Shown piece after piece: positions 1 to 53,445 of a stretch of 53,445 nt of DNA (within the stretch, counting starts at the first letter, position 1; each line of letters begins with the position of its first letter). A model generated the notes under the pieces. It was not told where the DNA came from, ran no database searches, and saw nothing but the letters and a program-made list of their open reading frames with translations. The position numbers and the translations under genes are program-made. This DNA comes from Kiritimatiellia bacterium (GTDB taxonomy: Bacteria > Verrucomicrobiota > Kiritimatiellia > RFP12 > JBMNHG01): assembly GCA_045627705.1 (NCBI GenBank), contig JAZQOE010000154.1, positions 1-53,445 on the forward strand, given 5' to 3'.

Positions 1-130
1 GGCGACCGCGCGGCGCGCCGTGTCGATGCTCGTTTCAATTCACGCCCCTGCGTGAGGGGCGACCGGCGCGGCGCGTGGGACGAGGCCGCCTCGATCGCGT
101 TTCAATTCACGCCCCTGCGTGAGGGGCGAC
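1..130 (-). CRISPR. Type I-C CRISPR array, leader-proximal end (truncated by the window edge)
   Basis: Two identical 32-bp repeats GTTTCAATTCACGCCCCTGCGTGAGGGGCGAC at 32-63 and 99-130 (minus strand GTCGCCCCTCACGCAGGGGCGTGAATTGAAAC, a hairpin repeat ending GAAAC) with a 35-bp spacer at 64-98. A possible repeat end GGCGAC at 1-6. Adjacent to cas2. Confidence 0.93.
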
Positions 131-323
131 CGCGAAAAAACTTTAAGTTATCGCGCTCCTTAACAATTTCCATGCCAATGAGGACAACATTATACCAAAA
201 ATCCTTCGATCTGGTCCCGGATAAGATTTCAAATATCAAAGATCAACGGCTCTAAATCCTTCGTTTTCCCGCGAACCTACCAGCGATGACATGTCAACTA
301 CAGGTTCGCGCACCCTTATTTCA
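131..323 (-). promoter_or_regulatory. CRISPR leader
   Basis: AT-rich non-coding stretch between the cas2 stop and the first repeat. Contains the inverted motif CGCGAACCT (270-278) / AGGTTCGCG (302-310), of the kind seen in I-C leaders. Confidence 0.75.
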
Positions 324-620
324 TCACAGAATCAAGTCATCGGTCATTGGATCAACCGTCGCCTTGGCGCCGAAGTGAACCACTTTTCCTTGATAGTTGT
401 TCCCGAGATTGTAGTATCGCAGGCTATCGGTTTCCGGTTCGCATATTGATTCCAGTCTGGCGCGCAAGGTTACCCATTGAACCCAGTCGACATGGCACTC
501 AAAGACGGAATTCTGCACTCGTATGCCCCAGTCTTCGCATACCTTGGCGATCCGCCGCAGCCGACGTCGACCTGCGACATTGACCGTACTCACATCATAG
601 CTCACCAGCATCAGCATCAT
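324..620 (-). CDS. cas2: CRISPR-associated endonuclease Cas2
   Basis: LVSYDVST...RRLRRIAKVCEDWGIRVQNSVFEC...DSLRYYNLG. 98 aa, GAGGTG RBS, directly after cas1. Confidence 0.96.
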   Translation of the reverse strand: MMLMLVSYDVSTVNVAGRRRLRRIAKVCEDWGIRVQNSVFECHVDWVQWVTLRARLESICEPETDSLRYYNLGNNYQGKVVHFGAKATVDPMTDDLIL

Positions 621-626
621 TTCACC

Positions 627-1652
627 TCACTTCATCAGAAACGGAGGATACGCGTCTATGTCGCCGCGCAAATGACGCGCCAAGAGAAGCGCCTGAGCAT
701 GCGGCAACAGCCCGACCGGCATCTTCTCTTTCAGAAACGGATGCTCGACCTGCTCCTGCTTTTTCTTCTGCCACGCCGCGAGCACCGTCTTGCGAGCATC
801 TTCGCTCATCTGTACTGCGCCCGATTCCGTCTGCTTAAAATCCCGACGCGATAGCTGCCGTAAGTTCACGAGAGAAAGCACCATCCTATCCGCAAGCGCT
901 GCACGGAATTCCTCCATCAAATCAAGCGCCAACGCAGGCCGTCCCGGACGAAGCTCGTGCAAAAATCCGATTTGCGGATCAAGCCCCACGCCCTCCAATG
1001 CTCCGCGGCATTCGTGCGCAAGAAGTGTGTACAAGTATGACAAAAGCGCATTCATCGGATCCATCGGCGGGCGACGATTGCGGGAAGCGATCGCAAAATC
1101 CTCGCGCTGCATGACCAACAGCTCATTGAAGCACCCGAAATAGGCTGCCGCCGCCTCGCCTTCCAAACCGCGAATGCGCGCCACATCCGGCAACGATTCC
1201 CGCACCCGCCGCAACACGTCCAGCTGAGCCGCCGCACCATTCGACAAAGCCTCCGTCTCTCCATGGTCGCGCATTCTGCGCATCAGCACCGACCGCGCAT
1301 TATAGAGTTTGCCGATTACGAAGCTCCGCGCAAGCTCGCCCTTCCGAGCCGCATCTTCATACGCCCTCACCTGTGCCAACCGCAGAAGAACATTCCCGGA
1401 AACCGGCCCCTCCACGCGCGCCAAAAACTTCCCGTGTTCGCTGAGCATCGAAACCGACACCCCTCGCTCGGCGCACAGATTGAGCAAATACGGACTGACC
1501 ATGACATTGCCGAAAGTCACGACACCCGACAAGGCATGAATCGGCAACCGCAACAACACCTGTTTTTCAAGCTCGACGACGACGGTCTCGCCTTCCTTTC
1601 TCAGGTAGGTGTTTTGGCGGGTTACGTAAAGCGTATTCAAGAGTTTCCTCAT
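627..1652 (-). CDS. cas1: Type I-C CRISPR-associated endonuclease Cas1
   Basis: MRKLLNTLYVT start; IRGLEGEAAAAYF, RNRRPPMDPMNALLSYLY, GLDPQIGFLH, LALDLMEEFR; C-terminal YPPFLMK typical of Cas1c. Confidence 0.97.
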   Translation of the reverse strand: MRKLLNTLYVTRQNTYLRKEGETVVVELEKQVLLRLPIHALSGVVTFGNVMVSPYLLNLCAERGVSVSMLSEHGKFLARVEGPVSGNVLLRLAQVRAYEDAARKGELARSFVIGKLYNARSVLMRRMRDHGETEALSNGAAAQLDVLRRVRESLPDVARIRGLEGEAAAAYFGCFNELLVMQREDFAIASRNRRPPMDPMNALLSYLYTLLAHECRGALEGVGLDPQIGFLHELRPGRPALALDLMEEFRAALADRMVLSLVNLRQLSRRDFKQTESGAVQMSEDARKTVLAAWQKKKQEQVEHPFLKEKMPVGLLPHAQALLLARHLRGDIDAYPPFLMK

Positions 1653-1653
1653 A

Positions 1654-2811
1654 TCACCACGTCGCACGCGCAACCGCCTCATCTACGCCCTCAAGCCGCG
1701 CTCCCGTATAATCGATCTCAACCGCCCCCTCGCCCGCAACGAGCTGCGCGATCCGATTGAGCACACACGCATCCATGCGGGTGATCGGCTTCTTCCCCGG
1801 AAGATACGGCCACGCGACCGGGGCAAGCATCAGCAGATTCCCTGCAGCGCATTGATCAAAGAGCTTGCCGCCCGGCTTATATAGCGGCGAAAAGCCCTTA
1901 TTGGCAAGGGTAATGACCTTCGCCCCCGCCTCGTACGCCCGCCGCGCGATCTCTTTTTCGCCATGGCTGATGCATGGGCTTACCAACACCGCGCCATGGG
2001 CTGCGGCCGCCAGCAGCGCCTCTGCCTTTTCCCGGAACTCAGCCGTCTCGACAGCCGGCGGCGCGTCTTTCAGCAACGAGCCGTCGCCCGCCTTGGCATA
2101 AGCGAAATACGCGCGCGAGCACTGAACCTGGAGCAGCTGCGGCGCGGCCAGAAGCGCCTGATTGTCGATCGCCGAAAAATACATTTCGATGTCTGCCACG
2201 GGGGATCTCCACTTCAAATCACGCAAAATGCGAAACAGTTCAGGATGCGCAAGTTTCTCGAACAACCGCCGCGGATTATCCCCCATATACGCAAGCCCCT
2301 GCGCTACCGCTTTCTCGTCAAAGAGAATCGTATCTACGAAGCCATCCGCAAACAGCCCCCGCCCTCTCACCGATTGCCCTCCGGCATCGATGCCGGAGCA
2401 CGCACCCATCTCCCTGGCGATCTTCGTCGCGCCGATCTTGAAGCCGCGCAACTGCTCGCCCAGCGGCTTCGCCATTCGCCGCTTCACGCGCAACACACCA
2501 TGAAGATGCTCAGGCATGATCTGAACCCCCAGCACCTCGATTTCCGGCGCAAACTCCGAGATGCGCTTGAAATGCCGCTCGATTGCCCGCCCCAATTCGC
2601 TCAAGAGAATTTCCGGGCGATCGACGGCTAGCCTTCCGAACAACGGCTTTGACCGATCATTGAGCACCAAGGTGATCAAATAGATGCCAGTGCCGAAATA
2701 ATCCCAATTGCGACAACGCCTACCCATGTGATGGATGGTATCGCGCATCCAGGCGCCGGTATCGGGATCGATATGCCACCCAGGCGGCGGGCTTGCAATC
2801 TCGCTTTCCAT
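1654..2811 (-). CDS. HUH/Y1 (REP-associated tyrosine transposase-like) domain fused to a C-terminal DprA/SMF-like (SLOG Rossmann) domain
   Basis: N-half: RR..WDY...GIYLITL, IMPEHLHGVL (HUH), LRGFKIGAT, FADGFVDTIL, YMGDNPRR (catalytic Tyr in Y-x3-NP). C-half: AIDNQALL..LQVQCSR, VLVSPCISHGEKEIARRA, GFSPLYKP, GNLLMLAP, ACVLNRIA resemble the DprA fold. ATG at 2811 has an AGGAG RBS. Confidence 0.75.
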   Translation of the reverse strand: MESEIASPPPGWHIDPDTGAWMRDTIHHMGRRCRNWDYFGTGIYLITLVLNDRSKPLFGRLAVDRPEILLSELGRAIERHFKRISEFAPEIEVLGVQIMPEHLHGVLRVKRRMAKPLGEQLRGFKIGATKIAREMGACSGIDAGGQSVRGRGLFADGFVDTILFDEKAVAQGLAYMGDNPRRLFEKLAHPELFRILRDLKWRSPVADIEMYFSAIDNQALLAAPQLLQVQCSRAYFAYAKAGDGSLLKDAPPAVETAEFREKAEALLAAAAHGAVLVSPCISHGEKEIARRAYEAGAKVITLANKGFSPLYKPGGKLFDQCAAGNLLMLAPVAWPYLPGKKPITRMDACVLNRIAQLVAGEGAVEIDYTGARLEGVDEAVARATW

Positions 2812-2818
2812 ATCGGGC

Positions 2819-3499
2819 TTAGCTCCTGACGATCTTATCGACTTCCTTCTCGATCCAATCTCGCGCCGAAAGCTTGCGCTCAAAGCACAGCTCTTTCAAT
2901 GAACAGGCATCGCAACATTTGGTGATCACAGGCGGGGGCGTAACACCAGAGGCGATCAGCTCATGGGCTTCGCGCGCCACCGATTCCGTAAGCGCCCTAA
3001 GCTCTTCGTCGAAGGCGATGACGGTACGCCGGCGCGGCTCGCCATAGAAAAGCGCGCCTTCCGGAATCGCCACACCGAGCATTTCCTCCAGACAAATCGC
3101 CTGCGCACAAAGCTGCACTTCGTCCGCCCGGTGCGCCTTCGGCTTGCCGCGCTTGTATTCGACGGGATACGGCTTCCACAGCCCCGCGCGCTTCGAGAGC
3201 GGCGCGGCAACGCGACGCCCTTCCGGATCGCAAGCCGATTCTACCCGGTGGAATTCGACCATATCGGCCACGCCCATCACGCCCAAGCGATGCGAAATGA
3301 GCCGAAGCGACGTCGCGACATGAACGTCGCGGCGCGTCTCGGCACACCCGCTGTCGACCCGCTCGTGCATGTTTCGCCCGGTCGCCGTGAGGTAATTTTC
3401 CGCCCATACGCCCTCAAGATGAATAAGCGCGCATTGACGTCGGCAGAACAGACAATGCTGCAATGCCGAAATCATCACCAGCTCGTCATCGGAATACAT
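2819..3499 (-). CDS. cas4: CRISPR-associated exonuclease Cas4
   Basis: ISALQHCLFCRRQCALIH, GVADMVEF, PVEYKRGKPK, QLCAQAICLEEM, C-terminal CxxCSLxxxC Fe-S cysteines. Confidence 0.95.
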   Translation of the reverse strand: MYSDDELVMISALQHCLFCRRQCALIHLEGVWAENYLTATGRNMHERVDSGCAETRRDVHVATSLRLISHRLGVMGVADMVEFHRVESACDPEGRRVAAPLSKRAGLWKPYPVEYKRGKPKAHRADEVQLCAQAICLEEMLGVAIPEGALFYGEPRRRTVIAFDEELRALTESVAREAHELIASGVTPPPVITKCCDACSLKELCFERKLSARDWIEKEVDKIVRS

Positions 3500-3581
3500 A
3501 GTGAGCGTCCATCGCGACACCCGACTCTCAGTTTTAGTTAAAAGTGAGAATGGGATAAATCTGTAATCTGCAAGGTCGGCC

Positions 3582-3612
3582 CCGCCGACGCCGCATCAGG
3601 CGGTATCGACGG
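3582..3612 (-). terminator. Stem-loop downstream of cas7 (terminator or mRNA stabiliser)
   Basis: Minus strand CCGTCGATACCGC-CTGAT-GCGGCGTCGGCGG, a ~13-bp stem with G-U pairs. No clear U-tract. Confidence 0.35.
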
Positions 3613-3631
3613 AACAAGACCAGATAGCCAA

Positions 3632-4483
3632 TTACATTTCAATGACCTCGACACCGGCAGGGATTGCCGCCTTGTCGATCGTCACCTCATAATCGGCAAA
3701 CGAACGCGGATAAACCACATCCGGCTTTTTGCAGACCTTCACGGCGTCAAACAACGAACTCGCGGACGCGGAACCAAGCTTCGACGAATGCTTGAAAACG
3801 ATCAATTTCTGCGTGGACATCAAGCCGCGCGTCGCCGAGCGATCAAGATCGAACATCTGCTTGAGCGCCTGCCAGAACAGCTCAAGATCCTTATCACCGA
3901 AACCGGTCTGATCGGCAAAGAAGGGATTGACGAATCCGTTCTCGCGATACAAGCCGTAGGGAATGGTGAACTTACGGCCCATCGTCCGATTGTCACCGCC
4001 CTGATCCTTCGCCTCCTTTTCTGTCGCGACTGCCATACGCGTAATGGCGTGTTCACTGGACAGAATGGGATCAACGGAACGGGCGAATGTCATCTGCACC
4101 GGTCCGCGAACCTGTCCGCAATTATACTCCTTCAGGCTCATCACCGCGCCGAAGGTGCGTACGTCAAAGAAGTTCTGACACATCCAGGTCTTCGCCTTCG
4201 CCGCATTGTCAGCCTTGTTCTCCAGCTTCAACGCCTCGTAGGCCTTCTTCTGCTGATTAGTGAGAACGGCTTTTTCCGTGACATAAATGTCGAATTCAGG
4301 TTCACCCGCTTTCGCAGCCTGCACGAAATTCCGGACCTTCCGTTTAAGGCAAACGTCCGTGACGAGACCGTGATTGGTCTCCGGGTCCACACGCGGCAGA
4401 TTGCCCGCATCAGGATCACCATTCGGATTCCCGTCCTTCACGTCAAAGAGAAGAACGAACTCATAACGATTTTCAATAGCCAT
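3632..4483 (-). CDS. cas7: Type I-C Cascade backbone Cas7/Csd2
   Basis: [74 protein letters not shown]. Confidence 0.97.
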
Positions 4484-4515
4484 TTTCATTTTCCTTTCGT
4501 TGTTATCCAATGAAA

Positions 4516-4911
4516 TCACTTCGCTTCGGACTCTGCTTCAACGTCATCCTTCTTGGTGAAGAAAGCGCGCATCTGCTGATAGTAGCCGAGCGCGAACGAA
4601 CCGCGTTCCTCGAGTGTCAGATTGGACGGAAAGCCCTTGACGGAATCGATGTCATCAAGTATCTCGCCAACAAGTTTCTCTCGAATGACCGCAAGCCCCT
4701 TCCACTCCCCTTCGAGCTTCTTGATCCACTTCTTGAAGAGATCAAGAATTGTCGGGAAGACGATTCTCGGTGTCGCCGACGCCGACGAATAGAATTTATC
4801 ACCGACGCCCGCGTTCACGCCGCCGGATGCCTCTTCCTGCGTCTTCTCAAGGGTCGCGAAAAGGCGGCCGAGAAGATATGCCGGATCCTTGTTTTCCGTG
4901 TTTAGACTCAT
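4516..4911 (-). CDS. cas11: Cas11 small subunit translated from an internal start within cas8c
   Basis: In-frame ATG at 4911 preceded by AAAGGAG (…AAAGGAGAACTCACG-ATG), giving [19 protein letters not shown]…, 131 aa. This is the known I-C arrangement. Confidence 0.75.
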
Positions 4912-6378
4912 CGTGAGTTCTCCTTTGTGTTGGTTGCGAATTAGAAATGCCTTGATGACAGATGCCTGAGCATAAGTTACCTTGGTGCCGACTCGGTACT
5001 TGCCTTTGTCGTCCGTATGACTTACATTCACGCGATTGAGAACGAGCTGAAAGACCGAAGTCGGATAGGGAGTCCCTTCGATCACGCTACGCAGCAGCGC
5101 TCCCGAAAGATGCGGCGGAATGTTCTTCGCCTCACGCGCGGTTTCAAGCAGAATCTGGCGCAGCGTAAGTCGATCCGGGTTTGAAGAAAATGTCTTTTCG
5201 ATACGCAAGGCATCATGATGCGCGCGAAGTTTCTCGACTAGATCCCCAAGTGTACTCACATGCCAGAAACGGATGACTATGCGGGCCGAATTGGGCTCGA
5301 TTCCGAGCATGAAGAACGGCGTATTCAGCTCTCGGACAAGCCCAGTGGCCTCGGGATCGTCAATTTTCCTGACGACATTCCAAAACGCCTTCATCCGCTG
5401 CAACTGAACAAGATCCATGCCTTCGTCTGAAGCCGGAGATTCGCCGATAATCCATGCAAGCACGTTCTCCGAATCTGTCTTCTTCTCGGTCCAGAACACC
5501 ACCGTCGTCTCGGCGAGCTTGATATGGTACTTCGGATTGGCGATCAGCTGATTCAGGGCATTGCATGATTTGAAACCGGCGACGATCGAAATCGGGGAAT
5601 TGAGCGTTTGCTCCTTTCCATACGACTCATAGGCGGCGGCATTGAAAGACGAAATGGCCCCGCCGCCGACAGAGGTTCCGGCAAGCTTGATCTTTGTTTC
5701 AATCGTCTGCGCGAGAGGGACATCATTATCTCCAGTCACGAGACAGTCTCCATGCGGAGCTTCGGAAAACTCTTCCGCAAATTCACGATCCCATGCGGCG
5801 AGAACATCGGGCGAATCGAAAACATACTTCGTTTCACCTTCAATACGAAACAGTCCGAAATTATCGGCGTATTGCTCAAGTTTTTGCCGTATGTCTTCAG
5901 GGATGGAATCAGGATTCCAATTTTCAAGAAACGCGCAAACAGCATCAAGCCCGGCGTTCTGAAGGGCATGCTTGGCGCGGAAGCGCTTGTGGTAGTCGCG
6001 ATAGGCGGGAAACAAAACCTCACGTGCCTTCGTCTTGTCCTTATCTTTCTTTTTCGACTTGTCTGTATAATAACCGAACATATAGGCGGAAGTGTCCCAC
6101 AGAAAACGCGGTGTAGCTGCGGAACCAGACGGGTGCGCCGATCCTGGCACAATGACTTCACGAGCAACCTGAACAATCTTCTCCTTACCGCCCTTCTTCT
6201 GCGGCGGTATAGTCTTGGTCACCTTCGCATCTTGGACATCTACGAGATTCCCCATCCTGTCCAGCACAACCTCAAAGGAAATATTCTGTTTGCTTCGACC
6301 TAATGTCGGCAAGGTGTCCTTGAACTCCTCGTCAAGTGCCATGCGGTCGTACAGCTTCACCAATTCGGAGAGAATCAT
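4516..6378 (-). CDS. cas8c: Type I-C Cascade large subunit Cas8c/Csd1
   Basis: [79 protein letters not shown]. Confidence 0.95.
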
Positions 6379-7112
6379 CCCAGCACCTCCTTTCCTTTGA
6401 GAGCGGGGATTTCAATGACGCCATCCTTCATCATGGCTCGGAAGAAACGCGGTTCCGCAGTCAGCTTCCGCCCGGCATGCGACTCGATGATCGCCCCCTT
6501 CTTGTCTTCGCGGTAAATGAAATCGTGGAACATAAAGCCGAAGTCCTTGTCGCGAATGTCCAGCTGATCATCCGGAATCGGCTCGTCCTCCTTCAGCAAT
6601 CTGAACGAAACGGGGAATTCACGGCATCCGAAATAAGGCTGACGGAAACACTGCCCCGCCTCAGCGCGACGATTGAACATCGAAATGTGCTTCGCCTCGC
6701 AAGTAGCCAGATCGACTTTCTCGCCGTTCTTCTCAAGTGTTGGCGAAACCACGTTAAAATGAGCCTCGATGACATAGCCCACGTCCTTGAGCAGAAGTGA
6801 CGCACGTTGCTGCCGCTCGTCCTCCACCGACAGTACGATTGGATCGACCGGTTGCCCGGCGATCGCTTCGCGTGACGGAGCTACGGCGACCGCGCCCACT
6901 TCGTTCCGACGAACCGACGTAAAGCGGATGGGCTTCAGCACGTGAATGCGATCGATCACCCACTCGATCTCCGGCTTCCAATAGATTGACGATATGATCG
7001 CGCGCGCAGCCGAAGGCGTCATCACGTCATACGTCACGCGCTCCGCCTTCATCTCTGGTCGCGTGAACAGCGCGTAATCGCCCCACACATGCAATCGAAT
7101 TCCTTTTGCCAT
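6375..7112 (-). CDS. cas5: Type I-C Cas5 (crRNA-processing Cas5d)
   Basis: VWGDYALFTRPEMKAERVTYDVMTPSAAR, IRFTSVRRNEV, PYFGCREFP. ATGA overlap with cas8c. Confidence 0.97.
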   Translation of the reverse strand: MAKGIRLHVWGDYALFTRPEMKAERVTYDVMTPSAARAIISSIYWKPEIEWVIDRIHVLKPIRFTSVRRNEVGAVAVAPSREAIAGQPVDPIVLSVEDERQQRASLLLKDVGYVIEAHFNVVSPTLEKNGEKVDLATCEAKHISMFNRRAEAGQCFRQPYFGCREFPVSFRLLKEDEPIPDDQLDIRDKDFGFMFHDFIYREDKKGAIIESHAGRKLTAEPRFFRAMMKDGVIEIPALKGKEVLG

Positions 7113-7128
7113 TTACTTCTCCTTTCGT

Positions 7129-9429
7129 TTAAACCTGCAAGAAAATCTCCTGCGGTTCGGTCAACACACCGAACTCGTTTGAATAGTATTGCTCTGGCGA
7201 TGTCATCACCCAATAGCAATCATGAACCTTCTCCGCCAGAAGATTCCCGTTCTTGTCGATCGGCTCATTCCCGTAGAGCGACACAGAATACCGCTGCAGT
7301 TTCCTTGCGAGCTGTCTCTGCTCCGACGGCGCATAAGTCGCGCGCAGACGCTCACAGAGCGCGTGACCTTCATCGCCATAGGGGACGATAACCGAACAAT
7401 TGCACGTGTCGATCAGCTTGAACTTTTCGCCCAATTCACGGAACTTGAAGGCAAACATCTCATCCATAGTCGTCGGCCGCTTGCTCGGCAATAATCCGCC
7501 AAGCACATGATACTTGTCCATCCCCGCGTCATTTCCCTTTTGGACATCGGCATACAGCAGATTGAAGTATTTCGAAACTGACTCCTCTCCCAACATATTT
7601 TCCCAGCCATCGGCCAAGCCAAGCGTCTCACTTCCCTTCTGCGCCGCTACCAGCAAATACCCTCCTGGAATGTCATACTCGCTGCTTTCAAACACAACAA
7701 ACCTTCCATAACCCGGAAGACGCCCTTCCCGATTACAACGACCCGCCGCCTGCACAAGCGAGTCCACACCCGCGAGCTCTCGGCACACACACGGAAAATC
7801 TATATCCACGCCCGCTTCGATCAATTGCGTCGACACAAGCAGACAAGGTTCTCCCTTGGAAATGCTGTCTTTGACTTCTGCTAAGACATCCGAGCGATGC
7901 TGACCGCACATCTGCGCGCTTAAATGGCGTACCACCCGTTCGGCGAACCGCGTCCTCGCCTTCAGGTAAAGTTCTCGCGCATGGCGCCGCGTGCTGACGA
8001 TCACAAGTGCGCACGGCTCGTTTTCAAGCTCATCAAGAAGCTCGTCATCAGAAATCCTTCCTGGCACGCGCCTCGACTCGACCCGCTTCAGCCGCTTCTC
8101 AAGTCTTCGTTCTCCAGAAACGATATCCGTGACCCTGCAATCACCTTGCGCGAGCACCGCCGCGCCCAAAAGCGACTTGTCGAAGAAAACCGGCAACGTC
8201 GCCGTCGACAGGACAACTGACGATCCATAACGCACGACGAGTTCATTCAACGCCTTCAAGCACGGTTTCAGCAGGTCAGTCGGCAACCCCTGTGCCTCGT
8301 CAAGGACAACCACCGACCGAGCCAGGTTGTGAAGTTTGCGGCATCGAGAGGAACGGTTCGCGAAAAGCGACTCGAAGAACTGCACGTTCGTGGTGACGAC
8401 GATCGGCGCGTCCCAGTTTTCAGACGCCAACCGCAACCGTGGAGGCATTGAATCCTGATCAACATTGCAATGGTGTTCAAGAACATTGCCTTCTCCGAAG
8501 ATCTCGCGATAGACATCGGCAGTCTGCTCGATGATGCTCGTAAAGGGAATTACGACAATTACGCGACTAAGATCGTGTTTTACCGCATGCCGCAAGGCGA
8601 ACAGCATGGACGAGAGCGTTTTTCCACCACCCGTCGGAACGCGAAGCGTAAACAGTCCCGGATTCGATTCCGCTGCCGCACGGCAATCGGCTCTGACCTC
8701 GTTCCGGATGCGGACAACTTCCGAATCGTGCTCATTCGACTCGCGAACCTTTCGATCCATTTCCGCATATCGCCGTTCAAGTCGTCGCAACAGCTCTGCT
8801 ATGGGGGAACAAGCACCCCTCGCCCGGACAGATCCCCGCTCCTCGTCCATGAAGTCTTCGGTATCGAGAAAATCAGCATCGACAAGGGCGGAGTACAACA
8901 TCCGCAGATAAAACGATGGGACAAAGCCATCTTCAGGAAGAAGGAAGGACTTCGCCTCGCCACCCAATCGACGCATATCCACATCTACCTTGAACGGATC
9001 ATGTGCCGCGCTCAGACATTTTCCAAGACGCGAACTCAATGCACTTGCACTTCCTGAAGAAGAAACGCCATCAGGGATCCCAGAATGATGTCCTGCAGAA
9101 GCATAAGCGAGCAGACGCCCCAACCCTTTTATCGACCGATCAAGCCATTGAGCGCCCAAGGTCGAATGGTCCGGCCCACGTTTATGCGCAGGCGCACCTT
9201 CATCATCGTCCTCATCGCCAACGGTTTCATTAGATTCCTTCAAATACTTCTGGAACTCATCGGTCGCCTTACCCATGTCATGCACCAGGCCCAGCAGGCG
9301 CGCCGTTTCAGCGCAACCGAACGGGGCGGCGAATTTCGCAGCAAGTTCGGCAACATTGCGCGAATGCTCTTCGAGTGTCTGCCATTTTTCAGGCGGAAGT
9401 CCATTCTTGCTGTGTGCGTATGTCGGCAT
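7129..9429 (-). CDS. cas3: CRISPR-associated helicase/nuclease Cas3
   Basis: HD domain (AHS…HDMGK…HS…GHHSG…DADFLDT), Walker A PTGGGKT, DEAQ, TQLIEAGVDIDF, QAAGRCNREG. Confidence 0.97.
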   Translation of the reverse strand: MPTYAHSKNGLPPEKWQTLEEHSRNVAELAAKFAAPFGCAETARLLGLVHDMGKATDEFQKYLKESNETVGDEDDDEGAPAHKRGPDHSTLGAQWLDRSIKGLGRLLAYASAGHHSGIPDGVSSSGSASALSSRLGKCLSAAHDPFKVDVDMRRLGGEAKSFLLPEDGFVPSFYLRMLYSALVDADFLDTEDFMDEERGSVRARGACSPIAELLRRLERRYAEMDRKVRESNEHDSEVVRIRNEVRADCRAAAESNPGLFTLRVPTGGGKTLSSMLFALRHAVKHDLSRVIVVIPFTSIIEQTADVYREIFGEGNVLEHHCNVDQDSMPPRLRLASENWDAPIVVTTNVQFFESLFANRSSRCRKLHNLARSVVVLDEAQGLPTDLLKPCLKALNELVVRYGSSVVLSTATLPVFFDKSLLGAAVLAQGDCRVTDIVSGERRLEKRLKRVESRRVPGRISDDELLDELENEPCALVIVSTRRHARELYLKARTRFAERVVRHLSAQMCGQHRSDVLAEVKDSISKGEPCLLVSTQLIEAGVDIDFPCVCRELAGVDSLVQAAGRCNREGRLPGYGRFVVFESSEYDIPGGYLLVAAQKGSETLGLADGWENMLGEESVSKYFNLLYADVQKGNDAGMDKYHVLGGLLPSKRPTTMDEMFAFKFRELGEKFKLIDTCNCSVIVPYGDEGHALCERLRATYAPSEQRQLARKLQRYSVSLYGNEPIDKNGNLLAEKVHDCYWVMTSPEQYYSNEFGVLTEPQEIFLQV

Positions 9430-9526
9430 CGTCTTGTCCTTATCTTCTTGGCCTAGACATCAAGTTCACTGACACGATGGAGTGCCACAAACGGACTTCC
9501 GTTGCAATCGCTAAAGTTGAATCGGT

Positions 9527-10612
9527 TCACTTGTTTCCTTTCGAGGAACCTTTCGCCAGATTGAAAAGGCGGAGGCGCAGGATTTCGAGGCGGGGATTGG
9601 GAGGAAGATGGGCGAGGTTGGGCCTGGGTTCCATCGCGCGGGGATGGGAGAGATAGTAGGCGCGGAGGGAGTCACGGAGATTCTCGCGCAGGGATGGGAC
9701 GATAAGGCCGAGGTTCTCAAGTCGCAGGGCGAATGCCTCCGCAGAAACGTTGAAGCGCGCCTTGAGCGTACAAAGCGATTCGAGTGTCCACCCGTCTGGC
9801 GGAATCCCAGTTTGCGCAACCGCCATCCGTACCGCTTCCTCCGGCATCAGGAACGCCGAGGCGAAACACCGCGCGAAACGGTGTTCAACAGTCCCTTCCT
9901 CCAGCGGCTCATACCCACGGGACGCAAACAGGCACGCCGCCCCTAGCTCGTAGGCAATCCTGTATGTCTGGCGCTCCGGCGTATCCTGTTTGTCCAGGAT
10001 TATCGAAAGCGAATGCCGCTTCGTAGAGTACAGCGAAATGCTGGAAAGCCCTTGCGGCATCGCTACCGCATGCAGGCGTACATTCCTGAATTCAAGCAAC
10101 CCGGCAAGATCCGCGAATGTCACGCAACCCGCTCCAAGCGACGATCTCATCGCGCGGGCAATCGCTTCGGCGCCACGTTCGTCTTCAACCAACGGATACG
10201 CCAGTTGAATGGCAACCCCGGAAGGCAATCCGCGCTTGCATTCCAACTCCGCGTACTCTTGTTCCGTCTCCAAGATGGCATGTCGTGCATTCTTGTTCAG
10301 GAGTTCGAACTTAGCTTCCTTGCGAATCGCGACAAAATCAAATTCGCCCTTCCCATCGACGGCTGCTTTCGCGGAACAATTGGCCTCATTGCCGTTCCTC
10401 TCAATCGGGTGTCCAGCTTCCGCAAGCAATGCGCTTATCTCGATGTCCAGCGCCTTGGCGATTCGCTCGACCGTGCGAATGGAAGGACTGCCTCGCCCGC
10501 ACTCTATCTTGCAAAGTTGCGCCGGACGCATGTGCAACCGCTCCGCAAGACGCTGCTGTGTCATATTCCTGGCCGTGCGCGCGGCAACAACTCTTTTCCC
10601 GAAATCAATCAT
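9527..10612 (-). CDS. XRE-family HTH regulator fused to an ImmA/IrrE (peptidase M78)-like domain with a degenerate metal motif
   Basis: N-terminal HTH (RTARNMTQQRLAERL…QLCKIECG…PSIRTVERIAKAL). C-terminal ERQTYRIAYELGA…EHRFARCFASAFLMPE…LKARFNVSAEAFALRLENLG. ATG at 10612 has a GGAG RBS. Confidence 0.85.
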   Translation of the reverse strand: MIDFGKRVVAARTARNMTQQRLAERLHMRPAQLCKIECGRGSPSIRTVERIAKALDIEISALLAEAGHPIERNGNEANCSAKAAVDGKGEFDFVAIRKEAKFELLNKNARHAILETEQEYAELECKRGLPSGVAIQLAYPLVEDERGAEAIARAMRSSLGAGCVTFADLAGLLEFRNVRLHAVAMPQGLSSISLYSTKRHSLSIILDKQDTPERQTYRIAYELGAACLFASRGYEPLEEGTVEHRFARCFASAFLMPEEAVRMAVAQTGIPPDGWTLESLCTLKARFNVSAEAFALRLENLGLIVPSLRENLRDSLRAYYLSHPRAMEPRPNLAHLPPNPRLEILRLRLFNLAKGSSKGNK

Positions 10613-10636
10613 GTCGTGCTCCACATCAACAAGGCA

Positions 10637-10679
10637 ATTGTATGGGATCGCAGATAGAATGACAAGATTAAATTTGTCA
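10637..10679 (-). promoter_or_regulatory. Sigma70-type promoter of the XRE gene with an overlapping palindromic operator
   Basis: Minus strand TTGTCA (10665-10660), 17 bp, TACAAT (10642-10637). The near-perfect palindrome TGACAAGATTAAATTTGTCA (10660-10679) covers the -35. Confidence 0.55.
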
Positions 10680-10803
10680 AAAAGTTGATTAGCATAAATG
10701 TTAATTTAAAATGAACAAGGGCAGGGGACAAATAGACGGCGGGGAAAAGGAGCAGAATCGACATCCACCATCGCGAAGCGAAGGCACTAACGATCCCGTA
10801 GCA

Positions 10804-10880
10804 TGGTGGGCCCAGCTGGACTTGAACCAGCGACCTAGGGATTATGAGTCCCCAGCTCTGACCAACTGAGCTATGGGCCC
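10804..10880 (-). tRNA. tRNA with CAT anticodon, most likely tRNA-Ile2 (lysidine-modified)
   Basis: GGGCCCATAGCTCAGTTGGTCAGAGCTGGGGACTCATAATCCCTAGGTCGCTGGTTCAAGTCCAGCTGGGCCCACCA: cloverleaf, paired 1:72, encoded CCA. Resembles the enterobacterial Ile2 pattern rather than initiator tRNA. Confidence 0.92.
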
Positions 10881-10896
10881 GAAAAAGGATGGACAC

Positions 10897-10925
10897 AGTT
10901 TAAAGGAAATCATCCGAAAATGCAA
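10897..10925 (-). promoter_or_regulatory. Putative tRNA promoter
   Basis: Minus strand TTGCAT, 17 bp, TAAACT just upstream of the tRNA 5' end. Confidence 0.5.
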
Positions 10926-11046
10926 TGCCATCGTTTCATCATAAAATAGTTCATGTTGTTGGATAGAATTTGACATAATACACGGCATCTACCGAGAAAG
11001 GTTGTTCAATTCATTTCAAATTCATGTTTTGCAGGGTAGGGGATAA

Positions 11047-12813
11047 ATGAAGATCAAGGCTATCGTTCTCGCCGCCGGCCTCGGGGAGCGCCTTCGTCCG
11101 CTTACGAACGCGATTCCAAAGCCGTTGATGCCGGTTGCGCCAGGCGAGGCAATCATCACGCGGACCCTCCGCGCCCTTGAATCATGGGGCGTAGATGAAA
11201 TCGCGGTCAATCTCCATTGGCAGTCAGGCCCACTGCGCGACTACCTCGCGAAATGGCCGGGCCCTGCCAAAATCACCATTTCCTACGAGCCGGTCATCCT
11301 CGGTACGGGTGGTGCAATCCGTCCGCTACGGGACTTTATCGGCGACTCGCCCTTTTGGCTGGTAAATGGCGACATCGCGTTCGATCTCGATCCCGCCCCG
11401 ATTGTCGGCGACTTCGTCCGCAAGGCCCCTCTCGCTGTCGCATGGCTTACGCCGCGCCGCGGCCCGCGCACTGTCGAAACCGCGCCGGACGGCGCCATCA
11501 TCTCATTCCGCAGCAAACGTCCGGGCACGCCCGGTACAGCGACATTCTGCGGCGTCCAGTTTGTCTCGCCCCGCATCTTCGACTATCTTCCCGCCACCGA
11601 TTCCTTCTCGATAATCGACGCGTACTCGAACGGCATGAATGCAGGCGAGGTCGTGGTCGGACGTACCACCCGCGCTGGTTTCTGGAACGACGCGGGAATG
11701 CCGGATCGCCTTATAGATGTGCGAAAGCGCAACGGCGCAACAACCCAAGGCGCAAAAAAACGGCGCGCCGTTTTTCCGCCCCTGCCTCGCTATCCGTTCG
11801 AGTTCACCTCCGATCCGCAAGTGCCATTCCTGTTTTCCGCATTCGACTGGCCTGACCCTGCGCTTGCTCCAACGCTATCCGCGATGGGGTGGCCGCTTGC
11901 GAAGACGCAGGTCGAATCGCTTGGCGGCAAGCGTGGATCCGACCGTTCGTTTCTTCGCCTGCACGGACCGCATGGGATTTCCGCCGTGTATGCGCGCCAT
12001 GGCGGCGCACGCGCCGAGAATGACCGTTATGCCAGACATTCGGTGTTGCTGCGTGATGCCGGAGTGCCAGTTCCTGCAATTCTCGCCGATCTCCCGCAGG
12101 CCCGCGCGCTTGCGATGGAGGATGTTGGAGACCTTTCGCTCGAGGTCTTGTCAAAGCGCAATCCTACCGCCGCGCTCAAGGCATACGAAACACTGGTCGA
12201 AGCCGTTGCCGCGATGCATTCTCGCGGCGCGGAACTTGCCCGTGCGCGTGGAGTCGAACTCGAACAGCCACTCGACATCGACGTCATGCACTGGGAGCAT
12301 TCGCTCTTCGAGGAGCACATGCTCAGGAAGCGCATTGGCGCGGACGGTTTTACGAAACAGGTGCGCGACGAACTTGAGGATGCGGCCCAACGCCTCGCAA
12401 GGGCGCCGCGGGCATTGATCCATCGCGACCTGCAGTCAAGCAATGTGTTCTGTCGGAAAGACGGTTCAATCCGCCTTATCGACTTCCAGGGAATGCGCTT
12501 CGGTCCCGCCGCATACGATCTTGCTTCGCTTCTCTGCGATGCGTATGTGTCGATTCTCGATGACGCTGCGCAAGAGCGTCTCCTCGCCCGCTACGTGGAA
12601 TGCCTGCCTGGCGCTGGAGATGGCGTCAAAGCGCTTTTCGCTGTCGCGGCAGTCCAGCGTCTCGTCCAGGCGCTCGGCGCTTTCGGACGTCTTTCGGGCA
12701 TCGGCATCGCGCGTTTCGCGGCCTTTATCCCGTCCGCTTCGCGCACGCTTTCAAGGATGGCCGAGAAATGCGGATACACTGCGCTTTCGGAGATCGCCCT
12801 TGAATGCAAGTGA
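11047..12813 (+). CDS. Fusion of a nucleotidyltransferase (MurU-like) and an aminoglycoside-phosphotransferase-family kinase (AmgK-like)
   Basis: N: KAIVLAAGLGERLRPLTNAIPKPLMPV, EPVILGTGG, LVNGD. C: GSDRSFLRL, MEDVGD, IHRDLQSSNV, IDFQGMRFGPAAYDLASLLCD. Confidence 0.85.
   Translation: MKIKAIVLAAGLGERLRPLTNAIPKPLMPVAPGEAIITRTLRALESWGVDEIAVNLHWQSGPLRDYLAKWPGPAKITISYEPVILGTGGAIRPLRDFIGDSPFWLVNGDIAFDLDPAPIVGDFVRKAPLAVAWLTPRRGPRTVETAPDGAIISFRSKRPGTPGTATFCGVQFVSPRIFDYLPATDSFSIIDAYSNGMNAGEVVVGRTTRAGFWNDAGMPDRLIDVRKRNGATTQGAKKRRAVFPPLPRYPFEFTSDPQVPFLFSAFDWPDPALAPTLSAMGWPLAKTQVESLGGKRGSDRSFLRLHGPHGISAVYARHGGARAENDRYARHSVLLRDAGVPVPAILADLPQARALAMEDVGDLSLEVLSKRNPTAALKAYETLVEAVAAMHSRGAELARARGVELEQPLDIDVMHWEHSLFEEHMLRKRIGADGFTKQVRDELEDAAQRLARAPRALIHRDLQSSNVFCRKDGSIRLIDFQGMRFGPAAYDLASLLCDAYVSILDDAAQERLLARYVECLPGAGDGVKALFAVAAVQRLVQALGAFGRLSGIGIARFAAFIPSASRTLSRMAEKCGYTALSEIALECK
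11756..11775. repeat. Dispersed palindrome copy AAAAACGGCGCGCCGTTTTT
   Basis: Perfect 20-bp palindrome inside the CDS linker. Other copies at 20892, 21278, 44062 and 53426. Confidence 0.8.
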
Positions 12814-12852
12814 TTGCGCGACAAAGCGAGTTGGGTATATCATCGTCCCATC

Positions 12853-14001
12853 ATGAACAAGCTTTCTTTTTCTGATTTCGACAAGCGCGCCCGCGATGGA
12901 GAGGCCCTCAGCGTGGTTTTCTTCGGCGGTTCCCTCACATGGGGCGCAAATGCGAGCGATCCAAACCTCACAAGCTATCGTGGCCAGATGATGCGCTATC
13001 TCCGCGAGCGCTATCCGCTTGCGCGCTTCACCTTCCATGACGCCGCGATCGGCGGCACAGGCTCGGCCCTCGGCATCTTCCGCGTGGATCGCGACGTGCT
13101 TTCGAAGAAGCCGGACATGGTCTTCCTGGATTTTCAGGCGAACGATGGATACAACGGCGACGACCGTCCGACAAACTGCTTCTACGAGGCGATCGTCCGC
13201 CGCATTGTCGGCGCGGGCGTTCCTGTCGAGCAGCTGTACTTCGGTTTCAAGTGGTCATTCGTGAACCGCAATCCCGCCGAGCTTTTGCGGCGCGCCGCCT
13301 ACCACAAGATAGCTGCGGCGTATGGCCTTGCCGAAGGCGACCACTACGAGCGCATGTGGAAGGCGATCGACGATGGCGAAATCACCGCCGATGTCGCATG
13401 GCCCTTCGACCAGGCGCACCCTGACGATTGCGGCTACTTCTACTTTTTCGACGCCGCGCGCATCGCCTTCGAGGCGGCGGTTGCGAATGGCACGACATGC
13501 CATACGGCCGCTGCCCCCGTCTTTGGCGACATGGCGAATGTGACCCGCACGGTTGCGGCGGACATCGCTTTGCCAGCAGGCTGGAAGAATGGACTCACGC
13601 GTCGTGTCTCGATGTGGTACGACGGACTCGCCAGTCGCTGGATGGATACGGTGGCGACATGCGACGTCGCGTCGTCCCCCGCGCCGTCTCCGCTCCGTTT
13701 CGAGTTCGATGGCACATTCTTCGGTCTCTTCGGCGAAGGCGACCAGGATGGACTCGACTTCGAAGTATTCGTCGATGGCGTGCTGGAACCGGCCGCGCCA
13801 GCGGAAAACGGCAGGCCAGCGGTCATGGCCTGGAGCGGCTCGACGGCAAACCGCGCGGCCGGCAACCTTTTCTTCTGGCGAGCCGTCCGCCGTGTTTTGC
13901 CAGACGCGCATCACGTCGTTGAAATCCGTCCGATCATTCCCGCGGGCGCGACGAGGGGACAGCTCCGCATCGGCAGCATCTGCACTGCGCGGCACGTTTG
14001 A
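12853..14001 (+). CDS. SGNH/GDSL hydrolase family protein
   Basis: VVFFGGSLTWG, AAIGGTGS, FLDFQAND, DQAHP blocks. Confidence 0.8.
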   Translation: MNKLSFSDFDKRARDGEALSVVFFGGSLTWGANASDPNLTSYRGQMMRYLRERYPLARFTFHDAAIGGTGSALGIFRVDRDVLSKKPDMVFLDFQANDGYNGDDRPTNCFYEAIVRRIVGAGVPVEQLYFGFKWSFVNRNPAELLRRAAYHKIAAAYGLAEGDHYERMWKAIDDGEITADVAWPFDQAHPDDCGYFYFFDAARIAFEAAVANGTTCHTAAAPVFGDMANVTRTVAADIALPAGWKNGLTRRVSMWYDGLASRWMDTVATCDVASSPAPSPLRFEFDGTFFGLFGEGDQDGLDFEVFVDGVLEPAAPAENGRPAVMAWSGSTANRAAGNLFFWRAVRRVLPDAHHVVEIRPIIPAGATRGQLRIGSICTARHV

Positions 14002-14024
14002 TCTTCAACGGTAGGAGACACCCC

Positions 14025-15113
14025 ATGGGCTTGATGCCAATTGAAACCATCCCTGACTGGGAGAAACGCCTTGCGCGACAGGACGCCTTTTGGGACAGAG
14101 AGATCATAGACCGTCCGGTGGTCGTGATGTACGCCCCCCGCAAGGAGGGGTGCATCCCCTGGCCTGCAAACAAGAACTGGCCCGATCTCCGCTCGCGTTG
14201 GTTGGATGTGGAATATTGCGCGGAATGCGCTATCGCCGGAAATACGAACATGCGTTTCTTCGGCGATGCCCTTCCATTGGCCTGGCCCAACCTTGGCCCG
14301 GAAGTCGTGAGCGCCTTCCTTGGCGTCGAACTGGAATTCGGCGAAGGAACCTCATGGTCGATCCCAATGCCGGATGACTGGGACGAAGTCGAGCGCCTTG
14401 TAAAGTTCTCCGAAAATAATCCGTACTGGCAGGCGATAGAGAAGATGACGGACGCCTTGCTCGCCGCCGGCCAGAACCGCTTTTACGTCGGCCTCACCGA
14501 CTGCCATCCGGGCGGCGACGGCATCGCGGCGTTCCGCGATCCGATGCGTCTAGCGATCGATTTGATCGAAAGCCCCGAACGGGTGAAAGCGCTCCTTGCC
14601 CGTTTCCAGAAGCTCTACTTCGACATCTTCGACCGCATGGCGAAACGCCTTGAGACGCGCGGGCAGGCGATAGGCACCTGGGCAGGGCCTATCTGCAGCA
14701 AGCGCTGGTATGTGCCGTCGAACGATTTCTCGTGCATGGTCTCGAAAGAGATGTACGACGAATTCTTCCTGCAGGGGATTGCCGACGAATGCCGATTCTA
14801 CGGTCATTCGCTCTACCATCTGGATGGTCCTGGCGCACTTCGCCATCTGCCAAGTCTGCTTGCCATTCCGGAGTTGAATGCAATCCAGTGGGTTTGCGGC
14901 GCGGGGCATGGTCGCGTCTCCGATTGGATTCCCATCTACAAGCAGTGCCAGGCTGCGGGCAAGGGGATTCAAATCGTGAATGCCGAACCCGATGAAATCG
15001 AAACTCTTTGCACGGAGCTGAAGCCCGAGGGCGTCTGGCTTTCAGTGGTGAATGTGGATTCCGAGGAAACAGCCAGCGCCATATTGAAGCGCATAGCGAA
15101 GTGGACGAAGTAA
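14025..15113 (+). CDS. Uroporphyrinogen decarboxylase/cobalamin methyltransferase-like TIM-barrel protein
   Basis: PNLGPEVVSAFLG, AAFRDPMRLAIDLIESPE, NDFSCMVSKEMYDEFFL, YHLDGPGALRHL, IQWVCGAG. AGGAG RBS. Confidence 0.7.
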   Translation: MGLMPIETIPDWEKRLARQDAFWDREIIDRPVVVMYAPRKEGCIPWPANKNWPDLRSRWLDVEYCAECAIAGNTNMRFFGDALPLAWPNLGPEVVSAFLGVELEFGEGTSWSIPMPDDWDEVERLVKFSENNPYWQAIEKMTDALLAAGQNRFYVGLTDCHPGGDGIAAFRDPMRLAIDLIESPERVKALLARFQKLYFDIFDRMAKRLETRGQAIGTWAGPICSKRWYVPSNDFSCMVSKEMYDEFFLQGIADECRFYGHSLYHLDGPGALRHLPSLLAIPELNAIQWVCGAGHGRVSDWIPIYKQCQAAGKGIQIVNAEPDEIETLCTELKPEGVWLSVVNVDSEETASAILKRIAKWTK

Positions 15114-15133
15114 ACTGCTGTCGGAAGCGCCTT

Positions 15134-16201
15134 CTACTTCAGGAGGCGCGAGCATTCTTCGACCATCTTCCTGCCAATCGCATTCCAGGAGAAATCGCGC
15201 TCGGCCCATGTGCGTCCGGCTTCACCCATCGCATGGCGCTCCTCGTCCGAAAGTGCGAACGCGGAGCGTAGGGCATTGACGAGCGAATCGCGTGGAGGAA
15301 GATCGATCCACCAGCCGCAGTGGTTCTCTTCGAGACCCTCCCATGGCGTGCCCTTGGTCGTTATCGACGGAACCCCTGCAAAAAGCGCCTCCGCCACGAC
15401 TATGCCAAAATTCTCGGAGTACGTTGGCAATACGAACACATCCGCGCACTGGTAGGCCGACCATTTTGCATCGTCGTCAAGCGGGCCTGTGAATGCCACT
15501 CGATCTGCGATTCCAAGTTCCGCGACCCGCGCCTTTACCTGTGTTTCGTAGGTCTGCTCTGTCTCGCCGTTCAGCGTGTAAACAAGCTCGAGTCTCCATC
15601 CTGGAAATTCCGCGCCAACCTTTGCGAATGCCTCCGCCAACTCAATCACGCCCTTCTTCGGGTGCATACGCGAAACGAATAGCAGGCGCCTTTCAGACTT
15701 GCCTGCCGCAGGCTTCTCCAATGCACTGGGCAGGTTGACGCCATTGGGGGAGATGATTGTCTTGTTCTTGAATCCAAGTTTGCGGAACTGCGCCGCTTCG
15801 CTTTCGGCCGTCGCATGAAGTGCGATCGCATTGTGAAGGTCGCGATCCTGGTAGAGAAACCGGGCGGCGCGCTTCTTAAGCCATTTCTGCCGCAGCGACC
15901 AAGGTTCGAGCATTCCCCTTGGCGCGATAACATACGGGACATGCGCATTGCGGCACGAAACCGCGACCTTGTGCAGGTCGGGACTCCAAAGGCCATGGAG
16001 ATGGACGAGGTCGAACTCTTCGATCTTGTGTCCTTCGGCCTTCCAAGCCCTTACGCCTTCGATCCACGGTTCTCCTCCATGGATGGGCCACACCCATGCG
16101 TCGGCGCCAGCCGCGCATTCCGCCGCGGCAAGCCCTTGAACCGATCTCGCCGGTCCGCCAGCCGACCGTGAAAGCGAGGAGATTACATGAAGGATTTTCA
16201 T
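15134..16201 (-). CDS. Glycosyltransferase family 4
   Basis: MKILHVISSLSRSAGGP, HLHGLW, PRGML, FVSRMHPKKG, ADVFVLPTYSENFGIVVAEAL. Confidence 0.92.
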   Translation of the reverse strand: MKILHVISSLSRSAGGPARSVQGLAAAECAAGADAWVWPIHGGEPWIEGVRAWKAEGHKIEEFDLVHLHGLWSPDLHKVAVSCRNAHVPYVIAPRGMLEPWSLRQKWLKKRAARFLYQDRDLHNAIALHATAESEAAQFRKLGFKNKTIISPNGVNLPSALEKPAAGKSERRLLFVSRMHPKKGVIELAEAFAKVGAEFPGWRLELVYTLNGETEQTYETQVKARVAELGIADRVAFTGPLDDDAKWSAYQCADVFVLPTYSENFGIVVAEALFAGVPSITTKGTPWEGLEENHCGWWIDLPPRDSLVNALRSAFALSDEERHAMGEAGRTWAERDFSWNAIGRKMVEECSRLLK

Positions 16202-16415
16202 TTCTTGATTCGATTTCCTTGGATCCCTTTTGCGCGTCGATTGTACCACCGGGTTGAATGGCGGGCAATGCGTATTGCCACCATCACAATCTGGCAAACG
16301 GCTTTGAAATTCTTCGCATTGACACTCAATGCCCGCTTATGGCAAAATCGCGCTTTCTTTTCGAAGTCGAAGGGCCGGCGGATGCCGAGCCAGACTTCAT
16401 AAGGGGGTGATACGC

Positions 16416-16601
16416 GTGATCCAGATTCGTTTGAAGAGAGGCGAGACCGTTGAACGTGCGCTGAAGCGTCTGAAGAAGATCCTCGACAAGGAGGGTATCA
16501 TGAAGCAGATTCGCGCCAACCGCTACTTCGAGAAGCCCAGCGAGAAGCAGCGCCGCAAGTCGGCCCGTGCGCGTATTCGCAATATGCACCGTACCTTCTA
16601 A
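16416..16601 (+). CDS. rpsU: 30S ribosomal protein S21
   Basis: GTG start after GGGGGTGA; IRLKRGETVERALKRLKK…EGIMKQIRANRYFEKPSEKQRRK. Confidence 0.93.
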   Translation: MIQIRLKRGETVERALKRLKKILDKEGIMKQIRANRYFEKPSEKQRRKSARARIRNMHRTF

Positions 16602-16625
16602 TCCCTTTTGGAACGTACTTGCAAA

Positions 16626-16665
16626 GCGCGCGGTCGCCCTTGCGGCGTCCGCGCGCCTTTTATTT
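16626..16665 (+). terminator. Rho-independent terminator after rpsU
   Basis: GCGCGCGGTCGCC-CTTGC-GGCGTCCGCGCGC followed by CTTTTATTT. Confidence 0.65.
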
Positions 16666-16670
16666 CCGAC

Positions 16671-17579
16671 ATGAAATTTTCACTTTCCACAAACTGGCAT
16701 TCAACCCGTTGCGAAACGGGCGAAGAGGTTGTCGACGAAGCAATTTCGCTCGGCTTTGATTCCATCGAGTTGAGCTACAAGCTTACGCCCCTTCAGCTTG
16801 AAGGCATAAAGCGCCGCGTCGATGCCAGTGCAATCGGCGTATCGAGCGTCCATTCCCCTTGTCCTCTTCCGGCTCCCGACGCCATGCCCTCGCCGGAACC
16901 CTTTTCCCTTACCGCGCTGGATGAAGAGGAGCGCCGCAAGGCTTGCGGCCTTGTCGTAGGTTCGCTGAATGTCGCCGTGGATTTCGGCGCTCCAATCGTG
17001 GTTGTCCATGCCGGACATGTCGCCATGGATGGACTCACTGATCGCTGGGTGAATCTGCGCCAGTCGGAGCGTCGCCCTGGCATCATCCAACGCTTCCTGC
17101 TAAACCGGAAGATGAAGCAGCGCGAGGAAAAGTCTGTCGCCCACATGGACGCCCTACGCCGTTCACTTTCCGAGATACTGCCGTTCTTCGACGATGCCAA
17201 GGTTGTTCTAGCCATTGAGAACCTGCCTTATTGGGAGGGCATTCCAAGCGAGACGGAGATGGAGATGCTCCATCGTGAATTCAATACGCCTTCGCTCCGC
17301 TATTGGCACGATATCGGGCATGGACAGGTTCGCGAGAACATTTGCGCGGGCGAACACCGCGCGTGGGTAAACCGCCTCCTCCCGATTATCGTCGGTTGCC
17401 ACATTCACGACGTGATAGGCATAACAACCGACCATCTGGCTCCAGGGCAGGGAGGCATCGACTTCAGCGCCTTCCAAGCGCTTGCCGCCGATTCAATCGC
17501 GCATGTCTTCGAGCCATCGCAGTTGGTTGACCGCGAGGCGTTGGTGGAAGGCTTTGCCCTTGTCCGCCGCGCATGGTAG
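16671..17579 (+). CDS. Sugar phosphate isomerase/epimerase (xylose isomerase-like TIM barrel)
   Basis: GFDSIEL, SSVHSPCP, VVVHAG, LAIENLP, WHDIGH, HIHDV…DHLAPGQGGIDF. Confidence 0.85.
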   Translation: MKFSLSTNWHSTRCETGEEVVDEAISLGFDSIELSYKLTPLQLEGIKRRVDASAIGVSSVHSPCPLPAPDAMPSPEPFSLTALDEEERRKACGLVVGSLNVAVDFGAPIVVVHAGHVAMDGLTDRWVNLRQSERRPGIIQRFLLNRKMKQREEKSVAHMDALRRSLSEILPFFDDAKVVLAIENLPYWEGIPSETEMEMLHREFNTPSLRYWHDIGHGQVRENICAGEHRAWVNRLLPIIVGCHIHDVIGITTDHLAPGQGGIDFSAFQALAADSIAHVFEPSQLVDREALVEGFALVRRAW

Positions 17580-17613
17580 AATCCCCGCGACGCTTTTTTG
17601 AAAGGATCATGAA

Positions 17614-18483
17614 ATGAGTGAACACGAATGCTCCGGCGACTGTTCCCACTGCAGCCATGCCGCCGAAGAGAAAAAGGAAGATTGCAAGCTTGAGAAGGCG
17701 ATGTCGCAGATCAAGCACAAGATCGTCGTGATGTCCGGCAAAGGCGGCGTCGGCAAGAGCACTGTCGCGGTGAATCTCGCCATGGCGCTTGCCCAGTCTG
17801 GCAAGAAGGTTGGTCTTCTCGATATCGACATCCACGGGCCCAGCGTTCCGAAGATGCTGCATGTCGAGGGTGCGCAGGTTGGCGCCGACAACGGCCGCAT
17901 CATTCCTGTCGAGGCATACGGCATCAAGGTCGTCTCCCTCGGCTTCCTCCTTGATTCCCCCGATAGCGCCGTAATCTGGCGCGGTCCGATGAAGATCGGA
18001 GTGATCAAGCAGTTCCTCTTGGATGTCGCCTGGGGCGCTCTCGACTATCTGGTGATCGACTCGCCGCCTGGCACTGGCGACGAGCCATTGACCGTTTGCC
18101 AGCTTCTCATGAAGGGCGGCAACGCTGGTGCGGTGGTTGTGACGACTCCCCAGGCCGTTGCGGCAACCGATGTCTCGAAGTCGCTGAACTTCTGCGAACA
18201 GATGAACTTCCCGGTGATTGGCATCGTCGAGAACATGAGTGGATTTGTCTGCCCGCACTGCGGCAAGATCACTCAGATTTTCTCGAAGGGCGCCGGCGAC
18301 GATCTCGCAATGCGCTACGAGGTTCCGCTTCTCGGCAGCATTCCAATCGACCCGCTTGTGTGTTGCGGCGGCGATTCCGGACTTCCGTTTATCTCCGGCA
18401 CTTCCGAATCGCCCACGAAGTCCGCCTTTTCCAAGATCGTGGAGTCCATCGGCGCGCTTGCGGTGGCGCGGGGCGCCGATTGA
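17614..18483 (+). CDS. mrp: Mrp/NBP35 (ApbC) Fe-S carrier ATPase
   Basis: N-terminal Cys cluster, MSGKGGVGKSTVA, DIDIHGPS, IWRGPMK, DSPPGTGDE, ENMSGFVCPHCG. Confidence 0.93.
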   Translation: MSEHECSGDCSHCSHAAEEKKEDCKLEKAMSQIKHKIVVMSGKGGVGKSTVAVNLAMALAQSGKKVGLLDIDIHGPSVPKMLHVEGAQVGADNGRIIPVEAYGIKVVSLGFLLDSPDSAVIWRGPMKIGVIKQFLLDVAWGALDYLVIDSPPGTGDEPLTVCQLLMKGGNAGAVVVTTPQAVAATDVSKSLNFCEQMNFPVIGIVENMSGFVCPHCGKITQIFSKGAGDDLAMRYEVPLLGSIPIDPLVCCGGDSGLPFISGTSESPTKSAFSKIVESIGALAVARGAD

Positions 18484-18888
18484 GATAACAGATAACAGTG
18501 AACAGATAACAAGTATCGCTGGGGGCTTCGCCCCAAGATCCCTTGCAGATTGGCGACGGCGAGGGCGCCGTCGCAACGCACGACGCGCAAAACTTGCCAA
18601 CTTGAAAACACTGACAACTCTGTCAACTTGGCAACAACCGGCTGCTCCACTGCTAACTCGCACGTCGAGTTGTGCAGTCGCGCAGTGCTATCCAGTCCTA
18701 AGTTGTCTAGTGGCCAAGTTTTCAAGTTGCCAGAGTTGTCAAGTGCGCTGTGGATCGGGGCGCCGCTGACCCAGCGGCGATTGCGCGCGAACTGCGGTGC
18801 GGCCGCCGAGTCGGCGGCCCTCCGTTTGGCGCAGCCGCGCCGAAATTCTGCGCTGCAGGCGAAGGCGGCAGCGATATCTGTTATCTCA
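18481..18888. mobile_element. MITE/REPIN-like non-coding element with terminal inverted repeats
   Basis: TGAGATAACAGATA (18481-18494) and its reverse complement TATCTGTTATCTCA (18875-18888), plus several internal hairpins and inverted periodic arms. Fills the gap between two convergent genes. Confidence 0.5.
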
Positions 18889-18890
18889 GG

Positions 18891-20111
18891 CTATTCCGCA
18901 ACTTCGGCGATGAGGAAGACCTTGTCGTTCACGCGGACTTTGTCGGGGCAGGGGAATGTAGCCCAATCGCCACGGACGACTGATTCAAGCGCCGCATCGT
19001 CATGTCTCAACGAACCGACGGTGAGATCGACGACGCCGGTCGTGGGGCCGTGGATCTGAATGGCATCGCCTGTCTTGAGCGCATGGTCCTGGATAAGGAC
19101 TTGCACCATCTTCGCCCTTGGGAAGTAGTCCATGACTATGCCGGCATGGAGTTTCTTCCGTGTGGCCTGGTTCTCGACGGTGTCGGTGAACTGGCCGGCG
19201 CCGGGACGCCCGTGGTAGAGGCCGCAGTTGAATTCGCGGTGGTAAACCTTCGCGCATTCTGCGACAAGCTGGTCGGCAAGGCCGGGCGTAAAAGCGCCGG
19301 CCATGACCGAATCGATCGCCTTGCGGTATGCGCCCACGACTGTCTTCACATACTCCGGATTGCGGGCGCGCCCTTCAATCTTGAACGATGATGCGCCGCA
19401 CTCCATGAGATTGTCGATGAAGGGCAGCGAGCAAAGGTCTTTCGCCGAAAGGACGGTATGCGGGGTAACGCGGAACTCGGCGTCGGCCCCGACGCCTTCG
19501 CGCACTTCCTTTATGTAGTACTCTCGTCTGCACGGTTGCAGACAGAGCCCGCGGTTGCTTGAGCATCCGTATGCGTCGTGGGAGAGCATGCAGCGTCCGG
19601 AGACCGCCATGCAGATCGCGCCATGGACGAAGATTTCGACTTCGAGTCCGCTGTTCCTTGCAATGTCGGCGACCTCCGCCATGGTGCATTCGCGGGCAAG
19701 GACGACGCGCTCCGCGCCAAGATCGCGGAAATGGCGCGCCGCGATTGAATTCGAGCAGGACATCTGCGTCGAGATATGGAATGGCACTCCGTGTTTCCTG
19801 CAAATCTCAAGGGTGCCGAAATCGGCCACGAGAATCGCGTCGATGTCTGGCTTGACATTGGCGACGATGCGCTCGACTTCCGCCAGTTCCGATTCGAAGA
19901 TGATGCTGTTGAGGGTGAGATACACCTTTAAGCCGTTGGCGTGACAGCGTGCCGCGGCTTCGGAGAGTTCCTCGCGGGTGAAGTTGCGCGAGGCCTGTTG
20001 GCGCATATTCAGTGTGCCGAGCCCGAGGTAAACGGCGTTTGCGCCAGCATCGATGGCGGCCTGAAGGGATGTCATGTCGCCGGCCGGGGCGAGAAGTTCC
20101 GGTGCTTTCAT
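18891..20111 (-). CDS. Peptidase U32 family protein (TrhP/RlhA-like RNA hydroxylation family)
   Basis: APELLAPAG, GANAVYLG, HISTQ, RVVLARE, EIFVHGAICMAVSGRC…NRGLCLQPCRREY, SAKDLC, SFKIEGR. Confidence 0.93.
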   Translation of the reverse strand: MKAPELLAPAGDMTSLQAAIDAGANAVYLGLGTLNMRQQASRNFTREELSEAAARCHANGLKVYLTLNSIIFESELAEVERIVANVKPDIDAILVADFGTLEICRKHGVPFHISTQMSCSNSIAARHFRDLGAERVVLARECTMAEVADIARNSGLEVEIFVHGAICMAVSGRCMLSHDAYGCSSNRGLCLQPCRREYYIKEVREGVGADAEFRVTPHTVLSAKDLCSLPFIDNLMECGASSFKIEGRARNPEYVKTVVGAYRKAIDSVMAGAFTPGLADQLVAECAKVYHREFNCGLYHGRPGAGQFTDTVENQATRKKLHAGIVMDYFPRAKMVQVLIQDHALKTGDAIQIHGPTTGVVDLTVGSLRHDDAALESVVRGDWATFPCPDKVRVNDKVFLIAEVAE

Positions 20112-20128
20112 GTTCAATCGAAAACGGA

Positions 20129-21820
20129 TTATTCGAAGACGGCCGAAGACGAGTTTGGATCGTCTTGGAGACGGCGGTACCAGATTTCAAGCGGGCCCTT
20201 GTCCTGTCCAAAGTGTTGGATGACTTCGCCCGGAGCGTAGGTCGTGAAGAGGATGTCCAGGAATTCGAGTGTTTCCTCAAACGGGCGTTGTGTCATTGAA
20301 GGCGCTCCGATGCGGAAGGAATAGTTCGATTTGAGCGCGATATCGGCATCGCACTCGAGGATGATGCGCTTCATGCCGTTGGTGTTGACGACGTGCATCG
20401 CTTCCGCTGTCGCGTCTGGAAGTTCCGGGAAAAAGCCGAATGGACCCATTTCGAATCCATGCGGAAGATCGCGGTCCGCCTCGATCGCGATGTAGGCGTC
20501 TTGCGTGAGAATCGGTTTTTCTGGGCTTGAAAGAGATGCGACGTCCCTGCCGACTTCGCGGAGGAGGGCGAGGCTGGATTTCTCCTTCATGATCGGCCAA
20601 AAGGCATCCTGTTCCGCGACAAACCAGTCCTGGCAGAGCGGAGAAGATGCGGCGGTGAGGCAGCACCAGACCAACAGTGCCGCAAGGATGCAATTGGAAC
20701 GTGCAGGCGACGAAAGCAACGGGGCAGTCGCAATGACGCGCCATGCGATTGCCGATACAGCGGCCACGAAAAGCGGCATGATGGGCGTCTGGTAATCGTC
20801 GTACGGGAACGGACTCAAGATGTGCACGATGAATATCGCCGCAAAGCATGCGAGCCAAAGAAGCGGGCCGCCCCCGAAGGAGTCTTCACCGCGCGGAAAA
20901 ACGGCGCGCCGTTTTTCCGCGGGGAGAAGCGCGATTGCGGCAATGGAAAGAATGGCGACACCGGCAAGCGCGATGTAGCCACGGGCGAGTCGTGCGAGAG
21001 ATCCGGCAGTGAAGATGATCCCGCCGCCTTCACGCGCGGTGTGGAACGAATTCGCAAAGCGGAATGCGCTGAAGGATTCGTGGATCGGCTGGAAGAAGAA
21101 GAGGGCGAGACCGATGACACCGCCGATGCCGAAAGCGAGCCAATGCCAGCGCGGGGCAGGGGAATCAGTGCGCTTGCGGAAGGCGAGGACAAGCAACCAA
21201 ATGCCTGCGACAGGCAGTGCGGCGCCGAGGGAGAGACGCGCGGCGGCGGCGCAGGCAAGAAAGAATCCACCCAGCGCGGAAAGCGGCGCGCCGTTTTTCA
21301 GGCGGAGGGAAGATTCGATTGAAAGCATTCCGCCAACAAGGCAAAGCGCCGAAAGTGCGTATGTCTTCGGAATGGAAGTGAAGTAAGTGTGGTATGGGCA
21401 GATTGCAAGGAGAATGAATGCGGTCAAAGCGGCGGCGCGTGAAAGCGGGGAACGGTTGCCATCGGCATCGCGAGGAACGGCCGATGCGGCGAGAAGGGCG
21501 GTTAGGATGGAGGCAATGAGACCGAGAATCGCCGTGAGGATGCGTCCGCCAAGGATGCCGGCTGGCGTCCAGAGCGGAGTGAACATCCCGTATGCCCAGG
21601 GGAGAAGCGGGCCTTGCGTGAAGAAGAAATCGCGGTATGGACGCAATCCGCGCGACACCATTTTCGCCGCGTAGAGGTACCATCCTTCGTCCTGGTTCAA
21701 ATCGCCGAACCAAATCGTCGCGGCGGCGAGCAGAAGCGCCGCCATGCCCGACAACGCAACGAGAAATCCGAAGAAAACAGATACGGACTTCCGCGAATTT
21801 TCCTTGAGACCTTGTGTCAT
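20129..21820 (-). CDS. Polytopic membrane protein, probable GT-C (ArnT/PMT-like) glycosyltransferase
   Basis: DLNQDEGWYLYAAKMV…PYRDFFFTQGPL after the first TM segment; many TM segments. Confidence 0.7.
   Translation of the reverse strand: MTQGLKENSRKSVSVFFGFLVALSGMAALLLAAATIWFGDLNQDEGWYLYAAKMVSRGLRPYRDFFFTQGPLLPWAYGMFTPLWTPAGILGGRILTAILGLIASILTALLAASAVPRDADGNRSPLSRAAALTAFILLAICPYHTYFTSIPKTYALSALCLVGGMLSIESSLRLKNGAPLSALGGFFLACAAAARLSLGAALPVAGIWLLVLAFRKRTDSPAPRWHWLAFGIGGVIGLALFFFQPIHESFSAFRFANSFHTAREGGGIIFTAGSLARLARGYIALAGVAILSIAAIALLPAEKRRAVFPRGEDSFGGGPLLWLACFAAIFIVHILSPFPYDDYQTPIMPLFVAAVSAIAWRVIATAPLLSSPARSNCILAALLVWCCLTAASSPLCQDWFVAEQDAFWPIMKEKSSLALLREVGRDVASLSSPEKPILTQDAYIAIEADRDLPHGFEMGPFGFFPELPDATAEAMHVVNTNGMKRIILECDADIALKSNYSFRIGAPSMTQRPFEETLEFLDILFTTYAPGEVIQHFGQDKGPLEIWYRRLQDDPNSSSAVFE
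20892..20921. repeat. Dispersed palindrome copy (30-bp perfect palindrome)
   Basis: CGCGGAAAAACGGCGCGCCGTTTTTCCGCG. A second, imperfect copy GGAAAGCGGCGCGCCGTTTTTCA lies at 21278-21300 in the same gene. Confidence 0.8.
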
Positions 21821-21880
21821 GATGGCAATGATATCAACGGCTGGTTACCATGGCAAATCCAACCTTGCCACAAAAACGAA

Positions 21881-22705
21881 TCATGGAAATTCAAGGACGG
21901 CGTTGATCAGCTGTTCGTGCATGAACTCTAAAACATTTGTTCCTGTGCATTGTGCGCGGAGTATGCCGTGGCGGTCAACTATCATGCAGTGTCCGCGATG
22001 GCATGTCTCGGCGCCCATTGGACCGACCGCATTGCACGAGACGAATGCAGATCCCCATTTGTCGAACGACTCGTCGAAGGGACCCGACCTGCAAACGCTT
22101 TCGCGGCTCTTCGCATACGATGCGCGCGCCTCGGGAGTGTCGAGGGCGGACGCATGAAGCATGTCTGAACGTTTCCCGCCAGCGCCGCATGGGAGGAAAC
22201 GGAGTTCGATGCCATCCCGTCTCAGGTCGTCTGGCAGGGCGTCGATTCCGTTGTCCGCGCAAATCATCAATGCGCAGCGGATGCCATTCAACTCGAAGAC
22301 AGTGCGTTTGCGCGGGCCGGGGGTCAACCCCGCATTGATTTCGCCTTCGGTGAGCTTGTGCTTGCGCTGGGTGACAAGCCTGCCGTCCGGGTATGCAATC
22401 AAGTGCGTGTTGTACATTGTCGAGCCGTCAAGCTCGGCAATGCCCGCCATGACGACAATCCCATTCCGCTTCGCGATGGCGCGCACCTCGCGGGCGCTTG
22501 GTCCGTCGATTGGCTCGGCGACGGCACGCAGTGCTTGCTCCGTCATATCGAAGTCATAGCCATGTACGCACATTTCGGGGAAGAGCACTGCTTCCGCGCC
22601 AAGTAGCGCAGCCGCTTTCGAAATCGCGTCGATGCGGGGAAGAGTCGCGGCAGCGCCGTCTTTCGAGATTATCTGCGTGGAAGCGACATGGAGAATTCGT
22701 GGCAT
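21881..22705 (-). CDS. Carbon-nitrogen hydrolase (nitrilase superfamily)
   Basis: Catalytic triad contexts VLFPEM, QRKHKL, MICAD; GHCMIVD. GAGGT RBS. Confidence 0.88.
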   Translation of the reverse strand: MPRILHVASTQIISKDGAAATLPRIDAISKAAALLGAEAVLFPEMCVHGYDFDMTEQALRAVAEPIDGPSAREVRAIAKRNGIVVMAGIAELDGSTMYNTHLIAYPDGRLVTQRKHKLTEGEINAGLTPGPRKRTVFELNGIRCALMICADNGIDALPDDLRRDGIELRFLPCGAGGKRSDMLHASALDTPEARASYAKSRESVCRSGPFDESFDKWGSAFVSCNAVGPMGAETCHRGHCMIVDRHGILRAQCTGTNVLEFMHEQLINAVLEFP

Positions 22706-22731
22706 CGTACACCTCGTGTGGTTTTGTGAAA

Positions 22732-23154
22732 TCATGGCGACGCGATTACAGCCTCGCGGAATGCAGTCGCGGATTCGCCATCGGGGTCGCGGGAGGATGC
22801 ATCTATCCGCCAGTGCTGGATGGATTCCGTCATTTCGACAGGGCGGGCATGGATTGTCCAAAACGCGCCTAGTTCCGTTCCGGAATCGCGCCAGCCAGAG
22901 GGAAGAGTCGCGCCCCCACTGGAACGTCCAATGGGCTTGATGTCGGCGTCGTGTCTTGCATTAAGCCTGAGCATTGCCTCGGAAAGTTTCGACTCCGCGA
23001 TCTCCGCCAAGACTGCGCGCCGCTCTTCGCGCTGCGACGCCACGAGAATGCGGTGCACTGTCGAGAGGATCGGCGCCAGCGCGATGCCAAGGAGCGCCAC
23101 TACCACCAGCGCTTCAACGAGCGTGAAACCATTTCTGGAGTTTCCGTGGCGCAT
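22732..23154 (-). CDS. Prepilin-type N-terminal cleavage/methylation domain protein (pseudopilin-like)
   Basis: NGFTLVEALVVVALLGIAL class III signal peptide. Confidence 0.8.
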   Translation of the reverse strand: MRHGNSRNGFTLVEALVVVALLGIALAPILSTVHRILVASQREERRAVLAEIAESKLSEAMLRLNARHDADIKPIGRSSGGATLPSGWRDSGTELGAFWTIHARPVEMTESIQHWRIDASSRDPDGESATAFREAVIASP

Positions 23155-23160
23155 CGTTGG

Positions 23161-24537
23161 CTACGCGATCGGGAATGCGTGGAAGGCGAGTATCGCCATC
23201 ACGCGCTCGACGTCGATTGGAAGGGTGGGGGGATTCGGCCCTTCGCCCGCGCTGATTGTCGCCGCGCCCTGAAGCGGACGGAGCAATCGGACGACAACCT
23301 TGCTGCCGCCGACGTAGTCGATGCCTGCAACGGGAACATCGCCTGGAATGTCGTTAACGACGAACGGCACCACGGTGGTGTGCATAGAGGCAACGCGCTC
23401 GACGACATTGGCGAATGAGAGTTCGACCTTCATGCCGTCATCTGAACGTTTCGCCGAAGCGATTTCAGCGGGACGCCAGCAGATGTCGCGCCCATACGCC
23501 ATGCCGAGCGCGGCATTCGCCATGCGCACGCCGAGGACGAGGTTCGCGTACGCTGTGTTGTGGATGAAGTCTGACATCGGCAGATCGAGCGTGGGAACGA
23601 CCGCGACTCCCGGAATCTCGTGCGCGGCGATGCGCTGCTGTTCGCGGACGATCGACCAATGGAAGTCGCCATCGCCATTCGTGAGACGATTCAGCTGCGC
23701 GGTGATCACAGGGAGGGAATCGTCGCCGAGAGCCTTGCGCCACGATGCGACGGCGTCGCCGAAGCGCCTGCAGTAGCTTTCGGCGGCACCCTTGTAGGTG
23801 TCGGCGCAACCCTGGTACCAGACGAAACCGCGGACGCGGCCGCCGACCTTCCTGATGCAATCGAGCATGTTCTCGTAGAGGCCGTGGTCGCCCGGCTCGT
23901 TTGGATTCCAACCGCAGAGCGGGGAGCCGCCGAGCGAAGTCTGGACAAGTCCAATCGGGTAGCCGAGTTCGCTTTTGAGCTTGCGCGCGAAGGCGATGTA
24001 TGGCGAGTGGCCAGAGTTCGCGGTTTCGCGGTTGACTGGGTGTGCGGTGTCGGTCGAATCGTTCAGAGGATGTGTCGCGATCGCCCAGCGGCATGCGTTG
24101 TTGAAGACGTGTATGCCGAGCTCTGGCGGATCGTTGACGGGATCGCGTCCGTAGCCGGCCGAGTTGCTTTGTCCGGTGATTACCCAGAGATCGCCCACGC
24201 CGACGAAGTGACGGATGTCACCGCGAATCGACCACTCCGCCTCTTGGCAACTGTCCTGATGGAAACGAGTCTCGATACGGTAGAGGCCACCGGCGGGAAT
24301 ACCGCGAAGAGTGGTGCGCCAGGTTCCGTTGTCGGCGGTTTCATCGGCATCGTGCCAGGTAAACGAAGCGCCGATTGGCAGGCAGCTGTTTTCGTGGACA
24401 ACGCGCAACTGCACATGGCCGTGTTCGGTAAACGCCCAGCGGCCGGAAAGCTCGATGTCCGCCTTGCCGTCAACCTGCTGTAGGATTGTCCAGTCGGACG
24501 GGCCTTGTTCGATGATGACGCCAGTTTGATCGATCAT
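23161..24537 (-). CDS. Sialate O-acetylesterase (SASA)/carbohydrate esterase
   Basis: VGVGDLWVITGQSNSAG, PIGLV…GGS, VWYQGCAD, DFIH. Confidence 0.85.
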   Translation of the reverse strand: MIDQTGVIIEQGPSDWTILQQVDGKADIELSGRWAFTEHGHVQLRVVHENSCLPIGASFTWHDADETADNGTWRTTLRGIPAGGLYRIETRFHQDSCQEAEWSIRGDIRHFVGVGDLWVITGQSNSAGYGRDPVNDPPELGIHVFNNACRWAIATHPLNDSTDTAHPVNRETANSGHSPYIAFARKLKSELGYPIGLVQTSLGGSPLCGWNPNEPGDHGLYENMLDCIRKVGGRVRGFVWYQGCADTYKGAAESYCRRFGDAVASWRKALGDDSLPVITAQLNRLTNGDGDFHWSIVREQQRIAAHEIPGVAVVPTLDLPMSDFIHNTAYANLVLGVRMANAALGMAYGRDICWRPAEIASAKRSDDGMKVELSFANVVERVASMHTTVVPFVVNDIPGDVPVAGIDYVGGSKVVVRLLRPLQGAATISAGEGPNPPTLPIDVERVMAILAFHAFPIA

Positions 24538-24579
24538 TTGAAACTCCGATTAGGTAGTAGGTATGCCTACAAAACTAAC

Positions 24580-26634
24580 TCATGGGGCGACGGTAACGGA
24601 ATGGCGGGAGCCAGTCACGGGGACGTCGATGGTGACGGCGCCGGTCGCTGCATCAAAGGCGAAGTCGGACTTTTGTCCGTCAATAGTAATCGCAGAAGGC
24701 TTGGCCGCCGCCCACACGAGCAGCTTGCCGCCGTCGCGCAGGCCGAAGCGGAGCACTCCATCGGGGCCGACAGCCTTGTCGATGACCGCGCCGGCGCTGT
24801 TCAGCTTGTCGGTAAGACCGACTGGAGCGAAGCCGCCTTCGACAGGCACGAACGTGAAAAGCTCGTAGCTGAGCGGCTTGAGGACAAATTCGACGCGCGT
24901 CTCGCGCTTCACGCGGCGGAGTTCACCGGTTGTGTTGATGAAGACGACAAGATCGTCGCCACAATCGAATCCTTCGATTTCCGCGGCGCTCGTGGAGCCG
25001 GACGCGGGATCGCGCTTCACGTCGTCGCCCTTCGGGAAGTGCGTGTGGAATGCGCCGATGATGCCAGCGCGGTCGTTCGTGTTGAAGATCTTGAACGGAA
25101 TATCCCTGTCGAGCGTGTTCTCGAAGAGGCAGTCGCGAGTCGGGCGGCCGTAGCTGCTGGCGCGGAGGATCGTGCCATCGGAGCATACCAGTGTGCGGAG
25201 GACGTCGAAGTTGTGGCCTTCGGGCTTGTCGGAAACATAGATCGGGCCACCGCTCACGGCGCGCCCCGCCGCATGGTACGGGCCGACCTCGTGACCAGAC
25301 TGGAACATGTCCCAGTCCGGCTTGATGAACTCGCCGAACCACAGGCTGATCTGCGCATTGGCGACCATGTGGAGACCGTGGGAAGAAGGATCGCCTGGCC
25401 AGAAGTCAGTGAAGGAGCGCGTCACATTCGATGCGAGCGTCTGGTAGATCACGTCCGTGCCCTGCGACATGCAGTTGATCAGGCGCCCCTGGAAGTGCGT
25501 GTTCACCGCGCCTTCGAGAGCCTCGTGGTAGCGGCGCATCAGTTCGGTGCGACCGCCTAGACCGCGCGAAACGCCTTCGAGCGCGCCCTGGTTATCGACC
25601 TTCACGCCATCGACGCCCTGTTCGCGCAGGTAGCGGTGGAAGTCCTGGTAGAAGCGGTGGATGTCTTCTGGAACGACCACGCCGATCACATTGCCGAACG
25701 CCTCGTTCAGGCCGGGCGAGTGCTTCAGCAGGCTGGGGGAGAATACACGGCGCTCGTCTATCACACGATACTGCGGGAACGACTTTGGATCGATGCCGCC
25801 CCAATAGCCTTCGAGCGCGTGCCACACGATGAACGTATCGACATCGAACTCGTTCTTCGCCATGGCGACGGTCGCCTTGAGTCCGCCGGGGAACTTGTCG
25901 TTCGCCGCGAACTTCGTGAGGCGATTCTCGCCGGTCGTCTGCTGGGCGAAGGAGAGCCAGCCATCGTCGAGGATGAGAAGACGCGGATTCACGCCACCCT
26001 TCGCAAAGCTTTCAAGGCCGATGCGGACCTTGTCATGGGAGACATCGCCGTAGAAGGCGTCCCAAGTGCACCAGCCGAACTGGTCGATGAAATCGGGAAT
26101 CTGCTTTTCGGAACTGAGGCGGCCGCGCCCCATCCACTTGCAGATGCTTTCCGCTGACTCGTGGATAAGCGAGTAGGGATTGTCGCCGACCGCGACAAAG
26201 AGACCTGTCGATGATTTGCCCACGATGGCGGGGTCGCCGCTTTCGGCGACGAGATGGAGGCGGTTGTTCTCATCGCCTTCGATCGCGCAGTGGAAAGCGC
26301 CGTCGAGGAGCGGGAAGAAGGTCGCGAACTTGCCATCGCCGAGATCGACCAGCATGAACTGGGTATCGGCGGGAATCTCTGAAACCTTCGTGCCAAAGCG
26401 CGGGGTGTTCCACCATGCGTCGTAGCGGTAGCTGCACACGAAGCGCTTCATGGCGGGGAGTTCGCCGATTTCGTAGATCGCGCGGTCTGCGGGCTTTTCG
26501 GTTTCGAAATGGAGGAAGACGCCGTTGGCAAGCGGGTCCTGGATGGTGGAGACAGTCGCGGGCGCGCCTGAAATCAAGGCGAGGCCATCGAAGGCGAGAA
26601 TGCCGTTGGCGAGGGAAATCAACGTGGATGTCAT
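24580..26634 (-). CDS. Sip1/raffinose synthase-related alpha-galactosidase (GH36)
   Basis: FGWCTWDAFY, LILDDGW, VWHALEGYWGG, GVDGVKVDNQ, INCMS, PDWDMFQSGH, SGGPIYVSDKP. Confidence 0.93.
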   Translation of the reverse strand: MTSTLISLANGILAFDGLALISGAPATVSTIQDPLANGVFLHFETEKPADRAIYEIGELPAMKRFVCSYRYDAWWNTPRFGTKVSEIPADTQFMLVDLGDGKFATFFPLLDGAFHCAIEGDENNRLHLVAESGDPAIVGKSSTGLFVAVGDNPYSLIHESAESICKWMGRGRLSSEKQIPDFIDQFGWCTWDAFYGDVSHDKVRIGLESFAKGGVNPRLLILDDGWLSFAQQTTGENRLTKFAANDKFPGGLKATVAMAKNEFDVDTFIVWHALEGYWGGIDPKSFPQYRVIDERRVFSPSLLKHSPGLNEAFGNVIGVVVPEDIHRFYQDFHRYLREQGVDGVKVDNQGALEGVSRGLGGRTELMRRYHEALEGAVNTHFQGRLINCMSQGTDVIYQTLASNVTRSFTDFWPGDPSSHGLHMVANAQISLWFGEFIKPDWDMFQSGHEVGPYHAAGRAVSGGPIYVSDKPEGHNFDVLRTLVCSDGTILRASSYGRPTRDCLFENTLDRDIPFKIFNTNDRAGIIGAFHTHFPKGDDVKRDPASGSTSAAEIEGFDCGDDLVVFINTTGELRRVKRETRVEFVLKPLSYELFTFVPVEGGFAPVGLTDKLNSAGAVIDKAVGPDGVLRFGLRDGGKLLVWAAAKPSAITIDGQKSDFAFDAATGAVTIDVPVTGSRHSVTVAP

Positions 26635-26773
26635 TTGCTATCCTTGGTTTGAACTTACGAAAAGAAAACGATGGGAAGATTATAAGGCAATGGCGAATTG
26701 GGAACAAGAGGACGGATTTTCAACTCTACCTTCCATCTTGTACCGCCAATGTTGGAATGCTACCCTTCTCTTC

Positions 26774-29119
26774 ATGGGAACCGTGTATGAACCACAGCCG
26801 ATGGAACTTCTTGGCGGGGCGCCTGGTCGCGCCCATGCGATCGGCGTTTGCGGCGTTGGAGTGGCGGGTGTCGCCGCATGGCTCGCGCGCAAGGGCTGGA
26901 AGGTTTCCGGCTGCGATTCACTGGCTGGCGGGAAGACGGCGGAATGGCTTCGGGCGCAGGGTGTCGATGTCGTCGCCGGACACGATCCTTCGCACATTGA
27001 TTCCGATTGCGACATCCTCATCCACACTGCCGCCGTTGCGGCGTCGCATCCCGAAATGCGGCGCGCCGCGGAATTGGGCGTTCCCGTGTTGCGTCGCGGA
27101 CTCGCGCTTGCCGCGCTTCTTGGCGGGTGTCGCGCCGTCGCCGTTTGCGGCACGCACGGCAAGACTACAACCACGACATTCGCGACACGGTTGCTCCGCG
27201 CGCTTGGAGATGATGCAGGATGGTGTCTCGGCGGCACGGCGGAAGGGCTCGATGGATATTCGGGCGGAGGGATGACAGTCGATTCGATCGTAGTCGCCGA
27301 GTCCGACGAGAGCGACGGAACCCTCGCTGCGTACGCGCCGTATATCATGGTCGTCAACAACATCGAATTCGACCACATGGAACACTTCGAAGGCGAGGCC
27401 GCCTTGGTCGAGTGCTTCGTTTCCGCGGCGCGAAAAACGCGGCGCGCCGTTATTTTCGGTGCGGATTCGCGGCGCGCCGTCCAAGTCGCGCAATCAGCAT
27501 CGGTACAGGCGATCGGCTTCGGCTTTTGCGAAAGCGCGGAAATGCGCGCGACCAATCTGCGCATGGATGCGAATGGAACGACATTCGAGATGTCGTGGCG
27601 CGGCGCACCGCTTGGCGATGTCCGCATCGATTCGCCTGGACGCCACAATGTGCTCAATGCGCTTGGAGCGGCGACAGTGGCTGTCTCCCTTGGACACGAT
27701 CCAGCAGAGGTGGCAGGCGGGATGCGTTCGCTTGGCGCGCTTCCAGAACGCCGCTTCGAATGCCTCGCAAACACAAATGGCATTCGCGTTGTTTCGGATT
27801 ACTCGCACCATCCCACGGAAATCAAGGCGCTCGTCGAAGTGGCGCGCCTGCAAAATGCGAAGCGCATCGTCGCGCTTTTCCAGCCTCACCGCTACACGCG
27901 CACGCTCGCGCTTGGCGCAGATTTCCCGCCATCCTTTTCAGGCATCGACAAGCTTGTGATCTCGCCTGTCTTCGAGGCTTCCGAAGCGCCGATAGACGGC
28001 GGGCATTCAAGCGATTTGTATGCGCGGTTCCGTAATGCAACCGGGGCAGGGGAGTCGATTCCCGTGCCGATGATTGCGCCGTCGCTTGACGCCGCCCGCG
28101 ACTATCTGCTGCACGAGTTGCGCGATGGGGATTTGTTTCTCGCGATTGGCGCGGGAGACATTGTTCGCACCGCTCGTGAGATTGCGCAAGCGGTGCAAAG
28201 TGGGGAATTTGGCTGCCAGGCGGTGTCTGATGAGTTCGCGGACATAAGACTTTCGCGTGATTACCCGCTTGGCCGCCACACTGGCTATGGGGTGGGGGGA
28301 TGTGCCGACTGGTTCGCGGCGCCTGCGAACGAAACAGAACTTGGATCGCTTGTCGCGCGGCTCTCGCAGCGCGGGATCCAATGGCGCGTCGCTGGCGCGG
28401 GAATGAACACTCTCGTGAGCGACCTCGGCGTTTCGGGTGTTGTGATCAGTCTCGATGCGCCAGACTTCACATTCTTCGAGCGCACTGGCGATGAGACTGT
28501 GCGGTGTGGCGCGGGGCTTTCCGGCGCGGCGTTGCTCGACAGGCTCGAACGCGAAGGGCTGTCCGGGCTTGAATTTCTGGAGGGCGTACCAGGCAGACTG
28601 GGTGGATTCCTCGCCATGAACGCTGGCGCCCACGGCGATGAAATCTGCAGTCATGTCGAGTCCATTCACCATTTGAATGGCGACGGCTCACGCGCTATAA
28701 TTCCCCGCGATGACTTGGCGTATGGGTACCGCGAATGCGAGAGTCTTGTCGGGCGCATTGCGCTTGGGGCGGAATTCCGCCTGAAGCGTGACACGTCCGA
28801 AGCAATCCGCGAGCGGCGCGCCGCTTTCCGCGCAAAGCGAATCAACCTTGCGGGGATGCGAACCGATGGGTCGGTTTTCAAGAATCCACCGGGCGCATCT
28901 GCCGGGAAGTTGATCGAAGAGGCGGGATGCAAGGGGCTGCGTGTCGGCGGGGCTTTCGTGGCGGACATCCATGCGAACGTGATCGCCGTGGACGCATGGG
29001 CTACGGCTTCGGATGTGCTGTCGCTGATCGATATCGTGCGCAGGCGTGTCGCGAAGGCATCGGGAATCCGGCTTGTGCCGGAGGTAAGGATTTTGGACAG
29101 GGCCGCATGGCCGTTTTGA
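26774..29119 (+). CDS. murC: Fused UDP-N-acetylmuramate--L-alanine ligase / UDP-N-acetylenolpyruvoylglucosamine reductase (MurC-MurB)
   Basis: N: AIGVCGVGVAG, GTHGKTTTT, ESDESDG, NIEFDH, DYSHHPTEI, FQPHRYTRT. C: HTGYGVGG, GLEFLEGVPG…MNAGAHG, GSVFKNPPG, HANVI. Start codon approximate. Confidence 0.92.
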   Translation: MGTVYEPQPMELLGGAPGRAHAIGVCGVGVAGVAAWLARKGWKVSGCDSLAGGKTAEWLRAQGVDVVAGHDPSHIDSDCDILIHTAAVAASHPEMRRAAELGVPVLRRGLALAALLGGCRAVAVCGTHGKTTTTTFATRLLRALGDDAGWCLGGTAEGLDGYSGGGMTVDSIVVAESDESDGTLAAYAPYIMVVNNIEFDHMEHFEGEAALVECFVSAARKTRRAVIFGADSRRAVQVAQSASVQAIGFGFCESAEMRATNLRMDANGTTFEMSWRGAPLGDVRIDSPGRHNVLNALGAATVAVSLGHDPAEVAGGMRSLGALPERRFECLANTNGIRVVSDYSHHPTEIKALVEVARLQNAKRIVALFQPHRYTRTLALGADFPPSFSGIDKLVISPVFEASEAPIDGGHSSDLYARFRNATGAGESIPVPMIAPSLDAARDYLLHELRDGDLFLAIGAGDIVRTAREIAQAVQSGEFGCQAVSDEFADIRLSRDYPLGRHTGYGVGGCADWFAAPANETELGSLVARLSQRGIQWRVAGAGMNTLVSDLGVSGVVISLDAPDFTFFERTGDETVRCGAGLSGAALLDRLEREGLSGLEFLEGVPGRLGGFLAMNAGAHGDEICSHVESIHHLNGDGSRAIIPRDDLAYGYRECESLVGRIALGAEFRLKRDTSEAIRERRAAFRAKRINLAGMRTDGSVFKNPPGASAGKLIEEAGCKGLRVGGAFVADIHANVIAVDAWATASDVLSLIDIVRRRVAKASGIRLVPEVRILDRAAWPF

Positions 29120-29134
29120 CGTGAGTTGTAGATC

Positions 29135-30049
29135 ATGGCGCGTTTCAAGAAAGTTGCCGTCCTGATGGGCGGCGTATCGACGGAGAGGGACATCTCGTTC
29201 CTCTCCGGCGAATCGGTTTTGAAGGGTTTGCTCGAAGCCGGCTACGACGCTGTTCCGCATGTGCTGGATTCCGAATCGATCGGCGAACTGCCGCATGGCG
29301 TCGAGGCCGTGTTCCTCGCGTTGCACGGCGGCTATGGCGAAGGTGGTGGGGCGCAGGCCGATCTTGACAGGATGGGAGTCCCATACACGGGATCCGGCGC
29401 GGCCGCCAGCCGCATCGCGATGGACAAGATACAGACGAAGCGTCTCTTCGACAGCCATGGCATCCGCAATGCGGAGTGGACGGTCGTGAAGCGCGGCGAC
29501 GACCGCATGCCCTTTGCGGCGCCCTTGGTGGCGAAGACTCCCGATGGCGGTTCGAGCGTGGGCGTGACGATCGTCCACGAAGAGAAAGACTGGGCTCCGG
29601 CGCTTGCCGAGGCGCGCAAGTATGGCGATGACGTGCTGGTAGAAAAGTTCATCGCGGGGCGCGAATGGACCGTGGGCATCCTCAACGGCGAAAGTCTCCC
29701 GGTCATCGAGATCCAGACCCCCGACTGGTATGACTTTAACTCCAAGTACAAGGCGCATGGCACGACACACTACGTCTTCCCCGAGGACCCTGCCGACGCC
29801 GATCTGCTTGCGCGTTGTTCCGCCGCCGCGCGCGATGCCTTCAAGGCGTTTGGAGCGCGTGGCCTTGGGCGCATCGACTTCCGCATTTCCCCCGATGGCG
29901 AATGCTTCGCACTCGAGTTGAATTCGCTTCCCGGCTTCACTTCCACAAGCCTTCTTCCGAAGGCGGCGGCGAAGGCGGGCATCCCGTTCCCAGAACTTTG
30001 CTCGCGGGTCATGGAGGCGGCGGCATTCGATCCTGTCGCCAAGGAATAA
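29135..30049 (+). CDS. ddl: D-alanine--D-alanine ligase
   Basis: VAVLMGGVSTERDISFLSG, LALHGGYGEGG, PYTGSG…AMDK, GSSVG, YDFNSKY, GRIDF, ELNSLPGFT. Confidence 0.96.
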   Translation: MARFKKVAVLMGGVSTERDISFLSGESVLKGLLEAGYDAVPHVLDSESIGELPHGVEAVFLALHGGYGEGGGAQADLDRMGVPYTGSGAAASRIAMDKIQTKRLFDSHGIRNAEWTVVKRGDDRMPFAAPLVAKTPDGGSSVGVTIVHEEKDWAPALAEARKYGDDVLVEKFIAGREWTVGILNGESLPVIEIQTPDWYDFNSKYKAHGTTHYVFPEDPADADLLARCSAAARDAFKAFGARGLGRIDFRISPDGECFALELNSLPGFTSTSLLPKAAAKAGIPFPELCSRVMEAAAFDPVAKE

Positions 30050-30054
30050 TCGAA

Positions 30055-30909
30055 GTGGGCTGGTTCAATCCATTCAGGCGCAAGAAGCGCGAAAACAGGA
30101 ACACGCTAAATGCTTCGGCCACTTTGACGCGGCCGCAGCAACTTGACGTGCCCATGCGTGTTTCGCGTCCGTGGGTGTGGAACCTCCTTTGCCTCATGCT
30201 GGTTCTCGCCGCGATCGCCGGAGCGATTTACGGGATACGCACATATCTGGCAAATTCACCACGCTATCGCCTGAGGCAGGTGGTGATCAATGCGCAGACG
30301 CTCGACGAGGACCTTCTCCGCGCCTATCTCCACATCGAGACCGGCACGCCTATTTTCGACATCGACCTCGCAGTTGTCAGGAAGAGATACCTTGAAATGT
30401 CAACGATCTCGTCGGTCCGTGTGACCCGCAAGCTGCCCGATACGCTCGTGATCATGATCGACGAGCGCGATCCCGTGGCCAGGCTCGGCCGCACCAATCT
30501 TGTGATCGACGACTCCGGAACCGTGTTCGTGCTTCCAGGCGGCACCCGCAGCCTTCCAATCATCACGGGATACCAGCATCTGCGCGGCAATCCACTCGCC
30601 CCAGGCGACAAGGCCACGGGCCTGCTTGTCTCGGCGATCGAACTCGTCCGCTACGCAGGCGACGACGAAGGGCACCTTCCGATGACGGACATCGACCTTT
30701 CCAACAGCGACTATCTCCTTTGCACGCTCTACGACCAGCGCCAGGCCCGTATCTCCTGGGACAACATGACCTCGAGATCGGAACAGTCCCGCGAATCCCT
30801 CAAGATGCGCGTGTGCAGGCTTCTCGCCGCCATGAACGATTCCCGTGCCGAAGGGCATTCGCTTTTCGACGCCTCTCTTGACTCTGACACCATACGCGCG
30901 ATTTATTGA
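30055..30909 (+). CDS. ftsQ: Cell division protein FtsQ/DivIB
   Basis: Single TM segment, POTRA-like region, VTRKLPDTLVIMIDERDPVA; lies between ddl and ftsA. GTG start approximate. Confidence 0.85.
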   Translation: MGWFNPFRRKKRENRNTLNASATLTRPQQLDVPMRVSRPWVWNLLCLMLVLAAIAGAIYGIRTYLANSPRYRLRQVVINAQTLDEDLLRAYLHIETGTPIFDIDLAVVRKRYLEMSTISSVRVTRKLPDTLVIMIDERDPVARLGRTNLVIDDSGTVFVLPGGTRSLPIITGYQHLRGNPLAPGDKATGLLVSAIELVRYAGDDEGHLPMTDIDLSNSDYLLCTLYDQRQARISWDNMTSRSEQSRESLKMRVCRLLAAMNDSRAEGHSLFDASLDSDTIRAIY

Positions 30910-30935
30910 TTGTTTCACAAGGAGCTTTTTCACGA

Positions 30936-32138
30936 ATGGCATACCACCCGATAGTAGCTGTGGAGATTGGCACGAGCCGCACGGTCGTGATGGTTGGCGT
31001 GTCGATCGGCCGCGGCGAGATACGCATTGAGGAGACAAGCACCGAGGTGACCAATGGCATGTGCAAGGGCGGCATAGTGTCGCTGCCAGACGTCCAAAAG
31101 TCGCTTCAGAACGCCATCGGAAAACTTCAGGGCAAGATCGCCATCAAGATTTCGAGCATAGTCCTTGGCGTTTCCGATCCTTCGATTACTTCGATGGTCA
31201 ATGACAGCGTCAAGCACTTCCCGGAAGGGGACCATCTCGTGATCGGCGACGACCTCGAGGAGGTGAACAACATGGCTTCGGCCGTTGCCCTCCCGGCGGG
31301 CTATGACCTGATGCATTCGTTTCCGCTTTGCTACTCGCTCAATGGAAGGCAGGGGATAGTAAACCCCATCAACATGCATGGGGCGAGCCTCGGCCTGAAA
31401 ACGCTTTCGCTTGCGATAGCGCATGACCGAGTCGATAACATCATGCGCGTCCCGATCAGCTGCGGACTCGAGGCCGAAGGCGCGTTCACGGGCCTTGCCG
31501 CCGCGCATGCCGTTCTCACGGAAGACCAGAAGCAGCGCGGCGTAGCCGTGATCGACCTCGGCGGCGGAACGACAAAATACGTCTCCTGCGAAGGCGGCAT
31601 CATAACGACTGCCGGCGTGCTCGGCATCGGTGGCGACCACGTTACCAACGACCTCGCGATAGCCTTCAAGTGCACGACCCCGGAGGCGGAGGCGATGAAA
31701 CTCAAGAAGGGTTCGGCGACAATCGATCCAGCCGTCGCCTCCGAACGATACTCGCTGCCGAAGGACATCGTCTCCGGCGGACGATTCGCAAGCGTCCGCG
31801 CGATCCACACGGTGATCAACGCCCGCATGGACGAGATATTCCGCCTGATCCGCGCCGAGATGAACGACAGCGGCGCACTCGGCCGAATCGGCGCCGGAGT
31901 GGTCCTGACTGGCGGAGGCGCGCAGATGCCGAACGTCTGCGCGCTCGCCAGCGACATCTTCGGATGTCCAGCGACAATCGGCGCGCCTGTCAACGTGCGC
32001 GGCCTGGAAGGCGTCGCAAATCCGGCATCACTCGCTTCCGCCGCAGGGCTCGTCATCCAGGGCGCAGGATATGGACTCGACGAATCCGAGACTTCAAACG
32101 CCGTCAGCAAATTCCTCAAGGGGATTTTCGGACAATGA
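30936..32138 (+). CDS. ftsA: Cell division protein FtsA
   Basis: VAVEIGTS, AVLTEDQKQRGVAVIDLGGGTT, GGDHVTNDLA, GVVLTGGGAQM. Confidence 0.93.
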   Translation: MAYHPIVAVEIGTSRTVVMVGVSIGRGEIRIEETSTEVTNGMCKGGIVSLPDVQKSLQNAIGKLQGKIAIKISSIVLGVSDPSITSMVNDSVKHFPEGDHLVIGDDLEEVNNMASAVALPAGYDLMHSFPLCYSLNGRQGIVNPINMHGASLGLKTLSLAIAHDRVDNIMRVPISCGLEAEGAFTGLAAAHAVLTEDQKQRGVAVIDLGGGTTKYVSCEGGIITTAGVLGIGGDHVTNDLAIAFKCTTPEAEAMKLKKGSATIDPAVASERYSLPKDIVSGGRFASVRAIHTVINARMDEIFRLIRAEMNDSGALGRIGAGVVLTGGGAQMPNVCALASDIFGCPATIGAPVNVRGLEGVANPASLASAAGLVIQGAGYGLDESETSNAVSKFLKGIFGQ

Positions 32139-33292
32139 ACAACGAAGACAACAGCTTTGTCCTTGTGGGCGTCGGCGGCGCCGGATGCCGTATCGCCGCC
32201 GCCGCGGTCGATTCGTTTGGCCCTGGCTTGAAAGCGCTGGGCTTTGACTCGGATGCGCTTGAATCCCGGCAAATCGAATCCTTCCGTTGCTCCGTGCTTG
32301 GCGCTTCGCGCCTCGATGGGCGCGGCACTGGCGGCGACCGCGTGAATGGCAAACTTGCGGCGCAGGACGACGCACAGCGTATCCGAGAGGCCTTGACCGG
32401 CGCCCGCACGGTTGTAGTAGTCTGTGGCCTCGGCGGAGGTTTCGGCGGCGGAGCCACTCCGGAAATCATCCATTTGGCTCGCGAAGCCGGAATGACGACC
32501 CTCTGTTTCGCGACGCTTCCGTTTTCTTTCGAGGGCGCCAAGCGCCGTAGCGAGGCCGATCGCGCCGTCGCACTGCTCGAGGAAAATTCCGATGCCCTCG
32601 CGGTAATCCCGCTTGACGACCTTTTCGCCGATGCCAACCCCGATGGCGACCTTGCCCTGCTGGAGGCCACGGCTCGCGCCACGACTCTTCTGGCCGATGC
32701 GATTTCCGTTTTCTGGCGCCTTCTCCTGACGCCCGGTTTCGTCCGCTTCAACCCGGACGACCTGAATGCGCTCCTGCGTTCCGGCGGCGGCCGTTTCCGC
32801 TTCGCGGTTTCTGAATCATCCGATCCCGCCAATCGCGCTTCCGCGGCGGTAAAGGCGATTGTCGGATCGAAACTCATGCGCGGCGGCGCATCTCTTTCCG
32901 ACTCCAACACCATCGTGCTTGGCGTGCTTGGTGGCGAAGACCTCCGCCTCAACGAGCTGTCGATCGCCTCTTCCGGAATCACCTCCGCATGCCGCCAGGG
33001 TTGCGCCCTCCATCTGGGCACCGTCCTCGACAGGCGTTTCGATGGCTCGATCCGCCTTGTCGCACTGGCCTTCGAAAACTGGCGCGCGTCGGCTGGCGAT
33101 GCACCGGAAGAGCTCGTCGTGCCCGAACAGCAAACACCCCGCAAATCACGCAGTCGCTCAAATCCGCGTTCGAAACTCGGCTTCGGCACGCTGGGCCTCG
33201 GCCGCTTCCGCCAGACTGCGCCAACGATGCATGGCAACGACAACCTGGACGAACCGACATACCTTCGCCGCGGAATAACACTCCCTCGATAA
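32135..33292 (+). CDS. ftsZ: Divergent cell division protein FtsZ
   Basis: VGVGGAG, GRGTGGD, GLGGGFGGGATP, LPFSFEG..R, C-terminal core LDEPTYLRRG. ATGA overlap with ftsA. Confidence 0.85.
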   Translation: MNNEDNSFVLVGVGGAGCRIAAAAVDSFGPGLKALGFDSDALESRQIESFRCSVLGASRLDGRGTGGDRVNGKLAAQDDAQRIREALTGARTVVVVCGLGGGFGGGATPEIIHLAREAGMTTLCFATLPFSFEGAKRRSEADRAVALLEENSDALAVIPLDDLFADANPDGDLALLEATARATTLLADAISVFWRLLLTPGFVRFNPDDLNALLRSGGGRFRFAVSESSDPANRASAAVKAIVGSKLMRGGASLSDSNTIVLGVLGGEDLRLNELSIASSGITSACRQGCALHLGTVLDRRFDGSIRLVALAFENWRASAGDAPEELVVPEQQTPRKSRSRSNPRSKLGFGTLGLGRFRQTAPTMHGNDNLDEPTYLRRGITLPR

Positions 33293-33317
33293 CCATCTGG
33301 ATCACGGATCAACCACC

Positions 33318-33890
33318 ATGAACGAACAGGACATTCTCAAGATTCTCGCAGATTCGGAAGCGCTTCTGACCGGTCACTTCGAGCTTCGCTCCGGCCTGCA
33401 CTCCGACCGCTACTTCCAGTGCGCGAACCTGCTTCGCTTCCCGCGTCTTGCCGAGCGCCTTTGCGTCGAACTAGCGGCGCGCCTTCGCGCAGCGGTTCCA
33501 GGCATCGACTTCGATGGCGTGATTTCCCCCGCGCTTGGCGGCATTCTCGTCGGACACGAAATGGGGCGCGCCTTCGACAAGAAGCACATCTTCGCGGAAA
33601 AGGCGGATGGCAAGCTTGTGCTGCGCCGCTTCGCGATCCGTCCAGGCGAGCGTTATCTTGTCGCCGAAGACGTGGTGACACGCGGCGGCCGCGTGCAGGA
33701 GACGATCGATATCGTCAAGGCTGCCGGCGGCATTCCCGCCGCGGTCACGGTGCTTGTGGACCGCAGCGGCGGCACCGCCTCTTTCGAGTGTCCGTTCGTC
33801 AGCCTGCTCCAGATGACGCCCACGACATGGGATCCCGCCGACTGCCCGCTTTGCAAGCAGGGTAGCAAGAGCGTCCATCCCGGTTCCTGA
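33318..33890 (+). CDS. pyrE: Orotate phosphoribosyltransferase
   Basis: LLTGHFELRSGLHSDRYFQC, SPALGG, PRPP motif LVAEDVVTRGG, VDRS. Confidence 0.95.
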   Translation: MNEQDILKILADSEALLTGHFELRSGLHSDRYFQCANLLRFPRLAERLCVELAARLRAAVPGIDFDGVISPALGGILVGHEMGRAFDKKHIFAEKADGKLVLRRFAIRPGERYLVAEDVVTRGGRVQETIDIVKAAGGIPAAVTVLVDRSGGTASFECPFVSLLQMTPTTWDPADCPLCKQGSKSVHPGS

Positions 33891-33899
33891 GGAACATCC

Positions 33900-36191
33900 A
33901 TGAACAAATACGCGGTGCTTGAGTCCGAGTTCACTGAGACATATCGTGGACTCGAACGCGATTTGATGGAAGGCAAACCACGCTCAAGGCGTTGGCTTGA
34001 CTTCGCGTCTAGATTCGGAAAAATCGCGAAGCGAAACAGGCGTCTTCCAGCCGCATCGCTCAAGGCGCGACTTTATCCAATGCTGGCCGACGAGTGCGAT
34101 CCAGTGATCTGGACTCGCACGCCATTTCTCTTCGAGACTTGCCTGCGTCACCCTTGGAACTGGGGCTGCCCGGATTTCAACGCACCTGGTTCCCAGGCCT
34201 ATCGCGACCGCATAGACGTTTGCAATGATTCCGCCGCGCGCGACCGCATAAAGCTCTTCAGCCTCTGGCAGCCAAGGAACAACGCCTTCACCGGACTTTG
34301 GAATCTCTATGGCGATTGTTTCGATGTTGACCACCATTGCATCGGCTACTCCACGCTCTTCCGCGAAGGTTTCAATGGCATCCGTTCCAGAATCCTCGCC
34401 CGTCCTCGCCAGAATGCCGAAACGCGCGCCATGGTTGCGGGCATTGACGCCGTTCTCCGCATCGCCTCGCGCTTTGCCACCGCCGCCCGCAAGCGTCTTG
34501 AGTCCGATACTTCGCTTGATTCCGAACAGCGCCACTTCCTGTCGCTTTCCGCATCCATCTACGAACGCATTCCAGCGCTTCCGCCCCAGACCTTCGCGGA
34601 AGGCCTCGCGATGATTCTCTTCACACGGGAAGTCATAGCCTCGATAGAGAACATCGGCATCTCAGTGCTTGGGCGTCCGGACCTTTTGCTCACGCCTCTT
34701 TACGAGGCCGATCTCGCCGCTGGCCGCATCACGGAGGATGGGGCAGGGGATCTTGTCGCCCGCTGGATGCTCGTGCACGACATCAAGATGGATTCCCGTT
34801 CCCGTTCTTGGCCGGAAACAAGCACCACGATGGTTCTCGGCGGCGCCGATCCGGCAACTGGCAAATTCGTCGATACCGCTGTCACCCGCCTTTTCATACA
34901 AACCCATGTGAGTCTCGGCATAATGAGTCCGAAACTCAATTGCCGCACCTCCGCGGCCGCGCCACAGGGCTACTTTGACTTTGTGTCGAAGTTTGTGACA
35001 GGGGCCGCGAACAATTTTGCGTTCTCGAACGACGACATCCTCATCCCCGCGTTGCAGCGCCATGGCAAGTCGCTTTCCGACGCCCGTAATTTCGTGAACG
35101 GCGGATGCCAGGAACCAATCTGCGAAGGCGTCGAACATTCCGCTGGGGCAGGGTACTATTTCAACATCGCCCGAACCTTCGAGTTTTTCTTTGCGGGGTC
35201 GCCAAAGGCGGATACGCCCGAACTTGCCGCAGCCGTAAAGACACTGGGGTTGGACAAGCCGCTTCCGAAACGCGCCCCAGCAGATTTCGACGCATTCTAC
35301 GCCGCGTTCATGAAAACCCTGTCGCGAGTGATTCGCACCGGCGCCTCATGGTGGCGCGCGGGCGGCTTGCACTTTGAGCGCCGCCACCCATCGCCTGTGT
35401 TCTCCGCGACAATCTCCGACTGCATCGAGAAGGGACGCGACTACACGGCTGGCGGCGCGCGATACAATCCCACGGGATGCGCACTCGTCGGACTTGCGGA
35501 TGTCGTCAACGGACTCGCCGCGGTTCGCATCGCGATCTATCGCGACAAATTTACGACCTTCGGGGAACTTCGCTCGGCAGTGCGCGCGAACTGGCATGGA
35601 TACGAAGCGCTTCGCAACCGCATCCTCGCTCTTCCTCGCTTTGGCGGCAACGACAAGGAAGTCGCGGAACTCGCCGCGCGTTTCGCCCGAGATGTAACCG
35701 CTGTTGTCGCCGCGTGCCGCAACGAAAGAGGCGAACACTTCCAACCGAGTTTCTTCGTCTATTACTTCTACCGTCACTTCGGCGACCAAACCGGCGCAAC
35801 GCCTGATGGCCGCCACGCCGGCGATCCGCTTTCGCAGGGCATCGCTCCGAATCGCGTGAATGCGCCGAGGAGCGTGACGGATACAGTCGATTTCCTTCGC
35901 GCCATCGACTTCTCCTGTTCGCCTGGAAACGCCGTGCTCGACTTCCAGCTGCCGGCATCGAAGGCGTTGACGCCCCCAGTGGTTTCGGCGCTACTGCGCA
36001 CTTCCTGCTCGGCGGGGATTCCGTGCATGCAGCCGGACATCGTCGATGTCGCGGAAATGAAGGATGCGCAGGAGAATCCCGCCGCCCATCGGGATTTGAT
36101 CGTGCGAATATCCGGGCTTTCCGCAGTATTCGTTTCCCTGGACAAGTGGATCCAGGACGAGATGATTACCCGCCACCAATTCGCGGTTTAA
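33900..36191 (+). CDS. Glycyl radical enzyme (pyruvate formate-lyase family)
   Basis: Cys loop NGGCQEP, PRFGGND, TGATPDGRHAGDPLSQG, Gly loop DLIVRISGLSAVF…QDEMITR. Confidence 0.88.
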   Translation: MNKYAVLESEFTETYRGLERDLMEGKPRSRRWLDFASRFGKIAKRNRRLPAASLKARLYPMLADECDPVIWTRTPFLFETCLRHPWNWGCPDFNAPGSQAYRDRIDVCNDSAARDRIKLFSLWQPRNNAFTGLWNLYGDCFDVDHHCIGYSTLFREGFNGIRSRILARPRQNAETRAMVAGIDAVLRIASRFATAARKRLESDTSLDSEQRHFLSLSASIYERIPALPPQTFAEGLAMILFTREVIASIENIGISVLGRPDLLLTPLYEADLAAGRITEDGAGDLVARWMLVHDIKMDSRSRSWPETSTTMVLGGADPATGKFVDTAVTRLFIQTHVSLGIMSPKLNCRTSAAAPQGYFDFVSKFVTGAANNFAFSNDDILIPALQRHGKSLSDARNFVNGGCQEPICEGVEHSAGAGYYFNIARTFEFFFAGSPKADTPELAAAVKTLGLDKPLPKRAPADFDAFYAAFMKTLSRVIRTGASWWRAGGLHFERRHPSPVFSATISDCIEKGRDYTAGGARYNPTGCALVGLADVVNGLAAVRIAIYRDKFTTFGELRSAVRANWHGYEALRNRILALPRFGGNDKEVAELAARFARDVTAVVAACRNERGEHFQPSFFVYYFYRHFGDQTGATPDGRHAGDPLSQGIAPNRVNAPRSVTDTVDFLRAIDFSCSPGNAVLDFQLPASKALTPPVVSALLRTSCSAGIPCMQPDIVDVAEMKDAQENPAAHRDLIVRISGLSAVFVSLDKWIQDEMITRHQFAV

Positions 36192-36218
36192 TCCCGCCTG
36201 TTTCGTGCATTGATTCCC

Positions 36219-38807
36219 CTAATGCTTCAAACTCACTTTGACCTTGAAGAAGTGGTGCTTGGGTAGGGCGGGGAGCCAGGCATCGCCAAGTTTTTCCTTG
36301 CCGAGAACCGTGTAGATCCGGCCGTCAAGATTGGGTTTCCATGTGACGATTGGATTGCCATTTGCATCCACGTCTATGCACGCGAGGAACCTATCGTCGG
36401 GATTGGTTGGATCGACGCCCGTGATGTAGCATTCCCAGACCCGGTTTACGCCATTGGCCGCGAACCGAAGCATTGCGGTTTCGCATTCACTTTCATTGGC
36501 GGTCGGCGCAACCACCCCCTTTTCGATCAGCCATGAATATGGAACAATCTCTTCGATGGAAAGCGAGGCGTCTGTCGCCTCATGGCAACCCAGGTCGATC
36601 CGGCCGCGGAAAATTCGTGGATTGCCATCGATGTCGCAAATGGCGTTCGAGAGCCCGTTCGATCCCGCGTTGATGCACGGCGAAGTGAACCGCAGGCGAT
36701 AGTCGCCATTTCCTGGATCGGTGAACTGCGGATCGCAATCGATGATCCCCACATACTCGTGAGAATCGAAATCGCTTGGAGGCTCGATTGGGCCCTGAAG
36801 GCAGCCCGCGATGCAATCGCAGTTTCTGGCAGCGTATGCGCCACCGCCCAATGAATTTCCCCAGACAATGCAATTTGCGAGCGAACAATCATGGACAACC
36901 GATCCATATTCGCTGGGGGAGTCAACAGTGTTTCCGGCAACCGTACATGAACTCATCGCAGAGTTTTTTACTGTCGATGCCTGGAATGAACTCGTGGAAT
37001 CATTTTCGCAAATCAGGCAATTGTCAATCAGTGGCGCGAGTGAAATCGCGCTGGCTTCCGCGCCACTGTTGCCGCGGAATATGCAGCGCCTGTACACCCC
37101 TCCAACCGCGCCTCCAACGCCCATGTCGCACTCGGAGCAACCGGGGATGGCGGCAATGTTGCCGGAGACGATGCAGTCCTCGACAATGCCTCCGACAACG
37201 CCGCCGGCGAGGTATTGGTTTCCGGAAGATACATCGCAGAGTCCATTGCGGATCGTGAAGCCACGCAAGACGACGTTTGTCGTCGCCGACAACGCCGCGC
37301 AGATATTCGTGCCGCCACCGTCGATGACCGTCTTTCCAGCGCCATTGACGGATCGAATTGAAAGCGCCTTGGTGCGCGAGTCCAGCCAGATGTCCTCCAA
37401 TTCGGGAAGCCATGCGAGGGTGTCCGGGGTAGGGTAGGCATCGCCGAACATCCACCAGAAGGCGACATATCCGAGATTGTAAATGCCGTTCACCTCGAAC
37501 GGCGGATATACGCCGTCGCCGACAATGATTTCATCGCCGCTTTCCGAGGCGTCCACGGCGGCCTGTATCGTCGCGAACGCATCGGCCCACGACAGGCCGG
37601 AATGTGCATCGGAACCGGTTTGCGAGACAAAGCGCGTCACTGGATTCTTATGGGGTGGGGGAACCGCCGATGACTCATAGCATCCGACATCTATCCGCCC
37701 GAAGATTATGCGGGTCTGCCCATCCAGGTCGCAGGTGGCGGTTGTCATCTCGTTCGATCCCGCGTTGATGCACGGCGAATCCGAACGAAGGTGGAAATCG
37801 CCATTCGCGGCGTCAATGAAAAGCGGGTTGGCGACGAAATTCCCCTGACCGTCCATCGATTCCCTCAGGCAGCACGACTCGGCAAAACAGTACTCCATGG
37901 ATGGTTCGACATGGCCTGGCGATGAATTGCCCCAGACAATGCAATCGCCCAGGGTGCATCTCGCGACCACGACGCCTTCCGTGCACTCATTTCCGGCTAT
38001 CGTGCAGGAAACAAACGCGCCTTTCTCCTCGTCATTGAACTCGCTCGGCGTATTCGCCACGATACCGTCCATGCCGCCAGTGTTCCCGTAAAGCAGGCAG
38101 TTTTCAAGCGAGCGGGCCTCCGAAACGGCGCCGCACCAGCCGCTGTTGCCCATGAACACGCAGCGACTGTACGCACCGGCAACGACGCCACCCGCGCCGT
38201 GTTCATTGTCAGGCGTGGAAACATTGCCGGCGATGACGCAGTCCTCGACAATGCCTCCGACAACGCCACCGGCAAGGTATTGGTAATCGACATCGCATAA
38301 TCCGTTGCGAATGGTGAATCCACGCATGAGGACATTTGTCGTTGCCGACAGGGTAGCGCAGATATTCGTGCCGCCGCCGTCGATGACCGTATTCTCCGCG
38401 CCACTGAGGGACGTGATGGAAATCGATTTTGCGCGTGAGTTCCGCCATGCATCTTCCATCCTCCGCCACATATCTTCCATCCCAGGATCCCAGGCATACC
38501 AGGTGCCAAGGGCTTGACTGGGAGAGGTGTCGGAGAACCCCCAGACGACACAGATTTCAGCGATATCCGCAAGGCTGTTCACCTCGAACGGCGGATATAC
38601 GCCGTCGCCGACAATGATTTCATCGCCGCTTTCCGAGGCGTCCACGGCGGCCTGTATCGTCGCGAACGCATTGGCCCACGACAGGCCGGAATGCGCATCG
38701 GAACCATTCCGGGCGACATAGAGCCTGGTGTTCGCGTTCGCGGCAAGTGCCATCGCGCAAATCGCGGCGGCGAGTGCAATGCGTCGTTCAATCCTCATGC
38801 TTGCCAT
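36219..38807 (-). CDS. Secreted beta-helix / choice-of-anchor-Q-like protein with a tandem domain duplication
   Basis: Signal peptide; two copies of YV..GSDAHSGLSWA.AFATIQAAVDASESGDEIIVGDGVY…NGD.HL..SPCINAG…IDVGC.E; C-terminal CYITGVDPTNPDDRF module. Confidence 0.75.
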   Translation of the reverse strand: MASMRIERRIALAAAICAMALAANANTRLYVARNGSDAHSGLSWANAFATIQAAVDASESGDEIIVGDGVYPPFEVNSLADIAEICVVWGFSDTSPSQALGTWYAWDPGMEDMWRRMEDAWRNSRAKSISITSLSGAENTVIDGGGTNICATLSATTNVLMRGFTIRNGLCDVDYQYLAGGVVGGIVEDCVIAGNVSTPDNEHGAGGVVAGAYSRCVFMGNSGWCGAVSEARSLENCLLYGNTGGMDGIVANTPSEFNDEEKGAFVSCTIAGNECTEGVVVARCTLGDCIVWGNSSPGHVEPSMEYCFAESCCLRESMDGQGNFVANPLFIDAANGDFHLRSDSPCINAGSNEMTTATCDLDGQTRIIFGRIDVGCYESSAVPPPHKNPVTRFVSQTGSDAHSGLSWADAFATIQAAVDASESGDEIIVGDGVYPPFEVNGIYNLGYVAFWWMFGDAYPTPDTLAWLPELEDIWLDSRTKALSIRSVNGAGKTVIDGGGTNICAALSATTNVVLRGFTIRNGLCDVSSGNQYLAGGVVGGIVEDCIVSGNIAAIPGCSECDMGVGGAVGGVYRRCIFRGNSGAEASAISLAPLIDNCLICENDSTSSFQASTVKNSAMSSCTVAGNTVDSPSEYGSVVHDCSLANCIVWGNSLGGGAYAARNCDCIAGCLQGPIEPPSDFDSHEYVGIIDCDPQFTDPGNGDYRLRFTSPCINAGSNGLSNAICDIDGNPRIFRGRIDLGCHEATDASLSIEEIVPYSWLIEKGVVAPTANESECETAMLRFAANGVNRVWECYITGVDPTNPDDRFLACIDVDANGNPIVTWKPNLDGRIYTVLGKEKLGDAWLPALPKHHFFKVKVSLKH

Positions 38808-38866
38808 GGTGTAGTTTCGGTGGAATTTTGTCAATGCAAAACTGCGTCAAAATCATGCGGGATGCA

Positions 38867-38894
38867 ATGTCGCATAATATGAGTTATGTCAACT
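38867..38894 (+). other. dif-like XerC/XerD recombination site
   Basis: ATGTCGCATAA-TATGAG-TTATGTCAACT, versus E. coli dif GGTGCGCATAA-TGTATA-TTATGTTAAAT: same 11-6-11 architecture. Overlaps the xerD stop codon. Confidence 0.8.
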
Positions 38895-39791
38895 TGGGCG
38901 GTGCGCACGCGGGTGGAAGTTCTTGTGGGTCGCGACTAGACGACCTGCATCGACATGCGTGTAAATCTGAGTTGTCTCGACGCTGGCATGTCCAAGCATC
39001 TCCTGGATAACGCGAATCTGCGCGCCATGTTCAAGCAGATGAGTGGCGAAGCAGTGACGCAATGTGTGCGGATGAATCTGTCCGGCAAGCCCGGCTTCGC
39101 GCGCGCGCTTGGCCAGCATCTTCCAGATTCCCTGGCGCGAAAAACGCTCGCCAAGGCGTGTCAAGAAAACCTCGGGGACATCCTGGCCAGGACGAACCAG
39201 CTTCGGCCTGACCCCATCCAAGTAGATGCTGAGGGCATCCGCGGCAATGCTGCCGATTGGAACGATTCTCTGTTTGTCGCCCTTGCCCAGGCAACGCAGG
39301 TATTTCGCATCGAGATGGAGATCGCTCATGCGGAGCATCGCGAGCTCCGAAACGCGCAAACCGCAGGCGTAGAAGGTTTCAAGGATGGCACGGTCGCGGA
39401 TTGAAAGCGGATCATTGCCAGCGGGCGCGGCAAGAAGTGCTACGATGTCATCCTCCGTCACAACCTTTGGAAGCTGCAATCCGCGGCGCGCCGCATGGAG
39501 TACGGAAGCGACATTCGAATCGATGATTCCTTCCGATGTCAGGTACGCGAAAAAGACCTTCAAGGCGACGAGACGACGCGCGGAAGTCGCCGGCGCCATT
39601 TCGCGGATTTTCAGATCCTCGAGATATTCCTGGAGATCGGTGCGCCTGACGGCACTTGGATATTTGATCCCACGGTCCGAAAGGAACTCGGCGAAATCGG
39701 CCAAGTCGCGACCGTATGATTCGCGAGTGTTATGCGACAGGCCGCGTTCGAGAACCAGGTAGTCGAGGAATTGTCTTATCGCGGAATCCAT
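38889..39791 (-). CDS. xerD: Site-specific tyrosine recombinase XerD
   Basis: LERGLSHNTRESYGRDL, RDRAILETFYACGLRVSEL, GKGDKQRIVP, HPHTLRHCFATHLL, QEMLGHASVETTQIYTHV, HPRA. Confidence 0.92.
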   Translation of the reverse strand: MDSAIRQFLDYLVLERGLSHNTRESYGRDLADFAEFLSDRGIKYPSAVRRTDLQEYLEDLKIREMAPATSARRLVALKVFFAYLTSEGIIDSNVASVLHAARRGLQLPKVVTEDDIVALLAAPAGNDPLSIRDRAILETFYACGLRVSELAMLRMSDLHLDAKYLRCLGKGDKQRIVPIGSIAADALSIYLDGVRPKLVRPGQDVPEVFLTRLGERFSRQGIWKMLAKRAREAGLAGQIHPHTLRHCFATHLLEHGAQIRVIQEMLGHASVETTQIYTHVDAGRLVATHKNFHPRAHRPS

Positions 39792-40083
39792 GCTACCTCC
39801 CCTGCCCCACAAGCGCCTTGTACCCGAGTTTCACAAGAATGGCGCAACATATCCTGCCTGATTCTGGATGTATCGAGAAAACGTCCATGGCGACCATTAT
39901 GCCATTCTTTGAGTCCCAGATAATAGAAATACTTAAAGAAATGACGATCAGTGTACCGGGGGAAAGCAACGGTGTTGTTTCTCACGGGATTTTGGCTATA
40001 ATGGCGACATGCATCGGTGAGGCACAACGAGGCCCGTTGCAATTAGCCCAATGTCTGTTTCAATCAAGAGCAGCCCGCATTCC

Positions 40084-41442
40084 ATGGATATCGACGTTTA
40101 CTTTGAAAACAATCGCGAGTCCATCCTCGCCGATTGGTTTGAACTGCTGAGGATGCCGACAATCGGTTCCGATCCCGCGCGGCTTGGTGATTGCGCCCGT
40201 TGCACGGCGTGGCTAAAGCGTTATCTTCGTCCGCTTGGCTTCACTTCCGAAGTGATTCTCGTCAATGTCGGCATGCCGATTTTCCTCGCCACGCGCGATG
40301 GCGAACAATCCGCGCCTTCAATCCTCTACTACGGGCATTACGATGTCCAGCCTGCCGACCCGCTCGAACTTTGGGACACGCCACCATTCGAACCCACGAT
40401 CAAGGACGACCGCGTCTTCGCCCGCGGCGCACAGGACAACAAGGGACAGTTCTTCGCCTTTATCCAGGGTCTTCGCGCACTCATCGAATCGGGCGGCAAA
40501 ATTCCGCCGATCACGATTCTTCTCGAAGGCGAGGAAGAAAGCGGCAGCGTCCACCTCGCCGGCGAACTAGACAATCTCCGAAGGCGCATCGGTGCGCAGA
40601 TCCTGATGGCGTGCGACACTGAAGTCGCGCCAGACGGCCGCCCAGCAATCGTCGCCGGCCTACGCGGAGTGATCCACATGACGGTCACCGTTTGCGGCGC
40701 ACCGCGCGACCTTCATTCAGGCACTCATGGAGGCGTCGCACCGAATCCCGCGCAGGCCCTTGCGCGCATGCTGGCGTCGATGCACGACGATGCGGGCCAT
40801 ATCCTCGTCGAAGGGTTCACGAACATCCACGCGCCGACCGATACCGAGCGCGAACTTGCCTCGGCTGGCGCCATCGACAATGCGGGCTACGAAGCCGCGA
40901 CTGGTGTCGCGCCAACAGGCGGCGAGCGCGAATTTCCCCCGTGGGAACGCGCCGGGTTCCGTCCTTCAATCGAAATCAACGGCTTTCACGGCGGTTACGG
41001 CGGCCCAGGGTCGAAGACCATCATCCCCTCATCCGCCTTCGCGAAGATTTCCGCGCGTCTCGTCCCCGGCCAGTCGCCAAAGGCATGCACCGACGCAATC
41101 GCCGCACACTTGAAGGAGCGGTGTCCCGAAGGATTGCGCATTGAAATCTCCGAAGTGCAGGCAACGGGCGGCGCACTTCGTCTGCCTGTCGCCTCGCCGC
41201 TTTGCCGCATTGCATCCGAAGTAATCTCGCGAATCGACCCGCGTGGCCCCGTCTTCCAGTGGGACGGAGCCTCGATGCCGATTGTCGCGGGACTTGCCGA
41301 GGCCAGCGGGGCGACGCCATTGCTCATCGGCTTTGGCGAAGAGGGCGACCGCATCCACGCGCCGAACGAATCGTATTCGATCGTGCAGTTCAAGAAAACG
41401 ATGCGCTACGCCTTTGAAATGCTCTCCGAACTCGCAGGGTGA
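40084..41442 (+). CDS. M20 family metallopeptidase/dipeptidase
   Basis: YGHYDVQP, ARGAQDNKG, EGEEESGS, DLHSG, IHAPNE. Confidence 0.92.
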   Translation: MDIDVYFENNRESILADWFELLRMPTIGSDPARLGDCARCTAWLKRYLRPLGFTSEVILVNVGMPIFLATRDGEQSAPSILYYGHYDVQPADPLELWDTPPFEPTIKDDRVFARGAQDNKGQFFAFIQGLRALIESGGKIPPITILLEGEEESGSVHLAGELDNLRRRIGAQILMACDTEVAPDGRPAIVAGLRGVIHMTVTVCGAPRDLHSGTHGGVAPNPAQALARMLASMHDDAGHILVEGFTNIHAPTDTERELASAGAIDNAGYEAATGVAPTGGEREFPPWERAGFRPSIEINGFHGGYGGPGSKTIIPSSAFAKISARLVPGQSPKACTDAIAAHLKERCPEGLRIEISEVQATGGALRLPVASPLCRIASEVISRIDPRGPVFQWDGASMPIVAGLAEASGATPLLIGFGEEGDRIHAPNESYSIVQFKKTMRYAFEMLSELAG

Positions 41443-41444
41443 CA

Positions 41445-43583
41445 ATGGAGGACGAAGTCGAGAAAATCAGCGGGACAGTCGAGAACATCGTCTTCCACAA
41501 CGATGATACCGGCTATACCGTCTGTGCGATCCGTCAACCCAACGCTCACGACAACACCACTGTCGTCGGCACATGCGCCGCGATCTGGGTAGGCGAGGAA
41601 ATGAACGCGGAAGGGACGTGGATACACCATCCGCAGTTTGGAAAGCAGTTCCAGGCGTCGAACATCGTCTGCATCACGCCCACATCCGTCGAAGGCATCG
41701 AACGCTTCCTCGCCGGCGGCATGATCCGCGGCATCGGTCCAGTCCAGGCGAAGAGGATCGTCGCCAAGTTCGGAGCCGACACGATGCGGATCATCGACAA
41801 GGAATCAGCGCGCCTTGAGGAGGTCGAAGGCATCGGGCCCAAGCGCCGGGCCTTGATCAAGGAATCCTGGGCCGAAACCCAGGGAATCCGCGACATCATG
41901 GTATTCCTTCAGGGGAACGGCATCGGCACCGCCCAGGCGTCGCGCATCTACAGGCAGTATGGCGCGGACGCGATCGTGATCGTGAAGCAGAACCCATATC
42001 GCCTCATCAACGATGTCTGGGGAATCGGCTTCAAGAAGGCGGACGCGATCGCACTGCGTGTCGGCATCCCAAAGGAGTCCCCCACCCGCGCACGCGCCGG
42101 CATCGGCTATGTCCTCGAATCTCAATCGGAGGAAGGCCATTGCTTCTGCCGCGAAAGCGATCTGCTCCTGGAGGCGCAGGACAAGCTCGGCATCCCGATG
42201 GAAATCATCGCGGAGGCGCTTGCCGCACAGGTCGATGCGGGGCAACTGGTGCGGGACGGCGACAGAATCTACCTCCGCGAACTCTTCGCGGCGGAAGTGC
42301 GCGTTTCCGTGAAGCTTCGCAAATTGCTCGACGGCCAAGCGCGCTTCAAGCCGATCGACGCGCCAAAGGCCGTTGACTGGGCGGAAGGGCGCATGGGTTT
42401 CACGCTCGCGCCCGAGCAGCGCCAGGCGCTCCTCGAAGCCATCTCCAGCAAGGTGTGCGTGATTACGGGCGGCCCTGGCGTCGGCAAGACCACCATCATC
42501 CGCGCGCTTACCGAGGTCTATGGGGCACGGCACGCCACGATCAAGCTCTCCGCGCCGACGGGGCGCGCCGCGAAGCGCATGGCGGAATCGACCGGGCTGG
42601 AGGCGAAGACGATACACCGCCTGCTCAGCTACCAGCCGGCGACACATGCGTTCAAGTACAATGCCGAGAATCCAATCGACGCCGATGTGGTAATACTCGA
42701 CGAGGCGTCGATGATAGACGTGAACCTGATGGACTGTTTCCTCCAGGCGCTTCCCGACCATGCGTGCCTGGTGATTGTCGGCGACATCGACCAGCTTCCG
42801 AGCGTCGGGCCCGGCAACGTCCTTCGCGATATCATCGCTTCGGGCGCAATCCCATGCCGCAAGCTCACCTACATCTTCCGTCAGGATTCGCGCGGACTCA
42901 TCGTCCGCAACGCGCACCACATCAACAATGGCGAGCGTCTGGAACAGGCGAAGGAAAGCGACTTCTTCTTCATCGAAACGGCGGAGCCAGAGGTCGTGCT
43001 AAACCGCGTGCGGGAGCTTGTCACCACTCGCATCCCGCGCAAATTCGGCTTCGATCCGCTTTCGTCGATACAGATTCTCACGCCGATGCGCAAGAACCTC
43101 CTTGGCACCGACAGCCTGAACCATGTGCTGCAGGAGGCGATGAACCCGCATGGCGAGGCGCTGTTGCGCGGCGGCACGCTCTTCCGCGTCCGCGACCGCG
43201 TAATGCAGTTGCGGAACAACTACGACAAGGACGTCTTCAACGGCGACATCGGTTTCATCAGGGAAGTCGATACGGAGGAACGGTCGCTTGTCGTGGACTT
43301 CGACGGCAAACCCGTGAAATACCAATCCGACGAGCTGGACGAGCTGGTCCTTGCGTATGCCTCGACGATCCACAAGTCGCAGGGAAGCGAATATCCGGCC
43401 GTCGTGATCATCATAGCGACCCAGCATTTCAAGCTGCTCCAGCGCAATCTGCTCTACACCGCCGTCACCCGCGGCAAGAAGCTCGTGTGCATCGTGGGAT
43501 CCTCGAAGGCGATACACATCGCAACCGAGAACAACACCGTCCGCGAACGCCGCACATGGCTGGCCGAGCGTCTTCGCGCATGA
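41445..43583 (+). CDS. recD2: ATP-dependent RecD-like DNA helicase RecD2
   Basis: HhH motifs (GIGP), NPYRL..GIGFKKAD, TGGPGVGKTT, APTGRAAKR, DEASM, GDIDQLPSVG, AYASTIHKSQGSEY, LYTAVTRGK. Confidence 0.95.
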   Translation: MEDEVEKISGTVENIVFHNDDTGYTVCAIRQPNAHDNTTVVGTCAAIWVGEEMNAEGTWIHHPQFGKQFQASNIVCITPTSVEGIERFLAGGMIRGIGPVQAKRIVAKFGADTMRIIDKESARLEEVEGIGPKRRALIKESWAETQGIRDIMVFLQGNGIGTAQASRIYRQYGADAIVIVKQNPYRLINDVWGIGFKKADAIALRVGIPKESPTRARAGIGYVLESQSEEGHCFCRESDLLLEAQDKLGIPMEIIAEALAAQVDAGQLVRDGDRIYLRELFAAEVRVSVKLRKLLDGQARFKPIDAPKAVDWAEGRMGFTLAPEQRQALLEAISSKVCVITGGPGVGKTTIIRALTEVYGARHATIKLSAPTGRAAKRMAESTGLEAKTIHRLLSYQPATHAFKYNAENPIDADVVILDEASMIDVNLMDCFLQALPDHACLVIVGDIDQLPSVGPGNVLRDIIASGAIPCRKLTYIFRQDSRGLIVRNAHHINNGERLEQAKESDFFFIETAEPEVVLNRVRELVTTRIPRKFGFDPLSSIQILTPMRKNLLGTDSLNHVLQEAMNPHGEALLRGGTLFRVRDRVMQLRNNYDKDVFNGDIGFIREVDTEERSLVVDFDGKPVKYQSDELDELVLAYASTIHKSQGSEYPAVVIIIATQHFKLLQRNLLYTAVTRGKKLVCIVGSSKAIHIATENNTVRERRTWLAERLRA

Positions 43584-43633
43584 CGAACATTTTTCGGAAC
43601 CATCGTCTTTTTTTTTAACAAAGGGTACTCCAA

Positions 43634-44713
43634 ATGAGCGAAGCAGTAATCCACGCGAACCTCCCCTTCCCCACGCCCTGTTTTTCGGGTCCGATCATCG
43701 ACAACCTCGACTGGAATGAAGTGTCGCCGAATGATGTCGAGGGCCGCGGTTGGCGCGACACCGCGGCGCCGTTCGACCGTCTGCCACCCGAAGCGGAAAA
43801 GATAGCGCAGGATCTCTGGGGAGCGAGCCGTTCTACCACTGGCGAGTGCTTTGAATTCGAGACCGATTCCACCGCGATCGCCGTCCGCACGAAACTTGGC
43901 CTGGCGCAATACGGCGAACCGAACTTCAACTCCAGCGCCTTCGCTGGATGCGACCTGTATTGCTGGGACGAGACGCAAAACCGCTGGCGCTGGGCCGCGA
44001 CTGCGCAACACATGGTCGAATGGAAACCGATCACTGAATATGGTCTTTGCTGGAGCCTCAAGAAAACGGCGCGCCGTTTTCGCATGTACCTTCCGATGCG
44101 CAACCAGCTGCTCGCGCTTTGGGTTGGAGTGGATGAAGGTTCATCGTTCAGGCTCATTCCGCCGAGGCGAGAGAAACCGCTCGTTTACTACGGGACCAGC
44201 ATCATCCATGGCGCCTTCAGCATCAGGGCGGGACTTGGCGTGCCGCAGATTCTCGGACGCGAACTCGGCGTACCAGTAATCAACCTTGGATTCTCCGGCG
44301 CGGCGCGACTAGAACCGGCCATGGCGGACATCCTCGCGCAGCTGGACGCGGGAGTATTCGTCTGCGATCCCTACCACAATTCGACGATCGACTCCTTCAA
44401 GGCCAATGCCGAGCCATTCTTTGGAAAACTTTGCGCCGCGCGGCCGGAAACGCCTGTTTACCTTCTAAGCGCGCCGCCGGTCCTCAATGCGTGGATGTGG
44501 CCAGACATCGTCCTTGCCGAACACAAGATCCGCTCGCGTCTTTTCGCGGACACGGGCGCAATGCTCGAAAAGCGCCACCCAAACTTCCGCTTCATCGACG
44601 GCGAGAATTTCTACGGATCCGACGACACCTCGATCGACGGCATCCATCCCAACGACGTGGCCTTCGACCAGATGGCGAAAATCCTCGCGCCCATCCTCCG
44701 AAAGCACTTCTAG
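43634..44713 (+). CDS. SGNH/GDSL hydrolase with an N-terminal beta-sandwich domain
   Basis: VYYGTSIIHG, INLGFSGAA, DGIHPND. Confidence 0.85.
   Translation: MSEAVIHANLPFPTPCFSGPIIDNLDWNEVSPNDVEGRGWRDTAAPFDRLPPEAEKIAQDLWGASRSTTGECFEFETDSTAIAVRTKLGLAQYGEPNFNSSAFAGCDLYCWDETQNRWRWAATAQHMVEWKPITEYGLCWSLKKTARRFRMYLPMRNQLLALWVGVDEGSSFRLIPPRREKPLVYYGTSIIHGAFSIRAGLGVPQILGRELGVPVINLGFSGAARLEPAMADILAQLDAGVFVCDPYHNSTIDSFKANAEPFFGKLCAARPETPVYLLSAPPVLNAWMWPDIVLAEHKIRSRLFADTGAMLEKRHPNFRFIDGENFYGSDDTSIDGIHPNDVAFDQMAKILAPILRKHF
44062..44081. repeat. Dispersed palindrome copy
   Basis: GAAAACGGCGCGCCGTTTTC, a perfect 20-bp palindrome inside the CDS. Confidence 0.75.
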
Positions 44714-44978
44714 AGTCTTTACCTGATTAAAAGGACGGTTCCCTTCGGGCCTTCCGCGCCGAAGACGAGAAGCTGGTTGGCGAGAAAGTGTCCGGAAACG
44801 TTGCACTTGCCATCGACGATGCGCAGGTAACACGCAACGCGCCTCTTGGCATTTGTAACTATAGGTCAGAACGCCGACATTTGCAAACGATAAGCATCGG
44901 CTTTTCAAGCTTATCGACAAGTGACGAGCAATACTGCTATCATTTGCGAATCATTTTCCCAATCCAAACAGGTGCAAC

Positions 44979-46331
44979 ATGAAAGTCTGCAAATTCGGTG
45001 GTTCATCCCTGGCCGATTCCGTCCAAGTCGGCAAAGTCTGCGACATCGTCCTCGCCGACCCCGCGCGCCGCGTGGTGGTCGTCTCCGCCCCCGGCAAACG
45101 CCGCTCCGGCGATTCGAAGGTCACCGACATGCTTATCACGTGCGGCGAAGCAGCCTTGCACGAAGTCGATACCGAACCGTTCCTACAGGCGATTGTCGCC
45201 CGCTACGCCGAAATCCAGCAGGGTCTCGAACTTGACCCCTCGATCGTAGCCGAAGTCGAGGCAGATCTCCGCAAGCGCATCGCCGGGGACAAGTCGCACC
45301 CCGGCATGTTCATCGACTGCATGAAGGCCGCAGGCGAAGACAATTCCGCGCGCATGGTCGCGGCAGCGCTCAAGGGCCGCGGAGCGGAAGCGGCATACAT
45401 GTCGCCGGCAGACGCGGGCATGCTCCTCACCAGCGAATTCGGCAATGCGCGCCTGCTCGACGAAGCCATGCCGCTCCTCGAGCGCTCGCTTCGCGCCGCG
45501 CGCGGCATAGTCGTCTTCCCCGGTTTCTTCGGCATCACGCGCGAAGGTCGAATCGCCACCTTCTCGCGCGGCGGCTCCGACATCACTGGCGCAATCCTCG
45601 CCGCCGCAGCAGGTGCCGAGGTGTACGAGAACTTCACCGATGTCGATGCCGTTTATCCGGTCGATCCCCGCCTCGTTCCCGAAGTCTCGAAGGGAATCGA
45701 GGAAATGACATTCCGCGAAATGCGCGAGCTTTCGTACGCAGGCTTCGGCGTGTTCCACGACGAAGCGGTGCGTCCCGCCTTCCAGGCCGGAGTAACGATC
45801 AACATCCGCAACACGAACCGTCCCGAGCTGCCCGGCACGCTCGTCAAGCCGCGCCGCCAGGTCGATACCTGCAAGGTCGTCGGCATAGCTTCTGACGGCG
45901 GATTCGCGCAGCTCTATGTTGACAAGTACATGATGAACCGCGAAGTCGGCTTCGGCCGCCGCCTCATGCGAATTCTCGAGGACGAGGGCATCTCGTGGGA
46001 GCATATCCCCACGGGCATCGACAACATGTCTGTCGTCTTCAGGCAGGCACAGATGACGCCCGACTCCGAAGAGCGCATCATCCGCCGCATCAAGGACGAA
46101 CTCAAGCCCGACAAGGTCGCGATCGACCATGACCACGCTCTGATCATGGTCGTCGGCGAAGGCATGCAGTACGCCGTCGGCATCACCGCTCGCGCCGCGT
46201 CCGCCCTCGCCGCGGCGAGCGTCAACATCGAGATGCTGAACCAGGGCGCATCCGAAACAAGCGTCATGTTCGGCGTGAAGGAATCCGACCGCGCCGCGGC
46301 CGTGCGCGCCCTCTACAAGGCATTCTTCTAA
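44979..46331 (+). CDS. Aspartate kinase
   Basis: KVCKFGGSSLAD, VVVSAPGK, TFSRGGSDITG, ENFTDVD, ELSYAGFGVFH, two C-terminal ACT domains. Confidence 0.95.
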   Translation: MKVCKFGGSSLADSVQVGKVCDIVLADPARRVVVVSAPGKRRSGDSKVTDMLITCGEAALHEVDTEPFLQAIVARYAEIQQGLELDPSIVAEVEADLRKRIAGDKSHPGMFIDCMKAAGEDNSARMVAAALKGRGAEAAYMSPADAGMLLTSEFGNARLLDEAMPLLERSLRAARGIVVFPGFFGITREGRIATFSRGGSDITGAILAAAAGAEVYENFTDVDAVYPVDPRLVPEVSKGIEEMTFREMRELSYAGFGVFHDEAVRPAFQAGVTINIRNTNRPELPGTLVKPRRQVDTCKVVGIASDGGFAQLYVDKYMMNREVGFGRRLMRILEDEGISWEHIPTGIDNMSVVFRQAQMTPDSEERIIRRIKDELKPDKVAIDHDHALIMVVGEGMQYAVGITARAASALAAASVNIEMLNQGASETSVMFGVKESDRAAAVRALYKAFF

Positions 46332-46337
46332 TCCGCA

Positions 46338-46366
46338 TTGACATTCCACGGGGCAGATGATATGCT
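46338..46366 (+). promoter_or_regulatory. Sigma70 promoter of the trp leader/trpB2 unit
   Basis: TTGACA (46338-46343), 17 bp, TATGCT (46361-46366), with an extended -10 TG. Confidence 0.75.
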
Positions 46367-46376
46367 CCGCCACATC

Positions 46377-46436
46377 ATGAATCTGAACATGGTCAACAAC
46401 CTTTGGTGGTGGTGCCGCGCTGACGAAGCGAGGTGA
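46377..46436 (+). CDS. trpL: Tryptophan attenuator leader peptide MNLNMVNNLWWWCRADEAR
   Basis: 19-codon ORF with three tandem TGG codons, between the promoter and a terminator, upstream of trpB2. Confidence 0.85.
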   Translation: MNLNMVNNLWWWCRADEAR

Positions 46437-46471
46437 CGATCCGTTGTTGTTCCAATTCATTCCAACAGGAA

Positions 46472-46510
46472 ACGCCCCGCTTCGAAAACGAAGCGAGGCG
46501 TCTTTGTTTT
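46472..46510 (+). terminator. Attenuator terminator hairpin
   Basis: ACGCCCCGCTTCG-AAAA-CGAAGCGAGGCGT followed by CTTTGTTTT. CGAAGCGAGG also occurs at the end of the leader ORF and can form the alternative antiterminator pairing. Confidence 0.8.
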
Positions 46511-46544
46511 CGAGGCGGACTTCACAAGGAGAAAGAGACAAGCG

Positions 46545-47912
46545 ATGAGCAACGAAATCCCATACAAGACTTATCTGGCCGAAAACGAGCTTCCCTCGGC
46601 CTGGTACAATGTCCGCGCCGACATGGCGAAGAAGCCCGCGCCCCTGCTGAACCCGCAGACGCACCAGCCTTGCACGCAGGAGGAACTGGAGCAGGTCTTC
46701 TGCAGCGAATGCGTGAAGCAGGAACTCGATGACTCGACCCCATACATCGCGATTCCCACGCCCGTGCTGGATTTCTACAAGATGTACAGGCCCTCCCCGC
46801 TCGTCCGCGCATACTTCCTCGAACGCGCCCTCGGCACACCCGCGAAGATATACTACAAGTTCGAAGGCAACAACACCTCGGGCTCCCACAAGCTGAACAG
46901 CGCGATTCCACAGGCATACTACGCGGCGGAACAGGGACTGCGCGGTGTAACGACAGAAACCGGCGCGGGACAATGGGGGACGGCGCTTTCGATGGCTTGC
47001 GCCTTCTACCATCTCGACTGCAAGGTTTTCATGGTCAAGTGCTCCTACGAACAGAAGCCATTCCGCCGCGAAGTGATGCGCACATACGGCGCCATGGTGG
47101 AGCCTTCGCCGTCGATGACGACCGAAGTCGGCCGCCAGATCAACGCCGCTCACCCCGGCACGACCGGCTCGCTCGGCTGCGCGATTTCCGAAGCCGTCGA
47201 ATGCGCCCGCACCAGCGAAGGCTACCGCTACCTCCTCGGCAGCGTCATGAACCTCGTCTGCCTCCACCAGTCGATCATCGGACTTGAAACGCAGACCGCG
47301 CTGCGTAGGCTTGGAGTGAAGCCGGATGTCATCATCGGCTGCGCCGGCGGCGGCTCGAACCTGGCCGGGCTGATAGCGCCGTTCATGGGCGAAGTCCTGC
47401 GAGGCGAGGCGGACTACCGCTTTATCGCGGTCGAACCATCCAGCTGCCCCTCGCTCACACGCGGCAGGTATGCGTACGATTTCTGCGACACCGGCAAAAT
47501 ATGCCCGCTCCAGAAGATGTACACGCTCGGACACGATTTTATTCCGTCGGCAAACCACGCGGGCGGATTGCGCTATCACGGAATGAGTTCGACACTCTCC
47601 GAACTCTACGAGCAGGGCTTGATGGAGGCCCGCTCGGTCGAGCAGACCAGCGTATTCGATGCGGCCAGATTTTTCGCTCGCACGGAGGGCATCCTCCCCG
47701 CCCCGGAATCGTCACACGCCATCAGGGTGGCGATAGACGAAGCACGGCGCTGCACGCGCGAGGGCAAAGCGGAAACAATCGTATTCGGACTCACCGGAAC
47801 CGGATATTTCGACATGACCAGCTATGCGAAATTCAATGACGGCACGATGACCGACTACATCCCGACCGACGACGAAATCGCGGCCAGCCTCGCCAAACTG
47901 CCAAGTCTCTGA
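46545..47912 (+). CDS. trpB: TrpB-like PLP-dependent enzyme (tryptophan synthase beta, TrpB2 type)
   Basis: WYNVRAD, RPSPLVRA, GSHKLNSA, TETGAGQWG, GSLGCAISEAVE, GCAGGGSN, HAGGLRYHG, PAPESSHA. Confidence 0.95.
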   Translation: MSNEIPYKTYLAENELPSAWYNVRADMAKKPAPLLNPQTHQPCTQEELEQVFCSECVKQELDDSTPYIAIPTPVLDFYKMYRPSPLVRAYFLERALGTPAKIYYKFEGNNTSGSHKLNSAIPQAYYAAEQGLRGVTTETGAGQWGTALSMACAFYHLDCKVFMVKCSYEQKPFRREVMRTYGAMVEPSPSMTTEVGRQINAAHPGTTGSLGCAISEAVECARTSEGYRYLLGSVMNLVCLHQSIIGLETQTALRRLGVKPDVIIGCAGGGSNLAGLIAPFMGEVLRGEADYRFIAVEPSSCPSLTRGRYAYDFCDTGKICPLQKMYTLGHDFIPSANHAGGLRYHGMSSTLSELYEQGLMEARSVEQTSVFDAARFFARTEGILPAPESSHAIRVAIDEARRCTREGKAETIVFGLTGTGYFDMTSYAKFNDGTMTDYIPTDDEIAASLAKLPSL

Positions 47913-47914
47913 TT

Positions 47915-48274
47915 AGCGCGGAATCGGGCGCGTATTGCGGGCGAATCCCCCGCGAAGCGCGAGATTGGCCACGTCGAGCAACTCGATCGCATCGATCACT
48001 TCGACTTGCTCGACCTGCACGACTCGATCGACGCGGCCGATTTCACGAACCTCCCGCGACGCGCGGGATCGGGCGCGTGTTGCGGGCGAGTCCCCCGCGA
48101 AGCGCGAGATCGGCCACGTCGAGCAACTCGATCGCATCGATCACCTCGACTTGCCCGACTCGCACGACTCGATCGACGCGGCCGATCCCGCTAAATCTCC
48201 CGCGAAGCGCGGGATCGGGCGCGCATTGCGGGCGAATCCCCCGCGAAGCGCGAGATCGGGCGCGTATTGCGGGC
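47915..48274. repeat. Mosaic hairpin repeat array, left (A-B-A-B-A-A')
   Basis: 41-bp unit A at 47915, 48060, 48206 and partial at 48247; 104-105-bp unit B at 47956 and 48101. Shared junction CCCGCGAAGCGCGRRATCGG. Confidence 0.9.
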
Positions 48275-48366
48275 AGAAAATGTCGCCCGGCAGGCGACAC
48301 ATTGCCACCCAAAAGCCGCTATTATCGCATCCATTCATTCAACTGAAACTGAAAGCGAGGCAAACA

Positions 48367-49122
48367 ATGGATGGCAATCGGCTCATAGGTGGTTCCGGCG
48401 GATACTTCAAACTTGATTCCTGGACGCTCGCAAATATCGTGCAACTTGGAACCCTGAAATTTTGCGAACGTTTCCTCGACCTCAAGAACGATCCCTGCGG
48501 CAGACTATACGATCAAATGACACAGGCTGCACGCTCTGGCGTTGCAAATATTGCCGAAGGCTCCGCCAGACATCATACATCCACAGAAACAGAAATGTCG
48601 CTGACAGATGTCGCTCGCGCAAGTCTCCAGGAACTTTCCGGCGATTATCTCAATTGGCTCCTTCGCCATGATCAGGTTCCATGGTTGAAAAACTCGGAGG
48701 ATGCTCAATTGATTTACACCATTCGCCTATCACCATGCGCTTACAGTAACGATATCCAGCACGATGCCTGTGCGAGAATCCTTGCCGATAAAAAGAAATT
48801 TGAACCCTGGCTCGAATCGAATAATTCTCTGATTGTCGCCAACGCCTTGCTCGTTCTTATCGCGCGAACCTGCAACATGCTCAACAGACAACTCCAATCA
48901 CAAGAAAATGATTTTCGCACAACAGGCGGTTTTCGCGAAAACCTCACGAAGGCCAGATTGGAAGCCCGCAAATTACAAAACATGGCAGAAGGAGCACCTA
49001 CATGCCCGATATGCGGTGCGCCAATGCTCAAAATAGTGGCCAAACGCGGTCGAAATTGCGGCCATGAGTTCTGGGGCTGCACAAAATACCCAGATTGCAA
49101 GGGCACGCGAGATGTCTCATGA
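48367..49122 (+). CDS. Four-helix-bundle (IVS/Avd-like) protein with a suffix domain and a C-terminal topoisomerase-type C4 zinc ribbon
   Basis: GGYFKLDSW, DQMTQAARSGVANIAEGS, LTDVARASLQELSGDY, ANALLVLI…MLNRQL…F…GGFRENL, CPICGAPM…FWGCTKYPDCKG. More AT-rich than its neighbours. Confidence 0.85.
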   Translation: MDGNRLIGGSGGYFKLDSWTLANIVQLGTLKFCERFLDLKNDPCGRLYDQMTQAARSGVANIAEGSARHHTSTETEMSLTDVARASLQELSGDYLNWLLRHDQVPWLKNSEDAQLIYTIRLSPCAYSNDIQHDACARILADKKKFEPWLESNNSLIVANALLVLIARTCNMLNRQLQSQENDFRTTGGFRENLTKARLEARKLQNMAEGAPTCPICGAPMLKIVAKRGRNCGHEFWGCTKYPDCKGTRDVS

Positions 49123-49127
49123 CTCAG

Positions 49128-49570
49128 CCGCCGAACCTTCCGCGAAGCGCGAGATCGGGCGCGTATTGCGGGCGAGTCCCCGCGAAGCGCGAGATCGGCC
49201 ACGTCGAGCAACTCGATCGCATCGATCACCTCGACTTGCCCGACCCGCTCGCCTCGATCGACGCGGCCGATCCCGCCGAACCTCCCGCGAAGCGCGGAAT
49301 CGGGCGCGTGTTGCGGGCGAGTCCCCCGCGAAGCGCGGGATCGGGCGCGCATTGCGGGCGAGTCCCCCGCGAAGCGCGAAATCGGCCATGTCGAGCAACT
49401 CGATCGCATCGATCGCCTCGACTTGCTCGACTCGCACGACTCGATCGACGCGGCCGATTTCGCCGAACCTCCCGCGAAGCGCGAGATCGGCCACGTCGAG
49501 CAACTCGATCGCGTCGATCGCCGCGACTTGCTCGACCTGCACGACTCGATTGACGCGGCCGATTTCGCCG
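49128..49570. repeat. Mosaic hairpin repeat array, right (B-end, A-B-A-A-B-B')
   Basis: Same units and orientation as the left array: A at 49146, 49291, 49332; B at 49186, 49373, 49478. Confidence 0.9.
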
Positions 49571-49628
49571 CTCCCCAAATGGCACAATAGATGCTATTGC
49601 AAAATCCCACTTGAATCAAAGGATACCC

Positions 49629-52600
49629 ATGAAACCACTAAAGACAACAACGCTCGCATTTGCCGCGGCGGTGTTGGCGCTTTCCGCCAAGGCCGACGAC
49701 CGCACGATGTCATTCAATTCCGAGATCAATGTCCTCCCCGCCCCCGGCGCGGTGACTGTGGATGGACTCGACAACGACTGGGATCTTTCCGCAGGCGTGT
49801 GGAGCTACAACGACCCTCTTATCGTTGACCGTTACTCCGTCTGGACTCACATGATGTGGGATGCCAACGGCGTCTATATGCTCGCCCGCTACACCGACAA
49901 CTCGCCGATGAAGAATGCCGCCGCCGGCAAGGACTTCTCGATGAGCTGGCGCGCGGACTGCTACCAGGCGCGAGTAATCTTCGATGACGGCACGCCAGAC
50001 GAACACCAGATGCACGTCAACATGTACTACTCTTCGCCCGACGTGCGCCCGTACATGATCATCAAGCATGGCGGTTTCAAGGCCAAGCCCCCTTACGACG
50101 CGACCGGCGTGGACCGTCCAGACCAGCTTGAAAAGTGGGGTCCGACCATGGACGCACTCGGCGGCAAGATCGCCTTCGCCCCATGGCAAGACGGCAAGGG
50201 CTACAACATGGAGGTCTTCTGGCCGTGGAGCTATTGCCGCACCTCCGGCAAAGCCCTCGAACCAGGAGAATCCTTCACCTACGGCATCGAGGCCATGTGG
50301 GGCAACGCCGCCGGCGAAATGCTCGCGCACCGTCTTGCCGACGGCATCAAGGATGAGACCGTCAACCGCATCTTCATGTTCCGCGCCCGCACTGGCTGGG
50401 GCCGCGCCCTCATCCTCGACCACGGCAACCTCACCGTGACCGAAGAGCAGAAGGCGCTCCGCAAGGACCGCGAAAAGCACTTCGTTGACTACGACACCTA
50501 CGGCAGCGTCCCGCTCCAATACTCCGTCCCGGCCGACCGCGACGTGACCATCGCGATCGACGACGCCCAGGGCCGCCGCGTCCGCAATCTCTTCGGCCAG
50601 TACCCGCGCTCGAAGGGCGATGTCACCGACCTCTGGGACTGCCTCGACGATAATGGCAACCCGGTCGCCCCCGGCAAGTACAATGTGACGATCGTCCACC
50701 ACGATCCTATCGCCCTCAAGTTCTTCAACTCGGTTTACTCCTCCGCCACCCCGCCGTGGAACACCGAAAACGGCTCGAAGCTCTGGGGCGCCAACCACGG
50801 CCACCCGACATCCGTCGCTACGCGCGGCGACAAGACCGTCCTCCTCTTCACAGGCACGGAAGGCGGCTCCGGCATGCAGCGCATCGACGACGACGGCATC
50901 ATCGTCTGGGCCGACCACAACGAGTTCGTCGATGGCACGATCGACGACACCTACTCGTACGGTCTCTCCCGCTCCTCGTGGCAGAGCTGCACGCTCATCG
51001 CCCGCTACCGCGTCACTGACGGCCACCTCGAACCCTTCGAGGACGAGAACCGCACGCCCAACGCGGTCATCCTCCCCGATGCGACAATCACCGACACATC
51101 GACCATCGCGATCGCCCACGGCGCTCTCTGGGTCTTCTGCCCGAATCGCGCCTTCCTGAAAATCGACCCCGCAACTGGCAAGGTAATCGAAACCCTCGAA
51201 ATGCCCGAAGGCCTCTGCGCCCTCACCGACCGCAATGACAAGCTCTTCGCACTCTATGCCGATGGCGCGGTCCGCCTCCTCGGCCCGGATGGCAAGCCCG
51301 TCGGCGACGTCGTGAAGTTCGATGGTCTCTCCAAGCCCGTCCGCCTCGGCATCGACATGGAAGAGAAGCGCTTCGCCGTCTCCGACCTCGACACCAACCA
51401 GGTTCTCATCTACGGTGCCGATGGCAAGCGCATTTCCGCGATTGGCTCCGCCCGTCCCGGTAAGGACCGCCCCGCCGGCGCATTCGTCAAGACCGACCTG
51501 ATCCGCCCGCTCGGCGCAGACTTCGACCATCTCGGCCGCCTTTGGATCGCAGAATGCGTCAAGACATGCAAGCGCGTGACTTGCTGGGACGCCGCCGACT
51601 ACCACCTCCTCGACCAGTACTGGGGACAGGCCGACTATGGCGCAATGGCCGGCTTCCCGATCACCTTCGACGCCACGCGCTTCATCGCCCACGGCATCGA
51701 GTTCAAGCTTGACCCCGCCCCCGATCCATGGCACCGCAAGACCAACGAGGAACCGCTCGTTTACCATCCCGAACTCGTTTCCGCCCGCGGTCCCGTTTAC
51801 CGCCTCAACGGCCACGAGTACGCCTGCGGCTGCCCCGGCTACAACAAGCCGGATTCCCTCAAGATGTTCATGCGCGGCGAAGACGGCGTCTTCCATGAAT
51901 GCATGAAGATCACCTGGTCCGGCCGCCAACGCATCGACAACAAGTGGGTCGAAGTCCCCGGTACCGCATGGATCGATTCGAACAACAACCACGAGGTCGA
52001 TGACGGCGAAACCTTCGTAGGACTCGACGCCCGCAACCTCTACTGGTCCAACGGCTGGATTCGTCCCGACCTCGCGATCCTCCTCACGAACAACAAATTC
52101 TTCAAGCCCACCGGATTCACCGAAGCCGGCATTCCGATCTACGACTTCGCCCACCCCGAAGCGCTCGGCGACGGCCGTGGCTTCCCCGACGGACAGGGTT
52201 CGGTCGGCACGCCGATCGTCGATAACGCCGGCAATGTCTCCAACGGCATCCGCTACCAGACAGTCGATGGCCGCACTGGCTCCTACCCGAACCGCTACGG
52301 CCGCCATGACGCCCCCGCCGCGCAGCGCGGCGTGCTTATCGCCCCGTTCCGCGCCAACGGCGTCGTGGAAGACATCCCCGGCGTCGGCAGCGTGATGGCG
52401 CTCGGCGGCGACCGCGGCGAGTGGTTCCTCTTCTCGATGGACGGAATCTACCTCTCCTCGATCTGCCAGGACAGCAAGGGCAATGTCGTCCTCGACGAGA
52501 CATTCATCGGCCAGGAATCCTTCGGCGGATTCATCTGGCGCGATCTCGAGACCGGCAAGGTGCTCGTCCAGCTCGGCGGCCCCTCGTACCGCCTGATGGA

Positions 52601-53414
52601 AGTCACCGGACTTGAGTCCTGCGTGCGCATCGACAAGGAGATCGAAGTCTCGGCCGACGATATCGCCAAGGGCGTCGAAATCGTCCAGAAGCGCCAGCAG
52701 GAGTCGGTGCACGAGCCCGCCACAATCACCATCGCGAAGGTCAATCGCCTTCCCGCGCAGCCCGCGCCCGTGATGCAGCCAATGAACCGCCCGCTCATCG
52801 ACGGCGCGGTTGACATCCCCGTCCACGAAGAGGGCAACAAGTCCGTCTGGTGGCGCGCCTCCCTCGCCCACAACGGCAAGGATCTCGCCATGATGTTCCA
52901 GGTTGCAGACCCGTCGCCCTGGATGAACGCCGAAGGCCGCTTCACCCATCTCTTCATCGGTGGCGACGCCATCGACCTCCAGCTCGACATCCCCGGCCGC
53001 GGGCCATGCCGTCTGCTCGCGGCGCCGATGAACGGGCGCGGCACGGTCGTTTACTGGCAGCAGAAGGCCGAAGCCCCCTCGAACCCCGTGACATACTCCG
53101 TGGGCAACAACATGGCCAACGCCTCGAACTTCGACATCGTGAAGCTCGTCCCGAACGCCAAGGTCCAGGTTCAGACCGGAATCGGCTCATACACGGTGCT
53201 GGTGACAGTGCCACTCGCCGAACTCGGCATCGATAGCGCGGTGCTCGGCGAAACTGTCAAGGGCGTTGTCGGCGTGCTCTACTCCAGCCCCGCCGGCGAC
53301 GACACGCTCTCGCGCGTTTACTGGCACAACAAGTCAACCGGCCTCGTTTCGGATGTCCCGAGCGAGTCCCGCCTCTACCCCAACCTCTGGGGCGATGTCA
53401 CGATCGCGAAGTAA
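49629..53414 (+). CDS. Large secreted protein: sugar-binding (CBM9-like) domains, FlgD-type Ig domain, beta-propeller/NHL repeats
   Basis: Signal peptide MKPLK…LSAKA; VTVDGLDNDWD; VTIAIDDAQGRRVRNL…WDCLDDNGNPVAPGKY; KPVRLGID…AVSD..TNQVLIY; WIDSNNNHEVD; RVYWHNK…SDVPSE…WG. Confidence 0.7.
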   Translation: MKPLKTTTLAFAAAVLALSAKADDRTMSFNSEINVLPAPGAVTVDGLDNDWDLSAGVWSYNDPLIVDRYSVWTHMMWDANGVYMLARYTDNSPMKNAAAGKDFSMSWRADCYQARVIFDDGTPDEHQMHVNMYYSSPDVRPYMIIKHGGFKAKPPYDATGVDRPDQLEKWGPTMDALGGKIAFAPWQDGKGYNMEVFWPWSYCRTSGKALEPGESFTYGIEAMWGNAAGEMLAHRLADGIKDETVNRIFMFRARTGWGRALILDHGNLTVTEEQKALRKDREKHFVDYDTYGSVPLQYSVPADRDVTIAIDDAQGRRVRNLFGQYPRSKGDVTDLWDCLDDNGNPVAPGKYNVTIVHHDPIALKFFNSVYSSATPPWNTENGSKLWGANHGHPTSVATRGDKTVLLFTGTEGGSGMQRIDDDGIIVWADHNEFVDGTIDDTYSYGLSRSSWQSCTLIARYRVTDGHLEPFEDENRTPNAVILPDATITDTSTIAIAHGALWVFCPNRAFLKIDPATGKVIETLEMPEGLCALTDRNDKLFALYADGAVRLLGPDGKPVGDVVKFDGLSKPVRLGIDMEEKRFAVSDLDTNQVLIYGADGKRISAIGSARPGKDRPAGAFVKTDLIRPLGADFDHLGRLWIAECVKTCKRVTCWDAADYHLLDQYWGQADYGAMAGFPITFDATRFIAHGIEFKLDPAPDPWHRKTNEEPLVYHPELVSARGPVYRLNGHEYACGCPGYNKPDSLKMFMRGEDGVFHECMKITWSGRQRIDNKWVEVPGTAWIDSNNNHEVDDGETFVGLDARNLYWSNGWIRPDLAILLTNNKFFKPTGFTEAGIPIYDFAHPEALGDGRGFPDGQGSVGTPIVDNAGNVSNGIRYQTVDGRTGSYPNRYGRHDAPAAQRGVLIAPFRANGVVEDIPGVGSVMALGGDRGEWFLFSMDGIYLSSICQDSKGNVVLDETFIGQESFGGFIWRDLETGKVLVQLGGPSYRLMEVTGLESCVRIDKEIEVSADDIAKGVEIVQKRQQESVHEPATITIAKVNRLPAQPAPVMQPMNRPLIDGAVDIPVHEEGNKSVWWRASLAHNGKDLAMMFQVADPSPWMNAEGRFTHLFIGGDAIDLQLDIPGRGPCRLLAAPMNGRGTVVYWQQKAEAPSNPVTYSVGNNMANASNFDIVKLVPNAKVQVQTGIGSYTVLVTVPLAELGIDSAVLGETVKGVVGVLYSSPAGDDTLSRVYWHNKSTGLVSDVPSESRLYPNLWGDVTIAK

Positions 53415-53425
53415 CGCGATAGCAT

Positions 53426-53443
53426 AAAAAAAACGGCGCGCCG
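53426..53443. repeat. Dispersed palindrome copy, left arm and core only, at the window edge
   Basis: AAAAAAAACGGCGCGCCG directly after the stop of the last gene. May also be one arm of a terminator hairpin cut by the window. Confidence 0.45.
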
Positions 53444-53445
53444 CG

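Follow-up and report, generated by a model that had tools for sequence, protein, structure and literature searches.

A helix-bundle gene flanked by multiplied and interleaved palindromic repeats in a Kiritimatiellia bacterium

We describe a gene that lies between a trpB2-like gene and the gene for a large secreted protein in a Kiritimatiellia MAG and is bracketed on both sides by arrays of palindromic repeats. The gene-repeat package recurs in several bacterial phyla; what is unusual at this locus is that the flanking palindromes have been multiplied, shuffled and interleaved with a second, 41-nt stem-loop (unit A). Judging from its 9-mers with a TCGA core, the cognate palindrome of this clade is probably unit B. 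The explanation to which we incline, with a confidence only a little better than even, is that the region is a selfish gene-plus-repeat cassette whose protein binds the flanking palindromes of its own clade, and that these palindromes have been amplified and reshuffled here. In mechanistic terms, an oligomeric Avd-like bundle with a zinc ribbon of the ssDNA-binding kind would recognise its own palindromes by their phased units; the palindromes might act as DNA or as RNA. Unequal recombination or replication slippage between the common ~20-nt 5' arms of the units would add, delete and reshuffle whole units, whereas recombination between two flanking palindromes would remove the gene and leave solo palindromes elsewhere in the genome.

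Layout of the locus and its repeat units

The window, by which we mean the whole 53,445-nt stretch of DNA analysed (contig C154), contains seven copies of unit A, five copies of unit B (a 105-nt element), a fragment of B and the gene for the 251-aa protein (Table 1). All A and B units have the same orientation and each is opened by a junction of ~20 nt. The left array runs A-B-A-B-A-A', its first A lacking the first junction bases and its last one being cut short; the right array begins with a 17-nt B tail and continues as A-B-A-A-B-B' to about position 49570. An irregular order of direct-orientation units on both flanks had been proposed in a sequence-only reading of this DNA and was reproduced exactly, as were the proposed limits of the cassette (2 nt after the trpB2 stop and ~60 nt before the next gene): the arrays start 2 nt past the stop codon of the trpB2-like gene (47910-47912) and leave 58 nt between their end and the start codon of the next gene (ATG at 49629). 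Both neighbouring genes have the same orientation as the cassette, and the window genes near it are housekeeping genes. A scan for promoter and terminator consensus sequences on the + strand of the cassette found nothing, with no sigma-70 consensus on the + strand of the low-GC leader (48275..48366). In an Rfam search over 47000-50500 with E up to 1, no match reached gathering level; only a sub-threshold sucA match was listed (21.5 bits against 40).

Table 1 Coordinates of the cassette features and neighbouring genes in the window
Feature	Position	Strand	Evidence
TrpB-like PLP enzyme of trpB2 type; upstream neighbour, outside the element	46545..47912	+	NF009057 665.7 bits, TIGR01415 566.6 bits, PALP
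Unit A copy 1, without the first junction bases	47915..47949	+	
Unit B copy L-B1, 104 nt; phased CGA/TCGA nonamers within a ~14-bp inverted repeat	47950..48053	+	
Unit A copy L-A2; junction with 1 mismatch	48054..48094	+	
Unit B copy L-B2, 105 nt; first 55 nt identical (100%) to C147:8428-8482	48095..48199	+	
Unit A copy L-A3	48200..48240	+	
Unit A copy L-A4', truncated past ...TTGCGGGC	48241..48274	+	
Low-GC leader, 48.9% GC; 7-bp mini-hairpin (48281-48299); GAGG 6 nt before ATG	48275..48366	+	
Gene for 251-aa protein: four-helix bundle, 4helix_suffix domain, C-terminal Top1/GRF-type C4 zinc ribbon	48367..49122	+	Pfam, NCBIfam, AF2, Foldseek
Fragment matching the 3' tail of unit B (...GCCGCCGAACCT), immediately past the stop codon	49123..49139	+	
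Unit A copy R-A1, 40 nt	49140..49179	+	
Unit B copy R-B1	49180..49284	+	
Unit A copies R-A2 and R-A3, 41 nt each	49285..49366	+	
Unit B copy R-B2	49367..49471	+	
Unit B copy R-B3', last unit; tail merges into unique sequence	49472..49570	+	
Downstream neighbour: 1261-aa secreted protein, signal peptide and FlgD_ig domain; outside the element	49629..53414	+	

The 12-mer core of the junction, CCGCGAAGCGCG, was counted in ten exact copies and one copy with a single mismatch, all within 47950-49483 on the + strand, whereas the rest of the 53-kb window holds just two one-mismatch matches per strand. A 19-nt junction pattern gave nine exact and two one-mismatch copies on the contig. The count agrees with the 11 copies of a ~20-bp constant junction claimed earlier, although this ‘constant junction’ is better described as the 5' arm common to all the stem-loops. 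The presence of the same 5' arm in every unit makes it possible for units to be gained, lost or shuffled one at a time, and hence for A and B to follow each other in irregular order on both sides. Tandem Repeats Finder (TRF) reported periods of 145, 41, 187, 105 and 9 nt in the array. The scattered substitutions previously noted between copies were confirmed, at 1-9 of 36-41 positions for A and 6-15 of 104-105 for B. The gene has a GC content of 49.5%, compared with 67.5-68.5% in the arrays and 59% in the window.

Unit B carries eight CGA triplets at a spacing of exactly 9 nt, counted on the B sequence, and these phased nonamers lie both left and right of the gene. The spacing is specific in the genome as a whole: runs of at least four TCGA numbered 18 at a spacing of 9, compared with 0, 0, 1 and 0 at spacings of 7, 8, 10 and 11. 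The sequence-only reading had described B as a long hairpin built from nonamers; the 9-nt phase of the eight triplets held, whereas on the + strand only the outer stem of ~14 bp is solid (-41.4, z -3.1). The - strand gives the stronger RNA fold (-58.4, z -4.2). Through its outer 14-bp stem B is thus palindromic on either strand, but its interior is only partly complementary and pairs poorly on the + strand, which counts against the cassette explanation. Unit A was likewise expected to form a hairpin. Its + strand does fold into a 12-bp stem that includes the junction (-24.1 kcal/mol), but the advantage of this stem over shuffled sequences is not clear (z -2.1 as RNA, -1.0 as DNA).

The gene product and the repeats around its relatives

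The gene product belongs to the TIGR04258/TIGR02436 family, ‘four helix bundle suffix domain-containing protein’, with a Top1-type zinc ribbon. Both NCBIfam models were passed (TIGR04258 at 64.4 bits with a cut-off of 40, TIGR02436 at 28.6 bits with a cut-off of 24), and residues 212-248 match PF01396 Zn_ribbon_Top1 (32.4 bits, cut-off 32); the Pfam score for PF05635, 26.5, lies below the cut-off of 33.8. An AF2 model (pLDDT 87.7) is all-helical through residue 207. Its top Foldseek match is the PF05635 protein 2gsc (E 7e-3, probability 1.00, TM 0.65 on the target), with 2rld at rank 9, and a profile search against the PDB also found 2gsc (E 0.022). The zinc domain resembles the Zf-GRF structures 5u6z and 7jl5 by Foldseek, folds which we take to bind ssDNA, and its cysteines are invariant in the alignment of homologues. 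Identity to 17 aligned homologues, from Kiritimatiellia, Lentisphaerae, Verrucomicrobia, Planctomycetes and others, is 59-71%.

This subfamily accounts for 2682 matches among 3357 candidates scored. We surveyed the flanks of the best 80 of 582 related loci from several phyla, calling tandem repeats of period 7-11 by TRF. TRF was preferred to a periodicity score based on self-matches at a lag, which did not tell flanks from controls, coding DNA having high values at lags 6 and 9. A repeat of period 7-11 was found in 52 of 78 upstream and 53 of 78 downstream flanks; at least one side carried such a repeat at 71 of the 80 loci and both sides at 34 of 76, compared with 82 of 871 control windows. 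The earlier suggestion of a protein-plus-structured-repeat module is thereby upheld. The usual build in relatives is palindrome, ribosome-binding site, gene, palindrome: the median distance is 18 nt from the end of a full palindrome to the start codon and 17 nt from the stop codon to the beginning of the next one. In these palindromes RRGAA in the first arm is answered by TTCYY in the second, and plain nonamers follow each other in tandem without spacers. The order of the arms could be judged in 33 of 64 flanks; the purine-rich arm leads in 29 of these 33, and the opposite order occurs in none. TCGA occurs within the repeat unit in 43 of 47 period-9 flanks.

Repeat period and motif follow the clade of the protein and not the host. 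In a FastTree phylogeny of 99 proteins, one clade has period 9 (p9) in 33 of its 35 rows and a Bacteroidales group has period 8 (p8) in 30 of 37, with separate clades for period 10 (p10); the period label changes 22 times on the tree compared with 50.1 times when labels are shuffled, a comparison in which related rows are not independent. The protein of the window groups with that of the p9 locus L061 (support 99). Paralogues within this genome keep distinct motifs, namely TCGA 9-mers on C154, CTGGGAC 9-mers on C64 and ATTCCAG 7-mers on C150, and single MAGs elsewhere contain paralogues of differing period, such as L084 (p9) and L117 (p10). These patterns lend the module further weight. Co-inheritance of gene and flanks as a block would equally give a period that follows the clade, with no recognition of the repeat by the protein. 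Compared with the flanks of L061, the closest homologue, B is alike only at the level of motif (27-34 in local alignment, where shuffled sequences reached 25 at most). The units per palindrome range from 4 to 11 spacers across relatives, so that no fixed unit number emerges, such as five for a pentamer.

The same observations can be read in terms of duplex operators. The protein would then bind TCGA arrays upstream of its gene, beside the ribosome-binding site, and downstream of it, and control its own transcription or that of its neighbours, the arrays would not be borders of a mobile element, and their palindromy would be a by-product: since the TCGA core is self-complementary, any phased array looks partly palindromic. 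The median of 18 nt between upstream array and start codon fits this account, as does the poor + strand hairpin of the B interior. An equally complete array past the stop codon is harder to reconcile with it, and so are solo arrays far from any such gene. The periods of 7, 8, 9 and 10 bp in sister clades leave no common helical phasing, complementarity between the arms extends past the core (RRGAA to TTCYY), their polarity is fixed in 29 of 33 flanks, and the likeness of the zinc domain is to folds that presumably bind single strands. We therefore think operators unlikely to be the explanation.

A role in RNA only is also rather unlikely. Here the palindromes would be RNase III sites, mRNA stabilisers or insulators that free the message of the cassette from the host transcript, on the model of the 23S rRNA intervening sequence, with neither DNA mobility nor binding by the protein. 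The stems are long enough for RNase III substrates, and the lack of a consensus promoter or terminator in a cassette co-oriented with both neighbours would suit a co-transcribed message; moreover, proteins of the same family occur in 23S rRNA intervening sequences excised by RNase III (PMC4990558). Such a role would lead one to expect a consistently stabler sense strand, and this is not what the fold energies give. Sense is favoured in upstream p9 flanks only, antisense is better by 3-12 kcal/mol in p8 and p10 flanks, and B in the window folds better on the - strand. The absence of a consistent strand signal in the flanks counts against the cassette explanation as well. The RNA-only role, for its part, leaves unexplained why period and motif follow the clade.

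As a more speculative extension of the cassette explanation, the protein could be dedicated to handling nucleic acid in a cassette of a new class, one without integrase or transposase. One subunit of an oligomer would sit on each phased unit (7-10 nt, set by clade) of a single-stranded palindrome and promote template switching or recombination, which would lead to copying of the cassette to new palindromes, to solo palindromes and to the amplification and shuffling of units found here. We offer this version with considerable doubt.

Acquisition, spread and variation between strains

Together with its low-GC leader the gene lies at a synteny breakpoint, and it looks recently acquired by horizontal transfer: GC3 is 0.50 in the gene, 0.78 in trpB2 and 0.84 in the downstream gene. 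The contrast in GC content, 68% in the arrays as opposed to 49.5% in the gene, counts against the cassette explanation, in that the gene may have been inserted into an array that was already present and not have brought B along. An empty trpB2 junction, which the sequence-only reading had proposed to look for in relatives, does exist. In a genome of the same genus, G001, trpB2 and the orthologous neighbour are convergent and 193 nt apart with the cassette absent, and the best homologue of the gene in that genome is only 55% identical. At all eight loci with a trpB2 orthologue (73-81% identical) the cassette is missing downstream of trpB2. The gene family is multi-copy and patchy in distribution. 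Runs of TCGA nonamers without the gene number 13, on 11 other contigs, and 8 of the 13 sit between long high-GC3 ORFs. A mobile cassette is accordingly plausible, though unproven: absence from G001, foreign GC3, the patchy multi-copy family and the gene-less runs speak for it, whereas the HUH processing that had been suggested as its route finds no support, as the Y1_Tnp matches of the genome fall at 14 loci or more and none is on a contig that holds these repeats. Among viral contigs there were no relatives and among phage records no match; plasmids gave 13 partial matches, none covering at least 80% of the query and mostly to the zinc ribbon alone. These searches point to no transfer vehicle, which counts against the cassette explanation.

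The repeats are not confined to the gene. The genome contains 162 arrays of short period (7-11), two large heptamer families among them, and three helix-bundle genes (the MAG is 92% complete); repeats are clearly maintained and propagated with no gene beside them, which argues against the cassette explanation. One could suppose that A and B are generic REP/BIME-like palindromes spread in trans by Y1 (IS200/RAYT-like) transposases and lie next to the gene by chance, given the 22 Y1_Tnp matches, the many arrays that include gene-less TCGA-nonamer runs, and an array GC content that is host-like or higher, unlike that of the gene. We consider this improbable. Y1_Tnp was found on none of the 12 contigs with TCGA-nonamer runs, and the genome-wide search for the units placed A and the junction at two loci only, on C154 and C147. 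Repeats adjoin the gene family on both sides across phyla at 7 times background, and their type tracks the protein clade, not the host, as in the L084 and L117 paralogues. The junction pattern had 13 matches in G000 and at most two per genome in 300 others of the order, and in metagenome contigs it occurred as single matches on 44 contigs, with no arrays. Unit A is thus an extra unit that forms arrays only in this genome, in a lineage-specific mosaic.

The CRISPR-like look noted earlier, a constant junction with two alternative ‘spacers’, raises the question of a CRISPR-like array or other guide-RNA system whose small RNAs would act together with the protein. The constant ~20-nt element does occur 11 times in one orientation, and a published CRISPR screen names ‘23S rRNA IVP’ among array-linked proteins (PMC10910872). 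The analogy fails, in that there are only two types of ‘spacer’ (21 and 85 nt), both repeated and both forming the bodies of stem-loops with the ‘repeat’; a scan of the window ORFs at 23-53 kb revealed no cas gene, no Rfam match reached gathering level, and relatives have spacer-free tandem nonamers. A guide-RNA system is very improbable.

Contigs of a related strain (95-99% alike) from another run bear on the order of the units. Three joins recur in them: between the end of trpB2 and the array, between A4' and the leader, and between the last B and the sequence past the array. Because the trpB2-array join is present in independent contigs, this assembly did not create the array, whose exact unit order is provisional. 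One joint skips exactly 41 nt (one A), another goes back 146 nt (one A+B), and one array end lacks the last B. Unit numbers therefore vary between strains. That the assembler made the mosaic order, or the joins of trpB2, cassette and downstream gene, has a very slight chance of being right: the MAG consists of 167 contigs, identical stretches between units exceed typical k-mers, the related-strain contigs suggest other unit numbers and the neighbour orientation differs from G001, but scattered substitutions distinguish the copies, independent contigs carry the three joins named above, and the palindrome-gene-palindrome build is found in dozens of unrelated assemblies.

The amplification and shuffling of the palindromes as modules, which differ between strains, indicates that the repeats are recombinationally active. 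PF05635/TIGR02436 proteins (23S-IVS proteins and Avd relatives) form a very large family that is functionally uncharacterised outside DGRs, and the link of clade to period and motif at both ends of the gene makes it a bench-testable hypothesis that the protein recognises the phased units. If true, an oligomer that reads phased units would be the first function for the large ‘23S rRNA IVS protein’ family. Such cassettes could account for part of the short tandem and palindromic intergenic repeats in PVC and Bacteroidota genomes, repeats that break metagenome assemblies and may pass as false CRISPR arrays.

Comparison with known systems

A literature search, mostly of sources outside subscription journals and supplements, found no account of repeat-bracketed helix-bundle cassettes outside rRNA. 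As a member of the TIGR04258/TIGR02436 family the protein itself differs in nothing, but the family name is silent on flanking repeats. The 23S rRNA intervening sequences with an ORF lie inside the rRNA gene, at helix 25 or 45; that of Coxiella burnetii, with the S23p ORF in helix 45, is considered selfish and horizontally acquired (PMC4990558). They resemble our cassette in that a small gene of the PF05635 superfamily is enclosed by self-complementary sequence. In them one stem surrounds the ORF, whereas here a complete palindrome lies on each side, in direct orientation. The cassette differs further in its place between two protein genes, with no rRNA match in Rfam over 47000-50500, in arms built of phased 9-mers and in a protein that adds a suffix domain and a zinc ribbon.

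Avd, the accessory protein of DGRs, is a pentameric, positively charged barrel (PMC6182149), and PF05635 has been likened to it (PMC10053308). The likeness to our protein lies in the four-helix-bundle fold of the same superfamily, and Avd acts in complex with nucleic acid. In contrast to a DGR, no template/variable repeat pair was seen at the locus and the PF05635 score lies below its cut-off. No match to the reverse transcriptase PF00078 was found in the whole MAG, at 92% completeness. A DGR reading of the region is thus unsupported, with no reverse transcriptase in the MAG, no template/variable repeat pair and housekeeping genes as neighbours.

REP/BIME elements with their RAYTs are short extragenic stem-loops that form mosaic tandem arrays between genes. 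The locus shares with them its intergenic mosaic arrays of stem-loops, in a genome that has Y1 transposase genes, but A is found at two loci only, no Y1 gene is near the repeats, and the link of B, a long element of phased nonamers, to a single protein family holds across phyla. Integron cassettes consist of an ORF bounded by attC hairpins, which are imperfect palindromes in direct orientation. By analogy, our cassette is likewise a palindrome-bounded ORF, the loss of which would leave a single site. It appears to differ in that there is no integron integrase, the only tyrosine recombinase of the window being Xer-like and 9 kb away (38892-39791), and in that its repeats are phased nonamers, probably unlike the architecture of attC.

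Anatomy and recurrence of the units

A chain of repeat units begins immediately past the stop of the TrpB-like gene (trpB2) and brackets the helix-bundle gene. Re-reading the order directly gave the layout that the sequence-only reading had described, with all units in one orientation. The arrays (67.5-68.5% GC) are built from a 41-nt stem-loop unit, A, and a 105-nt unit of phased nonamers, B, which share a start of ~20 nt, the junction. The 12-mer core of the junction is present in the array as 10 exact copies and one with a single mismatch, and no other copy was found at the same stringency in the 53-kb window. Pairwise comparison of units revealed 1-9 differences over 36-41 positions between copies of A and 6-15 over 104-105 positions between copies of B. 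The nonamer phasing proposed for B was borne out, as eight CGA triplets could be counted on its sequence at a spacing of exactly 9 nt; genome-wide, runs of at least four TCGA number 18 at spacing 9 versus 0, 0, 1 and 0 at spacings 7, 8, 10 and 11.

Features of the window (contig C154) and related loci on other contigs of the same MAG
Feature	Contig	Position	Remark
TrpB-like (trpB2) gene	C154	46545-47912	NF009057, 665.7 bits
Left array	C154	47915-48274	A-B-A-B-A-A'
Junction containing GCGAAGC (example)	C154	48096-48106	
Low-GC leader	C154		92 nt, between left array and gene
Leader mini-hairpin	C154	48281-48299	7 bp
Helix-bundle gene	C154	48367-49122	756 nt
Right array	C154	to ~49570	17-nt piece like B tail, then A-B-A-A-B-B'
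1261-aa secreted-protein gene	C154	49629-53414	ATG 49629; array end 58 nt upstream
AGATAAC array and inverted pair of AACTTGNC 8-mer arrays	C154	18483-18744	pair near 18.5-18.7 kb
229-aa paralogue (L002)	C64	32140-32990	TIGR04258 + TIGR02436
Short paralogue (L001)	C150	4480-5290	PF05635, 87.3 bits, - strand
Gene-less inverted AGATAAC arrays	C147	8197-8890	
Degenerate A beside B half	C147	8387-8482	
18-nt match to leader mini-hairpin	C115	946-963	
Y1_Tnp loci (examples)	C59	10179-10661	does not adjoin A/B repeats
	C94	1982-2464	does not adjoin A/B repeats
	C124	70992-71474	does not adjoin A/B repeats

A genome-wide BLAST search placed A in the window only, plus one degenerate copy on C147. A 19-nt junction pattern matched 13 times in this MAG, no more than twice per genome in 300 other members of the order, and on 44 metagenome contigs as single matches only. 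A and the junction are thus lineage-specific. The leader mini-hairpin recurs in another organism's contig adjoining a GGGGACACACCCC-type element, with a shorter match on C115, and seems to be a small, independent dispersed repeat.

Phased repeats accompany the gene family

A survey of homologue flanks for 9-nt-periodic hairpins had been proposed. We ran TRF on 200 nt each side of the best 80 of 582 related loci, drawn from one-genome-per-species contigs, and scored tandem repeats of period 7-11 with a score of at least 30; 200-nt windows of the same loci, at least 600 nt from the gene, served as controls. Such repeats were present in 52/78 upstream and 53/78 downstream flanks, on at least one side of 71/80 loci and on both sides of 34/76, versus 82/871 control windows. 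The repeat is therefore tied to the gene at the level of the family. The flank periods were 9 (47 flanks), 8 (46) and 10 (10); 43 of the 47 period-9 flanks have a TCGA-containing unit. By eye the same flanking repeats were seen at 22 full-length loci of 30 same-order relatives.

In a FastTree phylogeny of 99 proteins the period labels require 22 changes, compared with 50.1 when shuffled. They mark a period-9 clade (33/35 rows), a Bacteroidales period-8 group (30/37) and separate period-10 clades; the protein of the window pairs with that of L061, a period-9 locus of a Kiritimatiellia MAG (70-71% identity). Because common descent gives related rows the same label, a period that follows the protein tree shows co-inheritance but does not by itself show co-evolution. 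It is the gene, not the host, with which the motif travels: paralogues in one MAG differ in period (L084, 9; L117, 10), and each of the three helix-bundle genes in the genome of the window has its own repeat, namely TCGA 9-mers on C154, CTGGGAC 9-mers on C64 and ATTCCAG 7-mers on C150. The C64 paralogue lacks the zinc ribbon, and its 5' flank is a complete palindrome of CTGGGACNN 9-mers reaching the ribosome-binding site, with a partial array past the stop. The C150 gene is of the classical short type and lies between ATTCCAG/CTGGAAT heptamer arrays that include a hairpin.

In the period-9 clade the upstream palindrome consists of several TCGA-RRGAA units followed by several TCGA-TTCYY units, and ends a median of 18 nt ahead of the start codon, leaving room for a ribosome-binding site. 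A second complete palindrome starts a median of 17 nt past the stop. Among the 33 assessable flanks (of 64), the purine-rich arm leads in 29, and none shows the reverse order. A complete palindrome thus stands on each side of the gene, both in the same orientation. The window follows this palindrome-gene-palindrome plan with B as the palindrome, but is unusual in carrying two copies of B on the left and, on the right, three copies and a fragment of its tail, in the interleaving of a second stem-loop, A, in the 92-nt leader, and in GC-rich units with heterogeneous 5-nt spacers. It is a novel form of the gene-repeat package, with amplified, two-module, strain-variable arrays.

Origin and dynamics of the arrays

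A search for an empty trpB2 junction in relatives had been proposed; the cassette is absent downstream of trpB2 in 8/8 orthologue loci (73-81% identical). In G001, a genome of the same genus, the orthologue of the secreted-protein gene (83% identical, residues 828-1261; C3, L013, L195) lies 193 nt from trpB2 and converges on it, whereas in the window the two are co-directional; its 5' side adjoins another gene without repeats. As this G001 neighbour is convergent and cassette-free, the cassette sits exactly at a synteny breakpoint. The closest G001 homologue of the helix-bundle gene is only 55% identical. The gene has 49.5% GC and a GC3 of 0.50, lower than the GC3 of trpB2 (0.78) and of its downstream neighbour (0.84). 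The GC contrast between gene and arrays would favour its having landed in a resident array; the family-wide build would favour its having brought B along.

Contigs of a strain 95-99% alike, from another run, connect the trpB2 end to the array, so that an assembly artefact is not supported as far as the existence of the structure is concerned. One joint omits 41 nt (one A), another steps back 146 nt (one A+B), and one array end lacks the last B. These joints fit unit-wise gain and loss via the shared junction, although short contigs crossing repeats can be mis-joined.

Solo repeats vastly outnumber gene-carrying ones, with 162 arrays of period 7-11 in the MAG versus three helix-bundle genes; two heptamer families, AGATAAC and AGGTAAG, dominate and have no adjoining helix-bundle gene. 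Thirteen TCGA-nonamer runs on 11 other contigs likewise adjoin no such gene, 8 of them lying between long high-GC3 ORFs and several at contig ends. On C147, inverted AGATAAC arrays surround ~600 nt without a gene, within which lie the degenerate A, a B 5' half (100% identical, 55 nt) and, ~160 nt on, a B-like 3' half; this B palindrome appears to have been split by another small inverted-repeat insert. In L016 (G006:C41), from a relative of another family, a gene-less CAGTATCC-type 8-mer palindrome lies ~70-200 nt past the trpB2 stop. This may reflect repeated landing in the 3' flank of trpB2, or else a role of such palindromes as its terminator.

The MAG also shows an unusual expansion of Y1_Tnp (IS200/RAYT-like) ORFs of ~330-340 aa, at no fewer than 14 loci. 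No reverse transcriptase was found in the MAG (92% complete), and housekeeping genes surround the cassette (dcw cluster, PFL-like enzyme, RecD2, aspartokinase, with a Xer-like recombinase 9 kb off); both observations speak against a role in a diversity-generating retroelement.

The protein and its likely partner

The protein of 251 aa passes the cut-offs of TIGR04258 (4helix_suffix; 64.4 against 40), TIGR02436 (28.6 against 24) and, in Pfam, Zn_ribbon_Top1 (32.4 against 32), and falls short of that of PF05635 (26.5 against 33.8). Its family, with 2682 matches at E <=1e-3 among 3357 candidates scored, is named ('four helix bundle suffix domain-containing protein' in the source annotation) but uncharacterised. 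Many homologues are known solely from ~1-2 kb contigs, as expected if flanking repeats break short-read assemblies. The annotated homologues P0016, P0114 and P0118 end in tails rich in Ser, Asn and Asp that show a 3-residue rhythm (alignment A1), apparently the result of translation running on into the nonamer array that follows the gene. The AlphaFold2 model (18 homologues, pLDDT 87.7) is helical to residue 207, followed by a small beta zinc domain. The top Foldseek matches are five chains of 2gsc, a PF05635 protein (E 7e-3, probability 1.00), then 2rld, while the C-terminal domain resembles the single-strand DNA-binding Zf-GRF domains found in APE2 and NEIL3.

The analysis establishes the anatomy, the association of gene and repeat, the dependence of period on clade, the difference in presence among relatives and the modular strain variation. 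The most likely reading is a selfish cassette encoding a protein that binds the phased palindromes of the cassette itself. The Avd-like bundle, a zinc ribbon like those of single-strand binders and the clade-dependent periods of 7-10 nt together suggest that the protein contacts the repeat units. Such periods would suit a per-subunit single-strand footprint better than any duplex phasing. Avd itself is described (PMC6182149) as a pentameric, positively charged barrel working in complex with RNA. Recombination between two direct palindromes would delete the gene and leave a solo palindrome, and the shared 20-nt arm may drive A/B shuffling.

Because the 5' arm of every stem-loop unit lies inside the junction, the 'constant junction with two alternative spacers' is better worded as two alternative bodies behind a common 5' arm. 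A CRISPR-like system is not supported. In A, the first 12 nt of the junction pair with CGCGYRTTGCGG in a 12-bp stem (-24.1 kcal/mol, + strand; z against shuffles -2.1 as RNA and -1.0 as DNA, no clear advantage). In B, the 3' part of the junction and the following bases pair with the end of the unit (+ strand, -41.4, z -3.1), the outer ~14 bp alone being solid; the - strand as RNA folds more stably (-58.4, z -4.2). Each junction contains GCGAAGC, which is described (PMC13037366) as an extraordinarily stable DNA mini-hairpin, hinting at a possible single-stranded DNA fold of the units.

Arrays of duplex operators for autoregulation are a less probable alternative. An RNA-only role, in which the palindromes are processing or stabilising hairpins, is another less probable one and recalls the 23S intervening sequences (IVS), which RNase III excises (PMC4990558). 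Comparing sense and antisense fold energies gave no consistent answer on a role at the RNA level. Generic REP/BIME repeats moved by the many Y1 transposases of the genome are unlikely, given that the contigs with these repeats hold no Y1 gene and that, in different phyla alike, the kind of repeat goes with the protein.

A full-text literature search of incomplete coverage found no account of repeat-bracketed cassettes of this family outside rRNA, the sole hint being a '23S rRNA IVP' entry among proteins linked to CRISPR-like arrays in a figure legend of PMC10910872. The closest described relatives of the cassette are the ORF-bearing 23S IVS elements.
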